64,000 nucleotides of DNA from an uncultured archaeon (GTDB taxonomy: Archaea; Asgardarchaeota; Lokiarchaeia; Sigyniarchaeales; SOKP01). The position numbers and the translations under genes were made by a program. The first letter of the stretch is position 1. The number at the start of each line of letters is the position of its first letter. Positions 1 to 64,000 of this stretch are shown in pieces. The stretch spans positions 1 to 64,000 of the forward strand of contig CAZBPC010000004.1 in the NCBI GenBank assembly GCA_964493715.1, in the 5' to 3' direction. The notes below the pieces were generated by a model that searched no databases, had not been told where the DNA came from, and saw nothing but the letters and a program-made list of their open reading frames with translations.

Positions 1-1584
1 GTTGAATTTGAATCTTCAGGTTCGACTTTGTATGCGAATCTCTATTATCCCTCTAATGACTTACATTTTCAGAATACTCGTCCCCTAGTTATTTATTGCC
101 ATGGAATTGGAAGTCAACGGGATTTTGATTTAAGAATTCCAATAGAGTTATCTAGGCGAGGTTTCTATGTTGTAGCATTGGATTATCAAGGACATGGAGA
201 AAGTGGTGGAACAATTAGTGATATCGATCCTGTTACACATACACCGGCGCTCGCTGAAGATTGTTCTAAATTATTAGATAAATTAGAAACAATGCCTTTT
301 TATTCTGGGGTAAATACCTCTCAAATCGGTCTAATTGGTCATTCCTTGGGTGGAATGGTAGTATTAATGAATCAAGCTCTCGATCCTCGCTTTAACGTAA
401 CGGTAGCATGGGCTCCTTTGGTAAATTTTAATCCCCATCAGCTCGGGATTATCAGTCCAGAGTACGCTAATTATATCCCCGTGAATCTCATTAATAAAAC
501 CAATACTCATAATCTCTTAATAATAATGCATGTAAATGATGATGCATTGAGTTTTAAGGATCAAGCGTTAAAAGCACAAAATTTAACAAATTGTGCGGTG
601 ATTGCCTTAAGCGGGTTCATACTTGGAAGTCCCCATCAACTTTTCACTGATGCCGTATTAATTGACTCGATAAATTGGTTTGAATTAAAATTTTTTAAAT
701 CAGAAACAATAAATGGACCAATTCACATATTGTACTTTTTAAATTATATATCCATATTTATTACATTAGGCTTCTTATTCACAATCATTCTTTTAACGAT
801 ATCATTTGCCGCAAAATCATTTCCTATTGGTATCAATACCCAAATTGATATTTCTTCATTAAAATCTAACAAAGTTTCTAAATTCACAAAGTTTCGTCAA
901 GGAATAAAGATCGTTATCTATACCACAATTTTTATTTTAAATTGGGAAATATTTTCTCAGATTTTTGGAATAGCAGGAATTTTTATTGCTTCTTTAAACA
1001 TATCTCTCATCTATACTATCATTGCATATAGAATTTACTTAAAAAAACTTAGCCAAGAAAACCGAAGATTTAATTTTATTGAACTTATAAAATCCCAAAT
1101 TCAACCCAAAAACCTCCTCTTTGCCATCTTTTGTAGCGCATTTTTTATTGGAGTTTACGTGCTCTTCTCATTTTCATATCCATTTGCATTCATGTGGCCA
1201 TCAAATGTCTTAAATTTATTGTTTGCAATAATTGCCTTTCCAATATACTTCTCTTTAGAAATCCTTTATCGAAAAGTTATTTATCCTCAGCTTTCTTTTT
1301 TAAAATCAGAAAGACAGAAAAGTTACGTAATTATTGGTATTGCTACTTATGTTCAGATTAATTTAATCACTTTAACATCATCATGGGCATTTTTTCCTTC
1401 AGTCATGTTCACATACTTGATTTTCTTAATCGTTATAATCCAAAATACCCTTATCTATGAGAAAACAAAGTGTTTTTCGACGGTTATCTTGAGTTCTTTC
1501 ACTATCATACAACTGATGTTTGCAACCGTGATTTCAAATGTTTTTGGAATTGGAGCAGTACTGCATCTATTTGTAAATTTATAA
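1..1584 (+). CDS. Alpha/beta hydrolase with C-terminal multi-pass membrane domain (5'-partial)
   Basis: HGxG oxyanion motif (CHGIG), GHSLG nucleophile elbow, hydrophobic C-terminal half. The frame is open from base 1, so the real start probably lies upstream of the window. Confidence 0.8.
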   Translation, partial: VEFESSGSTLYANLYYPSNDLHFQNTRPLVIYCHGIGSQRDFDLRIPIELSRRGFYVVALDYQGHGESGGTISDIDPVTHTPALAEDCSKLLDKLETMPFYSGVNTSQIGLIGHSLGGMVVLMNQALDPRFNVTVAWAPLVNFNPHQLGIISPEYANYIPVNLINKTNTHNLLIIMHVNDDALSFKDQALKAQNLTNCAVIALSGFILGSPHQLFTDAVLIDSINWFELKFFKSETINGPIHILYFLNYISIFITLGFLFTIILLTISFAAKSFPIGINTQIDISSLKSNKVSKFTKFRQGIKIVIYTTIFILNWEIFSQIFGIAGIFIASLNISLIYTIIAYRIYLKKLSQENRRFNFIELIKSQIQPKNLLFAIFCSAFFIGVYVLFSFSYPFAFMWPSNVLNLLFAIIAFPIYFSLEILYRKVIYPQLSFLKSERQKSYVIIGIATYVQINLITLTSSWAFFPSVMFTYLIFLIVIIQNTLIYEKTKCFSTVILSSFTIIQLMFATVISNVFGIGAVLHLFVNL

Positions 1585-1639
1585 AAATTAAAAAATATAA
1601 ATTTTTAATAATAAATCCATATTACCATTATCTATTATC

Positions 1640-2872
1640 ATGGCTGTAAATGAATCTTCAGATAATAAATCAAAAAAAAAACCACGTTTAATACTTGGAG
1701 TAACTATACCAGTATTTATGCTGGGGTTAGTTTCTTTATTTACAGATATTTCTAGCGAATCAATTCAAAGTTTTTTCCCCTTATTTATAATTTCGATAGG
1801 TGGATCGGCATTTGCGATCGGGATCATTTCAGGAATAACTGAAGCAATTTCAAACATTCTAAAAGGATTATCGGGATGGATGAGTGATAAATTTAATAGA
1901 AGAAAACCATTTGTGGTAGCTGGTTATACAGTTTCTAACCTTTCAAAACCATTAATGGCTTTCAGTCCTTCTTGGGAAATTGTATTGGGATTGAAATCTA
2001 TAGATAGAGCTGGCAAAGGACTTCGAACATCCGCGAGAGACACGCTTATTTCCTATTATGCGATTGAGAAAGGAAAATCATTTGGAGTTCATCGAGCCAT
2101 GGATACTTCTGGGGCAGTTCTTGGAGCTGTATTAGCATTCATTTTACTATATTTTGCATGGACTTATCAGCAAATCATCTTGTTCTCAATTGTACCTGGT
2201 ATCTTTGCCATTATTTTGATCCTATTTATAAAAGATGTTGATCCAACAAAACTTACAGAATTGATGAAATTTCAGTCTGAGGTGCCGAAAGTTGATCGAA
2301 TTGATAAAAACTTTATAAAGTTAATAATCATCCTTGGCGTAATCGAATTTGCATCCATTAATATTTCATTTTTACAACTAAGGTCTATCGATTACTTATT
2401 CGCAGATTTCTTCATACCAGTTCTATATTTGATTTCTAATATCGTTTATATGGTTCTTTCACCCTTCTTGGGTTCCTTATCGGATAAAATAGGGAGAAAA
2501 CCGGTGATTATAACGGGTTTATCTATATTATTAGTATTATCTATCATACTAGCAGTTCCCGTTGATATTAATTTCTTTTCATTGATCTTAATTATAATAG
2601 TATGGATAATGTTTGGATTTTATATGGCATCCGTTGATCCTATTTCGAGAGCTTATATTGCTGATCTTGTCGGAAAGAATAAAAGGGGAAGGGCTTATGG
2701 ATATTATTATCTTTCGGTGGGGTTAATCTCGCTCGGTGAATCTTTAATATTCGGTTTTATTTATAACTATTTCTCCTACACGGTGGCCTTCATTTATGTA
2801 TCGATTTTATTATCGATATGCATAGTGATTTTTGCCGTAACTGATTTCTCTAAAATAATTGAAAAGAAATAG
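1640..2872 (+). CDS. MFS transporter
   Basis: About 12 hydrophobic segments; MFS motif A twice (GWMSDKFNRR, GSLSDKIGRK). Confidence 0.9.
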   Translation: MAVNESSDNKSKKKPRLILGVTIPVFMLGLVSLFTDISSESIQSFFPLFIISIGGSAFAIGIISGITEAISNILKGLSGWMSDKFNRRKPFVVAGYTVSNLSKPLMAFSPSWEIVLGLKSIDRAGKGLRTSARDTLISYYAIEKGKSFGVHRAMDTSGAVLGAVLAFILLYFAWTYQQIILFSIVPGIFAIILILFIKDVDPTKLTELMKFQSEVPKVDRIDKNFIKLIIILGVIEFASINISFLQLRSIDYLFADFFIPVLYLISNIVYMVLSPFLGSLSDKIGRKPVIITGLSILLVLSIILAVPVDINFFSLILIIIVWIMFGFYMASVDPISRAYIADLVGKNKRGRAYGYYYLSVGLISLGESLIFGFIYNYFSYTVAFIYVSILLSICIVIFAVTDFSKIIEKK

Positions 2873-2881
2873 GGATGGAAA

Positions 2882-4150
2882 TTATTTTTTTTTTTCTAAA
2901 CTCCATAAACGAGCTAAATTAAGGATCACTTCTGTAGCCTTTAGCATTCCTTTTGTTGGAATAAACTCCTTTCTTGAATGAAAGAGAGATCCTCCACTAA
3001 ATAAATTGGGAGTTGGAATTCCCATTTCACTCAACCTTGCACCATCAGTACCACCCCGTATGGCGGGAGAAATGACTTCTAATCCCGCTTCCTCTATAGC
3101 TTTCGTTGCAATCTCAATAACATGTTTATTTTTTTCTATATAGACTAACATGTTTTTATATTGATGCAATAAATTGAGTTCGATCTTCAAACCAGGATAT
3201 CGAATCTCAAATAGGCTTTTAAGTGATTTTATATAATTTATCCTTCTTTCATTATTATCTGAATCGTGATCTCTTATGATAAGTTTTGCAGTTGTTTCCT
3301 CTTCATCTCCTTGTAAATGATTTAAATGGAAAAATCCTTCACGTTCCTCAGTATGTTCCGGACTCTCTGATTCTGGGATATTGCTGAAAAACCTGCTTGC
3401 AATATGAATAGCGTTTATCATCTTGTTTTTTGCATGTCCTGGATGAACACTTAATCCTATGAACTTAATTTGAGCGAGCCATGCATCAAAACACTCATAT
3501 TCTAATTCCCCCATTTTTCCTCCATCTAATGTATAACATGCTTCAGGTAATCGACTTTTATCAATTTTAACCGTTCCCATTCCTATCTCCTCATCGGGTG
3601 TAAAACATATAGTTATTGGGCCGTGTGTAAATTCGGAGTATTTCTGCCATATTTTGCACGCAGTCATGATTTCAGCAATACCAGCTTTATCATCAGCTCC
3701 TAGTAAGGTATCCCCAGAAGAAGTAATAATATCAAGTCCTATATATTCTTCCAATTCAGGAGCATCTTTCAAGGTGATTTCTAGGTCATCAACATTTGGG
3801 AGTTTGATAGACACGCCCTTGTAATTTTTATGAATAATCGGTTTAACATCCTTTCCACTTACTGCATCAGAAGTGTCTAAATGAGCAATCAATCCAATAG
3901 GTGGTGCATTTTCTAATCCTTTCGACGAAGGCAGATCAGCATATACATAACCAAATTCATCATGAACTATATTTTCTAAATCTAGTTCTTTTAATTCTTC
4001 AACTAGTATCTTTCCTAAATCAAGTTGATTCAAACTTGAGGGATGAGTCGATGAATTACTATCTGAAGTAGTCCAAACCTGGACATATCTAAGAAATCGT
4101 TCAATTACGTTTTTCAATAAAAAATCTTGAACTTCAGCTGATATATTCAT
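2882..4150 (-). CDS. pepT: Peptidase T (M20B tripeptide aminopeptidase)
   Basis: AHLDT, LLGADDKAG, PDEEIG, HPGHAK, IRGGTDGARLS and FHSRKE motifs. Confidence 0.92.
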   Translation of the reverse strand: MNISAEVQDFLLKNVIERFLRYVQVWTTSDSNSSTHPSSLNQLDLGKILVEELKELDLENIVHDEFGYVYADLPSSKGLENAPPIGLIAHLDTSDAVSGKDVKPIIHKNYKGVSIKLPNVDDLEITLKDAPELEEYIGLDIITSSGDTLLGADDKAGIAEIMTACKIWQKYSEFTHGPITICFTPDEEIGMGTVKIDKSRLPEACYTLDGGKMGELEYECFDAWLAQIKFIGLSVHPGHAKNKMINAIHIASRFFSNIPESESPEHTEEREGFFHLNHLQGDEEETTAKLIIRDHDSDNNERRINYIKSLKSLFEIRYPGLKIELNLLHQYKNMLVYIEKNKHVIEIATKAIEEAGLEVISPAIRGGTDGARLSEMGIPTPNLFSGGSLFHSRKEFIPTKGMLKATEVILNLARLWSLEKKK

Positions 4151-4264
4151 ATTTTAAGAAATTCATCTTAAATTTTAAAGTTCAACATTATTGAATACTG
4201 AATTATTTAAAAATAAAAAAAGAAGATGATTTGTAAAATTGATTCTGTTGTCGTAATATCATTT

Positions 4265-4939
4265 CTACCATATTTCATATTTTTGATCTAGCTTTAATCC
4301 ATATACCACTAAATACGGGAGAATTAAATCCCAAAGACTGGTTTCTGCATTGATAATAATCACACCAATCACCACGGCATTCCAACCCCTTATAGAAGGT
4401 AATCCAATGAATTCAAGGAGTGGAGAATTCAAAAAGCTCGAAAATAAGGTTAAAAATAACCATGCATTAAATATCATCATTACAATTATTCTTAGGATAA
4501 TACCTAAAGACCCCGTCAATACATATGAGCTTAATTTTTTATATTTTTGACTATTTCGAATACCAGGTTCGGTTTTGTATAGTCTTAATAATAGAATTGG
4601 AACAATGATTAGAGATAATGTTGCAGAAAGTTTCATCAAGGGACCAATTGGTGTAAATGGATCAAAAGGGAAAAGAGCCAGAGTTCCAATGAGGCAACAC
4701 AATAATCCTGATTTAGGTCCAAAGATTAAAAAACACGTGATCCATAAGATTGAGACAGGATCAATAATCGCAATACCCCAACCAGGAATTCTAGGTATAA
4801 TGGGTGTCAAGAATGCTGAAAGTACAAGCGACATGGCGCCAAACAATGCAGCACCAGTAACTTCGAGAGTTAAACGTGTTCTTTTGGACATTGACGTTGC
4901 TATTTCCTTTGTTTCATGTAGTTCTCTTTCCATTTTCAT
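4265..4939 (-). CDS. Membrane protein, ECF transporter S-component-like
   Basis: About 6 TM segments; AALFGAMSLVL...IDP...FGPKSG pattern resembles S components. Confidence 0.55.
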   Translation of the reverse strand: MKMERELHETKEIATSMSKRTRLTLEVTGAALFGAMSLVLSAFLTPIIPRIPGWGIAIIDPVSILWITCFLIFGPKSGLLCCLIGTLALFPFDPFTPIGPLMKLSATLSLIIVPILLLRLYKTEPGIRNSQKYKKLSSYVLTGSLGIILRIIVMMIFNAWLFLTLFSSFLNSPLLEFIGLPSIRGWNAVVIGVIIINAETSLWDLILPYLVVYGLKLDQKYEIW

Positions 4940-5174
4940 CTTTAATTTCTTTTTAATAGTATTAGGTTGTAAAATTTAATTCCATTTTTAATTATTTGGG
5001 TAGATCGAATTATACGATTTTAAAAATCGAAAAGTAGTTAGTGCAGAAATTATGATACTTTATTATAAATTTATTAATATATATATACTAGTTTATTAAA
5101 ATTAACCCAAAAATAAAAATTCTAATTTATAATGAGAACATTTTCGATGATCTCTCTTACTCAAAAATGAGTAA

Positions 5175-6551
5175 TTATTTTTCTGAATCAATTTTTAGAA
5201 TTTTTTTTTCAGTTGCATCCAACTCTAACCAGTCACTGATGAGTTTATGTTGTTTCCTTGTAGTGCCAGCTAATACTCTTAGAAATGGGAGAAAATCCTG
5301 GATTGCTTCAATTTCTGAAATATCATATTTTTTCTTGATCTTTTCTATAACTAAACGTTCATTAGCAGTTAAGGAAAACATTCCCGTTGATCTATATCTT
5401 GGAAATGTAACTTTTTTAAAACCTTGATAATCTTCTTTAGTTTTACGAGATATTGCCACTCCTCCAGCAAAAAGGTCATAGAAATATGGTAAAGTGGACC
5501 AATTTTGGGTTTTTTGAATTCTACCAAATATTTGATCAGCAATCGATAAATTCTCGTATGCTTCAACAAGCTCCGAATTCATTTTAATGAATGATGGGAT
5601 GTTCTCATTAACCCATTTGTATAAAAAATTATAATCAACATCAGATTTATCTGTTAAAGCCCTTGCATCTCTCAATGTTGATATTTTTTGGAACAAGTCC
5701 CTTATTAATAAAAAGATTTCTTCAGTACTATCTCTATTTAAGCTTCTAATTAAATCTATATTGAGTTTTCCAACACTTCCTTGACTGATACCTTGAAGAT
5801 CATTAATTAATCCGCGTAAATCACCATGGTTTTTCTCAATTATCGATTTTATTGTTTCTTCCTTAAGTTTAGTAATATGTTCATTTTTTAATATCCGGGT
5901 TGCAATCCTTAACATCTCATCCGTGGATAATGGATTTATTTCTAATTTATATATTTTGTTATATAGTGGTTGTAAATTTTGTTTATATTCATTTGAGCAC
6001 ATTATTATGGGAAATTGCGTGGTATCAATAATATTTAAAATTGTTGGCACGGCACCCTTATCAGTTACTCCATAAAGTCCATCAATTTCATCAATTAAAA
6101 TAATTTTATCCTTAGATTCAGAAATAAAATCCATAATTCCTTTGGATTTTACCGTTTCATTTAATTTCGATTCTAGAGTCTTTTTAGTTCTAACATCAGA
6201 TGCATTAGTTTCAATAACTTCCATATTTAAATCGTTTGCAAGAGCATACACTATAGATGTCTTTCCTACGCCTGGTGGTCCTTCCATCAATATTGCTACT
6301 TTTTCTGGAGATAAAGTTAATAATTTTTCTTGCTCTTTTTCAACATGAATTCGGTTAAATGATTTGATTTTCCTATTTTTCTCATTATTATACCTCTTTT
6401 CTTTAAAAAAAGTCTTGATAAATTTTCTCAATTCTTCTGCTAACTCAACTTTATGCCCCTTTAATTTAGCTGAAGGCAATGCCATTTCACTCATTGATTT
6501 TGGGCGATATTTTTCTACCCAAGGCATCTTATTTGATGATGATTCACTCAT
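5175..6551 (-). CDS. rfcL: Replication factor C large subunit
   Basis: PWVEKYRP, Walker A GPPGVGKT, ETNASDVR, Walker B LIDEID, GDLRGLINDLQ, WVNEN. Confidence 0.9.
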   Translation of the reverse strand: MSESSSNKMPWVEKYRPKSMSEMALPSAKLKGHKVELAEELRKFIKTFFKEKRYNNEKNRKIKSFNRIHVEKEQEKLLTLSPEKVAILMEGPPGVGKTSIVYALANDLNMEVIETNASDVRTKKTLESKLNETVKSKGIMDFISESKDKIILIDEIDGLYGVTDKGAVPTILNIIDTTQFPIIMCSNEYKQNLQPLYNKIYKLEINPLSTDEMLRIATRILKNEHITKLKEETIKSIIEKNHGDLRGLINDLQGISQGSVGKLNIDLIRSLNRDSTEEIFLLIRDLFQKISTLRDARALTDKSDVDYNFLYKWVNENIPSFIKMNSELVEAYENLSIADQIFGRIQKTQNWSTLPYFYDLFAGGVAISRKTKEDYQGFKKVTFPRYRSTGMFSLTANERLVIEKIKKKYDISEIEAIQDFLPFLRVLAGTTRKQHKLISDWLELDATEKKILKIDSEK

Positions 6552-6560
6552 ATTCTTCTC

Positions 6561-7607
6561 CTATAAGAATTCTGAATAATAACACAATTTGGAAATCAAG
6601 TTTGAAATCTGGATGTCTGAATCATTTCCATCTATTGCACGAAAATCTGCATCTGCTATCATAGTTATAAGATTAGAAAGGGCATAGGTACCAAGCGGGA
6701 TCTTTGTTAATTCATTATAAAGCAATAAAAATAATTCTTGAACATTATATTTATAATTTGATTGGACTTTTCGAGATAAATCCCTCGCTTTATCAAACTG
6801 TCCCTTCAAAGTCATTAACAGAAGACTCCGAATCAGATCCTTTTGAAGCATCATTGAGTTTTCATATAGATTATCGGTACTTACAGTATTATCACTGATT
6901 GAAGTAATTTGAAGTAAATCTATTGCTTTTGCTATTTTTCCATTTGTAATTTTATATAAATGTTCTATGGTTCCGTTATCTATCATTAAATTTTCATTTT
7001 TAGCGACGTTTGTGATCAAAGTATTGAAATCTTTAATATCTACAGGAGGAATCATAATAAGTTGGCATCTACTTTTAATTGGATCTATTATCCCAGAGAC
7101 ATTATGTGAAATTAGAATCATGCGACAGTTCGAACCATAGCTCTCCATCAATCTTCTAAATCCTTGCTGATTAGATCCTAGAACCTCAAAATTCTTCACG
7201 ATTAATATTTTAAATGGTACATCCCCCAATGCTTTTATTCTTACAAAAGGTTTGATTTTTACTTGAATGAATGCTGGAGTTGTAATCGTTTTTCCTGCCA
7301 AACGACCTAGCTTACCAGTTGAATAATGAGCTTCCGATCGAGCCTTATCACGCTCTTCACTAGTTAAAGGAACGTCAGCATATATAATCTGAAAGTTAGG
7401 TTCATAAAATGAACCTAAGAATTCTTGACAGAATAAATTTGCAATAGTTGTTTTACCAATACCTTCTGATCCAAGTAAAAGTAAATGAGGGAAATTCTCA
7501 CTTTTAATGTATTCTTTTAATCTATTTTTTACTATAGATCTTCCGCATACTTCATCGAGAGTTTTAGGTAAATACTTAATCCTCCATATTGGAATATTTT
7601 CTACCAA
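6561..7607 (-). CDS. RFC small-subunit paralog with degenerate Walker B
   Basis: WRIKYLP, FPHLLLLGSEGIGKTT, QQGFRRLME, arginine-finger SRC. Walker B DE is replaced (LIVKNFE). Confidence 0.8.
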   Translation of the reverse strand: MVENIPIWRIKYLPKTLDEVCGRSIVKNRLKEYIKSENFPHLLLLGSEGIGKTTIANLFCQEFLGSFYEPNFQIIYADVPLTSEERDKARSEAHYSTGKLGRLAGKTITTPAFIQVKIKPFVRIKALGDVPFKILIVKNFEVLGSNQQGFRRLMESYGSNCRMILISHNVSGIIDPIKSRCQLIMIPPVDIKDFNTLITNVAKNENLMIDNGTIEHLYKITNGKIAKAIDLLQITSISDNTVSTDNLYENSMMLQKDLIRSLLLMTLKGQFDKARDLSRKVQSNYKYNVQELFLLLYNELTKIPLGTYALSNLITMIADADFRAIDGNDSDIQISNLISKLCYYSEFL

Positions 7608-7627
7608 ATTATCCTCCTCTCTCGAAA

Positions 7628-8620
7628 TTATTCATTAGTAATATTAGCGATTAATTCTGATAATAAAGCTGTCATCTGCATTCTTTCATCTGCACCTTGA
7701 CTTATTCGAAAGTCAATTTCACCAATAAATGCATTGATTAATGGGTATTGCTCTTGTTTTATATTAAGTTCCGGTAAAATTTCAACAATTTGACGAATAA
7801 AATTTCTGCTATCAAAATTCTCAATTGAACTTAAAAGATCTTTAACTTTTCCTACTTGGCAGTCATTTAAAATTTCAACTAATTTCTTCATCGTGTTGTT
7901 ATCAATATATCCTGAAATCTTGAATAACTCATCTAAATCTAAATTATCTACTAATTCAAGGGCAACCGACATCTGTAACGTGTTGATTGCTTTTCTTAAA
8001 TCTCCACCTGAAATGAAATAAAGAGTAGCATAGAATTCATCTGATTTATCTTTTGGAATTTTTAAATTCTCCTGCTTTGAGATGAATTTTAATCTCTTTA
8101 TAATCATTTCTTTACTCAAATTTGCAAACCTAAATACAGCACATCTAGAAATGATGGGATCTATAATTTTATTAATATAATTACACAATAAAATAAATTT
8201 TACCGAAGTTGATGTTTTTTCAATAATCCTTCTTAGTGCTTGTTGGACTTGACCCGGAATGTTATCTGCTTCGTCTAAAATCACGAATTTTAAGGATTTG
8301 TTTTTAATTATCATTGAATGATCGATAAAATTCTTGATTACGGTTCTAACATAATCCATCCTTACGGTATCGGATGCATTCAATTCTAACACATTTCTAT
8401 GGTAATTATTTTCTCCCACCATAGATCTTGCGATGATTAATGCCGTGCTTGTCTTTCCCGTGCCAGCAGGACCAGTGAAGATCATGTGCGGTATGTCTTG
8501 TTTTAAAACTAATTCTGTTAGATTATTGATTGCGATATTCTGACTTACAATTTCACTAAAGGATTTCGGTCTATATTTTTCAACCCAAGGTGTCTCTAAA
8601 TCAATCAATAATGCACTCAC
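7628..8620 (-). CDS. rfcS: Replication factor C small subunit
   Basis: PWVEKYRP, GPAGTGKT, LELNASD, ILDEAD, QQALRRIIE, ISRC, GDLRKAINTLQ. Confidence 0.93.
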   Translation of the reverse strand: MSALLIDLETPWVEKYRPKSFSEIVSQNIAINNLTELVLKQDIPHMIFTGPAGTGKTSTALIIARSMVGENNYHRNVLELNASDTVRMDYVRTVIKNFIDHSMIIKNKSLKFVILDEADNIPGQVQQALRRIIEKTSTSVKFILLCNYINKIIDPIISRCAVFRFANLSKEMIIKRLKFISKQENLKIPKDKSDEFYATLYFISGGDLRKAINTLQMSVALELVDNLDLDELFKISGYIDNNTMKKLVEILNDCQVGKVKDLLSSIENFDSRNFIRQIVEILPELNIKQEQYPLINAFIGEIDFRISQGADERMQMTALLSELIANITNE

Positions 8621-8643
8621 TTTTACGTTCTAACTTATCTTTA

Positions 8644-9108
8644 CTATTTTCCCGTAAGATCTAACTCCAATACTTCATAAACTTTTTTGAAATTCATTTT
8701 TGAGTATAAGGAAGCTGCTTCTTTAGCTTCATCTTTTATATTAACTTTAATCTTTTCTACTTTTATTTTCTGTAAATGTTCTATCGCTTTCTTCAATAAT
8801 AATTCACCAATCCCAAGCTTTCTATACCCCTCCTTAAGAAAAACCTGTTTTATATATCCTTCAGAAGTGCCAAAAGGATCAATCCTTAATTCAGCAATGA
8901 TCATTCCAACAACCTCATTTTCTTTTTCTTTATCAACAGCGATCAATATTCCATGGCGCTGCAAACTGTCAAAAATTCTGCGCCTTATTCCCCAATCAAA
9001 ACGTTTTGGATCAAATTTCTGCCCTAAAGATTCTACTAATTCTCTTGTTAGGTTTTCTAAAGAATCGATATTTTCTGGAGTTGCGATCTCGATTATAATA
9101 TCTCTCAT
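8644..9108 (-). CDS. GNAT family N-acetyltransferase
   Basis: Acetyl-CoA motif A (VFLKEGYRKLGIGELLL) and A..LYSKMNF. Confidence 0.85.
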   Translation of the reverse strand: MRDIIIEIATPENIDSLENLTRELVESLGQKFDPKRFDWGIRRRIFDSLQRHGILIAVDKEKENEVVGMIIAELRIDPFGTSEGYIKQVFLKEGYRKLGIGELLLKKAIEHLQKIKVEKIKVNIKDEAKEAASLYSKMNFKKVYEVLELDLTGK

Positions 9109-9354
9109 GATATCTTTACGCTCGTATCTTATTTTATCAATAAAATATTTAATACACTTTCAAAATTTAAATGTTCTTCATGCGTGCTTAATAAAATATG
9201 TTGCATTTAATCTTCACTCACTTTTATTTTTAAGCGAAATATAATTGTAATCTGCGATATTAATCAAATTTTGTCTGAGATTGTAATCAAAATAAAATCA
9301 AGGTAATTTTATTTACAAAATGAGAATTTTGCTCAAAAAAAGGGTTATTTTATA

Positions 9355-9645
9355 TTAACGAGCTGATACGCCATCCCATGCTTTTACATCGGGGTCTTCA
9401 TAACCACAAACAGGACACTTTTGATTAACTTCCCAGGCCTCTAAAGCAGGATGTACCCTTGTGAAAAGTGATCCGCATTTTTGACAAACCAAGAATTTAG
9501 CACCGCATCCTTCACACATCTTTAGTTGACCTTTTTCAACAAATCTGAATGTTCGAGCCATCCATTCATCATGGGCCAATCGAAATGAATCGCCTCCGCA
9601 TTGAGTGCAATGCTTACCATCTTCATCAACCATAATTATATTCAA
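9355..9645 (-). CDS. Small zinc-ribbon protein (four CxxC pairs)
   Basis: CTQC, CEGC, CQKC, CPVC. The real start may be the ATG at 9633. Confidence 0.75.
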   Translation of the reverse strand: MNIIMVDEDGKHCTQCGGDSFRLAHDEWMARTFRFVEKGQLKMCEGCGAKFLVCQKCGSLFTRVHPALEAWEVNQKCPVCGYEDPDVKAWDGVSAR

Positions 9646-9757
9646 CCTTCCAATATTATTTAAACTAATATATATTCTATAATTAATTTTAATTCTTTTT
9701 TAATTTAAATTTACTCTAATTAATTGGTTAAAAACTAAAAATGTAATCTGAAAAGTT

Positions 9758-10075
9758 TTACATTTCTAATTTTTTCGTTTTTCCGACAGTTTTTGGATTC
9801 ACTTGTTCAAGTTCTTGAATTAATTTAAATGTATTATCATCATTTAGGACATCCATGAACTTAACAAACATCTCCTTGTTGCTAACGAATAATCCTTTTC
9901 GTTTCATTGGTTTACCATCATCTTTAAGAGGATTTATCTCTAAATATAGCACTGAAGGTTTTGTTTTTGTGGCTGGAGCTTTAACCACATATACACCTTC
10001 AACAGGAGTTTCCATTTTTTCCCAATCACCACCTTTTTCTAAATGCTCCATTAATTGAGATTTAATATCAGCCAT
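9758..10075 (-). CDS. Hypothetical archaeal protein
   Basis: 105-aa ORF with ATG start and upstream GAGG; globular composition. Confidence 0.7.
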   Translation of the reverse strand: MADIKSQLMEHLEKGGDWEKMETPVEGVYVVKAPATKTKPSVLYLEINPLKDDGKPMKRKGLFVSNKEMFVKFMDVLNDDNTFKLIQELEQVNPKTVGKTKKLEM

Positions 10076-10389
10076 AATTATTTTTACCTCATTTTTTTTA
10101 ATACTTAGTGTTATTACATATTATGTGTTACCCCTATATATAAGGCAAATTATAAATAATTTTCTAAAATATAAAGAATTTCTAAAACTTAAAAAAATTC
10201 ACAGTTTTTTACTACGATTACCTCACCTAATCAGAAAATTTAATGTCGAAATAAAACTACAACTCTTTCATTTATGTCGACTTACTGGGGGTCATTTTCC
10301 ATAGCAAGCTTTTTAAAGGTAAACGATCCATTGTACTATATATATCTCTGTGATATTATTGATTCAAAAAATTATTGGAGTAATAGAAA

Positions 10390-10605
10390 ATGAAGTTAAT
10401 TTCAGTAAATTTACCAGAATCATATTTAAAAGTTTTAGAAATATTGGTTGCTGAAGGAAAGTTTCCTAATCGATCAGAAGCTATAAGAGTGGGTATAAGA
10501 GATTTAATCAAGACAGAATACCTTATAGAAGAATCAGTTAGGAGAAATTTAAACCCTAGTGTGTTAGAGTCTGAGATGGAAACAGAAATTCAAGAAATTT
10601 TTTAA
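10390..10605 (+). CDS. Ribbon-helix-helix (CopG/Arc/MetJ) regulator, CdrS-like
   Basis: MKLISVNLP beta ribbon plus GKFPNRSEAIRVGIRDL, typical of archaeal RHH proteins. Confidence 0.85.
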   Translation: MKLISVNLPESYLKVLEILVAEGKFPNRSEAIRVGIRDLIKTEYLIEESVRRNLNPSVLESEMETEIQEIF

Positions 10606-10611
10606 TTTTTA

Positions 10612-10668
10612 TTCATTTTTTTTATTATTTCTTTTCAAGAAGTTCTTTTATTCACGTCTTTCTCTCTG
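10612..10668. repeat. Direct repeat copy 1: non-coding duplicate of the 3' end and terminator of the 1488-aa gene
   Basis: ttcattttttttattatttcttttcaagaagttcttttattcacgtctttctctctg matches 11287-11340 with 2 substitutions and one 3-nt indel. Confidence 0.85.
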
Positions 10669-10740
10669 ATCTGAATTTCTCTCTATTATTTTCTTATCCT
10701 GTCAAGATCTGAATTTAAAATCATTTAAAAAATTAATAAT

Positions 10741-10757
10741 ATAGGGTACAGCCCTAT
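10741..10757 (-). terminator. Short hairpin directly 3' of the SECIS-like element (possible transcript 3' end)
   Basis: ATAGGG-N5-CCCTAT inverted repeat followed on the minus strand by an A/T-rich tract containing a T run. Confidence 0.4.
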
Positions 10758-10799
10758 TGTCAATCTTTCACTAGCATTTTTTGAAAGATTTCATCCAAT
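10756..10799 (-). promoter_or_regulatory. Eukaryote/Loki-type SECIS-like element
   Basis: Minus strand reads AUUG-G-AUGA-AAUCUUUCA-[AAAAAUGCUAG]-UGAAAGAUU-GA-CAAU. This gives an AUGA/GA core, a perfect 9-bp upper stem, an A-rich apical loop and a 4-bp lower stem, directly after a gene with in-frame TGAs. Confidence 0.8.
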
Positions 10800-10803
10800 T
10801 TTA

Positions 10804-11268
10804 TCAAATATTTCTTTTTAATTCAAAATAATGAGCAAATGTTTCATTTTCTTTTCCGTATTTCTTCATAATAGTCCTCTTAAATGTTGCGAAATCTAAT
10901 CTTTTTCTAAAATTATCTGCTCATCAATCAGCATGTGCGGTAATTATTATATTACTATTTGAATATAAATTGAACTCGATATTTTCCCTTAATGGTATGA
11001 ATTCTTTGTTTGGTCCATACGCATCCACACCACAATCTTCATAAATGTTATTTTCCTCTGCATTCCATATTAATTGCAAATAACAGTGGATTAACCCTTT
11101 ATATAAGGGAAAAATCGATTTTTCTGGATTAGTCATCATTTTTTTATCAATATTGCTTATCGCGTCTATAATTGTGCCGTCATCTTGGATGTTTATGGTA
11201 TAATTCAAACCCTTTGAAAGAACTTTTTCAGGATCTGGAGCAAATACCGTTAAATTTATCTTTTTAAT
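10804..11268 (-). CDS. Candidate selenoprotein, beta-grasp (MoaD/ThiS/Ubl-like) fold, with tandem UGA-UGA (Sec-Sec); about 154 aa
   Basis: The track ORF 11208-10924 extends upstream to an ATT at 11268 (GGGTGA 6 nt before it). It extends downstream through TGA TGA (10926-10921) for 38 sense codons to TGA TAA, followed by the SECIS-like element. Confidence 0.7.
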
Positions 11269-11286
11269 CTAAAATCACCCTTTTTT

Positions 11287-11340
11287 TTCATTTTTTTTAT
11301 TTCTTTTCAAGAAGTTCTTTTATTCGCATCTTTCTCTCTG
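11287..11340. repeat. Direct repeat copy 2 (last codons, stop and T-tract of the 1488-aa gene)
   Basis: Near-identical to 10612-10668. Confidence 0.85.
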
Positions 11341-14300
11341 CTCTTCTTTTAGAAATTTGAGATTTTAAATCTTCTTCATTTCCAGCGGGTTCTTCTATTT
11401 TTTTTAGGGTAGCTATCGTTGAAATACTCGATTTCCCATCAACTTCACTCTTCAAAGAATTAATAGTATTTTCAACTAGAGGAATTAAAGATATTCCGAT
11501 TAAAGTATCTTGAAGATTAAATTTAACTTCATTTAATTCTGAAATTGCCCGCTTGCGTTGATTTTTCGATAGCGATATTTGAGCAGAATCTAAACCTCGA
11601 TAGGACATTTCAAATTTTTCCATGTTTTCACCCTTTTTAACATCATATGTTGTAATTATCGGTACTTGACTTGCTGAAACTAGTGTATCTATTTGTTTGT
11701 TTACCTGTTTCAAAAGTTTTTCCTTCCCTATCTTTTTTAATTTTCTTGCTACTTTTTTCAAAACTACAATAGCCTCATTATACTTTAAATCTTTTAGAAT
11801 TCCATTTGCTCGTTCCCACTCCTCTTTGATAAATTCTTCTCGTTTAATTCTTTTTTCTTCTTTCTTTATTATTTCTTGTTCATTCCTTTTTATTTCCGCT
11901 TCTTTTAAAAGAGCTTCAATTTCTTGAACTTTTTCGATTTTCACTTGTTTTAAAGCTTTTAATTTTTCAGTTTGTTTCTTTTCTTTCTTTAATATAAATA
12001 GCAAATCATTATTAATACGGCTAACTTCATGATGCCAATTAAGTTTATCGAATAAATCTCTTGCCATAATATATTTTTCATAAGCTTCATCAAATTTTTT
12101 TTGTTCTTTAAAATCAGTTCCTATTTCTAACAATTTGTATGCTTGTTCAGAAATGGATTGTTCTTGTTCCTTTTGACGTTGGGTAACCAGAAATTCTTGT
12201 CGTTTTTGTTCTTCTTGCATTTTCTTTAGTTCCTGAGCTTTTGAAATTTTTTCATCTATTTGGGCTATATACTGCAATTCTTCTTGTTCTTGTTGTATTT
12301 TTAAATTTCTTTCATATTCTAATTGTTCTTGCTTCTTCTTTATAGCATTTATAGAGCCTTTTACCATTTGAATTCCTTCTTTCCAATTAATTTCTGAGAA
12401 GATTTTTTCGCTTTCGTTGTAATATTTAATAGCTGTCTCAAAATTGTTAAGTTTTAATTCTTTTTTTGCTAAATCCATCATACTAAAAGCTTGATCTTTC
12501 TTATAATCATACTCTCTTTCCTTCTGCTTCTTTAATTCGAGAGCCTGAACTTTTTGTTTCATCAATTCAGCTTCAGCCTCACGTGCTAATTTAGTTTCTA
12601 ACTTTTGTTTTTGAAACTCTTCATCCTCTTTATGTAATTTTTCATTCTCTAAATTCCTTAAATTTTTATCAGAAATTAATTTCTCTTGATAATAAGAAAT
12701 GGAATTTATTATTTTAGCTGCTTGATCTGTCCATCCGATTTGTTCAAATTTAAGTTTTGCTCCTCGATATACTTCAATAATTTTTTCATAGGGACATTCT
12801 ACATTTAAAATTCCCTTCTTAATCTCAAGATCATAGTTCTTAGCAATTTTTTCAGCTTCATTAATTTCATTGAAGATGGATTCCACTTCAGAATTTTTTT
12901 CTCTTTTGCTAGTTTCGAATTTTAAAGCACTCATTTCCTGTAAATTTGCTGTTTTATTAAATGATTGATCAGTTTTAATCACCAATTTCCTCTCATCTTC
13001 TAGTTTTTGCATCTCTAAATTTCTAAGATTATCATCTCTGACCTTTTTTTCCTTATAAAATTTAATAGTGGTTAATAAACGGTTTGATTCGTCAGTCCAC
13101 TCGATATCTTTAAATATTTTTTGAGCTTGTTCATATTTTAGGATTGCATCATCATACGGACTCGTAAGGAGTAAAATATCTTTTTTAATAGTCAGCTCAT
13201 AACTTCTAACTGCATTCTCAGCTTCATTGATTAGATCCATTGCTTTATTGAGTTGGATATCTTTTTCACTTCTTTTTTCTTCTAATTCTTGTAATTTCTG
13301 CAAATTTGCTGTTTTTAAATCGTCTTTAACTTTCAAAGAATCTTCATAGATATTTTGTTTTTTAACTTTTTCTAACTCTAATTCTCTTAATCGGTTATCT
13401 TTCTCATACTTTTCTCGAAATAAAACAACTTGATTTTTATATAGGGTTGCTTCTTCTTTCCATCCCCTCTTATAAACTTGTCTGTATATATCTTCATATG
13501 TTTCACTGATTTTTAAATATGGACAATCCTTATCAAATTGACCTCTCTTAATTGCCATTTCATACTCTCTTACTTCTTTTAAAGTTGAATTGATAATATC
13601 ATCAATATAATTTTCAAAATTTTCATCCTCTTGCTGCTTTTCATCTATGAGGTCAAGTTTCTCTAATTGAAAAGCTTGTGTACTATCTTCTTTATGGATT
13701 CTTTTTGATTCTTCAAATTCTTTATCTTTTTCTAGCTTTTGAGCTTCAATCTCGCGTATTTTTAGTTCCTTGTTGTATAAATCAGTATATTTTTTTATTT
13801 GGGTCGAATAAACGGCAGCTTCTTCACTCCATTCTTTTTGAGATACAAGAGTTCGTGCTTGAGTGTAAATTTCTAATATCTCGGGGTATTTTGATTCTAT
13901 ATCTAACTCTCCTTTTTTTATCGCTGTTTTAAAAGCTATATCATATTCTCGTGCCATAATTTCAGCCGATTTAACCATTGCACCAATCTGCTGGCGAAAT
14001 TCTAATACGTCCTCTTGCTTGATCCTATCTTTTTCAAGAGTTCTCATGTTTTGAATTTTGGTATCTGTCTTTGCATCCTTTACTTGAATCTTATGCATTG
14101 CTTCAAATTGTTTATCTTTTTCTAGCTTTTGAGCTTCAATCTCGCGTATTTTTAGCTCCTTGTTGTATAGATCAGTATATTTTTTTATTTGGGTCGAATA
14201 AACGGCAGCTTCTTCACTCCATTCTTTTTGAGATACAAGAGTTCGTGCTTGAGTGTAAATTTCTAATATCTCGGGGTATTTTGATTCTATATCTAACTCT

Positions 14301-15763
14301 CCTTTTTTTATTGCCGCTTTAAAAGCTATATCATATTCTCGTGCCATTTTTTCAGCTGAATTAGTTAAATTGTCGATAGTCACTTTAAATTCTTTTTCTT
14401 GTAATTCTACTGAACGCACATCATTTAAGGAAGGTAAAAGATTTTTTTCATCTTTTTTAGTTACTCTAAGTGAATCTTCATAGGTTTTTTGTTTTTCATC
14501 TTTTTTAGCTTCAATCTCCCTTAGTTTGAAATCTTGATGAAGCTTGTTTTTATATAATTCAATTTGTTTTTCATATATTTTGGCTTGGTCATTCCATCCC
14601 TTTTGACTCACTATTTCTTTAATTGATTCGTAAATGGTAATAACTTCAGGATAAACTGATTGTTTTAAAATTGAACCTTTTTTTATTGCTTTTTTCATTC
14701 CTAGTTCATATTCTCTCACTATTTTCTCCGCATAGTCTATTTTATTATTGATCTCCAATCGAAATTCATCTTCTTCCTGTTTTTTTTCGGAACGCTCTTT
14801 TAATCTCAGAGTTTTTGCTTGAACTTGCATCTCTTCGATTTCTTTGGAATGATCAATCATCTCTGCTTCTTTTCTTAAAGTGTCTTGCTTTACTCTTTCT
14901 CGTTCTACTCTAGCTTTTTCTGCTTTCTCTTCAACGAGAGTTTGTTGTTCCTGGAGTTCATCTATTATTTTTTTTATTTTTTTAGCTTCATTTACCCAAT
15001 TAATCTCTTCAAATAACTTAACGCTTTCTTGATATAGTTTTAATGCTTTATCAAACAAAAATCCTTTTGCAAGGTCAGAAGCTTTTCCTACTAATTCTAA
15101 AGCTTGGGAAGAAATTTGATCCTCTTTTAGTTTTGTCTCTTCAAATACTTGCAATTTATTGACATTTGATTCCTTAGTTGAAATATCAGAGACATCTAAT
15201 TGGCGGAGATACTCAGCCTTTTTGTTATAACAGTCTTCAATGATTTTATTCAATTGTTCTTGACCTTGAGCATCATTCAGTTGTTGATATATAAAAGCCA
15301 TTTCATCATAAATGTCAAGTGCTTTATCAAAATCATCATTCTGGATTGATTCATTTGCTTCACTGAGCAATATTTCGAGTTTTTTCTTTTTATCTTCAAC
15401 AATTTCCTTTTCTTGGACGAGCTCTTCATCAGCTACTTCTACCTCGAATTCTTCCTCCCTAAAGCGTTTTTCTTTCATTATTTGAACTTCGGAGATTTTT
15501 GCATATAACGCATCCACCTCTTGTTTTCGATTAACTTGTTCATAAAGACCTATTGCTTGCCTCATTATTTCTATCGAGTCATCAAAATAATATGTTTCCA
15601 ATAGTGTTAACGCATGTTTAACTAATTCATATGCTTCAGCCATAATTTCTTCTTGCATATCATCCATATCTGAAAAAAAAGCTTCTTTAGTGGGATCAAA
15701 AACCTCTTCTCCATGAGATTCTTTTTCATTCCTATTTTCGTTCTGTTCGTCCATCTCTATCAT
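11297..15763 (-). CDS. Large charged helical-repeat/coiled-coil protein (TPR/SNAP-like repeats)
   Basis: Rich in E, K and Q. Recurrent unit AE..AREY...IKKG....Y..I...Y..A......W..EA......I..Y, plus TPR-like FDKAL.LY..A..LF..I.W. Confidence 0.8.
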   Translation of the reverse strand: MIEMDEQNENRNEKESHGEEVFDPTKEAFFSDMDDMQEEIMAEAYELVKHALTLLETYYFDDSIEIMRQAIGLYEQVNRKQEVDALYAKISEVQIMKEKRFREEEFEVEVADEELVQEKEIVEDKKKKLEILLSEANESIQNDDFDKALDIYDEMAFIYQQLNDAQGQEQLNKIIEDCYNKKAEYLRQLDVSDISTKESNVNKLQVFEETKLKEDQISSQALELVGKASDLAKGFLFDKALKLYQESVKLFEEINWVNEAKKIKKIIDELQEQQTLVEEKAEKARVERERVKQDTLRKEAEMIDHSKEIEEMQVQAKTLRLKERSEKKQEEDEFRLEINNKIDYAEKIVREYELGMKKAIKKGSILKQSVYPEVITIYESIKEIVSQKGWNDQAKIYEKQIELYKNKLHQDFKLREIEAKKDEKQKTYEDSLRVTKKDEKNLLPSLNDVRSVELQEKEFKVTIDNLTNSAEKMAREYDIAFKAAIKKGELDIESKYPEILEIYTQARTLVSQKEWSEEAAVYSTQIKKYTDLYNKELKIREIEAQKLEKDKQFEAMHKIQVKDAKTDTKIQNMRTLEKDRIKQEDVLEFRQQIGAMVKSAEIMAREYDIAFKTAIKKGELDIESKYPEILEIYTQARTLVSQKEWSEEAAVYSTQIKKYTDLYNKELKIREIEAQKLEKDKEFEESKRIHKEDSTQAFQLEKLDLIDEKQQEDENFENYIDDIINSTLKEVREYEMAIKRGQFDKDCPYLKISETYEDIYRQVYKRGWKEEATLYKNQVVLFREKYEKDNRLRELELEKVKKQNIYEDSLKVKDDLKTANLQKLQELEEKRSEKDIQLNKAMDLINEAENAVRSYELTIKKDILLLTSPYDDAILKYEQAQKIFKDIEWTDESNRLLTTIKFYKEKKVRDDNLRNLEMQKLEDERKLVIKTDQSFNKTANLQEMSALKFETSKREKNSEVESIFNEINEAEKIAKNYDLEIKKGILNVECPYEKIIEVYRGAKLKFEQIGWTDQAAKIINSISYYQEKLISDKNLRNLENEKLHKEDEEFQKQKLETKLAREAEAELMKQKVQALELKKQKEREYDYKKDQAFSMMDLAKKELKLNNFETAIKYYNESEKIFSEINWKEGIQMVKGSINAIKKKQEQLEYERNLKIQQEQEELQYIAQIDEKISKAQELKKMQEEQKRQEFLVTQRQKEQEQSISEQAYKLLEIGTDFKEQKKFDEAYEKYIMARDLFDKLNWHHEVSRINNDLLFILKKEKKQTEKLKALKQVKIEKVQEIEALLKEAEIKRNEQEIIKKEEKRIKREEFIKEEWERANGILKDLKYNEAIVVLKKVARKLKKIGKEKLLKQVNKQIDTLVSASQVPIITTYDVKKGENMEKFEMSYRGLDSAQISLSKNQRKRAISELNEVKFNLQDTLIGISLIPLVENTINSLKSEVDGKSSISTIATLKKIEEPAGNEEDLKSQISKRRAERKMRIKELLEKK
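13711..14356. repeat. Near-identical intragenic duplication (about 256 bp, period 390 bp)
   Basis: 13711-13966 matches 14101-14356 with only a few substitutions and encodes YPEILEIYTQARTLVSQKEWSEEAAVYSTQIKKY twice. Confidence 0.9.
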
Positions 15764-15903
15764 CTGATATAATGTTTAGTAATAGAATTTCTTAATTGAA
15801 TAAATGACATAATACTTATTATTGTTCCATAAACTTTAATAATAAATTGCAATTGATAAACTGATTATCAACTCATGTAAAAATGAATATATCTTGTTAA
15901 GAT

Positions 15904-16302
15904 TCAATTTATTTCATGTTTTTTGACTAAAAAATCATCGCAAACCTTTCCGCCTTGACTAGTTAAACTCCAACCGTTCATATCCTTTTTTACTAAGCCA
16001 ATTTTTTCTACAGCGAGCAAAATCTCTCTTACTTCTTCTTCGTTTTTTGTAACTCCAAAATCAACTTTCAAGCAAAAGGATATTTCATCAATTGGAACAG
16101 AATTTCCCAATTCATCTTCCATCACTCCCAAAGCAGCTACAATTTGCTCTTGAATGCCCATTGTTTCATCGAATTGAGAAGATACCTCGTCAAGCAGCCA
16201 AGGATTCTTGTCTAACATCTTTTTTATTTCCCTTTCATTTCCACTTTTAAAAACGATTTCAAAATCTTCGCGTATCTTCTTTTTTTTTGCCATGTAAGTC
16301 AC
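15904..16302 (-). CDS. Hypothetical protein with C-terminal winged-helix-like region
   Basis: EVREILLAVEKIGLVKK...WSLTSQG wing pattern. Confidence 0.6.
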   Translation of the reverse strand: MTYMAKKKKIREDFEIVFKSGNEREIKKMLDKNPWLLDEVSSQFDETMGIQEQIVAALGVMEDELGNSVPIDEISFCLKVDFGVTKNEEEVREILLAVEKIGLVKKDMNGWSLTSQGGKVCDDFLVKKHEIN

Positions 16303-16406
16303 TCCAGTAACATTCTTATTTTAGGTAATAATTATCTTTTATATTAAAGCAATTTCTTTTAAAAACTAAAGGAAATTAATTAATTTAATTTTAAGCAAAA
16401 AAAATT

Positions 16407-19403
16407 ATGTCAAGAATATCTAAAAATAATTATAATGATGAACCAGTAGGTTCAAAGCGTTATCACTATACGACATTAAAAGCTAAACCCCGAATTAGGA
16501 AATACTTATTATATGTTATTATCATAATTGTCGTGATAGTAGCACTATCTATCTTTTGGCTTTGGCCTTCTTGGTATGCTGATATCAACTTACAAACTCA
16601 ATTATATTCAAATAAAGCAAATGCAGATTTTATTAATGTGTATTTTTTGAATTTTTGGGCAACTAACTTCTTTTTTAACAAGACTGCTTTAATTGGAGCG
16701 CTTATAGGATGTAGCATCATGTCAATCCCTCCTGATAAAACATTCTTGACTACTATTGGAACTCGTTTAGGATTTGGTAAACCATCTTATGTTAAAAGTT
16801 TACTCTTTTGGTGGACTGTTGGTTTTGTACTTTTCTACTTATTAGGTTTTCTATTAGATTTTAATAATTCCTCTTTTTCATGGGTTGCTTATTTAATCGA
16901 AAATGGAAACTTGAACTTTAACCCCACAATTATTTCTGATGCATTTAGCGTACTATTTAATTCTGCGAGTAAAGATTATATCACGATATACATTTACAGT
17001 AATTTAATCCTGCCTATTATATATTTCACGCTTTCAGTGGTAATTTTCAGAGTTATACTCAACATTGTTAGAAATGTATATCTAAGGAGAAACGATTATT
17101 ATGCTCTTGCGAATATATTCATATTTATAGGTCTCGCATTTGGATTATGGTTTTTTACTACTCCAACACAATCATTAGATGGAATAAATTTAATCCAACT
17201 TTGGTCTGTAGTTTTAGGTTTTATTAGTTTTCCAATATTTGGAATTTTAATTTACTTATTTGGAAGATCTAACTATTCTCGTGACTCGAAAAATTATATT
17301 ATCACATTGCCAAAAGTCAAAAAGTTGGGCTACGTAGGATTTCTTTTGATGATCCTTTTAGTTGTACCCTTATTCATAAGCATCGGTCCTTCAATAACTT
17401 TAAATGATAATAGTGTTTGGCTCCAACAACAATGGGTTAAGAAATATCAAAGAGAAGTGGATTGGACTACAGATTCTGCCGGATTAGGAATGTTTGCGGA
17501 AAGAAATATGGAAAATTTCAGTCTTTCTACAACAACTTCTGATCAAAAAATGGTATCTCTAGTAAGACAATATGATCAAACATTTACGGTTCGTTATCTA
17601 GCGGCATCAATAGGATCCACGTATGAAGGATTAGCTGATGCTGATATCGTATATATTAACGGCAAAGAATATTGGGTTGCTCCAAAAACAATTCGATTTA
17701 GTCAAATTACTGGAGATCCGGTTCAAAGAAGCACAGAACTTTTGGATCATGTAGAGGGATTTCTAGCCATGGATACATTTTCTGGTGAATTAATTAATAC
17801 TACTCAAGAATTTAACATTACTCAAGATTATCCCATGTTTTTTGGAGAAAGTGAAAGTGCAATGTACTTACAAGAAACTATTGGAACTAGCTCTCAAGAA
17901 GGAATAATAGGAGCTTTTGATTCGGATGTTTTATTGGGAACTCAATGGGCCGGAAATGAAACGAATTACGTTCACAAGTATTCATCAAAACCAGATGGAA
18001 CGTTAACAGGATTAGAAGGTTTTTGGAAAAAGATTAATCTTGGGCTCATCGCATATTCAACTAGCCCAGAAAACAATTACTTAATCAATCGAAACGTGAA
18101 AACAAGAGTTAGCGATATCCTACTTCCACAATTATCCATTGACAAAGATACGTATTTAGTCTTTGATATCGCAAGGGGAAAGTTATATTATGCAGTTTCA
18201 ATATATACCAGCATGAATGTTGGTTCCTATGCAATGACCCCAGTTTTAAGATTCCTTGGTGTTTGCTTAGTTGATGTTGTTAATGGGGATATGACTTTCT
18301 ATGAAAATCCTTCATTAGACAAAATTAATGATCCCACAGCACCATTATGGAGCATTTACATGTCGAATTCAATATATGACTGGAAAACCTTTACTAATGA
18401 AACTGCTTGGTTAAAAAGTCAACTACGATATCCAGAGGCGTTATTCAGACAACAACTTAACGCTGATTACACGTATCATGTGAAAAACCCAACAACATGG
18501 AAAAGTCAGGTAGATTTTTATAAAAGTCCAGGAGCGGGAGATCTATACTATATTGAATCTGATCTAGGTAAGGGGATTGAATACGTTGGTTTAGATCTCG
18601 TTGAATATCAAGGAAATACAGCAAACATACTTGCGGGAATGTACGTCGTGAGACATGGTGATCACTTTGGAGAAGCTGTCTTTTATAATACGAGAAATTC
18701 TATTACTAGCTATTTAGGACCACAATCAGCAAATTCAACTTATACATCAGAAGCTACGCAACAGATCTCTTTAATAGCGGGAGCACGAAATGGAAATATC
18801 TTACTCTATCCTCTTGCAGGGTCAATATATTACTACATCCCAACTTACAGTACTTCTGGGGCTTTAACACAATTAAAACTGGCGGGATTTGTTGAAGCGC
18901 AGACTAGAAACGTTGGATACGGAAAAAACGCTCCAGAAGCATATTTGAACTTGAATATATCAGAAGTAATAGGCTCTTCCAATCTTACATTAACATACAA
19001 TTTTGATATTGAAACTTCGATTAACTATCCCAACAATCCTGCTCAATTCACAGTTTCACTGTACAACACGGATACTAATTATTCTGCTCCGGGTTTGGAT
19101 GTCTCGGTTAATCTATCGATTTATACTTCAACAACAAATGATGTTAACTATAGCTTATATGTTCCTCATGACTTATACCCTCTCGAAAATTCAACGTATA
19201 CATTCTTTATTAATACCGATTCATTTACTGGAGTGAATTTTACAATATTGAACACAACTCTTTACTTTGGGGAAGGAATACAATTAACTGGTTACTTAGC
19301 TCCATCGATTGGGAATGTCATCATATACGCAAAATGGACCTTAATTGTTGATGGGATGATTATATATCAATCTCCTGTAAGCATAATATTGGTATTACAA
19401 TAA
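16407..19403 (+). CDS. UPF0182-like membrane protein
   Basis: About 8 N-terminal TM segments, then a large soluble domain with RNVKTRV..ILLP.L.ID.D.Y and LRYPEALF..Q....YTYHV motifs. Confidence 0.7.
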   Translation: MSRISKNNYNDEPVGSKRYHYTTLKAKPRIRKYLLYVIIIIVVIVALSIFWLWPSWYADINLQTQLYSNKANADFINVYFLNFWATNFFFNKTALIGALIGCSIMSIPPDKTFLTTIGTRLGFGKPSYVKSLLFWWTVGFVLFYLLGFLLDFNNSSFSWVAYLIENGNLNFNPTIISDAFSVLFNSASKDYITIYIYSNLILPIIYFTLSVVIFRVILNIVRNVYLRRNDYYALANIFIFIGLAFGLWFFTTPTQSLDGINLIQLWSVVLGFISFPIFGILIYLFGRSNYSRDSKNYIITLPKVKKLGYVGFLLMILLVVPLFISIGPSITLNDNSVWLQQQWVKKYQREVDWTTDSAGLGMFAERNMENFSLSTTTSDQKMVSLVRQYDQTFTVRYLAASIGSTYEGLADADIVYINGKEYWVAPKTIRFSQITGDPVQRSTELLDHVEGFLAMDTFSGELINTTQEFNITQDYPMFFGESESAMYLQETIGTSSQEGIIGAFDSDVLLGTQWAGNETNYVHKYSSKPDGTLTGLEGFWKKINLGLIAYSTSPENNYLINRNVKTRVSDILLPQLSIDKDTYLVFDIARGKLYYAVSIYTSMNVGSYAMTPVLRFLGVCLVDVVNGDMTFYENPSLDKINDPTAPLWSIYMSNSIYDWKTFTNETAWLKSQLRYPEALFRQQLNADYTYHVKNPTTWKSQVDFYKSPGAGDLYYIESDLGKGIEYVGLDLVEYQGNTANILAGMYVVRHGDHFGEAVFYNTRNSITSYLGPQSANSTYTSEATQQISLIAGARNGNILLYPLAGSIYYYIPTYSTSGALTQLKLAGFVEAQTRNVGYGKNAPEAYLNLNISEVIGSSNLTLTYNFDIETSINYPNNPAQFTVSLYNTDTNYSAPGLDVSVNLSIYTSTTNDVNYSLYVPHDLYPLENSTYTFFINTDSFTGVNFTILNTTLYFGEGIQLTGYLAPSIGNVIIYAKWTLIVDGMIIYQSPVSIILVLQ

Positions 19404-19720
19404 TTTTTTTTTCTTAATTTGAAAAATAAGGGAGTCTTAAAGCGATTTTGTTATGATACTTTGTTAAAACTTGATTAATTATTCAAATGTTAAATCTTCT
19501 TTATGATGTATAGACTTGTGAAATTCTTAAAGGGTAAAACTATTTTTAAAAATGGAAATTAGTACCTTTTTTATGATTTTATCTTTTCTAATAATCAAGG
19601 ATTTTTAGTGAAATTTCCAAGATCACCAATTTTTAGCTTATAAACAATAAATTAAAATTGTCTTGATAATATTATCACATAATTAAAAATATATACTAAT
19701 AATGAAGGTGTGATTATAGA

Positions 19721-20486
19721 ATGTTTGGAGGCGGAGGTCGAACTTACGATCGCGCGTTGACCGTGTTCTCACCTGAAGGGCGTTTATTTCAAGTCGAATA
19801 TGCTTTAGAGGCAGTAAGGCGTGGGACACTAGCCGTTGCAGTAAAAACAAATGATTGCGTGTGTTTAGCAGCTCAAATTAAGATTCCCTCGACATTAATG
19901 AAAGCTGATTCAATTGATAAGATTTTCCAAGTCGATGAACATATTGGAGTTGCAATTTCTGGTTTACATGCAGATTCGCGTGCCTTAATTAATTACGCGC
20001 GAGTACAAGCCCAATCTTTTCGCTTAACTTACGATGAACCTGTCCGATTGAATATGTTGGTGAAAACAATCGCAGATATAAACCAGCAGTATACCCAGTA
20101 CGGTGGAAATTTCTGGAACAATTAGTTCCTGAACCAAAATCAGACCATTCGGGTGTGCTCTGTTTTTTATTGCGATAGATGGTGCGGGTACTCAAATTTA
20201 CACGACATCTCCAAGTGGAATTTATCGGTCATATAAAGCGTATGCTTTGGGTAACGGCGAAGCGACGGCGAGAGAATATCTCACTGAAAATTATAAAGAA
20301 GAAATGACTTTTGACGAGGCGATTAAATTGACGTTAAATGCGCTTATAGAATCGATAGACGAAGAGCCAACGAGAGAAAATATAAGACTCTCATATATTA
20401 AAGCAGATGATAAGAAATTTCACGAAGCTTCGAAGGACGAAGTAGAGAAATTCTTGAATTCAATAAAGAAAGAATTAAAAGCATAA
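19721..20486 (+). CDS. psmA: Proteasome alpha subunit, interrupted by a 31-nt insertion (spliced product 244 aa)
   Basis: YDRALTVFSPEGRLFQVEYA, GLHADSR and YTQYGG are in one frame. IRPFGCALFFIAID...TSPSG...YKAYALG resumes in the +1 frame at 20139. Removing 31 nt gives 735 nt, or 245 codons. Confidence 0.9.
20109..20139 (+). other. Candidate bulge-helix-bulge mRNA intron (31 nt)
   Basis: Internal hairpin UUC-U-GGAAC/GUUCC-U-GAA, central helix GUGG/CCAA (one G-A), 3-nt bulges AAA and AAU, and an exon-exon helix CAG(C)AGUAUACCC/GGGUGUGCUCUG. Predicted cuts regenerate GGA-AUC-AGA. Confidence 0.65.
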
Positions 20487-20637
20487 AATTTTTTTTTACC
20501 CTCTTTTTTAATAATCTTTAACCATTTGTAAGTTTAAAATTTCCATAAAACAGATAATAGCCTGTATTCTTATTCTAGCTCTATATTTTAGAATAAAATT
20601 TTAGCAATTCAAGAATGCTATAATAATCTATTAAAAA

Positions 20638-21186
20638 TTAGATTTTTCCAGCAGTTCTCAAAATTTCTAGGGTTAAATCTTTAAAGACTTCTTCCACTGA
20701 ATCTCCTCCTTTTGCGCTGGTTTCATAGTATTTTAAAGCTTTAAATTCATTTCGAATAGCTTCTCCATCTTGAATTGAAACTTCGCGCTTTCCTTCCCTA
20801 GCAAGATCTAATTTATTACCAACAATAAGACAAGGTTTTTGGCCTATCACTTTTTCTACTTCTACTCTCCATTCCATTAGATCTACAAATGATGATCTTC
20901 GTGATAGATCAAAGACATAAATTATACCCGTAGATCCCCGATAAAATGGTGGTCGTACAAAACTGAAATGTTTCTGTCCTGCAAGATCCCACAACTGTAA
21001 CTTAATTTGCAACTGTGGATATTCAGCTAATTCTACAGTCTTTGTATTGAAGTTTGAGCCTATAGTCATTAGATAATTCTCTTTAAACGAATCTTCGCAG
21101 TACCTAAGAACCATCGACGTTTTTCCAACCCCACCGTTCCCAACAACGCAAATTTTGTAAATATATGATTTTTTATGTTCTAACAT
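20638..21186 (-). CDS. Rab/Ras-like small GTPase
   Basis: G1 GNGGVGKT, G2 TIG, G3 WDLAGQ, G4 NKLD, G5 ETSAK. No C-terminal prenylation cysteines. Confidence 0.93.
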   Translation of the reverse strand: MLEHKKSYIYKICVVGNGGVGKTSMVLRYCEDSFKENYLMTIGSNFNTKTVELAEYPQLQIKLQLWDLAGQKHFSFVRPPFYRGSTGIIYVFDLSRRSSFVDLMEWRVEVEKVIGQKPCLIVGNKLDLAREGKREVSIQDGEAIRNEFKALKYYETSAKGGDSVEEVFKDLTLEILRTAGKI

Positions 21187-21385
21187 TACCCAACACCTTT
21201 CTATTCAAAATGACTTAATGCATACGAATTTTTACTATGATTTTTGAAGTGAGAACTTAGTGCCTCATGTACTATACGATATAATATTGAAACATATTAT
21301 AATATTATAATCAATAATAAAAATTACATATTATATATTTTTTCTATTTATTGATGTATTTTTATTAAAGATAGGAGATAATTGC

Positions 21386-22156
21386 ATGGTTGATTTGGAA
21401 AATAAAATTCAACAGATTGCCCAATTGATAATTGATTCAGAGAATGTTATTGCATTAACGGGTGCTGGTATGAGTACTGAAAGCGGAATAGCTGATTTTA
21501 GAAGCCCAGGTATTGGATTATGGGAAAAAGTGAATCCTGATGAGTTTGCAAGCATTCATTCTTATGTATCGGATACGGGAAAAAATTTGAAGTTTATGCT
21601 AGAAATGGGCGTGAGTATATTCAAATCAAAACCTAATAAAGGGCACAAATCACTAACGAAACTCCAGAAATTAGGCAAACTTAGGGGAGTTCTCACTCAA
21701 AATGTTGACGGATTACATAAACGTGCCAAAACTGAAAATGTTATCGAGTTACATGGAACCGCGCATGAAGCAATATGCATGCGATGCCACACCGTGTATC
21801 CTATCACAAAACTCATAGATCAAGTACTTAAAAGTAATAGAAGTCCTTCTTGTGAGGTGTGTCAAGGATTGTTAAAACCTAATGCAATATTTTTTGGGGA
21901 ACCACTTCATTCTGATACATTAATTGAAGCAGAAAAAATGTTATCTGGTTGCGATTTATTGTTGATTTTGGGATCTTCTCTCCTGGTATATCCTGTAGCA
22001 TTTTATCCACGTAAAGCGTTGTCAAATGGCGCTAAATTGGTGATTATTAACATACAAGAAACTGACATGGATGATCACGCAGAAGTAGTGCTTCATGAGA
22101 GGATCGGTGATGTAATGCCTAAAATCGTACAAATTGTAATTGAAAAATTGCTATAA
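21386..22156 (+). CDS. cobB: NAD-dependent protein deacylase (sirtuin)
   Basis: TGAGMSTESGIADFR, TQNVDGLH, ELHG, two CxxC, GSSL.VYP. Confidence 0.92.
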   Translation: MVDLENKIQQIAQLIIDSENVIALTGAGMSTESGIADFRSPGIGLWEKVNPDEFASIHSYVSDTGKNLKFMLEMGVSIFKSKPNKGHKSLTKLQKLGKLRGVLTQNVDGLHKRAKTENVIELHGTAHEAICMRCHTVYPITKLIDQVLKSNRSPSCEVCQGLLKPNAIFFGEPLHSDTLIEAEKMLSGCDLLLILGSSLLVYPVAFYPRKALSNGAKLVIINIQETDMDDHAEVVLHERIGDVMPKIVQIVIEKLL

Positions 22157-22303
22157 ATCACTTAAAAAGATACTTCGATTCTCAGTTTAAAATTTAAAAA
22201 ACAAGATATCTTTATAAATTCTGAAAAATATTACACTTTTGTAAATTTATTGGTTGAAATCTAATATAAATTTATTAAAATTGAAATAAAAAGGCATAAT
22301 ATA

Positions 22304-22702
22304 ATGACTGAAATTCAAAAATTTACCAAAATTACCTTACTTTTGTACGCATTAGGAGGTTTTATTTTTGCTTTTCTCTATTTGGTGATTTCCGATATTT
22401 ATATATACGATTTAACTGAGTGGCCATTTAACGACCCCGTGTACTTCAGATTTTTTGGAGGAACACTTTTAGTTCTTGGCTTATTTGCACTTTTATCTTA
22501 TTTTAAAAAGGAATGGGAAGAAATAAAAATATTATTCGAATTATCCTTGACATGGTTAATAATGGTGCTAATCATTAATTCTTTAGAATTAGCATTATTA
22601 ACTTTACCTGCCATGGCCACTACGAACACAATAATCAATACTGTTATCGTTATTATCTATATAGTTCTGGGTATTTACTGCTGGATGAAACAAAAAGGCT
22701 AA
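22304..22702 (+). CDS. Small 4-TM membrane protein
   Basis: Four hydrophobic segments; WPFNDP..RFFGG motif. Confidence 0.7.
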   Translation: MTEIQKFTKITLLLYALGGFIFAFLYLVISDIYIYDLTEWPFNDPVYFRFFGGTLLVLGLFALLSYFKKEWEEIKILFELSLTWLIMVLIINSLELALLTLPAMATTNTIINTVIVIIYIVLGIYCWMKQKG

Positions 22703-22795
22703 ATTAAAAATTTATATTTTTTTTTTAAATTTTACTTTCAAATAATTTAGATCTGTACAAAGAAAAGAAAAAAGAAAAAAATTATAATTAAAATA

Positions 22796-24511
22796 TTATT
22801 TTGAAGCTCTAAGAGCTTTCTTGTCCACTTTCCCGACTGAAGTTAGTGGAAGTTCCTCCGTGAATTCTAATATCTTCGGGACTTCATAAGGTGCACAATT
22901 ATCTTTTGCGTACTGGATAATATCTTCCTTTAATGCATCTTCATTTCCATCAAACGCAAAATTTGGATCGATTTGAATGTAAGCTTTTACAAGTTCCGAA
23001 CCGGGACGATCAGGATTTGGAATACCGATTGTAGCTATAGCTCCTATTGCAGGATGCTGGGTAAGAGTATCCTCAACTTTCACAGAAAATACTTTATATC
23101 CCCCAACGATTATCATATCTTTCGTTCTATCAACTATACGAACGTAACCATCTTCATCCATTACACCCATATCTCCAGTGTGCATATAACCATCAGAATC
23201 GATGGCTTTTTTCGTTTCATCTGGTTTATTGTAATAACCCGTGGTTACCATTGGACCTTTTACGCAGATTTCTCCTGGCTGACCTAAAGGTACTTCTTTG
23301 CCACTATCTGGATCCGATAGTTTCAAGTTGACGTTAGGTAGGGGTAATCCGACTGTTCCTAATTTTTTCTTACCTTTGGATGGATTTGCGCATGATAGTG
23401 GTGAAGTCTCCGTCATTCCATAAGCTTCTAAGAGTTTTCCTTCTCCTACAATACTTTCTAATATTTCTTGTGATTCTTTAGGGAAAGGGGCAGCTGCAGA
23501 AACTATAAAATCAAGCATATCTTTGTCTACTTTTTCAAATTTAGGATCTTTTAATAGCATTTGATATAATGTAGGCACATTTGCTAAGATATTAGGTCGA
23601 TATTTCAACATTTCCTTAATGATATGCCCTGTGTCACGCGGATTTGGTATTAGAACTTGCGTGTAACCAAGAGCGAGGACGTTGGCGCAGGTAAATAAAC
23701 CAGCTATGTGGAAGAATGGAAATCCCGATAAACCAGTACCGCTTCCAAATTCCCAGCTTAACCAATGTTGAAAGATTTTTACATCGCTGACAAAGTTTCT
23801 ATGCGTTAAAATGGCACCCTTAGGCGGTCCAGTGGTTCCACCGGTATATTGAACAAAAGCAATATCATCAGCACTTACTTTAATATCTGGTAAGGTATCA
23901 GCATATTTCCCTTTCACGTCCTTGTGATATTCTAAAACTGCCTTTCCTTCAATGGGTGTAACTTTTCCTTTTGGAACCTTTCCTAATAATTTCCCCATAA
24001 TACCCAAGAATTTTGGCATGAATCCCGCTACACTTGTGGTTACTACAAGCTTTAGTGACGGTAGCTTTGAAGCTATCTTGGTAATGTGACCTGCGAACAC
24101 GGCATCAAGTGTGAGTAACGCAACTTGTTTACCACCAGATCCAAGATCATTTAATTGATATTGGATTTGTACTGCAGACATGAGAGGAGAAACACCAGAC
24201 ACTATCATACCTATTTTTAAACCTCCAAGAGCCGCTATAACATATTCAGGAATGTTAGCTGTATTAAGACCGATAACATCTCCCTTTTTGAATCCATGTT
24301 CTATCAACATGTGTGCAAATTCATTTGAAAGTTTATCTAGATTGGCATAACTAATTTCAGTCCCATAAAAAGCCATTGCAATTTTATCTGGGACTTTTTC
24401 AAAAGTACTTCTTATCAATTCGGTATAAGATGTCTCAAATTCTTTAGGATCAAGATCATGAATCCCTTTATCATATGATTTTTCTTTCCAAAATCTACTA
24501 TTATACGACAT
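22796..24511 (-). CDS. Long-chain fatty-acid-CoA ligase (AMP-binding)
   Basis: QYTGGTTGPPKG, YGMTETSP, HTGD, DRTKDMI. Start moved to the ATG at 24511 (MSYNSRFW) by alignment with the paralog at 27727. Confidence 0.9.
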   Translation of the reverse strand: MSYNSRFWKEKSYDKGIHDLDPKEFETSYTELIRSTFEKVPDKIAMAFYGTEISYANLDKLSNEFAHMLIEHGFKKGDVIGLNTANIPEYVIAALGGLKIGMIVSGVSPLMSAVQIQYQLNDLGSGGKQVALLTLDAVFAGHITKIASKLPSLKLVVTTSVAGFMPKFLGIMGKLLGKVPKGKVTPIEGKAVLEYHKDVKGKYADTLPDIKVSADDIAFVQYTGGTTGPPKGAILTHRNFVSDVKIFQHWLSWEFGSGTGLSGFPFFHIAGLFTCANVLALGYTQVLIPNPRDTGHIIKEMLKYRPNILANVPTLYQMLLKDPKFEKVDKDMLDFIVSAAAPFPKESQEILESIVGEGKLLEAYGMTETSPLSCANPSKGKKKLGTVGLPLPNVNLKLSDPDSGKEVPLGQPGEICVKGPMVTTGYYNKPDETKKAIDSDGYMHTGDMGVMDEDGYVRIVDRTKDMIIVGGYKVFSVKVEDTLTQHPAIGAIATIGIPNPDRPGSELVKAYIQIDPNFAFDGNEDALKEDIIQYAKDNCAPYEVPKILEFTEELPLTSVGKVDKKALRASK

Positions 24512-24702
24512 TTTTTTCACGTATTTCAAATAACTTTTGTGCGATTTAAAAATCGCGTTATGATATATTGTAATTCTTTCTAATAAAAAGTTTGATTTTG
24601 GTTGAAATTTGCTAAAAAATTTATAAAAATAGGAATCCATATTTCAAAAATTTAAAATTTAATATTTATAAACCTAAAAAAGATAATTATTAATTAACAA
24701 TT

Positions 24703-25977
24703 TTGATGGTGGTTAAAATATTTGAAAAACACGAAAAATATCTAAACAACTATGTTGAGGTCATTGTCAAAAAAGCATTAAATTTACAACCAAATCAACG
24801 TTTGTTGATAATGTCACCTTTTGATCCCGGAGTTCCAATAGAACTTGCTTACTTCATAAGATTGATAGTGAAAAAGGCTTACGAAAGAGGAGCAAAATTA
24901 GTAGATGTGATGTGGAGAGACGATCAAGTTCAATTAACTCGTTATGAACATGCTCCTCGCGATTCCTTTGAAGAATATCCAATTTGGAGGAGTGAAACTG
25001 CAGTAAAATATCTTGAAAATGGAGATGCGATTTTATGCATATATGCTGAAGATCCAAACATTTTTAATAAAATTGATTCTAAACTACTTTCTATCACACA
25101 ACAGGTAATGTTTAAAAACATCAAGTCACTATTGGATAAAATCGGTAAAAATTTCTCCAATTGGGTAATGATTTCAGCTCCAATAGATGGATGGGCAAAT
25201 AAACTATTTTCCGAAATTCCTCAAGAAAAAAGAAAAGAATACTTCTGGGACTTGATCTTTGAAATTTGTCGCGTGAAAAATGATAATCCACTATTAAATT
25301 GGGATAACCATATTGACCAGTTAAACAAGAGAGGAGCCTTTTTAACAGAAAAGAAATATTCAGCTCTAAAATTACAAGGAATTGGGACAGATTTAACGAT
25401 TGGATTACCAAATGGTCATGTCTGGTTGAGTGGTTCTGAAGTGAGTAAAAATGGCATTACTTTCATAGCAAACATCCCAACTGAAGAAATATTTACTGTT
25501 CCTGATAGAAATAAGGTAAATGGTTATGTATCTAGTTCAAAACCACTTTTTTTTGGAAGTCGTTTAGTCGAGGATTTCAAACTTACATTTTCTGAAGGAA
25601 AAGTAGTAGAAGTAATAGCAAAACAAGGAATTTCTTTATTGAACGATTTATTAAACACGGATGAAGGATCGAGTCGAATTGGAGAGATTGCATTGGTTCC
25701 TAATAGTTCACCTATATCTCAAAGTGGAAAGTTATTTTACAACATTTTGATCGATGAAAACGCCGCGAGTCATATTGCATTAGGTTATGCTTATAGAACA
25801 AGTATTGATGGTGGAGATACCATGACAGACGATCAATTTAAAGAAGCGGGAGGGAATTTGAGTGGCATTCATGTAGATTTTATGGTTGGTTCTTCTGACC
25901 TCAATGTGGATGGAGTACTAAAAAATGGATCTATTGAGTCAATCATGAAAAAAGGAGAATGGACCTTTAAACTATGA
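24703..25977 (+). CDS. Aminopeptidase, M29 family (AmpS/AmpT/PepS)
   Basis: ANIPTEEIFT, GEIALV, FYNILIDENAASHIALG, HVDFM. Confidence 0.9.
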   Translation: MMVVKIFEKHEKYLNNYVEVIVKKALNLQPNQRLLIMSPFDPGVPIELAYFIRLIVKKAYERGAKLVDVMWRDDQVQLTRYEHAPRDSFEEYPIWRSETAVKYLENGDAILCIYAEDPNIFNKIDSKLLSITQQVMFKNIKSLLDKIGKNFSNWVMISAPIDGWANKLFSEIPQEKRKEYFWDLIFEICRVKNDNPLLNWDNHIDQLNKRGAFLTEKKYSALKLQGIGTDLTIGLPNGHVWLSGSEVSKNGITFIANIPTEEIFTVPDRNKVNGYVSSSKPLFFGSRLVEDFKLTFSEGKVVEVIAKQGISLLNDLLNTDEGSSRIGEIALVPNSSPISQSGKLFYNILIDENAASHIALGYAYRTSIDGGDTMTDDQFKEAGGNLSGIHVDFMVGSSDLNVDGVLKNGSIESIMKKGEWTFKL

Positions 25978-26014
25978 TTTCTAAAATAAAAAAGAATAAT
26001 AAAAATAAAAAAAA

Positions 26015-27727
26015 CTATTTTCTTAGAGTTTTTTTATCAATTTTTCCAATAACTGTCAATGGGATATCTTCCATAATGTGGATTTCCTTCGGAACTTCAT
26101 AAGCTGCGCAATTTTCCTTTGCAAAATTAATGAAATCTTCTTTCAATACTTCTTCGTTGCCATCATATTCAAATTCAGGATCTAATTGAATATATGCATT
26201 AACGATTTCAGATCCAGGACGATCAGGATTTGGTTCACCAACTAAAGCGATCAAGCCAACAGCAGGATGCTTGGCTAAAGTATCCTCAACTTTAGCACTA
26301 AAAACCTTGAATCCGCCGACAATAATCATGTCTTTTGTTCGATCAACAATCTGAACATAACCTTCCTCGTCCATCAATCCCACATCTCCGGTATGCATGT
26401 ATCCGTCTTTGTCTACTGCTTTAGCTGTTTCTCCTGGTTTATTGTAATATCCTTGCATAACTAATGGACCTGCGACGCAAATTTCACCCGGTTCTCCTAA
26501 TGGTATTTCTTCACAAGTCTCCGCGTCAATGATTTTCAATTTGACATTTTGAATAGGTAATCCTACTTTTCCCAATATTTTTTTGCCAATAGAAGGGTTC
26601 ATTGTTGCAACAGGTGAGAGTTCTGTCATTCCATAGAGTTCGAGTAGTTTTCCTTGACCAACTATCTCTTCAAGTTTTTCTTGAGACTCTTTTGGAAATG
26701 GAGAGGCTGCTGAAATACACATCCTTAATTTACTATGATCTAATCGTTTGAATTTCTTAAAATTAATTAAAATTTGATATAACGAAGGAACATTTACGAG
26801 GACGGTAGGATTATAGGTTTTAATTTGATTACAAATGTGTAATGCATCTCTCGGATTAGCGATAAGGATTTGACCCCAACCTAAGAAAAGGGCACTTTCA
26901 CATACAGTTAACCCTGCAATATGGAACATGGGAAATCCTGAAAGTAACATTCCTTCTGCTTCTTCCCATTGAAGCCACTTATTAATACATTTCATATTTG
27001 ATACGCAGTTTCTATGAGTAAGCATGGCACCCTTAGGTGGCCCTGTTGTTCCCCCAGTATATTGAATCCAACCAATATCATCTGGAGTAACATCTACTTT
27101 AGGTATTTCATCAGAGAACTTTGTCAAAACATCGTCTTGAAAATTATATACTATTTTCCCCTCAAGGGGAGTGACTTCTCCGGAAGGAATGTCTTGTACG
27201 GCTTTAATTTTTTCTTGTTGCTCTTTCGGAAATGAACCTATAACGCTTGTTACAACCACGACTTTAAGTTGAGGTAACGTTGATGCTATCTTTTTCAATC
27301 GATGCTCGAAAATAGCATCAAGTGTTACTAATGCAACTTGCTTTCCTCCCTTTCCAAGATCGTCCAATTGGTACTGCATTTGAATGTCAGACATTAAAGG
27401 ACTTACTCCTGAAACAATACAACCTGCTTTGAGCGTACCCACAACTGAATACACATACTCTGGAATATTGGCTAAATTAATTCCAACAGCATCCCCTTTT
27501 TTAAACCCATTTTTAACAAGCATATTTGCAAATTGATTAGAATACTTATCTACTTGATTAAATGTGATTTCTAAACCTTGATACGAAAGGGCCATAAGAT
27601 CTGGATACTTATCGAATATTTTTCTTAACATTTCAGGATACGTAGCTTCAAACTCTTTAGGATCAAGATCTTTTACATTTGGATCCCAATTTTTCATCCA
27701 GAACCGACTTTCATATGGACTTGTCAT
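26015..27727 (-). CDS. Long-chain fatty-acid-CoA ligase (AMP-binding)
   Basis: QYTGGTTGPPKG, YGMTELSP, HTGD, GKIDK; close paralog of 22796-24511. Confidence 0.9.
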   Translation of the reverse strand: MTSPYESRFWMKNWDPNVKDLDPKEFEATYPEMLRKIFDKYPDLMALSYQGLEITFNQVDKYSNQFANMLVKNGFKKGDAVGINLANIPEYVYSVVGTLKAGCIVSGVSPLMSDIQMQYQLDDLGKGGKQVALVTLDAIFEHRLKKIASTLPQLKVVVVTSVIGSFPKEQQEKIKAVQDIPSGEVTPLEGKIVYNFQDDVLTKFSDEIPKVDVTPDDIGWIQYTGGTTGPPKGAMLTHRNCVSNMKCINKWLQWEEAEGMLLSGFPMFHIAGLTVCESALFLGWGQILIANPRDALHICNQIKTYNPTVLVNVPSLYQILINFKKFKRLDHSKLRMCISAASPFPKESQEKLEEIVGQGKLLELYGMTELSPVATMNPSIGKKILGKVGLPIQNVKLKIIDAETCEEIPLGEPGEICVAGPLVMQGYYNKPGETAKAVDKDGYMHTGDVGLMDEEGYVQIVDRTKDMIIVGGFKVFSAKVEDTLAKHPAVGLIALVGEPNPDRPGSEIVNAYIQLDPEFEYDGNEEVLKEDFINFAKENCAAYEVPKEIHIMEDIPLTVIGKIDKKTLRK

Positions 27728-27994
27728 TTTAAAATCATTTTTACTTTTTTTATTTTTATTAAATATAATGTTAAGTATTATTATTGATGGAATTAGTTAT
27801 AAAGTTTTAATATGAAAATGAATATTGAATATTTTGATCTTATTTTGAAGTTAAATGAGAATAAATAATAAATAAAGAATAAATAAAGAATAAAAAGGAG
27901 AAATTTTATATTATCACCCTTTTTTTGACTAAATTTTAAATACCTATTCAAAACAATATAGATTATTTATATTGAAAAAAAAGGTAAAAAAAAA

Positions 27995-29767
27995 ATGAAT
28001 AATGAAATCGCTACCCCATGGTACAAATTCTGGCCTGAAAATGTACCCAAACATATTAACTATAGAGAAATCGCTTTAGGTGATATCCTTCGAAATACTG
28101 CTAAACAATATCCTGATTCACAAGCTATCTTTTTTGAGGGTTTTCGTCTAACTTATAAAGAATTGGATGAATTAGTTGATCAATTTGCAACTGGACTCTC
28201 AAAATTAGGTATTAAAAAAGGAGATATTGTTGGGATCGATTTACCGAATGTCCCTCAATTTGTTATTGCATTTTATGCGCTGCAGCGCCTCGGAGCAACA
28301 GCCAACCCCATCATCCCACTCCATCGTTTTGTAGAGATCGTACATCAGATAAATGACTCAGAAAGCGTGGCACTGATTATTCTTGATGCTTTATACGAAG
28401 AGCATCTGCATGAAAAGGATTTGAGCAAAATGCCCACCTTAAAATATGTTATTCTAACGGGAGTGGGAGAATATTTGCCTAAAATTAAGGCTGTGCTGGG
28501 AAAAGCCCTTGGTAAAGTTCCAAGGATGAAAAAGTGGCCCACCAAAGTAAATAATGTAGATTTTTTCGGGTTTCAAGACATCCTATCAAATGGAACAACT
28601 ATAACACTACCCGATATCAAGATCGATCCTAAAAATGACGTTGCCACGTTGATTTATACAGGTGGAACTACAGGTATCCCGAAAGGTGTAATGTTGACTC
28701 ACTTTAATATGTCAGCAAATGCAGAACAAGGTCTCGCGTGGATAGAAAATCAATTACCTGAAACCAAAGAATTACATGGTAAAGGTGGGGTTGGTCTCGT
28801 GGTTCCTTTTGCTCATGTATTTGGAATTTCGACAGGTATGAGTCTTGGAATCTCGGTTGGGTATAAATTAATCTTATTCGTCCAACCTCCCGAGAAAAAA
28901 TCGAAGATTTTAGAGGTTTTAATGAAAGAACAAGCGACTTTTATTCCTGGAGTCCCTACTCTCTGGAATTTAATTAATCAAGATTCCGATTCTATCAAAT
29001 ATAAAGGAGAATTGACTACTTTAAAGGCATGTGTTAGCGGAGGTGCCTCACTACCAGAAGAAGTTAAGAGAAAATTCGAGGATATCACTGGAGCCCTTAT
29101 TATTGAAGGATATGGGTTAAGTGAAACAAGTCCAAATTTATGTTGTGGTCCTTTTCATAATTATAAAGTAAACACAGTGGGTTTTCCCTTATCAGATACT
29201 TTAGTCAAAATCGTCGATATTAACGATGGTAAAACGCTCATTCCTCAATGTCCTGATGATGAGAGCACTGACAATCCGGAGTATTTTGGAGAAATTTGCG
29301 CCTATGGACCTCAGATCACGCCTGGATATTTAGGAAAGGAAGAAGAGAGTAAATATGCAATCAGAAAAGACGATCAAGGCAGAAAGTGGTTATTTACCGC
29401 TGATATTGGGTGCATCGACAAGGACGGGTATGTAATGATAAAAGACCGAAAACGCGATATGATAAAATATAAGGGACATGGCGTTTTCCCCGCGGAAGTA
29501 GAAAATTTAATGTACCAAAATGACGCCATTAGAGAGGTTGGGGTGATAGGAGTGCCCCATCCCGAAGGTACCGGTGAAACGATTAAAGCCTACGTATCCA
29601 TAAAAGAAGACTATCAAGGCAAGATTACGAAAGAGGAATTAATGGAATGGTGTAAGGAAAATATTAGCCCCTACAAATATCCACGAATCATCGAAATAAT
29701 TGATGAGCTCCCAAAAACCCTAGTTGGTAAAATTCTGCGTAGAGAATTGAGACAAATGGGAGATTAG
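27995..29767 (+). CDS. Long-chain fatty-acid-CoA ligase (AMP-binding)
   Basis: YTGGTTGIPKG, EGYGLSETSP, FTAD, DRKRDMI, LPKTLVGK. Confidence 0.9.
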   Translation: MNNEIATPWYKFWPENVPKHINYREIALGDILRNTAKQYPDSQAIFFEGFRLTYKELDELVDQFATGLSKLGIKKGDIVGIDLPNVPQFVIAFYALQRLGATANPIIPLHRFVEIVHQINDSESVALIILDALYEEHLHEKDLSKMPTLKYVILTGVGEYLPKIKAVLGKALGKVPRMKKWPTKVNNVDFFGFQDILSNGTTITLPDIKIDPKNDVATLIYTGGTTGIPKGVMLTHFNMSANAEQGLAWIENQLPETKELHGKGGVGLVVPFAHVFGISTGMSLGISVGYKLILFVQPPEKKSKILEVLMKEQATFIPGVPTLWNLINQDSDSIKYKGELTTLKACVSGGASLPEEVKRKFEDITGALIIEGYGLSETSPNLCCGPFHNYKVNTVGFPLSDTLVKIVDINDGKTLIPQCPDDESTDNPEYFGEICAYGPQITPGYLGKEEESKYAIRKDDQGRKWLFTADIGCIDKDGYVMIKDRKRDMIKYKGHGVFPAEVENLMYQNDAIREVGVIGVPHPEGTGETIKAYVSIKEDYQGKITKEELMEWCKENISPYKYPRIIEIIDELPKTLVGKILRRELRQMGD

Positions 29768-29869
29768 TAATTATACCTTATTTTAAATTTTTTTTTTAAT
29801 ACTCCACTAAATCCAATATTTTGATTCTCTTTAACAATTTATACATATCAAAATAATTAAAAAAAAGAT

Positions 29870-30871
29870 TTAAAGATGAAATTCCGTACCTACCATCCCT
29901 AATGTATGAGAAGGATGATAAGCCATTAGTTGATTAAAATTAAAACCAGTACAATGCATTCCACATATGATTTCTGGGTTTAGATCTTCGAAATATTTAA
30001 CTTTTTCTTGAACTTTCTCAATTGGATTCCATTCTTCATGAAACCCTCCGATTACGGCATAAATTTTATCTACACCAGTTAACTTCTGACCATGTTTGAT
30101 TGTATTCATAATTCCACAGTGTCCGCAACCAGTTAAGACTACTAAACCCTTATCTTTAATGTGGAAATAGAGTGAAGTTTCATCCCTGAAAGTATGGTTT
30201 TCAAATTCTTTTCTGTTTTTCATGATATACATTCCTTTTGTTACTTCATCGTCATCAAATAATTCAATTTCCCCACTGGTTGTTATCCCCTTGTATAATT
30301 GAACGGGATCTTTTGTTTCAATTACTTCTATTGCATGCTCACTTGCTAGATTTTGGACTAAACTTCTACTGAATAAGGGCAATTTCCCACTTAACTTCAT
30401 TTTTCCTTCTTTTTCAAGGTGTTTAACTGAACTAACTAAATCTTCTACTGGTAAGTCTTCTCCAGTATTAGTGATTGCAGCAAAAAATTGTTGATAACAG
30501 TCGGGGTTTAAATAAAATTGCGTTCCATTGCTGAGTTCTGGGATTACACTTGATAAACCCCCAAAATGATCAAAATGACCATGGCTTAATATTAATTTCT
30601 CTACATCCTTTAGGTTTATACCAAATTGTTTACAATTTTCCATTATTGCCTGAGTTAATCCTCCTGTATCTAACAAAAAAAAATGACTTGCATCATCTTC
30701 TTGCACTTTTATACTCATTGCAAATCCATGTTCTGCTAGTGCTCTGTTTACACTTTTTCCAGGTTGAATGACTTTGCCATTAAATCGATCTTCCGTTAAC
30801 TTTGTAATGCTCACATCATTAGTAGTCAATACTTTTAACGTTATTTTCCCACTTTCAATTGGTTCCAACAT
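29870..30871 (-). CDS. MBL-fold metallo-hydrolase (MJ0448/DHPS-like group)
   Basis: AEHG, LDTG, SHGHFDHFGG, DETSL, TGCGH, GGFH, HCTG. Confidence 0.85.
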   Translation of the reverse strand: MLEPIESGKITLKVLTTNDVSITKLTEDRFNGKVIQPGKSVNRALAEHGFAMSIKVQEDDASHFFLLDTGGLTQAIMENCKQFGINLKDVEKLILSHGHFDHFGGLSSVIPELSNGTQFYLNPDCYQQFFAAITNTGEDLPVEDLVSSVKHLEKEGKMKLSGKLPLFSRSLVQNLASEHAIEVIETKDPVQLYKGITTSGEIELFDDDEVTKGMYIMKNRKEFENHTFRDETSLYFHIKDKGLVVLTGCGHCGIMNTIKHGQKLTGVDKIYAVIGGFHEEWNPIEKVQEKVKYFEDLNPEIICGMHCTGFNFNQLMAYHPSHTLGMVGTEFHL

Positions 30872-31199
30872 TATTCTCTCTTTTTTAAAATTATTATTCT
30901 ATTTTATTGGATAATTATTCAAATTTTGTTTATTATTTAAATCTAATATTCATTGGAAAATTTGGTTTAGATCAAATGCAATTAGATTTACTAAATTCTA
31001 TTATTGTCGGCACAATAGTGAATGATATGTTAACTAAAATCACTTTTACTTCCATTCTCCTCTCTCTGACCCTACGTAATCTTCTTTCATTTAAAAGAAC
31101 AATGCTTAAATCAAATTAAATGATCTCAAGATATGTTCTATTTATAAGCACAAAGTTCAGAAAATTGTCGGAGTAACCAACTTTTTTTTTGCACTATGG

Positions 31200-31961
31200 A
31201 TGGATCATATGATGCCATTCGATTCAGGATTCAAAATGCACAAAAAAAACGGTGAGACTCCTTTGATTTCTAGTGGAGATTCAAAGCTAGATGAATTATT
31301 AGGAGGAAAAGGATTTCATAAAGATCTAGTATATCTGCTATACGGTGATAAAACTAAGACTACTAATATTTTGTTGACAACGGCCGTGATTTCGCAAAAA
31401 TCTCGGGAACATGGAGGCTTAGGGGAGGGGATCAAGGTTGCATTTATTGATGCGAATAATCGCTTCAATCCATATAATGTTAGCAAGTTTGCGGTTTCCC
31501 AAAACTTATCACCAAGAATTGTATTAGAAAACATCTTGATCGCTCGAGCGTTTACTTGGGATCAAACTATTGAACTTTTAGAAAATCAGCTTTCAAAGCT
31601 CGAGCACGTAAAGGTAGTTATCATATCTGGCATTACTAGTCTCTTTCCTAGTTATGAAAAGAAAAATTTTGAGGAGCTATTAAGGGCAATAAATGGCATC
31701 AAAAGAATTCTTTCAAATACTAGACCATTAATCGTCATCACTGCGCCTCTTAATGAGTTCAGTGCGTTTAGACCTAAAGGGGGTAAAATACTTTCTCATT
31801 TTGGAAACGTGTTAGTTTCGATAATTGATAACGAACGTTTTGTTGAATACACTCTCGTGCAGCATCCTTATTTGGGTGAAAAGCGTTTGTTGAAATGGAA
31901 ACCTCGCGAACCAAAGAGAAGGAATAGCATGAAAAATATGACATTGGATTGCTGGTTCTAA
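31200..31961 (+). CDS. RadA/RecA-fold protein with degenerate Walker A (PolB2-cassette associated)
   Basis: ISSGDSKLDELLGG, FIDANN.F.P and ILIARAFTWDQ, but the P-loop reads YGDKTKTT. Confidence 0.8.
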   Translation: MDHMMPFDSGFKMHKKNGETPLISSGDSKLDELLGGKGFHKDLVYLLYGDKTKTTNILLTTAVISQKSREHGGLGEGIKVAFIDANNRFNPYNVSKFAVSQNLSPRIVLENILIARAFTWDQTIELLENQLSKLEHVKVVIISGITSLFPSYEKKNFEELLRAINGIKRILSNTRPLIVITAPLNEFSAFRPKGGKILSHFGNVLVSIIDNERFVEYTLVQHPYLGEKRLLKWKPREPKRRNSMKNMTLDCWF

Positions 31962-31968
31962 TGTATTG

Positions 31969-32406
31969 TTATTCTTTTTTGTCTTTCTTTTTGTATAAAT
32001 CTGGATTCTTTTCTTTTAACGTGAGGGGATCTCCACCGTATTGTATCTTTCTTCCTTTATAATAGAGATCTGATTTCCCTTCGCAAATCTGGTTCCATTT
32101 AACAAGGCTTAATTTCTTGATCATCAATAAATTATATACTTTTGAATTGTGCGGTGTGAATATCTCAAAATTAACGATTGGCTGAAGTTTTTCACAGGGA
32201 AACTCGTCACATTCATAACAGAAATTATAACCCTTTTGAGAAATACACTCATACGTCTTACAAACGGGAAATTTTGAAATCTGACCTTTATTTTGTCTAC
32301 ATCCCTGACAATTAAAAGCTTTTACTCCAGGACATCTTTTGCAATAGATTCCACATGGAGCATGATCGTTTAAATAAATACTCATAAAGCAATACCAATT
32401 ACTCAT
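31969..32406 (-). CDS. DUF3795-like cysteine-rich protein
   Basis: APCGIYCKRC, CQGCR, CKTYEC, FCYECDEFPCEKL. Confidence 0.8.
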   Translation of the reverse strand: MSNWYCFMSIYLNDHAPCGIYCKRCPGVKAFNCQGCRQNKGQISKFPVCKTYECISQKGYNFCYECDEFPCEKLQPIVNFEIFTPHNSKVYNLLMIKKLSLVKWNQICEGKSDLYYKGRKIQYGGDPLTLKEKNPDLYKKKDKKE

Positions 32407-32461
32407 TTTTTTTACATATGTATTGTTAATTAGTAATTTTGCATAAATTTTAATTTAATTA

Positions 32462-33436
32462 TTATACAAAAAGTTTAGCAGCATTATCATGAAGCCATTT
32501 TCTTTTTACTTCTTCCTTTAATGGCAATTTCATTATACCATCAGCTAATTGAGCAATAGACATCCCCATAAATAACCATGTAGATCCAAATAAAATTTTA
32601 TCCTGCAAAATAGAATTTCCAAAATGAATGAGCGGTTCCCAACCCGTTCCTTTCATTCCCAAATATTTAGGGAGGTGAGATGCGATATCTATGTAAATAT
32701 TGGAATTCCGTAAGGCAACTGCAACCATTTCATTAACCCAAGGCCAACCACCGTGACCTGCAATCATTTTTAATTCAGGAAAATCTTGAGCAACTAAGTC
32801 TAGGTAAATAGGTTTTTCATATTCCATAGAATTTGTTGAATAATTAATTGAAAGATGAAACCATATTGGGATATCAAGTTCAACACAAGTTGAATAAATT
32901 GGATACATCTTTGCATGAGTTGGGGGAATTTTAAACATGAATGGGCGTATCGCAACTCCTCGCATCCCTAATTTGTAAGATCTTCTGATTTCTCTTATAG
33001 CTTTCATTCCCTTTAAGGGATCAATTCCCGCAATTCCTATGAATTTATCGGGGTATTTGTTTACAATTTCAGCATAATAATCATTTGGAAGACCAGAAAT
33101 ACCGCTTGGAGTTTCTTCATCAAGATTAAAAATTACAGCCTTTTCTACTCCCATTTTATCGAGTTTCTGAACAAAATTTTCAACTGAAGACGTTAGTTTC
33201 CTTATGTTAGGTAGATATGGTTTAATAGCTTCTTTTAATTCTGGTGTACTTAGTGTCGCTTTCATATTATAGAGTTCTTCTGCAGTTATACCTAACAATG
33301 GAGCAATTCTCGGACCAAAAATGTCTTTCAGATATCGAGACATTTGAGGAGGTAATGAGATCAATAGATCAATATAAACTTCTTCGGTTGGCACGTAACA
33401 CAACGAATCAATTATCTTATAGTCCATTATTATCAT
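32462..33436 (-). CDS. Amidohydrolase_2 family protein
   Basis: YPDKFIG.A.IDP, YPIY..C.ELDIPI.FH, FPELKMIAGHGGWPW, KILFGST. The N-terminal HxH and the terminal Asp appear degenerate. Confidence 0.8.
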   Translation of the reverse strand: MIIMDYKIIDSLCYVPTEEVYIDLLISLPPQMSRYLKDIFGPRIAPLLGITAEELYNMKATLSTPELKEAIKPYLPNIRKLTSSVENFVQKLDKMGVEKAVIFNLDEETPSGISGLPNDYYAEIVNKYPDKFIGIAGIDPLKGMKAIREIRRSYKLGMRGVAIRPFMFKIPPTHAKMYPIYSTCVELDIPIWFHLSINYSTNSMEYEKPIYLDLVAQDFPELKMIAGHGGWPWVNEMVAVALRNSNIYIDIASHLPKYLGMKGTGWEPLIHFGNSILQDKILFGSTWLFMGMSIAQLADGIMKLPLKEEVKRKWLHDNAAKLFV

Positions 33437-33598
33437 TTTCCTTGAAATATATCTTAATTAAATTCATACTTCTATATATCTCTTCTATTTGTACGTTAAT
33501 GACAAAAATTAGAAATTTTTCAATGCGTGTTCTTTTTAATTGATTGGGAGATTATCCTTCTGGGTTATATATTTGAATTGAAGAGAAGGTTATGTATC

Positions 33599-33874
33599 AT
33601 GTGTGGTAGAACCGTTCCAAGTTTTCGTCCTGCGCTAGAACATGAAATAGAAAGTTGGAAAGATTTCAAGAGAGCGCTTCGTCCTGATGAGCAGAAGATC
33701 TTTGATAGGTTGATGAATTATGCTCGTATTCATGCTGATGCGGGTAGTATGGGAGCTCGCGTTATGCTATCTGAAATATTATTTATCTCTTTTGCAGTCG
33801 AACAAGAAAAAAAAATTGAAAAGTTGGAAACAAGAATAGAAGAATTCGAGAAAAAACTGAATGAGCAAGACTGA
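33599..33874 (+). CDS. Small alpha-helical protein of the archaeal PolB2 cassette (arCOG07300-like)
   Basis: GRTVPSFR.ALE.E..SW..F.RALR...Q..FD.L...AR.H. It ends 3 nt before polB2. The ATG at 33599 is preferred over the track start. Confidence 0.75.
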   Translation: MCGRTVPSFRPALEHEIESWKDFKRALRPDEQKIFDRLMNYARIHADAGSMGARVMLSEILFISFAVEQEKKIEKLETRIEEFEKKLNEQD

Positions 33875-33877
33875 AAA

Positions 33878-36283
33878 GTGGGAGTGATAGAAAATTTTGA
33901 TGGTTGGTTGCTGGATGTTTCAACGCATGCTAATGGCGTGATTTTTTGGGTTAAAACAATAATCGAGGAAAAAACAGTCAAGATTTATTCTGAATTTTAT
34001 CCTGAATTTTTTGCAGTTCCCAAAAAAAGTGTTGGTTATGATTTAAATCAATTAACTAGCATCTTGATGCAAAATCCTAATATAAAAAAAGTAAGGACTT
34101 GCGAGAAATATGTTAAACTAGAGGATCATGAGAAAACAAATGTTTTGGGAGTCTCTGTTGAAAGACCATCAGTATTTAAAGCAACGATAGGAGAAGTTGA
34201 TAAATTAGATATATTTACGCTTTACAACACTGATCTTCCCATTTCTCAGATGTACTACTACGAAAATGATTTATTTCCAATGTCACGTTGCCAATTTAAA
34301 GTGAAATTTAAAAAGGAAGAAGGAAAGCAAAAGATGCATCTCGTTTCTTTTAAGCTTAATGATGATAATGAAAAACTTTTTTACGAATTGCCTCCCCTTA
34401 AAGCAATATGGTTAGATGTAAAGGTGCAACAGCGAGGGTTGAGATCTTATTATAATGATCCTCTTGCCTATGCAGAAATCAGTATTGTGGAAAACGACGA
34501 GGAAAACGTTCCACGTGCTGATGGGTATAAGAAGGAGACATTTCGAATCGATCACGCTGATGAGGCTGAAACGTTGATTGCAATCAGTCAGATGGTTGAA
34601 CAACTTGATCCAGACATTATTCTCACCCAAAAAGGAGATGAATTCATATTTCCCTATTTAGCTGAACGAGCTTCAGCAAATGGAGTATCAAAACAAGTAT
34701 ACTTTTCTCGAAATAAAACACCCTTAAAGAATTGCATTTTCAACCTTTCTGGAGGTTCAGATCATTACATGTCATATGGAGTCATACGGCATCGTTCCAA
34801 AAACCAAGTCTATTTCACGGGAAGATTTCATCTCGATACCACTTCATATGCAAGTCTTCACTTCACTGAAGGCAATATTCCCGGAGTCATTGAAGTAGCC
34901 CGAATTTCGAGAGTTCCATTACAAAGACTGAGTAGAATAACCATAGGTGGCGCTTTACAATCAATTCAATTCTATTATGCATACAAGCTTGACCATTTAA
35001 TTCCACCCTTCAAAAAAAGCCCTGAAGAGTTTAGATCCGGAATTGATTTAATTCAAGGTGATCGTGGAGGACACATCTTCGAACCACTAATTGGTGTCTT
35101 CGATCAAGTAGTTGAATTAGATTTTTCCTCAATGTATCCTTCTATAATGGCAAATTTTAACGTTTCATCGGAAACTATCAACTGTAAGTGTTGCAAGGAT
35201 GATGGTACGGGAATTAAAGTCCCTGGTCTCGATTTTCACATTTGCTCTAAGCGACAAGGAATCATTTCTAAAGCAATCAGCTTGCCATTAACAAAAAGAT
35301 TGAAATGTAAGGAACATGTTCGAAAAACAAATAGTCTTCGATATCAATTTGTGGACACTGCATTAAAATGGGTTCTTGTAGTAAGTTTTGGCTATTTAGG
35401 GTTTAGGAATGCTAGATTTGGTAAGATTGAAGCTCATCAAACGGTTTGTGCCTTTTCTCGAGATTTTCTAATGCATGCTGCTGAAATTGCAGAAGAAAAC
35501 GGATGTAAAATCATTCACGGAATCGTGGATTCAATGTGGCTCCAAGATGCTAAGGGTAGATCTCCCGAAGATTTCGAGGAAGTAACAAAAAAGATTGCAG
35601 ACGACATCACTGCTCAAACCAGCATTCATATGAGTTGGGATGGCAAATTTGATGTAATACTATTCCTTCCTTCTCGAGCAGAACCAGATGTTCCAGCATT
35701 AAGCCATTATTGGGGAATAAAAAGTGATGGAGAAATTAAAGTCCGAGGGATCGAAGTTAGAAGACGAGACATTCCTAATATCATAAAAGATGCTCAATAC
35801 GCCTTTATTGACACTTTCAAAGGGGTAAAAACTGTTGAAGAGTTTAAAAATCGAATACCAGAAGTAAAAAAAGTACTACTCCATTATGTTAATAAGATTG
35901 AAACTGGAAATATATCCAAAGAAGAGTTAACAATCAAGCAACGAATCTCACGAAAACCAAGCAAATATAAAGTGAACTCTTACCAAGCAGTTGCGGCTAG
36001 ACAGCTGGAACGATCAGGAATTATGGCGACCCCCGGTAAGAACGTTTTTTATATAATATTGAATGCAGATGCAGATCCACGTTTTCCCGAGCAAAAAATC
36101 ATTCTTTCCGATTTGTATGAAGAGAAACGACATCACTATGATAAGAAGAAATATGTAGAGCTACTCAGACGAGCATTCGAAAACTTGTTTCCATTTAAAA
36201 TTCCTGAACTTGAAGAGTCCTTGAAATCAAATCTAAATCGGAACTCAACTCAAAAAGATTTAGTCTGTTACCTTGGGGAATAA
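33878..36283 (+). CDS. polB2: Family B DNA polymerase, PolB2 (Dpo2-like, degenerate motifs)
   Basis: Motif A DFSSMYPSIM is intact. Motif B reads ALKWVLVVSFGYLG, motif C reads HGIVDS (versus YGDTDS), and KVRGIE is present. Exonuclease motifs are degenerate. Confidence 0.88.
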   Translation: MGVIENFDGWLLDVSTHANGVIFWVKTIIEEKTVKIYSEFYPEFFAVPKKSVGYDLNQLTSILMQNPNIKKVRTCEKYVKLEDHEKTNVLGVSVERPSVFKATIGEVDKLDIFTLYNTDLPISQMYYYENDLFPMSRCQFKVKFKKEEGKQKMHLVSFKLNDDNEKLFYELPPLKAIWLDVKVQQRGLRSYYNDPLAYAEISIVENDEENVPRADGYKKETFRIDHADEAETLIAISQMVEQLDPDIILTQKGDEFIFPYLAERASANGVSKQVYFSRNKTPLKNCIFNLSGGSDHYMSYGVIRHRSKNQVYFTGRFHLDTTSYASLHFTEGNIPGVIEVARISRVPLQRLSRITIGGALQSIQFYYAYKLDHLIPPFKKSPEEFRSGIDLIQGDRGGHIFEPLIGVFDQVVELDFSSMYPSIMANFNVSSETINCKCCKDDGTGIKVPGLDFHICSKRQGIISKAISLPLTKRLKCKEHVRKTNSLRYQFVDTALKWVLVVSFGYLGFRNARFGKIEAHQTVCAFSRDFLMHAAEIAEENGCKIIHGIVDSMWLQDAKGRSPEDFEEVTKKIADDITAQTSIHMSWDGKFDVILFLPSRAEPDVPALSHYWGIKSDGEIKVRGIEVRRRDIPNIIKDAQYAFIDTFKGVKTVEEFKNRIPEVKKVLLHYVNKIETGNISKEELTIKQRISRKPSKYKVNSYQAVAARQLERSGIMATPGKNVFYIILNADADPRFPEQKIILSDLYEEKRHHYDKKKYVELLRRAFENLFPFKIPELEESLKSNLNRNSTQKDLVCYLGE

Positions 36284-36341
36284 AAAAATAAAAATTGGTT
36301 CCTATTTTATCTTAAATATATTATCAACTAAATTATAACGT

Positions 36342-36941
36342 GTGATTGAAGTGTTCCATGATATACCAGAATCCATAAAAAATCGAATGCAATATTTAGA
36401 AGAATTAGATCAGCAAGATAGACTTGATGGAACTCCTAGAATGGAAAGACTCCGTCAAATATCTCCTGAAATTGGAAAATTTATATCTATTTTAGCAGCA
36501 AGTGCGCCAGAAGGAGAACTCTTGGAAATTGGAACCAGCGCTGGTTATTCGGCATTATGGATATCACTAACCTGTCGACTTCTGGAAAGAAAATTGATTA
36601 CATTTGAAATATTACAAGAGAAAGTAAAACTGGCATCAGAAACCTTTGAATTAACTAATACAAATGATATAATCAAATTAATTGAAGGGGATGCTCGACA
36701 ATATATTCCTAATTTTAATAATATCTCTTTTTGCTTCCTAGATGCGGAGAAAGAAATATATGGGGAATGCTATGATCTACTAATTCCAAATATGATAAAA
36801 GGGGGTATCTTGGTGGCCGATAATGCTATTAACCATTATGAAACATTAAAACCAATGCTTGAAAGATGTCTTGCTGATGAACGAGTAGACGCCTTGATTG
36901 TACCTATTGGAAAAGGAGAATTAGTATGTAGAAAATTATAG
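36342..36941 (+). CDS. SAM-dependent O-methyltransferase (YrrM/MdmC-like)
   Basis: [27 protein letters not shown]. Confidence 0.88.
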
Positions 36942-37066
36942 TTAGCTAAATAAATTTGAAGGTTTTAAGATATTTGGCTAATAAGACTTATTTAAATATT
37001 TACACATTAGTAGTCCTTTATTAAATTAATAGAAATAAAAAAAAGAAAATGACGATTTAAGAAAAG

Positions 37067-37690
37067 TTACATAAAAGATTGTCTTAGTACCGTTTTCATA
37101 GTAGAAGGGTTGGCTTTTCTCGGGTCACTAAGATAAATTTCATGATGTTTCCTTCTATGACCATCAAATTTCCCTCCTTCTCTTTTAATGAAATCATGCA
37201 CCTTTTGAACCGTAGGACCTTCCTCTGAATACGGACCGATGTGCATTATTTGAGCCGCCCGACCTTCTCTATATCTCTCAAAGCGGAGTTTTGAAAGCAG
37301 TTCTGATAGTTCTGGATTTTTTTCATTTGTAATTTTTATCGCTTCATTTATCATTTCAGGATTAATCCAATCAGGTTGCATTATCATCATCGTCCACTTC
37401 CATTTATCTCGATTCCCTTCTGTAAAATCATTCATATCATCAGCCCACCATACTCCTTCTAGTGGAGGAACTACATAATCTTTTCCTTTTGCTTTACTAA
37501 GAAATTTAGTTTTAAATGCAATCGGATATAACACAGCAAGAGCATCTTGGTATTCTTTTGAATCTCCTGGGGAACCAATTCCATCTATCATTAAGAACTG
37601 CATTTCTGGAACTTCTACTAACACGACTTCTTTTGAACTTGGTTGGTAAAATTCCTTTAGGGTTTTTTTAAAATCTACTTTCACTGGCAT
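37067..37690 (-). CDS. GyrI-like small-molecule binding protein
   Basis: FLMIDG.G.P, YVVPPLEGVWW, W.WTMMIMQP, HIGPYSEE, HHEIYLSDPR. Confidence 0.88.
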   Translation of the reverse strand: MPVKVDFKKTLKEFYQPSSKEVVLVEVPEMQFLMIDGIGSPGDSKEYQDALAVLYPIAFKTKFLSKAKGKDYVVPPLEGVWWADDMNDFTEGNRDKWKWTMMIMQPDWINPEMINEAIKITNEKNPELSELLSKLRFERYREGRAAQIMHIGPYSEEGPTVQKVHDFIKREGGKFDGHRRKHHEIYLSDPRKANPSTMKTVLRQSFM

Positions 37691-37705
37691 TTTTCATCAT
37701 TTAGG

Positions 37706-37837
37706 TTAATCTCTTGGTTGAAAACTTTTTGTAGGACAATTTTCAGCGTCTAAAGTTGCGGGAACTTCATGTCCGAAACAATCTCCCTTTGCATCATCTA
37801 TTGGGTTATAAAACTTACAATCTTTACATTGAGCCAT
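37706..37837 (-). CDS. 43-aa four-Cys mini-protein (BssC/HiPIP-like Fe-S spacing); not in the ORF track
   Basis: MAQCKDCKFYNPIDDAKGDCFGHEVPATLDAENCPTKSFQPRD; ends 15 nt before the GyrI-like gene on the same strand. Confidence 0.75.
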   Translation of the reverse strand: MAQCKDCKFYNPIDDAKGDCFGHEVPATLDAENCPTKSFQPRD

Positions 37838-37976
37838 TACTTTTTCACACTAACCATAATTTTTTATAAGGTTGAGTTATATAATTATTTGTGAGTTTAA
37901 ATAAATAATGTTTGAATAAAATACATCAATAATACTTCACAAATAAATAGAATGTAAAAAAGAGTTTTAAATAAAA

Positions 37977-38975
37977 ATGTATGATTTAGGATTCCTTCAA
38001 GAATTTGGGTTTTCTGACATTCAAATCAGAATCTATGAATACCTTCTAAAAAACCGATTTGGAGCTATCGAAAGCATAAAACGAGAATTAAACTATTCAT
38101 ATACTCAAGTTAGAGATAATCTAAATTATTTAGAAAAAGAAAAACTCATCGCATCCTCAGAGGGAAAGCCAAAAAACTATTTCAGAGTCAATCCCAAAAT
38201 TGCATTGACAGAAAAATTAAAAAGAAAAGCAAATAAGATATCAGAAAAAATTGAAAAATTAGAAGAAGAGATTACCATTGAAGAAAGCAAAGTAGGAATT
38301 TGTGAAAGAAATATTACTTTTTATCACCATTCTGATATAACTATTGGTTTAGATTATATTTACGAAATAATTGATAAAGCAGAAGAACAAATTATCTTGT
38401 CATCCTTACCCCCTACGCTTTTAAAAAAATTAGAGCGAGCATTATATAGGGCTTTTTTGAAAGGAATTAGGATTATTATATATTTCTCAAAACTGGATTT
38501 CGATTTGATTGATAATTATTTTAGTTATATTACTGATCTCCTAAAAAACATTAAAGCTGAAATAATTGAGACCAGTGAAAAAACTTGTCGTTTTATCAGG
38601 TTTAATGATTTGATAGTAAATGAAGGAATAATTTTGATTGATAAATATTTTAATTCTGTTTTGTTTGTCGAAGATGATTACTTTCATTTTAACGGATTTT
38701 ATATGCCAAATATGGCTGAAAGCGTAGCTAATATGCTTAAAGCTAAAACTGTAATTAAATCAGTCGAAATAAACCCGAGTCCAATTCAAAACGTGTTGAA
38801 TTTAATTAGAAATAAATCCGAGATTAAAACTCGGGAATTGGGGATTCAATCAAAATTAACCGGTTCCAAACTTAGAGAAATTCTTGAATATTTAATCAAA
38901 GAGAAAATGATTGTGGAAGAGATAATTCAAGGAGAAATAGGAAGACCGAAAAGAGTATACTCCATAATTGAATAA
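37977..38975 (+). CDS. TrmB-family transcriptional regulator with second C-terminal wHTH
   Basis: N-terminal wHTH (LQEFGFS..Q.RIY..L...GKPK.Y..V.P), effector-binding region (IIDKAEEQIILS), C-terminal HTH ending GRPKRVY. Confidence 0.85.
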   Translation: MYDLGFLQEFGFSDIQIRIYEYLLKNRFGAIESIKRELNYSYTQVRDNLNYLEKEKLIASSEGKPKNYFRVNPKIALTEKLKRKANKISEKIEKLEEEITIEESKVGICERNITFYHHSDITIGLDYIYEIIDKAEEQIILSSLPPTLLKKLERALYRAFLKGIRIIIYFSKLDFDLIDNYFSYITDLLKNIKAEIIETSEKTCRFIRFNDLIVNEGIILIDKYFNSVLFVEDDYFHFNGFYMPNMAESVANMLKAKTVIKSVEINPSPIQNVLNLIRNKSEIKTRELGIQSKLTGSKLREILEYLIKEKMIVEEIIQGEIGRPKRVYSIIE

Positions 38976-38989
38976 TAAAAGAAAAAAAA

Positions 38990-39538
38990 TTAAGGAATTA
39001 TAATAATTCCAAAGAAATCCAAAATGATAAAACTTAAAGCTATTAACTCTAAGATCATCCATATACTTCGCTTTAAACTTCTAAAACTTTTAAACCCTTT
39101 ACCTGAATAATTTATAATGTTATATATCACTATAATTATCCAAGCTGTCAACAAGAACACGATTGGTAGCAATAGTGTTAGCAAATTATATCCCGTAAAA
39201 TCTAATAAGTATTTGTAGCCAAGAAATGTAAATGCGATTATTACGAAAGTAAATCCGAGCCCAAAAGAATATTCAGCAAACGTGACAAATTGATTAACCT
39301 TCTTTCTATCCACATTCTTTAACCTTGATTCAAATTTAGCCTTAGAATTAGTAGATACTGAGTTTACAAAGAAAATAAATGCTAGCATTAAGAGAAACGT
39401 CACGGTTACAATTCCATTACTTGGAACATTTTGCCAAATTAACGCGAGTATGGTTAATACTGCGCCTATCATTACAGTACTCAGAGTGATCCAATCTCTG
39501 ACATTGAGTTTTTCTTCTTTGGTTTCCATTTTTATCAT
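38990..39538 (-). CDS. Membrane protein (about 5 TM)
   Basis: Hydrophobic segments; no family recognised. Confidence 0.7.
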   Translation of the reverse strand: MIKMETKEEKLNVRDWITLSTVMIGAVLTILALIWQNVPSNGIVTVTFLLMLAFIFFVNSVSTNSKAKFESRLKNVDRKKVNQFVTFAEYSFGLGFTFVIIAFTFLGYKYLLDFTGYNLLTLLLPIVFLLTAWIIIVIYNIINYSGKGFKSFRSLKRSIWMILELIALSFIILDFFGIIIIP

Positions 39539-39738
39539 TATCTATAAGTTTGTTATAATATAATTCGCTTTATTATTTTAAAAATCTTAAATAGTTTTGA
39601 TTTTAAATTGAAAAGGTTTAATTTCATAATGTTAATTTATAAAATATGTTCAAAAAACTGTTCATAAATAATTTCAAAAAACATTACAATACATTTATAA
39701 GTAAGTATTTCATATATTTTATTTAGAGGTGTTCATCT

Positions 39739-40410
39739 TTGGAAATTATGAATGAAAATGATAGAAAGAAATTGATCTTAGAATCTCGTAAATTTGGTGG
39801 TATAGGTCTTAGGCGTCAAACCTTAAGAATTCATAAAAATGGTGCTAAATTTCCTATTAGTAAAGCATATGTTGATGATGAGTTATTAGATCTTGATATT
39901 TCCTATACTTTAATTTTAATTCCCGAAGCTAAAATTGCAAATGAAAATATTGTTACATTAACAATTTTTAAGAGAAGGAGCGGTCCTAATTTGTTTTACT
40001 CCTTTCCAGAAGATACTCTTGGTAATAAGGAAGAAGAAAGTATCATTGCATTGATGTCTCAATCTTTTAAGGAAAAATTCTTTATCTATAAATCCAGTTT
40101 TGTATCCTCACTAAATTATTATTTTGAGATTCATTCGGATTGGGCTCGTGGAAACAAAGAAATGTTGATGATTAGTGTAATCTTAAATCAGACTATAAAT
40201 AAAGAAATTGAAGAAATAGTTCAATCATTTTGTTTAGAATTAGAATCTCAATTAAACTCTAATGAGGAAACCTTTAAAGCTCTTTATCTCAGTGAAATTA
40301 ATTCATTTTCAGATGAAGAGCAAGTTGAGATCAAGAAAGCTAATGATGACTTAAAGGTTAAAATAAAAAAATTCTATGACAAAATAGACTCTATTGAAAA
40401 GACCGTATGA
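39739..40410 (+). CDS. Longin/uDENN-like domain protein with short N-terminal extra domain
   Basis: F....GP...YS.P, then NYYFEI.S.WARG..EMLMISVI, a pattern resembling Asgard longin/uDENN-like proteins. Confidence 0.55.
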   Translation: MEIMNENDRKKLILESRKFGGIGLRRQTLRIHKNGAKFPISKAYVDDELLDLDISYTLILIPEAKIANENIVTLTIFKRRSGPNLFYSFPEDTLGNKEEESIIALMSQSFKEKFFIYKSSFVSSLNYYFEIHSDWARGNKEMLMISVILNQTINKEIEEIVQSFCLELESQLNSNEETFKALYLSEINSFSDEEQVEIKKANDDLKVKIKKFYDKIDSIEKTV

Positions 40411-40546
40411 TAAATTAATCTTTAATTTTTTTTATTTCTTCTATTTGGATTATACTTAGGAGTTTTCTAGTATAAATTTAAAAGTAACTTATTAGAAAAT
40501 CTACAGTCTGTTGTTGTTTATTTTTACTTAATGTTAAATTAAAATT

Positions 40547-40711
40547 ATGTCATCAAAAGTAGCATCCTATTATGATTGGTCATTAGGTTTTAAAAGTAGT
40601 ACTGACAATGAAATTTCAAAAACCCCAACTTTAAGGAGTATCAATTCTTTAGGCCTCTCAGATGATGATTTTAAAAATTATATCAAGCAGTGGAAATCAA
40701 AAAATCTTTAG
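40547..40711 (+). CDS. Putative 54-aa small protein; not in the ORF track
   Basis: ATG...TAG encoding MSSKVASYYDWSLGFKSSTDNEISKTPTLRSINSLGLSDDDFKNYIKQWKSKNL in an otherwise empty intergenic gap. Confidence 0.45.
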   Translation: MSSKVASYYDWSLGFKSSTDNEISKTPTLRSINSLGLSDDDFKNYIKQWKSKNL

Positions 40712-40806
40712 TTGTAATGTATTATAAAAACCTAATTCTTTTTCATCGTTTTCAAAGATAAATCTTGTTATCTCACATTTATATGAAAAAAATTTATAAT
40801 TCAAGT

Positions 40807-43800
40807 TTAAACGTTAAATTCCGTGAACAATAAAATTGCGAGTAATATAAACCATATTATCACGACAATTATTAAAGTAGTTGTAAGGTAGAATCGCCAT
40901 TTGATTGATATCTTCTGCTTCTTCTCAGTTCTATAGATATATACCTCAACAATAGCTCCTAATGCTAATAATGAGGATAAAATAATTATCAATCCTAATA
41001 AAGGTTCCATATAAGGTAATATGAAAACGAATATAAAAGCAGTCATGCTAATCCAAACCGTTCCAAACCTAGTCATTCTTGTTCTGAAGATTGTATCAAT
41101 ATCATCGGTTCTTCTTGTAGGTAATAAGCCAAGCAGAATTCCGAATATAGCAGCACCAAGTAGAGATGAATGGAAAACATTTAAGGCTGTTGGTAATACA
41201 ATCGGATATACAGAGAAAACATAACCAATGAGTATACCCGCGCCTGCACAGAGTATAAATTTGATTGCTACATAACTTCGTTTGAGAAAATTGTATATGC
41301 CGTGTAATATCTTATTAATGAATGTTCGAAGAGAAAGTATCGCTTTTCTAATGTAATTTACAAAATCATTAAAGAACGCTTTCAACTCTTCCATTAAAAA
41401 TACGAAAATGTATATCAGAATTCCGATTATGAAAATAGAAATTCCCAAGGTCGTTAAATCTATGAGAAATAAAGTGGAAAATACCTCAAGAAAAACAGTA
41501 AGAGTATAGAAAAATGAAATAACTCTTCTTCTCTTATAGGGATTATAAATAATACCGAATTCTAAAGTAGCTACCAATAAAGTGCACCATATATTAAAGA
41601 ACACCATTCCAGGATTAATAATATTAAGTAGTAAAAAGGTATCAATTGGGATGCCGAATCCTAATATTAATAAAGAGATAGATTTAAGCCTCTTTGAAGT
41701 TTTTTCATTTAATGCTCCGACTGTCTTATCAAATCTCAGGAAAATAAATAGCACTACAAAAGCGAATATAATTAAATTCAAGTCTAATACTATGTCTGTA
41801 GTAATAAAATAGAGTGACCAAGAAGAGAAATTGAAATACAAAACAGCAATTAACGCCTTGTTAACAGCTTTTTTAGTCCCAGTGAGTTTTGTTAAATAGA
41901 ATAATTCTATTTCTATAATAAATATTAAAATTGGAATAATCTGAATAGTAGAAGCCAAGATCAAGTCAATGATATACATAAACGAAACGATATTTATTGA
42001 AGCTAGAGAGATCACTAATAAGAATTTTGATAAACGACCCAAAAATAGTAAAAGAACTCTGTCTATTAATACCAATATATGAATAAAAACGCTGATTATA
42101 ATAGAAATCTGGATGATTGGAAGTCCAAGGAAAATTAGATATGAAGCAAAACATAAGACTAATCCAAGATAAAATATATTACCGATTATTTTTTGTCTTT
42201 TAATAGCGCCAAGTTCAAAATCATTCGCTCTTTCAGGATTATTCCTTCGCCTCATGTTATAATAAGCATAATTAGAATAAAACTGTAATAAGATTATTGG
42301 GAGAAATAAGAATTCTATTACATGTAGTTCTGTTTGGGTAGCAAGAATATAAAATATACATGAACCAGATATCATTAATAGACTGAAAATATGCATAATA
42401 TACCCTATTATTTCCCTCAAACCTTTTATACCATAAATTTCAATGATAGAAATGATGAACAAAAGTATTTGAGATAAGAGGAGGCTTGTAAAACTATTTA
42501 AATACAAATTAAAGAATCCAAAAGCAAGGATAGATATCTCGACATAGACGCAGAATTGGATTGTTGTGAACATTTTTTGAATTTTCAGTTTACTTGTTTC
42601 ATTGACAGCATATTTCTTCTTCAAACGTAAGGGATATACCGCTAGAATTGTTTCAATTAGTGCGATAAAACTAAACCAGAATATGGAGATCGAATTTGGA
42701 GTTAATAGCAAGAATTGTAAATCTACCAAAGCTAACGTCCAAAAGACAATTAAACAGGATTGAAATAATATAAATATGCTAAGTTTTAACATGTACTTAC
42801 TTTTCGTTCTCATTTTCTGGTTGAAAATGCTATTCAGTATGAAGAAAAACAAACTAAATAACGTTAAAAATAAAAATATCGAAGTAAATTCTTGAAATGC
42901 ATAAAACTGGGTTAAAATTGAATTGATTTGAAGTGCACCATACACGCAAACAAGTAGATAAAGCGCATTTGAGAGAACAAGATAAGAATTTGATTTATAT
43001 AGTTCTAACTTTTCATCAGTATATCTATTCATTGATTTTAAGATTGAAAAGAATACATGTACAGAATAATTCTGGAGTAATAAAAATAGAAACAAGTATA
43101 ACCAGATTAATATAGAATTTGCACCTGAAATAGATTGCATTGCAAATAAGAATAATGTAATTGAAGCTCCTAAATAACTTATCAAGTTAATAAGACTTAT
43201 ATACCCTTTCTTTATCTTTCTTCTAAATACATAAAGATCTAGGAAAGTTAAAGCAAATAGTATTGATAATGATATTATAATAATTAGAAACATATCGATA
43301 ATTCCTAAATCAATTAATAAATTAGTGGAAAGAATAGTTGTGTCGAAATATAAAATGAGTCCGAAAACAGGCTTAATACTTTTAGAAATTGGCACAAGTT
43401 GACAAATAAGGGTATATAGCAATATTCCCAATAAAAGAATGGTTATAGGTGCAGAAATGGCAGTGATTAAAATAAATCCTTGAATTATTAGTAAGGTAAA
43501 TGCTATAGGTATCATGTACCATATTATATATTTGTAATTGTGCAGTTTAAAATTGAGAAAGATGAGGTTTATTAGAAGAAATAAACCACTAATTAGAAAC
43601 CAAGCTCCTCCAGGTAATATCAATAAGATTAATGAACTAATCGTTAATGAAACACCTAAACTAACTGCTAAATACGCAATGAGACCAGAAATTGGCATTA
43701 AACGTTCATATGGACCCCAAAGCATTTTATAACGATTAAAAATGAAAAATGTTAATCCTCCAACGATTAGAGCTAAAAATAATGCATTCCATCCAAAGCC

Positions 43801-46800
43801 TTCTATAAGGATAAAGGTATGATAAGTCAAAAACGAAAAAGATAATAAAAGTGTCCAGGAAATCAAGAAATTAAGTATAATCTTATTCATTTTAAATAAT
43901 CGAGAGGAAAAGAGAGATGCTGAGGTGATAATTAGTGTTAAATCAAGAGAAGTCCATGGATTTCCTCCTGTAATTAGGTACATCAAATCAAAAACTATAA
44001 GAGAAATTCCTGTTATTAAAACCAAATATGAAATTAAGAGAGAAAAATTACGTTTTGTTCTCATGTTAGGGAAATATGATAGGAAAAAACAAGAAATCCC
44101 AGTAACAGTAATATCAACAGGAATAATGGAATCATATAACCCAATTTCAATAAATACGAAATTGATAAAAGAAATTGAAACAAAGGTAAAAAGAATCCAG
44201 AAGACCATCAATATTTTCCATAATTTCAATTTATAGATAATTGGCATTAGTAAAAATATTGCAAATAATCCAAATGACGAATTAAGAAGAAATTCATTCC
44301 AGCTAAATATGTTTTGGCTGAACCAATATAATAGAGCTAAATTGATCGCCCAGGTACCAAATAAAATTGAAGTAAAGTTTTTCTTAATCCAAGTATACCA
44401 AAATGGAAATGAAATTAAAATACATACCACGAAAGCTAACAAGTAGGATCCTGGAATGTTAAATCCAAAAAGATTTAAAGCTCTAGTAGCTACATAATCA
44501 ACACCTGTAAAAGCTCGAGCAATTAATGCATAATTAACTATCGGGAAAAGTATCCATAACCAAAATCCCGTTTTCCATATCGCCCATGATATTTTCCATT
44601 GATATATACCAATTGAAAGATAATAGAGGAAGATACCCACATTAAGAGATATGATTAATGGGATCCACAGCTCTATAAGGGGATAAATGGAAATAATGAA
44701 AAAATAAATAAATAACGGGGCAGTAATTATGATGGCAGGTAACACGATGAAATAAGAAAGTTTTCTAAATCTCTGAGGTGATTCATTATATAATGAAACA
44801 AAAGTAAACCCTGTTAAGCTGAAAGTTGATGTGAAACTCAAAATTGATTGATATACAGCAAATGGAGGGTTATTAAACATAAACCCATAAAAAATAAAGC
44901 TTGTTAAATCAAACACCGCTAAAACAACACAGGGTCTAATGAATAGCTTGTATCTTGGATCATTTTTCGTATAATAAAAATTTCCCATCAATGCTAAGAA
45001 AATTAATAATGAAATACTGATGTTATATAATGGAGGTAAGAAACCAAACAAGCTTATATATGATAATGTTGAAATTAGGAAATATACAACATATTTTTCT
45101 ATATTATTTATCATCTTTAGATTTAGATTTATTGAAATTATTAGGATTACTATCAGTATTGAATCAGTAATGAGTAAAAATACGGGAGTTTGTATTGCCA
45201 CAAAAAATATAGAATAAGGTTGCATTAAAGATACAATAACTACAAGACCTGTAAACGTGAATAACAAATACGTCACCCATTTGATTATTAAATTTTTATT
45301 CCTTCGAATTAAAAGGATAATTACAGAGATTAACCATAAAACAATTCCTAAAGTAGAATTAGAATAGAAAAATGGAATTAAAGCTAAAAATGATTTTAAA
45401 TAAAGATTTAATAAGTTTGAACTATTTAAAAAAGTCCTAAGTTCTCCCAATCTCATTGAAACATAGTTTAAATAAAAGAACAAGTTACAAATTAGTAAAA
45501 CTATTAGGATTGTATTATTAATTTCAAAAAATGGTATCAAAATCATTAAATTCCAAAACAAGTGAACATATAGAAATAATAGAGCTCCATAAAATAATAC
45601 AATCATGATCGAATTAATGACTTTATTAGGTTTATTATGAATTATAATGATATTTCTGATCAAATTCATCGTTATAGGACTCAAAAATGAAAATACTAAA
45701 ATCGATGAACTTATCGCTATAAAGAACGAAAATATTGACAGGTATGCAAATAATAAAGAGCACGTGATGACTTTTACAATACTCCACGATGATAATAACA
45801 AGATAATCCTCGTTTTCTCAAATTCTATTTCCATGCTCTGGGTACTCAATGTTAATAGTAAAAATACTAGGGAAAAGAATCCTAATTGCAATACAATCGG
45901 TATGAAGGTGAATGAAGGAATTGGAATTAATCCAAGCAACGGATAAAATAGAGATGTTATTAAGCCAGAAGTTGCTAAAATAATAGCAAAAAAGCTAAAA
46001 TTTTTATAAAACTCATAGATCTTATATATCTTGTAAAAATCTAATTTTAAATCTGGATTTTCAAAGATTCTTTGCTTTATGTCATCGATAATAGTTAAAA
46101 CGTTCAAATTTAAGGTTAGAAAAGCGAGAAAAGTACAACTAAGAACGATATAGAAAAGTTGATTAATTTGAGAGGGATTAAAATAAAGAAAGATTTTGAA
46201 GGAAACTAATAAGGAAATAGAAATCCAAATAGTGAGTTGAATAATTTTCAGAAATAATTTACTAATATCTTTTAAAGTTATGTTATCAAGGATATATTCT
46301 AGGTATTTAAGGAAAATATAGATGAGAATGATGGTTGAAATAATTACATAAAAATTATCTATTTGTATTCCCAGTCTAATAAATTCATATCCTACAAATG
46401 TTGGTAATGAAATTATCAATAAGGAAAGAATGATTCCATTAATTACAAGTAATTTTTTGAATAGATCAACATATAATTTAGTTTTTAAAGCATATTTTAT
46501 AGCAATTAGGAATATTACACTAAATACTAAAAATGGGATGATCCATTGAAATGAAGTCCCTTTAGTTAAGTATTCAAATGATAAGTATGAAACTATCCCT
46601 GATGTAAAGATAAGTGAAACTAAATTTATCAATTTGCTGAAAGAAATCGAGAATATAATGCCCTGTTCCGATAATAACATAACTAGTAATCCAATGATGA
46701 TAAATGAGAGGTAGCATGAAACCCAGAAATCTAAAAATGTGAAGAGGATAAACACGGTTACCACAAATACGTAAATTTCAATGAATAGAATGGAATATAA

Positions 46801-49800
46801 AGTAATTGCTGTTTTTTTTGATACATGTATTGGTTTTATATATTTTTTCTTAAATCCGTGTTTAATCAAATAATATATGGCAATTGTAATGTATATAATA
46901 TCTGCAATCAATGCAAGAATGTAAAAATCAAATAAATAATAGTAGAATTCAGAGGATATTAGTAGAAATACTAATAGATTCAATAAATAAAGAGAGAAAT
47001 AAGAAATCTTTTTGAATTTTTCTTGATTAATGAAATTTTTCCTGGAGACATAATAAAATGGAATATAAGAGGTTAATAGAATGAGAATTAAAGAGAAATA
47101 AAAGGAAATAAAATCCAATTGGAAATAAGAGGGAATAATAAATAAGTTAGACATATTTCCAATTGTATAAAGCCAAATCAACACTTCTCCATAAAAAAGC
47201 GTGATACTCGTTAATTTAGTATTTATATTATCAACTGATTTTACAAAAAGAGTAGCAAAATTAGTTAAACCACTCAGTAATAGCATTGAAATCAATATCG
47301 AAAATGTAAGTTGGTTAAAAGGGGGAGGTAAAAATCTAAGAGAAAGGTCATTAAATATGATAAATAGAGCTATGCCTAATGGATAATAAATATTTTTTAA
47401 AAATCTTTGATAAAACCTATCTTGAAAGTATCCTAATTTCACTCCAACTTTAAAAATACCAATGTAACAACCTATTAAGAAGATAATACTAGAAGAAGTT
47501 CCAATTATGAGGTATTCGTTGTAAAATAGCAAGAGATAATTGATAATAAAGGAGAATAAGGTTACTACTATTACGTTCAAAGCAATAAAACAATAGTTAA
47601 CGAACACTTTTCGTTTTAAAATTTTTGCATAAGCTAAATAACCCAAAGGGATGATTGTTGTAATTGATGTTTCGATTATAAGTCCATACAGAAATAAAAT
47701 TCCCTGATAATTAAATATAAAGTACAACCATTCTAATACAAACCATCCATAACCTATAGTGAAGGAAGTTATAGCAGTTTTTACTTTTTTAATGAACGGA
47801 CTTTTGGAAGAACCTCCCAGGTTAATAATAAAGCAAACTACACATGTTGAAAAAAAGTAAGCTATTATCCTTTCTAATCCCATATTTAGAATAAAATATT
47901 GGGAAGACATGAAGAATGTTTCAGTAATTATTAAAAAACCATTAATATTGAATAAAGTAGTGTATGATTTCTCCGATATTTTTCCAATTTTTTTCCCTAA
48001 TGTCAATGCTAAATGGATTAAAATTGAGAGTAATAGAAAATCTAATAATACAGCTGGTACATCACCAAGTGAGTGAACGATTAGCGAAGCAAAAATACTG
48101 AAGATCAAAACCCAGATTGAATTGTAAATGTTATTTATACAGCTTTCACGAGTGAATAAATGAATTAAATAATTAAATGATGAGAATAAAATATAAACCA
48201 AGGGAATCATTAGTGAAGAAAGTGCTAAATTTTGATAAATGGTCACATAACTCAACTGATAAGACCTAACATTTACTAGATAATAAATAATCGAAATTAT
48301 AGATAAAAAGTTAACCACAAACCAAACCCTTAATGTTTTCCAAGAATTTTTATAAAAATGCCTTAAATATAGGAGATACAATGAAAATAAGATACCAATT
48401 AAACCGGGAAGTAAAATGTTGGAAATAAAGAGGATCCATGGATTTGTGGTAAATGAAATAAATTCTAGAGTTAGGTTAGGGTATAAAGTATAGATTATAA
48501 AATAGAAACTTATTACCGCTAAAATATTTTGGGCAATCAAAATGTTCTTTTCCTTATAATAATCCATTGAAACGAATATTTGCAACAAAAAATATGAGGA
48601 AATGAAAAAAATGATGAATTGGATATTATACGCTTCTAGAAGGCTTGAAAATATCTGTGGAATGAGTATAAAAGATATTGTTGCTAACAGTACAAAACTA
48701 TTTAATAAATGAACATGTCTACTTAGATTTCTGGTGATAAATCCTTTCTTTTCTTCTGCACTTGTAATAATATAGATAATTGGTAAGAATAATAGATTAA
48801 GAAAAGCTAAGTGATGAACAAATGAGAATGATAATATTAAGGAAATTAACAAGAGTGATAAAACGAAATTTTGCTTGAAATACTTATTTTCCTGAATTTC
48901 TTCAGTTCCTATCCTTTGAAGTTGATTCTGATAATAAGTTGTAACGTAAAGTATCAATTTAAAATTGATTATTACGAAAATCAATGAAAAAAATGTAGCA
49001 TTAATAATGTCGTAAGTACTAAATGAAGATATTCCCAAAAGTGTATATACTCCTATTATATCAAATGGTAACTGAATAATGAGGATTAAATCTAATGTCA
49101 GTATTGTTTTTACAAAATTTCGTTTATATAGTATTAAATCTCTCAGTATGTTTTCATTGTTGAGGATTCCGTCTTCTATTTTCTTTGAATATGATTTGGA
49201 TGATAACAGTGCTACTGAATAGAAGATTATATTTGTTATTAAAGCAAAAAACCAAGACAATTTGGTATTAAATGAAACTGATAAGAAAATAACTTGTATA
49301 ATGTAATTTATGAAAATAATAATATTATGAGGTTGCTTCAAAACATGCTCAGATTTACTAAAATTCTTAAATTCCCTTTCAGTCATGCTAAAGTAATCAA
49401 TAGGTTGGAAATAATAATAGAAATACACAATATTGTATAATACTGCAAACCCAATTAATGGAAGTAGTTCAAATTCGTTGGTACGATAATTCTCAGTAAA
49501 AAATAAAAATAGAGGGGTATCTACCAACGAAATTATGGTTATAATAAACGTGATATGAATTCGAGATCGAGGATTATTTATTTTATTAAGAAATATAGAA
49601 TTTTTTCTGTATTTATCAAATGGTCTATAAAAAAGCAAAACAGCGAATAGAAAAGCAATAATAGATAATCCAACCGAAATTATGATATCTTTTATAAGGA
49701 AATTGAAAATAAAGTAAGATATAATTGCAAACAATGCGGGAAATACAATTAAATATAATGAAAACCATAAAATTTTCCATAAAGACTCCGTGGCCTTTAC

Positions 49801-49839
49801 TATTCTCTCTTGCGAATTTTCTGATCCATTAGAATTCAT
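40807..49839 (-). CDS. Giant polytopic membrane protein (3010 aa) of unknown function
   Basis: Uninterrupted 9-kb ORF made almost entirely of hydrophobic helices with short basic loops. Confidence 0.85.
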   Translation of the reverse strand: MNSNGSENSQERIVKATESLWKILWFSLYLIVFPALFAIISYFIFNFLIKDIIISVGLSIIAFLFAVLLFYRPFDKYRKNSIFLNKINNPRSRIHITFIITIISLVDTPLFLFFTENYRTNEFELLPLIGFAVLYNIVYFYYYFQPIDYFSMTEREFKNFSKSEHVLKQPHNIIIFINYIIQVIFLSVSFNTKLSWFFALITNIIFYSVALLSSKSYSKKIEDGILNNENILRDLILYKRNFVKTILTLDLILIIQLPFDIIGVYTLLGISSFSTYDIINATFFSLIFVIINFKLILYVTTYYQNQLQRIGTEEIQENKYFKQNFVLSLLLISLILSFSFVHHLAFLNLLFLPIIYIITSAEEKKGFITRNLSRHVHLLNSFVLLATISFILIPQIFSSLLEAYNIQFIIFFISSYFLLQIFVSMDYYKEKNILIAQNILAVISFYFIIYTLYPNLTLEFISFTTNPWILFISNILLPGLIGILFSLYLLYLRHFYKNSWKTLRVWFVVNFLSIISIIYYLVNVRSYQLSYVTIYQNLALSSLMIPLVYILFSSFNYLIHLFTRESCINNIYNSIWVLIFSIFASLIVHSLGDVPAVLLDFLLLSILIHLALTLGKKIGKISEKSYTTLFNINGFLIITETFFMSSQYFILNMGLERIIAYFFSTCVVCFIINLGGSSKSPFIKKVKTAITSFTIGYGWFVLEWLYFIFNYQGILFLYGLIIETSITTIIPLGYLAYAKILKRKVFVNYCFIALNVIVVTLFSFIINYLLLFYNEYLIIGTSSSIIFLIGCYIGIFKVGVKLGYFQDRFYQRFLKNIYYPLGIALFIIFNDLSLRFLPPPFNQLTFSILISMLLLSGLTNFATLFVKSVDNINTKLTSITLFYGEVLIWLYTIGNMSNLFIIPSYFQLDFISFYFSLILILLTSYIPFYYVSRKNFINQEKFKKISYFSLYLLNLLVFLLISSEFYYYLFDFYILALIADIIYITIAIYYLIKHGFKKKYIKPIHVSKKTAITLYSILFIEIYVFVVTVFILFTFLDFWVSCYLSFIIIGLLVMLLSEQGIIFSISFSKLINLVSLIFTSGIVSYLSFEYLTKGTSFQWIIPFLVFSVIFLIAIKYALKTKLYVDLFKKLLVINGIILSLLIISLPTFVGYEFIRLGIQIDNFYVIISTIILIYIFLKYLEYILDNITLKDISKLFLKIIQLTIWISISLLVSFKIFLYFNPSQINQLFYIVLSCTFLAFLTLNLNVLTIIDDIKQRIFENPDLKLDFYKIYKIYEFYKNFSFFAIILATSGLITSLFYPLLGLIPIPSFTFIPIVLQLGFFSLVFLLLTLSTQSMEIEFEKTRIILLLSSWSIVKVITCSLLFAYLSIFSFFIAISSSILVFSFLSPITMNLIRNIIIIHNKPNKVINSIMIVLFYGALLFLYVHLFWNLMILIPFFEINNTILIVLLICNLFFYLNYVSMRLGELRTFLNSSNLLNLYLKSFLALIPFFYSNSTLGIVLWLISVIILLIRRNKNLIIKWVTYLLFTFTGLVVIVSLMQPYSIFFVAIQTPVFLLITDSILIVILIISINLNLKMINNIEKYVVYFLISTLSYISLFGFLPPLYNISISLLIFLALMGNFYYTKNDPRYKLFIRPCVVLAVFDLTSFIFYGFMFNNPPFAVYQSILSFTSTFSLTGFTFVSLYNESPQRFRKLSYFIVLPAIIITAPLFIYFFIISIYPLIELWIPLIISLNVGIFLYYLSIGIYQWKISWAIWKTGFWLWILFPIVNYALIARAFTGVDYVATRALNLFGFNIPGSYLLAFVVCILISFPFWYTWIKKNFTSILFGTWAINLALLYWFSQNIFSWNEFLLNSSFGLFAIFLLMPIIYKLKLWKILMVFWILFTFVSISFINFVFIEIGLYDSIIPVDITVTGISCFFLSYFPNMRTKRNFSLLISYLVLITGISLIVFDLMYLITGGNPWTSLDLTLIITSASLFSSRLFKMNKIILNFLISWTLLLSFSFLTYHTFILIEGFGWNALFLALIVGGLTFFIFNRYKMLWGPYERLMPISGLIAYLAVSLGVSLTISSLILLILPGGAWFLISGLFLLINLIFLNFKLHNYKYIIWYMIPIAFTLLIIQGFILITAISAPITILLLGILLYTLICQLVPISKSIKPVFGLILYFDTTILSTNLLIDLGIIDMFLIIIISLSILFALTFLDLYVFRRKIKKGYISLINLISYLGASITLFLFAMQSISGANSILIWLYLFLFLLLQNYSVHVFFSILKSMNRYTDEKLELYKSNSYLVLSNALYLLVCVYGALQINSILTQFYAFQEFTSIFLFLTLFSLFFFILNSIFNQKMRTKSKYMLKLSIFILFQSCLIVFWTLALVDLQFLLLTPNSISIFWFSFIALIETILAVYPLRLKKKYAVNETSKLKIQKMFTTIQFCVYVEISILAFGFFNLYLNSFTSLLLSQILLFIISIIEIYGIKGLREIIGYIMHIFSLLMISGSCIFYILATQTELHVIEFLFLPIILLQFYSNYAYYNMRRRNNPERANDFELGAIKRQKIIGNIFYLGLVLCFASYLIFLGLPIIQISIIISVFIHILVLIDRVLLLFLGRLSKFLLVISLASINIVSFMYIIDLILASTIQIIPILIFIIEIELFYLTKLTGTKKAVNKALIAVLYFNFSSWSLYFITTDIVLDLNLIIFAFVVLFIFLRFDKTVGALNEKTSKRLKSISLLILGFGIPIDTFLLLNIINPGMVFFNIWCTLLVATLEFGIIYNPYKRRRVISFFYTLTVFLEVFSTLFLIDLTTLGISIFIIGILIYIFVFLMEELKAFFNDFVNYIRKAILSLRTFINKILHGIYNFLKRSYVAIKFILCAGAGILIGYVFSVYPIVLPTALNVFHSSLLGAAIFGILLGLLPTRRTDDIDTIFRTRMTRFGTVWISMTAFIFVFILPYMEPLLGLIIILSSLLALGAIVEVYIYRTEKKQKISIKWRFYLTTTLIIVVIIWFILLAILLFTEFNV

Positions 49840-49968
49840 TAGGAAACCCTCTTTTTTTATTCTTGTTTTATAAAATTAAACACATACAAAAATGTTATGC
49901 AACATATCATCCTAGAACTTTTTTATTTAAAAAGATAAGATCAAAGATTTCGGGTAAAAAGCAGAAGA

Positions 49969-50200
49969 TGCCCCTTAATTAAAATTTTTAGGGGCAAAAT
50001 TCCGATTAATGGGAATAAACTCCCATAAAATTTATAAAGTAATTCCCCCTTAATCTTTTTAGCATAATGTTTATTTCACATCATAATACTACCTGTACAC
50101 TCGCTGGCTATAATAGAGCCATTATTCCCGTAGTATTATGAAGAGAGAACGAATCCTTTTCTTTTACTCCTTTTTATAACCTTGTAGGATTTGTTCTCTT
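49969..50200. other. Cluster of four stem-loops (candidate structured RNA or regulatory leader)
   Basis: Stems at 49969-75/49990-96, 50009-14/50021-26, 50081-92/50130-41 (12 bp perfect) and 50143-57/50186-200 (15 bp with 2 G-U). Confidence 0.5.
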
Positions 50201-50276
50201 GACATTATTACTTCCCACAGAATATAAAATAGGACTAAAGAACTGGATTAATTATCTGCGTGAGATTTAAAAAAGA

Positions 50277-50480
50277 GTGGAGGTGAAAAAAACGCAAAAG
50301 GAATATGCAGAAGGATTTGATCCAAAAGTTATATTAGATTATTATAAAGATTGGAGTTCTGAAAATAGCCCAGTAATGATGGTCTTGGATAATTATTATG
50401 AATATCCTGGAGCTATAGAGTCAGAAGATCAGATTAAAATAGCTTATTTAAGGAAAAAATACAAAAAAACGTCAAAATAA
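50277..50480 (+). CDS. Small hypothetical protein
   Basis: 67-aa ORF with GGAGGTG near its start and protein-like composition. Confidence 0.5.
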   Translation: MEVKKTQKEYAEGFDPKVILDYYKDWSSENSPVMMVLDNYYEYPGAIESEDQIKIAYLRKKYKKTSK

Positions 50481-50506
50481 TACAATCCTTTTTAATCTCT
50501 TATTTT

Positions 50507-51691
50507 CTAATTTAAAAGATTTTTAATTCTTTCGATAGCTTCTTTTATCCTTTCGATTGGTTGTGTTAGAGCAAACCGCACGTATCCTTCTCCGTATTTA
50601 CCAAAACCAACACCAGGAGTTATAATTACACCTTTATTAATGAGTTTCTTTACGAATTCCATGCTATTTACCTCGTTTTTTGGAAGACGGGTCCATACAT
50701 AAAATGTGGCTTTAGGTTTTTCAGTCTTCCATCCAATTTGATTTAATCCATCCACTAAAACATCACGTCTTTGTTGATAAATTTTTACGTTTCTTTCAAC
50801 AATTTCTGGTTTTTTGCTTGATTTATAATCATTCAAACCTCTTATAATTGCTTTTTGAATAAAGATGGGACATCCCGAATCTATTTGAGATTTAACCTTT
50901 CGTATTCCATTGATTATTCTTTCATTACCAACCGCCCAAGCGCAACGAAATCCGGTACAATTGAACATTTTAGATGCACTATTAATTTCCACATGGTCTT
51001 TATTGATTTGTAGTAATGAAGGAGCAATGTAATCATCATAAGTAAATTCTGAGTAAGGGTTGTCATAGACAATAAAAAATCCATAATCTTCAGCATAATC
51101 TACTGCTTTTTTCAGAAAAGATTCTGGGGCAATTGCGCCTGTTGGATTATTTGGGTAATTCAAGTACATCATCTTAGCTTTTTTAAGTATTTTGGTATCA
51201 ATAATTTCAAAGTCGGGTAAAAAATCCTTCTCTTCATTCAAAGGCATCAAATAGGGGCGCCCATCACATAATTTTGTTGCTCCATTTTCATATACGGGGT
51301 ATCCTGGAGTTGGGACTAACACGGTATCTTTGGGATTTACAAATGCTCGAGCTATATTTGCAATACCTTCTTTACCTCCTATTAAACCAGTAATCTCATT
51401 TTCAGAATTGAAATTAAGATTAAATCTTACTTCATACCATTTCTGAATCGCCTCTCTAAAATCTGTTTCTCCCATGCTGGAGGGATAATTCTGATTTGGT
51501 TGAACTTTTACTTGCTTTATTAACTCATCCACAATCACCGTGGGAGTTTCTAAATCAGGATCTCCAATCCCTAATGAAATTAGATCAACTCCTTGCTTCT
51601 TTTTAATTATTTTTAATTGTTCAATTTCAGCAAAAATATATTGAGGTAAAGCATTAATTCTTTCGGCATATTCAATTTTCATGAGATCCAC
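50507..51691 (-). CDS. PLP-dependent class I/II aminotransferase (LL-diaminopimelate aminotransferase-like)
   Basis: LPQYIFAEI, LGIGDPD, GGKEG, LNYPNNPTGA, DNPYSE, SASKMFNCTGFR, PG.GFG..GEGYVR. Confidence 0.85.
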   Translation of the reverse strand: MDLMKIEYAERINALPQYIFAEIEQLKIIKKKQGVDLISLGIGDPDLETPTVIVDELIKQVKVQPNQNYPSSMGETDFREAIQKWYEVRFNLNFNSENEITGLIGGKEGIANIARAFVNPKDTVLVPTPGYPVYENGATKLCDGRPYLMPLNEEKDFLPDFEIIDTKILKKAKMMYLNYPNNPTGAIAPESFLKKAVDYAEDYGFFIVYDNPYSEFTYDDYIAPSLLQINKDHVEINSASKMFNCTGFRCAWAVGNERIINGIRKVKSQIDSGCPIFIQKAIIRGLNDYKSSKKPEIVERNVKIYQQRRDVLVDGLNQIGWKTEKPKATFYVWTRLPKNEVNSMEFVKKLINKGVIITPGVGFGKYGEGYVRFALTQPIERIKEAIERIKNLLN

Positions 51692-51852
51692 AAAATTTTG
51701 AGTTTTTTTAGTTTATCAATTCCTTTATTGTATAAATTGAATTAATTACGAATAAAGCTATAAGCAAGTAATTAAAATTCTAATTATGAATAATTAATTA
51801 TAAAAATTTTGAATAAATATATATTTCATATCTGCTAAATGATTGATGTAAA

Positions 51853-52269
51853 ATGGGTCGTAATACACAAACGAGGTTTATTAAAGATCCTCCAAATAAC
51901 TTTTATTTCCATCCTTTTAAGGATGAAACATCAATGATTAAATTAACTCTTGCAGAATTTGAAGCAATGAGATTAAAACATTATCTTAATCTTTCTCAAC
52001 AATCTTCCGCTTCAAAAATGGGCGTTTCACAACCGACATTTTCTCGGATCCTAGAAATTGCACATAAAAAAATGACTCGAGCTTTAATAGAGGGGAAAAA
52101 AATAACTATTTATGGGGGTAACGTAGATTATAAAAAAAGTTTCATAGGTTTTGGCTGTTTGAATTGTAATCATGAATGGGAAGATGAAACTGCTTTCAGG
52201 AATAAAAAAGGAAATTGCATAAAATGCAATTCTGATAAAATATACTATCTGGTACGAGAACCTCTCTAA
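51853..52269 (+). CDS. DUF134 HTH protein with C-terminal zinc ribbon
   Basis: EFEAMRL......SQ...A.KMGVSQPTFSRIL..AHKK...AL.EGK...IYGG, then CLNC...CIKC. Confidence 0.88.
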   Translation: MGRNTQTRFIKDPPNNFYFHPFKDETSMIKLTLAEFEAMRLKHYLNLSQQSSASKMGVSQPTFSRILEIAHKKMTRALIEGKKITIYGGNVDYKKSFIGFGCLNCNHEWEDETAFRNKKGNCIKCNSDKIYYLVREPL

Positions 52270-52364
52270 AATTTGAAAATTTAACTTTTTGATAATCTAA
52301 TTATACATTAGGATTATTTATTTAATTATTATACTACATTAAGACACGTAAAATTAATGATGAT

Positions 52365-53486
52365 ATGAAATTTATGACAGAAACTCAAGCTAAAATATGG
52401 TACAAAGTAGCTAGAACAATAGTAAAAGCAGGTCAAATGCCAATTCCAATTAGCGAATCTTTAATCGAGTTGATTCAGAACATCATAACGGAAGAACAAG
52501 CTCAATTTATTTCATCAGTTTTTAAAAAACCCTCTTTAAACATTAATCAAATCAAATCAAACTCAACCTTAAATGGTACTCAATTAACTCAAATGTTAAA
52601 TGAACTCATGGATAATGGGGTTATTGTTGGTCTTCCAAGCAGAAGAACTGGTATCATGGTGTATAGACTTCTTGGACCATTTCCAGGAATGTTCGAATAT
52701 ACTAATCTTAAAGGTGAAACTGACGATAAACATAAAAAATTAGCTCGTCTCTTTGAAAGAATTTTTGTTGAAATGCGAGAAGGAACTCAAAATAATTATG
52801 ATACTATTGTGGAACAATTTGAAAAATTCCCTCCTATCGTAAGAATAGTCCCCGTCGAAGAAGAAATTGAAGAGATCCCAGTTGATAAGGTCATGCCACA
52901 TGAAGAAGTATCAAAAATCGTTGAAAAGTATGATGATATTGCTCTTGCTCACTGTTATTGTCGCCATTCACGTGATTTGTTAGATGAACCCTGTAAAGTT
53001 ACGAATGAAAGACAGAATTGCTTTCTCTTAGGAAAAAGTGCCCAGTTTGCAATAGAACACAAATTTGCTAATCCAATATCAAAAGAAAAGGCAAAAGATA
53101 TTATCAAAAAGGCTTCTGATGAGGGTTTGGTACACAAAGCATTTCATGTTCATCTAAATACTGATTTAGATGAAGAAGCTATCTGTAATTGCTGCTCATG
53201 TTGCTGTGGAATATTCCAATTATATTCTAGTGGTGTTATGCCATATCATTGTTATACTAATTATTTAGCAGAAGTTGATGAGGAGAATTGCATAGGATGT
53301 GGTACTTGTGTTGAAATTTGTCCAATGCATACTATTGACTTGGTTGATGTTACAGCAATTGTAAATGAATCAAAGTGTATTGGATGTGGTTTATGCGCTC
53401 ATCATTGCCTAGAAGAAGCAATTGAATTGAAGAGAATAGAAAATCGTGAAGTATTTATTCCACCTCCTAAGATAACAGTTGATTAA
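52365..53486 (+). CDS. wHTH plus 4Fe-4S dicluster protein
   Basis: CYCR, GLVH, ICNCCSCCC, two CxxCxxCxxxC motifs. Confidence 0.85.
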   Translation: MKFMTETQAKIWYKVARTIVKAGQMPIPISESLIELIQNIITEEQAQFISSVFKKPSLNINQIKSNSTLNGTQLTQMLNELMDNGVIVGLPSRRTGIMVYRLLGPFPGMFEYTNLKGETDDKHKKLARLFERIFVEMREGTQNNYDTIVEQFEKFPPIVRIVPVEEEIEEIPVDKVMPHEEVSKIVEKYDDIALAHCYCRHSRDLLDEPCKVTNERQNCFLLGKSAQFAIEHKFANPISKEKAKDIIKKASDEGLVHKAFHVHLNTDLDEEAICNCCSCCCGIFQLYSSGVMPYHCYTNYLAEVDEENCIGCGTCVEICPMHTIDLVDVTAIVNESKCIGCGLCAHHCLEEAIELKRIENREVFIPPPKITVD

Positions 53487-53507
53487 TATAAGAGAGTTGC
53501 CTTTATC

Positions 53508-54608
53508 ATGCCCAAAAATATTTGGTATGCATTAGCAAGAAAAATTCTTAATGCGGGAGGACCTCCCGTACCAATAAATGAGAATCTTATAGATTTATTG
53601 AAATTGTTAATCAATGAGGACCAAGTCAAATTCTTGTTAAATTTTAGAAGACCTCTTAATTTTGAACAAATTCAAGAAAAAACAGGTATTGAGGAAGAAC
53701 CATTAAAAGAAATATTAGAAACTCTAATGAATGTTGGTCTTCTAACGGGAATCCCTAGTCGAACGACAAGAATAATGGTGTATAGACTTGTAGCGTTCTT
53801 ACCTGGTCTGTTAGAATTTACTCTAATGAAAGGAGAATCAGGACCTAAACAGAAAAAGATCGCAAGAATATGGGAGCAAATTTTCCAAGATGCAACTGAA
53901 ATGACTCAAAATAATTATGATATTGTAGTAAAAGCTTTTAAAAATGCTCCCGCTATAGATCATGTAATTCCAATAGGTGAGGAAATTGAAGTTTCTGAAG
54001 ATACGATTATACCGAATAAGGATATTGAAAAAATACTGGATAAGTTTGAAATTTTTAGTGTTTCATATTGTTATTGTCGTTATAGAAAATATTTATTAGA
54101 AGATCCATGTAAAGTCAATGCTCCAATACAAAATTGCTTAAGTTTTGGCAGAACTGCTAGATTTGCCATAGATCACGAATTTGCAAAAGAAATATCAAGA
54201 GATGAAAGTCTAACACTCTTGAAAGAAGCAGAAAAACTAGGACTTGTTCATAAAGCATTTCATATCAATGGCGATCCAAATTTAGAAGAACTAGCTATTT
54301 GTAACTGTTGCCAATGTTGTTGTGGTAGCTTTGGAAACTTCTATCGGGGTGCAGCACCCACATCTACCATGAGTTCTTATGTAGCATTTATAGACGAAAA
54401 ATCATGTATCGCTTGTGGAACATGTCACGATGTTTGTCCGATGGGTGCACCAACATTAGAGGGTGAATGTTATATTATAGGTATTGATAAATGTTTAGGA
54501 TGTGGTGTGTGCATCAATAGGTGTTCCGAACAAGCGATTAAGCTGCAGAAAACAGAACTCCATAGAGTTTTCATACCCCCCAAGAAAATTCCAATTCATT
54601 CAGAATAA
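53508..54608 (+). CDS. wHTH plus 4Fe-4S dicluster protein (tandem paralog)
   Basis: CYCR, GLVH, ICNCCQCCC, two ferredoxin motifs; colinear with the upstream paralog. Confidence 0.85.
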   Translation: MPKNIWYALARKILNAGGPPVPINENLIDLLKLLINEDQVKFLLNFRRPLNFEQIQEKTGIEEEPLKEILETLMNVGLLTGIPSRTTRIMVYRLVAFLPGLLEFTLMKGESGPKQKKIARIWEQIFQDATEMTQNNYDIVVKAFKNAPAIDHVIPIGEEIEVSEDTIIPNKDIEKILDKFEIFSVSYCYCRYRKYLLEDPCKVNAPIQNCLSFGRTARFAIDHEFAKEISRDESLTLLKEAEKLGLVHKAFHINGDPNLEELAICNCCQCCCGSFGNFYRGAAPTSTMSSYVAFIDEKSCIACGTCHDVCPMGAPTLEGECYIIGIDKCLGCGVCINRCSEQAIKLQKTELHRVFIPPKKIPIHSE

Positions 54609-54638
54609 ATCTAAAATCTAATTTTCAATGATCTAAAA

Positions 54639-55076
54639 TCATGAAAGATTTTTGGAAAAAAAATCAACCACATTGAGTAATCTATTTGTGTTAAGTTCCA
54701 TTGCTAGCCTTACGCACTCTACGCTAACAATTGAAGCTTTATCCGATTCTCTAAAAATCTCGTGTTGAAAGGTAATAGATGAGGTCCCAATTTTTTTTAT
54801 TTGGGTATTTATAATTACATAATCCCCAAACTTTGCTGAACCTTGGTAGGTTATATCCACTTTTTTAACTCCAAAAACTGTCCCTTCATGGACAGTATCC
54901 TCTATCCTTTTTGGAGATAAAAGACTATTCATAAAACTAACAAATCCATCATCAAAATAAATCATGTAATTTTTAAAATGGACAACTCCCATCATGTCAG
55001 TATCATTGAATCTTACTTTTATTTTACAATTATCCCTATGATTTAAGATTCTGGCTTTCATATCGCTAATCGACAT
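54639..55076 (-). CDS. Acyl-CoA thioesterase (4HBT/YbgC family)
   Basis: VRFNDTDMMGVVHF.NY..YF hotdog-fold motif. Confidence 0.88.
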   Translation of the reverse strand: MSISDMKARILNHRDNCKIKVRFNDTDMMGVVHFKNYMIYFDDGFVSFMNSLLSPKRIEDTVHEGTVFGVKKVDITYQGSAKFGDYVIINTQIKKIGTSSITFQHEIFRESDKASIVSVECVRLAMELNTNRLLNVVDFFSKNLS

Positions 55077-55182
55077 AAAAATCTCTTTTTTTTTTAAAAT
55101 TTCCTATAATGAAATGCTTTTAATTATTTAACATAACTATATTTTTTAGATCTATGAATTTTTAATTTGATGTGTTTTAACT

Positions 55183-56286
55183 ATGAAAAATGAAAAAATA
55201 TTAGAAATCATCAAAAAATTAGCTGAAAAAAGAGCACCTTCAGGTATAGAGAAAGCTCGTGGAGAAGTCTTTAAACAAGAAATGGATATGATTATTGGCA
55301 ATAAGGATATTTCGATAAAGGAGGATGCTTTATGCAATTTCTACGTGAAATTTGATGGTCAAAATGCGAAAAAATCAATAGGAATTTATGCTCATATTGA
55401 TGAAATTGGAGGAACAATCCGTAAAATAAATAAAAGCGGTTGTTTAGAATTCTCCATGAGAGGTGGATATGAAACGCGTTGGTTGATATCAAGAAAAGTA
55501 CAGATTCTGAACAAGGAAAGAAAGTGGATAAATGGCGTCATTGAAGGTAGATCAACTCATTCGACTCCTCCAGCTTTAAGAAATTCAGAAAAATTAGAAA
55601 TACATGAACAAAAGATATACATCGGTGCTAAGAATAAAGAAGAAGTAATTAAACTTTATAGCATTCATGTAGGTGCACCATTCGTATTTTTTGGGACCTT
55701 TGGGCTACTAAATCCTTCAATTAATGATGATATAATCGCGGGATATTCATTGGACAATTTAGTTGCTGTCACATCATTATTTGTATTGACTGAAAAGATT
55801 GTAAATAATCTATTAGATGAATCCGGTGTTTTGAATAAAAATTATAATCTATACATCGTTGCCACATCAAGAGAAGAAATAGGAACGGAAGGTGCGTTAT
55901 TCTTTTCACGCAATAATGCTATTGATCAGGTGATTGCTATGGATATTGGATTAGTAGCTGATTTCTCTGGTAGTGTGAATTCTGGTATCACATTAACTGG
56001 GGGACCTGTTATTATTTGGCAGGAACAACATGGGGCTGGAGTTTTTGATTACGATTTATGTAGAGAATTTGCACGAGTAGCTGATGAGAATGAAATTCCG
56101 TACCAAAATGGAGTTTGTGAATATTACGGATCTGATGCTGGTAAAGCACAGAAATGGCTTGGGATTCCCTCCGTATTAATTGGAATCCCTGTAATGTATT
56201 CTCATAATGTGCCAGAAATTGGAACATTAAGTGGAATTCAAGAGGGAGCAGAATTGGTTTATCGTTATCTAAAAAATCATGATTAA
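55183..56286 (+). CDS. M42 family metallopeptidase (TET-like)
   Basis: APSG.E, AHIDEIG, SLDN, SREEIG, MDI, GSDA, YSH..PE. Confidence 0.88.
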   Translation: MKNEKILEIIKKLAEKRAPSGIEKARGEVFKQEMDMIIGNKDISIKEDALCNFYVKFDGQNAKKSIGIYAHIDEIGGTIRKINKSGCLEFSMRGGYETRWLISRKVQILNKERKWINGVIEGRSTHSTPPALRNSEKLEIHEQKIYIGAKNKEEVIKLYSIHVGAPFVFFGTFGLLNPSINDDIIAGYSLDNLVAVTSLFVLTEKIVNNLLDESGVLNKNYNLYIVATSREEIGTEGALFFSRNNAIDQVIAMDIGLVADFSGSVNSGITLTGGPVIIWQEQHGAGVFDYDLCREFARVADENEIPYQNGVCEYYGSDAGKAQKWLGIPSVLIGIPVMYSHNVPEIGTLSGIQEGAELVYRYLKNHD

Positions 56287-57863
56287 ATCAACGATCTTCC
56301 AGTTACACTTTTATGAGGTGTTTTATTTACCATTTTAAGTAAGGTAGGAACGATATCTGTTATATTACAATAAGGAATTTCTACATGAGGAATTTCATCG
56401 GTTCCTCCAATAATTAGAGGAGTAACAGCACTTTCTCTTAAACCGATGTCATGACAAAATCTGCTCCCTCTTTTCTTTTTTCCGTGCTTCATATTATAAA
56501 CAACTTTTCCTCGCGTGCTTAATATTATATCTGAAGATCTAGGATTTTTAAAATGTCTTGGTAGGAGATCAATATATAGCGGATAATCAAGATGGTGAGT
56601 GGCGGCTAACCATTCTTCGCTAGTATGAAATTTGTTATCTAATAATCGTGAAGCTAACTCATCCTCGAGGTAATTAAATGGATCATGATCGGAACTTTCA
56701 AGCAAGTATTTTGTTTTATAATCCTTGCCAACCTCTTTATATTCAATTGATGCTGACGAAACATCAGCTGTCTGCGGATTTTTCTGACGAATTTGAATCG
56801 TGCCAGAATTTAGCGTGTTTTTCTCACCTCGATAATACATTAATTCCGTTCCTTCAATCTTGAATAATTCATTAAATAAATTCACTTTTTTTGGACCGAA
56901 ACTTTCGAGTTCTTTATTTGAAGGATGATACCAACCTTTATTTTTTGAGTTTTGGGATTTAAAATTAAATAAACCCACTCCTGTAAATTCGGCTACATCA
57001 ATATTACCATTGAGGTTTTTTCTGTGATGATAATGAGTCAATCCATTTCTCTCAAAGAAATTATTAAAATTTCCAATCTTATTTGCTGAATAATTTCCAT
57101 GATCTGAAGTGATTGCGATAGCTGTACTATCTAATACTCCAAGAGTCTTGAGTTCTTGAAGAAATAATCCCAACACCTTGTCAATATGATATAAATTTTT
57201 TTTATAAATAGTAGAATCAAAACCATAAAGATGCATCAAGATGTCAGATGACATAAACCATAGTAAACTAGCTACAGGACTCTCTTTTGACCCAAAATAT
57301 TTCTTTGGACGTTTAAATGTTTCTAATAATTTATGAACAACTACAGTGTTTGCCCTCCAGATATTATATTCAACTCTTCGGGTGTGCCTTAGCAATAAAT
57401 AATAAAATGCTAATTTAGTTTTCCTTTCAGGATAAAAATATGTAGCTCCACGATTGATGAACTGAGTTATACTTGCAGTGTTGACATCTCCAACCATTTC
57501 AAGGAATGTCTGGCAATTATCTCCAATATCATCATTGATCTTATAAATCTGAATACGCTTATCAGTGCCATATGTCATATAAGAACGTATTCTAGGTGGA
57601 GTAAAAGCGCGATCCAACCAATTCATGCTTGGGACACCATGACAAAGCTCTTTTCGAAAATCTCCAGTGTAAGTACCGGTAATCATTGATGCTTGAGTTG
57701 GATAGGTAATAGAAGGAAAATCTGTAATGCAATTTTTTGAATATATTCCATTTTCCATTAATTTTCGAATATTCGGAAGATATCCTTTTTCAATTAGATC
57801 ATAAAAATAAGAGGATCTGACATCATCTATGATGCAAAATATGATATGATTAAGCCTATTCAT
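56283..57863 (-). CDS. Alkaline phosphatase superfamily protein (type I phosphodiesterase/NPP)
   Basis: IIDD, FPSITYP, TG.....HG, DILMH, TSDHG, HD. Confidence 0.82.
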   Translation of the reverse strand: MNRLNHIIFCIIDDVRSSYFYDLIEKGYLPNIRKLMENGIYSKNCITDFPSITYPTQASMITGTYTGDFRKELCHGVPSMNWLDRAFTPPRIRSYMTYGTDKRIQIYKINDDIGDNCQTFLEMVGDVNTASITQFINRGATYFYPERKTKLAFYYLLLRHTRRVEYNIWRANTVVVHKLLETFKRPKKYFGSKESPVASLLWFMSSDILMHLYGFDSTIYKKNLYHIDKVLGLFLQELKTLGVLDSTAIAITSDHGNYSANKIGNFNNFFERNGLTHYHHRKNLNGNIDVAEFTGVGLFNFKSQNSKNKGWYHPSNKELESFGPKKVNLFNELFKIEGTELMYYRGEKNTLNSGTIQIRQKNPQTADVSSASIEYKEVGKDYKTKYLLESSDHDPFNYLEDELASRLLDNKFHTSEEWLAATHHLDYPLYIDLLPRHFKNPRSSDIILSTRGKVVYNMKHGKKKRGSRFCHDIGLRESAVTPLIIGGTDEIPHVEIPYCNITDIVPTLLKMVNKTPHKSVTGRSLI

Positions 57864-57984
57864 TGTATATTTAGAAAATTTATGAGATAATAAGTCTTAT
57901 TAAGAAATTTCAATATTGTCTCTGTACGAATTTGTCAATTAATTCAAAGCTCACTTTTATTAAGTATTAGATTAAGATAATATT

Positions 57985-59313
57985 ATGTCAGATAACACCA
58001 CATATAATACAAGATACACACAAATCTTCATTCTTTTCTACTTTGCTGAGGGGTTGAGTCAAGGAGTTCCTTATCTTTTTTGGAAAACGTATATTTTAGA
58101 TATACTGGGATCAATTGATTTAGCTCTATGGCTAATAGTTTATGCTATTGGAAATATTCCTTGGGCTATCAAGATGATAGTCGGTGTTTTTAATGATCGA
58201 TGGGGATCTAAAAAACTTGGAAGACGGTTTCCCTGGGTCGTAAGTTTTGGCACTTTTGGAGGAGCGATGTGGATAATGATGGCTTTTTATTTACCCGTCT
58301 CAGACATCTATGTCTGGTTAGCTATCTATTATTTCACAACTCAATTAGGAATGGCGTTTGCTGATAGTGCTCTTGATGGAATGATCTTGGATGTTACCCC
58401 AAAGGAAAAACTCTCTAGAGTTCAAGGATACACGTGGACAATGATGTTTCTAGGATATGGTGCTGGAGGGATGTTATTAGGGCTTATATTTTTAGTATTT
58501 AACATCGTACCATTGCTATTTTTGATAACTGGTGTTTTAAATATATTAGTTTCCTTCTTGACCTATTATGTAAAGGAACCCCCGCTTGAGGAAATTAGTA
58601 CTAGAGAATGGGGTAAAGGACTGCTTACGGTAATAACTAAAAAAAGAAATTGGAAAGTGTACATTTATACCATTTTGGCAGGGATACAAGCAGTGGTAAT
58701 CATTGATTTCTTCATGTATGTAGTATTAGTATCTATGGGTGAGTTAAGTGTTAGCCAAACCATTCTTTCTCTTTCAGGAACTGGAGCCATTGGAGCTCAG
58801 ATTTGGTTCACAATATTTTATCTCGCTAATGGGGTAGGTATTTTTATCGGGGCACCCATCGCGGGAAAATTTGGAGATAAAAATCGTAGAAAGACCGCAT
58901 CAACTATATTCTTAACCTATATCCCATTTCTATTGATACTTGTAATTCCATTCCTGTTCAATTTAGGATTTATGATTGCACTGATTCTAGGAATTATTTT
59001 ATTACTATTACAAGGAGGATTGCAAAATGGTTATACTGTTGTGAATCAAACTATAAGAGGCGATTTATCAAAGAAATACTACCCTAATTTGAAAAGCACC
59101 TATTTCGCATTATTAGTCTCCTTAGCCAATTTAGGTCAAAACATAGGTACTTTGATTGGAGCTTCTATTTTATCAATATTAGCAGCAATTAATTTGGATT
59201 TCTTCTTGATTTTCTTTGTAATTTCAGCTTTCTGTTCTTTTACATTATTTATAAGCTACGTGTTTTTTAAAAAAATTCCCAAAGAAGATTTTGAGCTTGA
59301 GCGAAACTTATGA
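57985..59313 (+). CDS. MFS transporter (AmpG/BT1-like)
   Basis: YFAEGL.QG, PWAIK......DR....LGRR.PW, D.ALDG; about 12 TM segments. Confidence 0.85.
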   Translation: MSDNTTYNTRYTQIFILFYFAEGLSQGVPYLFWKTYILDILGSIDLALWLIVYAIGNIPWAIKMIVGVFNDRWGSKKLGRRFPWVVSFGTFGGAMWIMMAFYLPVSDIYVWLAIYYFTTQLGMAFADSALDGMILDVTPKEKLSRVQGYTWTMMFLGYGAGGMLLGLIFLVFNIVPLLFLITGVLNILVSFLTYYVKEPPLEEISTREWGKGLLTVITKKRNWKVYIYTILAGIQAVVIIDFFMYVVLVSMGELSVSQTILSLSGTGAIGAQIWFTIFYLANGVGIFIGAPIAGKFGDKNRRKTASTIFLTYIPFLLILVIPFLFNLGFMIALILGIILLLLQGGLQNGYTVVNQTIRGDLSKKYYPNLKSTYFALLVSLANLGQNIGTLIGASILSILAAINLDFFLIFFVISAFCSFTLFISYVFFKKIPKEDFELERNL

Positions 59314-59400
59314 ATTAAAATCAATTTTACATTTATTTTTTTATCTTTATCTTTCTGGTTTATATAAATACTATTATAGGAGTAGATATATAGAAAAATT

Positions 59401-59501
59401 AGCCCCCGGGGGGATTTGAACCCCCGATCTGCAGATTACAAGTTTCAGCAATTAATATAAGTTAATTAATTTCTGCTGCTATACCGCTAAGCCACGGAGG
59501 C
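59401..59501 (-). tRNA. tRNA-Thr(UGU) with 29-nt BHB intron at position 30/31 (intron 59444-59472)
   Basis: Acceptor stem GCCTCCG/CGGGGGC with U73, anticodon arm GCAGA-CT-TGT-AA-TCTGC after splicing, T-arm GGGGG-TTCAAAT-CCCCC. Strict BHB: CAGC/GCUG helix with AGA and AAA bulges. Confidence 0.93.
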
Positions 59502-59659
59502 ATTTATTGGTAAAATGAGGCATATTTTAATAAAATAAAGATGATATTAATTTTTAATTTTGTGATTTTTACAGCGATTAAAACTAATAGATATAATTAA
59601 AAATCAAAGTTTCTTTTTGTTAATCAAGTAATAATCATCTTTTAGGTGTTTTTCTAAAA

Positions 59660-60004
59660 ATGTTTAGTAAAGAAGACGTCGAAATACTTGCATATCAACG
59701 TTATAAATCAAATGAATCTTATGAGAAGAGTGTTTGGTATCTTGCTGATCTCTGTGTAAGAATTAATAAAAATGTTCGAAATGGATATGACATCAAACCG
59801 CTTGAAACGGATAATGTAGTTCTTTTGATCAGGGATGATGTTAATGGGCAATTAATTGAACCAATTGAAGAAGAAATACGGGAAGTTGCTAAAATAATTT
59901 ATAACGAAGCTCCTCCAAAAAGCCAATTAGACTGGTTTATTAGTGAAAAAATTCTCCTTCTGCGAGAAATCAAGAAAGCAATTGAACAAGATAGAAAACA
60001 TTAA
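59660..60004 (+). CDS. Small protein with two DUF2934-like helical units
   Basis: EDVEILAYQRY...W.LA and EEIREVA.IIY...DWF.SE units. Confidence 0.6.
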   Translation: MFSKEDVEILAYQRYKSNESYEKSVWYLADLCVRINKNVRNGYDIKPLETDNVVLLIRDDVNGQLIEPIEEEIREVAKIIYNEAPPKSQLDWFISEKILLLREIKKAIEQDRKH

Positions 60005-60138
60005 GTATGATTCTTAATGAAGCTTCTGATTTTGATTTATAATTTTAAAATCTCTTTACGTAAGAAGATTTAAATTGTACATTCCATAGATTGAATCATT
60101 AAAACATTCTAATTAAATTATAGAGAAAGAATGAACTA

Positions 60139-61605
60139 ATGATTGAAAATGATGCTATCGCTGAATTTGCATTAGAATATGCTCAATCTAATGGCAAAAA
60201 ATGCGAATATGTGGAAGTTAGGTCTGAAATAAATAGCACGGATACGGTTGCATTTATAAATGGAAAGCTACACATCGGAAACTTACCAATAGAGCTCACA
60301 AGTGATGCATTTTCAAGAAAAAGTGGAATAAATATCCGGATCATTGCTGATGGAGGAATGGGTATGGCATCAACAAATCAATTGACAAAGGAAGTAATAA
60401 TGGAAAGCACTGATCGCGCATATCGGAACGCAAAGAGAAGTGGTAAGCATAGAAAAGAGCCAATTGGAATGAGCGATGAGGAAGTTTATGAAGAGGTATG
60501 GCAAAGCGAGTATAAGGTGAATCCAATGGATGTGACATTAGAAGAAAAAATACAATTTCTACAAGGATTTGTTGATATTTTTAAAGAGAAATATCCAATA
60601 GAATATATTCATATTTTTGTTTTACTCTCAGAACAAAGAGATACCTATTTCATAAATAGTGAAGGATCAAGAATTAGGAGTCATGTTCCTCGAGTGGCAT
60701 TCATACCAGTAATCATAGGGATTAAGGGTGGAGGACAAAATGAGCAATCAATGACAAACTATGCAACATCTTCAGGATGGGATGATTTAATTTCATGGAA
60801 TTTAGAAGAAAAAGTTAGACATACAGTAAATAAATTATCTGATATAGTTCTAAAAGCAAAAAAACCACCAGAGGGAGAAATTGACATTATACTAGGCCCT
60901 GACGTAGCCGGAATAATAGCTCATGAAAACTGTGGACATCCTTCAGAGGCAGATCGTATTCTTGGAAGAGAAGGTGCTCAAGCTGGTGAATCATATTTGC
61001 GAGAATATGAAATTGGATACAAGATTGGGAATGATTGTGTGAATGTATTTGATGATCCCACAATTAAAGGATCCTATGGATTTTATTTATTTGACGATGA
61101 AGGAGTCAAAGCAAGAAGAAGAGAATTGATAAAAGGAGGGATTTTTACTGAAATGCTGCAAAATAGAGAATCTGCAGCAGTTTTTCATTCCCAAAGTAAT
61201 GCAGCTGCAAGAGCAACAGCTTATGATCGAGAACCATTGATTAGAATGGCAAATACGTATTTTGCTCCGGGAGATTATTCTTTTGAAGAGATGGTAGAAG
61301 ACGTTAAATTGGGAATACTCATGAATTCCTTTACTGAATGGAATATAGATGATAAGAGACTACAATCAAAATATGTTGGTCAAGAAGCTTATTTAATAAA
61401 AAATGGTGAAGTTACAGACTCATTAGTATTGAAGCCTGCACTTGAAATTTCTTCTCCTGGATTATTTAGAAGTATTGATGCTCAAGGGAGGTTAGAAAAC
61501 TTAGAATGGCAAGGAGCTTTTTGTGGAAAATCAGAACCAGGTCAAGGATGTCCAGTATGGACAGGTGGATCACATGTACGCTTGAGAAATGTGAGGTTAG
61601 GATAG
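60139..61605 (+). CDS. tldD: TldD family metalloprotease
   Basis: HENCGHPSEAD, FDDEG, RMANT, CGK..PGQ..PV..G. Confidence 0.9.
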   Translation: MIENDAIAEFALEYAQSNGKKCEYVEVRSEINSTDTVAFINGKLHIGNLPIELTSDAFSRKSGINIRIIADGGMGMASTNQLTKEVIMESTDRAYRNAKRSGKHRKEPIGMSDEEVYEEVWQSEYKVNPMDVTLEEKIQFLQGFVDIFKEKYPIEYIHIFVLLSEQRDTYFINSEGSRIRSHVPRVAFIPVIIGIKGGGQNEQSMTNYATSSGWDDLISWNLEEKVRHTVNKLSDIVLKAKKPPEGEIDIILGPDVAGIIAHENCGHPSEADRILGREGAQAGESYLREYEIGYKIGNDCVNVFDDPTIKGSYGFYLFDDEGVKARRRELIKGGIFTEMLQNRESAAVFHSQSNAAARATAYDREPLIRMANTYFAPGDYSFEEMVEDVKLGILMNSFTEWNIDDKRLQSKYVGQEAYLIKNGEVTDSLVLKPALEISSPGLFRSIDAQGRLENLEWQGAFCGKSEPGQGCPVWTGGSHVRLRNVRLG

Positions 61606-61616
61606 GGTGAAGTAAG

Positions 61617-62978
61617 ATGAATGAAATGGAAGAAAAATCGTATCAAATTATGGATTTAATTAAAAAAAAAGTAGAGAAGTTTTGTACTGATTGGTCAATT
61701 AAAGCTATTCTTAATAATGAAAACCAAATTCGATTTTCTGAAAATCAAATTGATATTAATAAAAATTGGAATGAAATAAAGTTCATTTTGTTTCTATCTC
61801 ATAGGAGAAGGACGTTGGATATTGCAATTAATGATTTACGTCCTGAACCAATAGAAAAAGCATTACAAAATTGTGAAAAGCTCCTTAAAATAGCAAAATT
61901 AAACATCAATTATAAAAAAATGCCAGAAGGTCCGTTTAATTACAAGTCTTTAAACATATATGATGCTAATGTTGTTAATTTGGATGAAAACGCAGTTGAT
62001 TTGATTGTTGATGCTACTGAAGCTGCTTTAAATGAGGGAGCAAGCCGAGTAGCAGGATCTTTTTTTCACGGCTATACTCAAGTTATTCAAAGTAATAGTT
62101 TGGGATTAAAAGGTTCATACAAAAAAACAGCTCTAAATTTTAGAATTCGAGCGTTTGCTGAAGATATGTATGCAACAGGAGAAGCAATATCCTGTTCTAC
62201 GCATCTTGATCACGGATTTAGTGCTATTAATGCTGGAAAAGAAGCAGGAATGATATGCAAACAAGCAGTGGGTGGTAAAAAAGGAAAACCAGGCATATAT
62301 AACATTATAATTTATCCTAAAGTATCAACGGAGTTGCAAGCTCCAACTCCATCGATTGCTTTGAATAAATATACTCAAAAAATGGGACTTGCATGGTTAG
62401 TCGGGAAAAACGAAGGTGACAAAATTGCTAATGATATTATTTCGGTATGGGACGACGGGACCATTGATTACGGGCTAGCAAGTTCTCCTTATGATGATGA
62501 ATTAGTACCTACAAAAAAGAGTTTATTGATAGACAATGGAAAAATTCACCAATTTTTCACAAACACATCACTTTCCAAAAAAGACCAAGAATCTACAGGA
62601 AATGCGGGAATTACCGTTCCTATACCTACTAATACCGTCTTTTCTACTGGTGATTACACTCTTAAGGAATTAATAGAAATATCAGACAAACCTACCTTAC
62701 TCATAACATCAACTTGGTATACAAGATATCAGTCCTACGCCCCACCAGGTGCTTTATCATCGCTTCCAAAAGATGGAATGTTCATGATTAAAAATAATGG
62801 AAATGAGCTTGATCCCGTCAGAGAATTAAGAATCAATTCCAATCATTTCCACATGCTTGAGCATACAGTAGCTCTTGGAAAAGATTTAAAGCAAGTTTCA
62901 ACTTGGCTTGGAACAAATCCTGTTTTTGCTCCATATATGCTAATTGAAGATATAAAGATGACAACTGGTACAAAATAA
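61617..62978 (+). CDS. pmbA: TldE/PmbA family subunit
   Basis: Follows tldD; IRFSENQI, PYDDE.VP, TGNAG, WYTR; no HExxH. Confidence 0.85.
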   Translation: MNEMEEKSYQIMDLIKKKVEKFCTDWSIKAILNNENQIRFSENQIDINKNWNEIKFILFLSHRRRTLDIAINDLRPEPIEKALQNCEKLLKIAKLNINYKKMPEGPFNYKSLNIYDANVVNLDENAVDLIVDATEAALNEGASRVAGSFFHGYTQVIQSNSLGLKGSYKKTALNFRIRAFAEDMYATGEAISCSTHLDHGFSAINAGKEAGMICKQAVGGKKGKPGIYNIIIYPKVSTELQAPTPSIALNKYTQKMGLAWLVGKNEGDKIANDIISVWDDGTIDYGLASSPYDDELVPTKKSLLIDNGKIHQFFTNTSLSKKDQESTGNAGITVPIPTNTVFSTGDYTLKELIEISDKPTLLITSTWYTRYQSYAPPGALSSLPKDGMFMIKNNGNELDPVRELRINSNHFHMLEHTVALGKDLKQVSTWLGTNPVFAPYMLIEDIKMTTGTK

Positions 62979-63093
62979 ACACAACTCTCATTTTTTTTCT
63001 CTTCATTTTGTAGATATTATTCTAAGAATAGTTTGAATTAAAATAAATACTATTTTAATAATAAATAGAGAAAACTAAAATTTGGTATTAATT

Positions 63094-64000
63094 ATGCCGA
63101 ATCCTAAAAAATCCAGCAAAACTTCTAAAGTGAATGATAACCAAAAATCCTTATTTTCCTTTATAGATGATGGTAAACCAAAAGCTAAAAAAACAAAAGA
63201 AATTGTATCAGATAAACCTCAAGAAATAAAGGAAAAGGAAGAGAAGAAACCAGCTCAAGAGGGAACTTCTGAGATAAAGAGAGAACCAAAAAAGAAATCA
63301 GTGTCACTTAAAAAAGTAAAAAAAAACTATTTTGAGAATAGAGTTCAAGATTTTGGTTTGAAAGAAATTGATGTTGTTCTTGATTCCCTAAAAGAATCAG
63401 CTAGTTCAAAATATATTCGATACTTAATTGAAACTGATCAAATAGTTAAAAATTTGAAAAAGGGGCTTTTATTGGATGTCGATTATGATGGGGGTCAAAA
63501 TAAAGCAGTATGTAAGTTTTATGATTTAGATACAGATGAAATTAGGTTATGGATTGATACTACCGGTCATGAGCCATACTGTTTGAGTAAGGAACCGATA
63601 AAAACTTTGGAATCGGTCGCTGATTTAACGAGTTATAGTGGATTTAAGAGGTTTGAAGAAATAAAAAAAATAGATTTATTAAGCGATAAAGAAATAGCAA
63701 TGACTAAAATATATGGTGCTACTCCTTCTGATATTGGTGGATCGGGAACGAATATTAAAAATATACTTTCAAATGAAGATTATAAAGCTTGGGAAGCAGA
63801 TATTCGTTATCATCTTAATTATATTTTTGATACACAATTAATTCCTGGCTTAATTTATTCGATTGATAATGGAAAATTAAATAGAATTAGTTTTGAGGAC
63901 GATAGTGAGAATCTAAAAAAGTTAGCAGGTCAACTTCGGGATATTTTTATTAAAGAACCTAAAGAACTTCAAGAGTTTGCTGAAAAATTTTTAGATATAT
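63094..64000 (+). CDS. polB1: Family B DNA polymerase PolB1 (3'-partial); not in the ORF track
   Basis: Open from the ATG at 63094. LLDVDYDG..NKAVCKFYD, D.TGHEPY and AWEADIRY..NYIFD..LIPG match the crenarchaeal-type B1 N-terminus. N-terminal PIP-like QKSLFSF. Confidence 0.85.
   Translation, partial: MPNPKKSSKTSKVNDNQKSLFSFIDDGKPKAKKTKEIVSDKPQEIKEKEEKKPAQEGTSEIKREPKKKSVSLKKVKKNYFENRVQDFGLKEIDVVLDSLKESASSKYIRYLIETDQIVKNLKKGLLLDVDYDGGQNKAVCKFYDLDTDEIRLWIDTTGHEPYCLSKEPIKTLESVADLTSYSGFKRFEEIKKIDLLSDKEIAMTKIYGATPSDIGGSGTNIKNILSNEDYKAWEADIRYHLNYIFDTQLIPGLIYSIDNGKLNRISFEDDSENLKKLAGQLRDIFIKEPKELQEFAEKFLDI

What the first reader, a model, noticed from the sequence alone, without database searches (positions are those of the whole stretch)
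20084..20162. Candidate bulge-helix-bulge intron in the proteasome alpha-subunit mRNA
Seen: a 31-nt insert with an in-frame TAG and a frameshift splits the conserved YTQYGG|IRPFG motif, while both halves are otherwise undecayed. The insert is a hairpin (UUC-U-GGAAC/AAUUA/GUUCC-U-GAA). The junctions can fold as a relaxed BHB: central helix GUGG(20103-06)/CCAA(20134-37) with one G-A, and 3-nt bulges AAA(20107-09) and AAU(20138-40). The exons form a roughly 12-bp helix CAG(C)AGUAUACCC/GGGUGUGCUCUG, separated from the BHB by an internal loop. Cutting after the second base of each bulge removes exactly 20109-20139 and yields GGA-AUC-AGA (G-I-R), a 244-aa subunit. Established: EndA/RtcB splice BHB introns in archaeal tRNA and rRNA; the recognised mRNA case is crenarchaeal cbf5. 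Inference: a spliced protein-coding gene in an Asgard archaeon, possibly making proteasome synthesis depend on splicing, conceptually like eukaryotic HAC1/XBP1 non-spliceosomal splicing.
Basis: partly seen in the sequence, partly recalled or inferred. Interest (0 to 1): 0.9.

Follow-up and report, generated by a model that had tools for sequence, protein, structure and literature searches.

The report
Spliced mini-intron in proteasome gene
A 31-base hairpin that interrupts the proteasome alpha-subunit gene of an Asgard archaeon has the shape that the tRNA-splicing enzyme cuts, so it is very probably an intron removed from the messenger RNA, and the same genome carries similar mini-introns in other core genes.

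Summary
A 31-nt insert (20109-20139) with an in-frame TAG splits a proteasome alpha gene (19721-20486) between YGG and IRPFG. It folds as a relaxed bulge-helix-bulge (BHB) motif. Cutting after the second base of each bulge gives a 244-aa ORF.

The insert is not an artefact, and a pseudogene is unlikely:
- A DNA contig from another sample carries it.
- Four other alleles carry 29-32-nt inserts at the same site. Their hairpin sequences differ, with compensatory changes, and each restores the frame.
- Intron-bearing alleles have far stronger exon-exon pairing than 104 intron-less ones.

The genome encodes two EndA paralogues and RtcB. Its tRNA introns share the ~30-nt architecture. At least nine further CDS inserts of this kind interrupt rtcB, the only EF-2 and S8 loci, a Ras-like GTPase, and NAD-synthase-like, class-I aaRS and thiolase (three inserts) genes.

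Three metatranscriptome runs hold contigs with exactly the joined form. They come from a ~93%-identical relative whose DNA state is unknown, so splicing is inferred, not shown.

Verdict: a genuine BHB pre-mRNA intron (about 0.88), a new member of the cbf5-type kind and part of a patchy mini-intron family I found in no paper.

The parts
19721..20108 (+). Exon 1 of the proteasome alpha-subunit gene. It runs from the ATG to the first base (A) of the Ile-130 codon.
   Evidence: ORF and translation ...QQYTQYGG. (Pfam Proteasome profile 1-99). (Proteasome_A_N at 19745-19813).
20084..20096 (+). 5' strand of the distal exon-exon helix (outer helix h), paired with 20151-20162.
   Evidence: Present in the MFE fold. 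The exon duplex is -18.0 kcal/mol here, against a mean of -7.8 in 104 intron-less alleles.
20102..20102 (+). G that pairs with C20141. It is the single h pair directly next to the BHB core.
   Evidence: Read. The G-C pair is invariant in 3 of 3 aligned alleles (pair 19-59).
20103..20106 (+). 5' strand (exonic) of the central 4-position helix H (GUGG).
   Evidence: The U-A pair becomes A-U in the G015 and L150 alleles. The outermost position is a G-A or G-G mismatch in all 5 alleles.
20107..20109 (+). 5' bulge (AAA). The predicted cut lies between 20108 and 20109.
   Evidence: The bulge is AAA in 4 alleles and UAG in L150. Cutting after its second base restores the frame in 5 of 5 alleles.
20109..20139 (+). 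The 31-nt intron. It contains an in-frame TAG at 20123-20125.
   Evidence: Absent from the uninterrupted orthologues. Exactly this length is skipped in RNA contigs of runs X15, X16 and X17, and it is present in a DNA contig of run X2.
20110..20133 (+). Intron hairpin (helix h'): arms 20111-20119 / 20125-20133 and loop AAUUA 20120-20124.
   Evidence: Fold energy -7.2 kcal/mol. Three of the five inner pairs change on both sides among three alleles. L121 has a wholly different hairpin and loop.
20134..20137 (+). 3' strand (intronic) of the central helix H (CCAA).
20138..20140 (+). 3' bulge (AAU). The predicted cut lies between 20139 and 20140.
   Evidence: AAU in 5 of 5 alleles. The pattern A-purine-N also holds in all 12 CDS inserts that I picked and tabulated by hand.
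20140..20486 (+). Exon 2, from the UC of the Ile-130 codon to the stop codon.
   Evidence: Proteasome profile 99-188. (244-aa spliced ORF). (dN/dS 0.05-0.22 in the pairs where dS could be estimated).
20151..20162 (+). 3' strand of the distal exon-exon helix.

Best explanation
The 31 nt at 20109-20139 are an archaeal bulge-helix-bulge (BHB) intron inside the coding sequence of a proteasome alpha-subunit gene of a Promethearchaeota (Lokiarchaeota-type Asgard) archaeon.

Proposed mechanism. In the pre-mRNA the intron hairpin (h'), a 3+1-position central helix made of exon bases GUGG and intron bases CCAA, and a distal 12-bp exon-exon helix present two 3-nt bulges (AAA, AAU) on opposite strands. 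The two-subunit splicing endonuclease EndA cuts after the second base of each bulge. RtcB then joins the exons, which creates the Ile-130 codon (A from exon 1, UC from exon 2) and a 244-aa subunit.

Shown here: the geometry; its conservation with covariation; exon sequence adapted to the structure; presence of the insert in DNA; genes for the machinery; and the same architecture in tRNA introns and in other interrupted genes that the cell cannot do without.

Inferred: that the cuts and the ligation actually happen in this organism. Removal is most likely constitutive. The element looks like one of a family of small, patchily distributed introns that the broad-specificity endonuclease tolerates.
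For: 1. Geometry and frame. See the observation check.

2. Five alleles carry an insert at the identical site, with lengths 31, 30, 32, 29 and 29 nt: window, G015/L020, G042/L044, L121 and L150. One is in frame with a TAA; the others shift the frame. All give 239-244-aa ORFs reading ...GGIRP(F/Y)G when cut at the canonical bulge positions.

3. Covariation. On 3 alleles, 93% of cells pair, against 19-42% in slid controls. Five pairs change on both sides, all in H and h' (3 of 500 shuffles reach this). L121 and L150 have further, different hairpins.

4. The exons co-vary with intron presence. Codon 130 is ATC in 5 of 5 intron alleles but in 2 of 107 intron-less ones. Exon-exon duplex energy is -10.9 to -19.4 kcal/mol in the 5 intron alleles, against a mean of -7.8 (sd 2.8) in 104 intron-less ones. 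Four of the 5 are matched by only 1 of 104 (Mann-Whitney p = 2e-4).

5. The insert is in DNA. A 470-nt contig of DNA run X2 (another sample) carries it with 0 differences, and no DNA contig shows the joined form.

6. RNA. Each of 3 metatranscriptome runs (3 studies) holds a contig that skips exactly 31 nt, from 20106 to 20138 with an ambiguity of 2. The source is closer to the window (about 93% nt) than the nearest intron-less genome held (85.5%). In run X17 the bases flanking the joint are identical to the window.

7. Machinery. There are two EndA-family genes. One best matches 3p1z_B at E = 1e-36, the other 1a79_A at E = 9e-21. There is one rtcB. Twelve of 27 tRNA genes found by aragorn carry introns, several of 29-30 nt with the same layout.

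8. The same kind of ~30-nt insert interrupts the only Ribosomal_S8 and EFG_IV loci of a genome scored 100% complete. It also interrupts rtcB, a Ras-like GTPase, and NAD-synthase-like, class-I aaRS and thiolase genes, with Pfam profile coordinates contiguous or in order across the joints.
Against: - No read or contig shows splicing in the window's own strain. The RNA contigs differ from the window at about 7% of positions, and the DNA state of their source is unknown. Such contigs could equally come from an allele without the intron.
- One allele without a site-1 insert (L178) has GGA-ATC at the site, so that codon pair is not proof of an intron-bearing source.
- The central helix has only 3 standard pairs. 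The adjacent h helix is a single pair followed by an internal loop, so the motif is relaxed, not canonical.
- An intact alpha paralogue exists, so the cell might survive without this copy.
- If the insert was gained recently, low dN/dS mostly reflects the time before the gain.
- The Mann-Whitney test ignores relatedness of the alleles.
Confidence: 0.88

Rival explanations
1. Recent pseudogene. A small hairpin-forming mobile or slipped sequence inserted into one of two alpha-subunit genes. The transcript is not repaired, and the intact paralogue on contig C2 supplies the alpha ring.
For: An intact alpha paralogue exists at G000:C2:64859- (238 aa, 50% identical). Most orthologues lack the insert. 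The G043 orthologue is broken by a 16-nt deletion, so this gene can be damaged in some assemblies.
Against: Both paralogues are kept in the great majority of the relatives searched. Five scattered lineages carry an insert at the same base, with compensatory changes and an intact exon 2. Synonymous exon sites build a helix only in insert-bearing alleles. The same kind of insert sits in the only S8 and EF-2 loci and in rtcB, which cannot all be dead genes.
Confidence: 0.05
2. The insert is real and is neutralised by a route other than EndA/RtcB splicing. Candidates are translational bypassing (ribosome hopping over the hairpin) or another RNA-processing enzyme.
For: No enzyme assay exists. The motif is relaxed. 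The hairpin-plus-stop layout resembles a bypass element superficially.
Against: I saw no matching take-off and landing codons flanking the insert. The joints fall in all three codon phases, which hopping does not explain. The cut positions that restore the frame are always the second/third base of two 3-nt bulges across a 4-position helix, which is the EndA rule. tRNA introns of the same genome share the design. RNA contigs with the insert precisely missing exist.
Confidence: 0.04
3. Assembly or sequencing artefact in this metagenome-assembled genome.
For: The genome is a 160-contig assembly.
Against: A contig from a different sample's DNA run covers 20018-20487 with 0 differences and includes the insert. 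Inserts at the same site occur in four other assemblies or contigs.
Confidence: 0.01

Closest known systems
cbf5 pre-mRNA intron of Crenarchaeota (Desulfurococcales, Sulfolobales)
   Same: A short BHB-type intron inside a protein-coding sequence, often with a relaxed motif. It is cut by a hetero-oligomeric splicing endonuclease and ligated, and it has been lost in some lineages (passages read in PMC10485636, and PMC2738675).
   Different: A different gene (proteasome alpha) and a different phylum (Promethearchaeota). Here it is not one isolated case: at least 10 inserts in 8 genes of one genome, one gene with three, all about 30 nt. The distribution is far patchier (5 of about 110 alleles, scattered on the tree). 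Splicing of cbf5 was shown experimentally; here it is inferred.
Non-canonical BHB introns of archaeal tRNA genes, including the heavily interrupted tRNA genes of Asgard archaea
   Same: The same motif and presumably the same enzymes. tRNA introns of this genome include 29-30-nt hairpin introns with 4-bp H and 3-nt bulges. Asgard archaea are reported to have (alpha-beta)2 EndA with the L1 loop linked to broad specificity (passages of PMC5829648). Repeated tRNA-intron gains in Asgard archaea are reported in preprint 10.64898/2026.10.13.758758 (passages).
   Different: The host RNA is an mRNA, so the exon half of the motif must be built from codons. That preprint has 0 occurrences of 'mRNA'.
HVO_1309 5'-UTR intron of Haloferax volcanii
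   Same: A BHB element in an mRNA that is cut by the splicing endonuclease (passages of PMC7714728, and PMC10485636).
   Different: It lies in the 5' UTR, not in the coding sequence, and its host has a different type of endonuclease.
HAC1/XBP1 unconventional mRNA splicing in eukaryotes
   Same: Protein-only, spliceosome-independent removal of a short intron from an mRNA, which changes the reading frame. RtcB is the XBP1 ligase (abstract listing of PMC8718801).
   Different: There the endonuclease is IRE1, it recognises paired stem-loops, and splicing is a regulated stress switch. I found no evidence of regulation here.

Membership tests
Archaeal BHB intron (EndA substrate) | [quoted passage not shown] | tested here: met
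   Met in relaxed form. The bulges are 20107-09 and 20138-40. The helix 20103-06/20134-37 has 3 standard pairs plus an outer G-A. All 5 alleles share the outer mismatch. The rtcB, NAD-synthase-like and aaRS inserts have 4 of 4 pairs.
Archaeal BHB intron (EndA substrate) | Flanking helices h (exon) and h' (intron) | tested here: met
   h' is an 8-bp hairpin directly after the 5' bulge. h is one G-C pair followed by an internal loop and a 12-bp exon-exon helix. This is the HBh'-like relaxed form. The exon helix is specific to intron-bearing alleles.
Archaeal BHB intron (EndA substrate) | Cuts at the symmetric bulge positions give a functional product | tested here: met
   Cutting after the second bulge base restores a 239-244-aa ORF in 5 of 5 alleles. 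It also gives in-order Pfam coordinates in the other genes. The cut position itself is recalled knowledge, derived from the tRNA 37/38 site. The preprint passage says only that EndA cuts inside each bulge.
Archaeal BHB intron (EndA substrate) | Structure, not sequence, is conserved among homologues | tested here: met
   Five pairs have compensatory changes in 3 alleles. There are three hairpin types and two loop types among 5 alleles.
Archaeal BHB intron (EndA substrate) | The host encodes the splicing endonuclease and the RtcB ligase | tested here: met
   Two tRNA_int_endo genes on C5 and C58 (PDB matches). One RtcB gene, itself interrupted by a 29-nt insert. Which EndA subunit is catalytic I judged only from recalled Tyr/His/Lys motifs.
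Archaeal BHB intron (EndA substrate) | Spliced RNA (and excised or circular intron) observed | tested here: inconclusive
   Joined contigs occur in 3 RNA runs, but they come from a ~93%-identical relative of unknown DNA state. No test for a circular intron was possible.
Archaeal BHB intron (EndA substrate) | Cleavage by purified EndA at the predicted bonds | not testable with these tools
   This is a bench assay.
Pseudogene | Relaxed constraint and decay downstream of the lesion; no conservation of the lesion | tested here: not met
   Exon 2 is open in 5 of 5 alleles. dN/dS is 0.05-0.22 in the 8 of 12 pairs where dS could be estimated, including pairs of two intron-bearing alleles. The lesion is conserved in structure.
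IRE1-type (HAC1/XBP1) mRNA splicing | IRE1 endonuclease and paired stem-loop splice sites | not tested
   I did not search for IRE1. The splice sites here lie in bulges of a BHB, not in loops of two stem-loops.

The most novel reading that the evidence does not exclude
The proteasome intron is one copy of a family of uniform ~30-nt BHB mini-introns. In this Promethearchaeota genus the family has colonised many protein-coding genes as well as tRNA genes. The hosts include the only EF-2 and S8 loci, a class-I aaRS, and the RNA ligase RtcB that must seal them, so RtcB synthesis would depend on pre-existing RtcB. The introns are gained, lost and passed between species at fixed sites, probably with flanking exon sequence. 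On this reading, a close prokaryotic relative of eukaryotes runs a genome-wide, protein-enzyme-based mRNA splicing system with intron turnover.
Probability: 0.65. Interest if true: 0.92.

Novelty: new member of a known kind. Interest (0 to 1): 0.85.

Why it matters
In the passages I read from a 2020 paper and a 2023 review, coding-sequence BHB introns were known only for cbf5 in some Crenarchaeota, and the review expected that more remained to be discovered.

If this reading holds, an Asgard archaeon interrupts a proteasome gene with such an intron. By the same signature it also interrupts translation factors, a ribosomal protein, an aminoacyl-tRNA synthetase and its own RNA ligase. Three things would follow:
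- Gene callers mis-annotate these genes as split or pseudo.
- Expression of core genes depends on the tRNA-splicing enzymes.

The rtcB case suggests a self-dependent loop that can be tested directly.

Tried and rejected
1. First genome-wide scan: any BHB with intron length 12-130 nt that fuses two open frames of at least 40 codons. It gave 174,150 raw candidates and was far too unspecific. One search, an earlier version, returned no answer.

2. Filters by hairpin energy alone still left 170 to 1,423 rows. I judged these by eye for motif continuity, so the catalogue is a lower bound and not a count. No false-discovery control was run.

3. A codon-usage coding score did not separate known true cases (0.16-0.44) from background, and it dropped the psmA case. 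I abandoned it.

4. The bulge filter (B1 = A-N-N, B2 = A-R-N) was derived from cases I had already accepted. It is therefore circular as evidence and was used only to shorten the list.

5. I tried to match the variant pattern of the RNA contigs to known orthologues. The best match was 16 of 34 positions, so the source of the RNA is none of the genomes held.

6. Rfam search of 19600-20600 at E <= 1 gave 0 matches.

7. find_trnas on the window found 0 genes, although aragorn with intron search finds a tRNA-Thr at 59401-59501.

8. Candidates left unresolved: C7 20216-20245 and C78 2103-2130 (not scanned against Pfam); C4 minus strand around 56267-56300 in the window; the VWA_CoxE-like, alpha/beta-hydrolase and C145 thiolase-like inserts, where Pfam matched one side only or only weakly.

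9. Two MvhD/FlpD-like hits (C59, C74) I rejected as introns. They look like in-frame stop codons at a position where selenocysteine is known in relatives. That judgement rests on recall and was not tested.

10. Five literature searches found no paper on BHB introns in Asgard protein-coding genes. Supplements were closed and could hold such data.

Full report
**The observation.** The window holds a proteasome alpha-subunit gene that starts at ATG 19721. It reads ...NQQYTQYGG and then runs into five foreign codons and a TAG at 20123-20125. The rest of the protein (IRPFGCALFF...) lies in another frame from 20140 to the stop at 20484-20486. Pfam Proteasome matches profile positions 1-99 up to base 20107 and positions 99-188 from base 20136. 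The alpha-specific N-terminal family matches 19745-19813. Removing 20109-20139 gives a 244-aa ORF. The only correction is an extra U at 20110 next to the 5' bulge. The 79-nt stretch folds better than all 200 shuffles (z = -3.3).

**The gene in its genome.** The assembly (3.68 Mb, 160 contigs, scored 100% complete) has five proteasome-family genes: three beta, one intact alpha on contig C2, and this one. The two alphas are 50% identical. Both are found in the great majority of the 40 relatives searched, in four families of the order. They are therefore old paralogues, not a copy and its spare. Record titles of near relatives name Promethearchaeota.

**Relatives, site 1.** Among the 41 genomes of the genus, 35 have an orthologue.
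- Three carry an insert at exactly this site: the window (31 nt), G015 (30 nt, in frame, ending in TAA) and G042 (32 nt).
- One, G043, has a different lesion: a 16-nt deletion just upstream.
- The rest are uninterrupted or cut by a contig end.

Of 80 further genome contigs, three carry a site-1 insert. Two look like the G015 and G042 records, and L121 is new at 29 nt. Of 80 metagenome contigs, one does (L150, 29 nt).

**Covariation.** The five alleles have three different hairpin sequences and two loop sequences. All share the same layout: a 4-position helix with an outer purine-purine mismatch, bulges AAA (UAG in L150) and AAU, and a G-C pair beyond.
- The U-A pair of the central helix is A-U in two alleles.
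- On the first three alleles, 93% of cells pair, against 19-42% when partners are slid.
- Five pairs change on both sides, all in the intron-defined helices.
- Cutting after the second base of each bulge gives a full-length ORF in all five.

**A second site.** Two metagenome contigs (L168, L178) carry a 30-nt insert elsewhere in the same gene, after ...ALTV. Each has a 9-bp hairpin, and the two hairpins differ in sequence. The bulges are 3 nt and the H helix has only two standard pairs. The same cutting rule restores ...TVFSPEG.

**Exons adapted to the intron.** In 107 distinct intron-less alleles, codon 130 is ATA, ATT or a Val codon in all but a few, and ATC in two. None combines GGA with ATC. 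All five intron alleles yield ATC, whose C pairs with the G before the central helix. L178 was left out of that count because its exon 1 is shifted by the site-2 insert. It does read GGA-ATC without a site-1 insert.

The duplex between the exon stretches outside the core is -10.9 to -19.4 kcal/mol in the five intron alleles. In 104 intron-less ones the mean is -7.8 (sd 2.8). Four of the five are matched by only one intron-less allele, L151. The alleles are related, so the p value of 2e-4 overstates the case. However, the five are scattered on the tree. Synonymous sites are thus shaped by an RNA structure only where the insert is present.

**Not an artefact, and unlikely to be a dead gene.** A 470-nt contig from the DNA of another sample (run X2) covers 20018-20487 without a difference and includes the insert. 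No DNA contig shows the joined form. Exon 2 is open in all five alleles. Its dN/dS is 0.05-0.22 in the 8 of 12 pairs where dS could be estimated, including pairs of two intron-bearing alleles. If the inserts are recent, this mainly reflects earlier history.

**RNA.** Three metatranscriptome runs from three studies each hold one contig that skips exactly 31 nt at this place, and none covers the insert. These contigs differ from the window at about 7% of positions. Their source is therefore a relative. It is closer than any intron-less genome held: the nearest, G006, is 85.5% identical in exon 1, and no held orthologue matches more than 16 of 34 variant positions. In run X17 the 18 bases before the joint are identical to the window. 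The 8 differences counted after it are all accounted for by listed variants at 20254 or beyond, so by that tally about 116 bases after the joint are identical too. I read this as moderate support. An allele that lost the intron recently would look the same.

**Machinery.** There are two EndA-family genes. One is most like the crenarchaeal two-subunit enzymes in the PDB (3p1z_B, E = 1e-36); the other is more distant. This fits the (alpha-beta)2 enzyme with the L1 loop that is reported for Asgard archaea and linked to broad substrate range (passages of PMC5829648). There is one rtcB. Aragorn finds 27 tRNA genes, 12 of them with introns. A search of my own around its boundaries finds several 29-30-nt introns with 4-bp H, 3-nt bulges and a hairpin. 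One is a tRNA-Thr inside this window at 59401-59501.

**The wider pattern.** The rtcB gene itself is split by a 29-nt insert between ...GGVGY and DINCG. The insert has a 4/4 central helix, 3-nt bulges and a 9-bp hairpin. G001 carries it too, differing by one base. The other genus genomes printed in that call lack it, and those not printed have long open frames.

A scan of the genome for such inserts that fuse two open frames, followed by Pfam on the exon pieces, gave in-order or contiguous profile coordinates for:

| Gene (contig) | Insert | Pfam coordinates across the joint |
|---|---|---|
| NAD-synthase-like (C39) | 1 | 3-143 / 144-242 |
| Ras-family GTPase (C6) | 1 | 1-58 / 60-160 |
| Class-I aaRS (C44) | 1 | 4-46 / 48-135 |
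| Thiolase (C28) | 3 (31, 30, 30 nt) | in order across all three |
| aEF-2 (C76) | 1 | exon 2 starts at GTP_EFTU position 48 |
| Ribosomal protein S8 (C26) | 1 | in order |

S8 and the EF-G domain IV each have a single locus in the genome, and it is the interrupted one. The S8 insert recurs in G023 and G004 with two compensatory changes. G003 has a 29-nt insert 6 nt upstream. Three more candidates are weaker. This list comes from filters and my own reading of junction peptides. It is a lower bound without an error rate.

**Evolution.** On a tree of 106 alleles built without the insert columns, the five intron alleles need five changes, no fewer than shuffled labels. G042 sits in a tight clade whose other members lack the insert. 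Of its 39-55 differences from them, 11-16 fall in the single 59-nt stretch (one twelfth of the gene) around the junction. That fits arrival of the intron together with flanking exon sequence by recombination, or rapid local adaptation after a gain. I cannot tell which. Mosaic stretches elsewhere (L020 against L050) show that recombination between species does occur in this gene.

**Literature.** In the passages I read, a 2020 paper and a 2023 review give cbf5 of some Crenarchaeota as the only coding-sequence BHB intron. They add a 5'-UTR case in Haloferax, and the review expects more to be found. A 2026 preprint on Asgard tRNA introns does not contain the word mRNA. Five searches found nothing on such introns in Asgard protein genes. 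Supplements could not be read.

**Verdict.** The element is a relaxed BHB intron in a coding sequence. It is almost certainly removed by EndA and RtcB, and it is a new member of the cbf5-type kind. Splicing in this strain, the cut sites, any regulatory role and the mode of spread remain to be shown.

Noticed in passing
G000:C2:12136-12164 (minus strand; outside the window): The RNA ligase gene rtcB is itself interrupted by a 29-nt insert between ...GGVGY and DINCG. The insert has a 4/4 central helix (UUGG/CCAA), bulges AUA and AGA, and a 9-bp hairpin. Pfam RtcB matches 1-47 and 48-426 on either side. G001 carries the same insert with one base changed. The other genus genomes printed lack it, and the rest have long open frames. 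The ligase would then be needed to make itself.
   Followed up: partly
G000: C39:8748-8777; C6:80447-80476; C44:26027-26056; C76:5211-5240 (minus strand); C26:4049-4077: Inserts of about 30 nt with the same BHB layout split five genes: an NAD-synthase-like gene, a Ras-family GTPase, a class-I aminoacyl-tRNA synthetase (LeuRS-like by motif, my recall), aEF-2 and ribosomal protein S8. Pfam coordinates are contiguous or in order across the joints. S8 and EF-2 are the only such loci in the genome.
   Followed up: partly
G000:C28:22400-22430, 22709-22738, 23007-23036: One thiolase gene carries three mini-introns (31, 30 and 30 nt). The second has an inner mismatch in its central helix and a 5-nt direct repeat at its ends.
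   Followed up: partly
L264 (G023), L270 (G004), L265 (G003): The S8 insert recurs at the same site in G023 and G004 with two compensatory changes in the hairpin. G003 instead has a 29-nt insert 6 nt upstream. The three nearest relatives of the window's genome lack it.
   Followed up: partly
L168:~750-779 and L178:~747-776 (metagenome contigs): A second intron site in the same proteasome alpha gene. A 30-nt insert lies after ...ALTV in two contigs, with different 9-bp hairpins and a central helix of only two standard pairs (ACGG opposite ACGG). The same cutting rule restores ...TVFSPEG.
   Followed up: partly
window 59401-59501 (minus strand): Aragorn with intron search calls a tRNA-Thr(UGU) with a 29-nt intron. 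My boundary search gives a 4-bp H, bulges AGA and AAA, and a hairpin. The session's find_trnas tool reports no tRNA in the window.
   Followed up: partly
L046 = G043:C131:35025-37137: The G043 orthologue of this alpha subunit has a 16-nt deletion that removes most of ...DIKQQYT just 5' of the intron site and shifts the frame. It could be a damaged gene, a faulty intron loss or an assembly error.
   Followed up: no
L044 (G042) against L040, L026, L028, L025, L146: Differences between the G042 allele and its nearest, intron-less relatives pile up in the ~59 nt around the junction: 11-16 of 39-55 differences. This looks like a co-conversion tract. Separately, L020 and L050 are identical over CDS positions ~177-354 but differ by 11-19 per 59 nt elsewhere.
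   Followed up: partly
G000:C59:~3903-3926 and C74:~12580-12600 (minus strands): Two MvhD/FlpD-like genes have an in-frame stop between ...GADG and ...C.YETGN. My scan mistook these for inserts. From recall, relatives have selenocysteine there. I did not look at which stop codon it is.
   Followed up: no
L151 (metagenome contig): This is the one intron-less allele with an exon-exon helix as strong as the intron-bearing ones (-20.6 kcal/mol). L178 reads GGA-ATC at site 1 without an insert. Either could be a recent intron loss.
   Followed up: no
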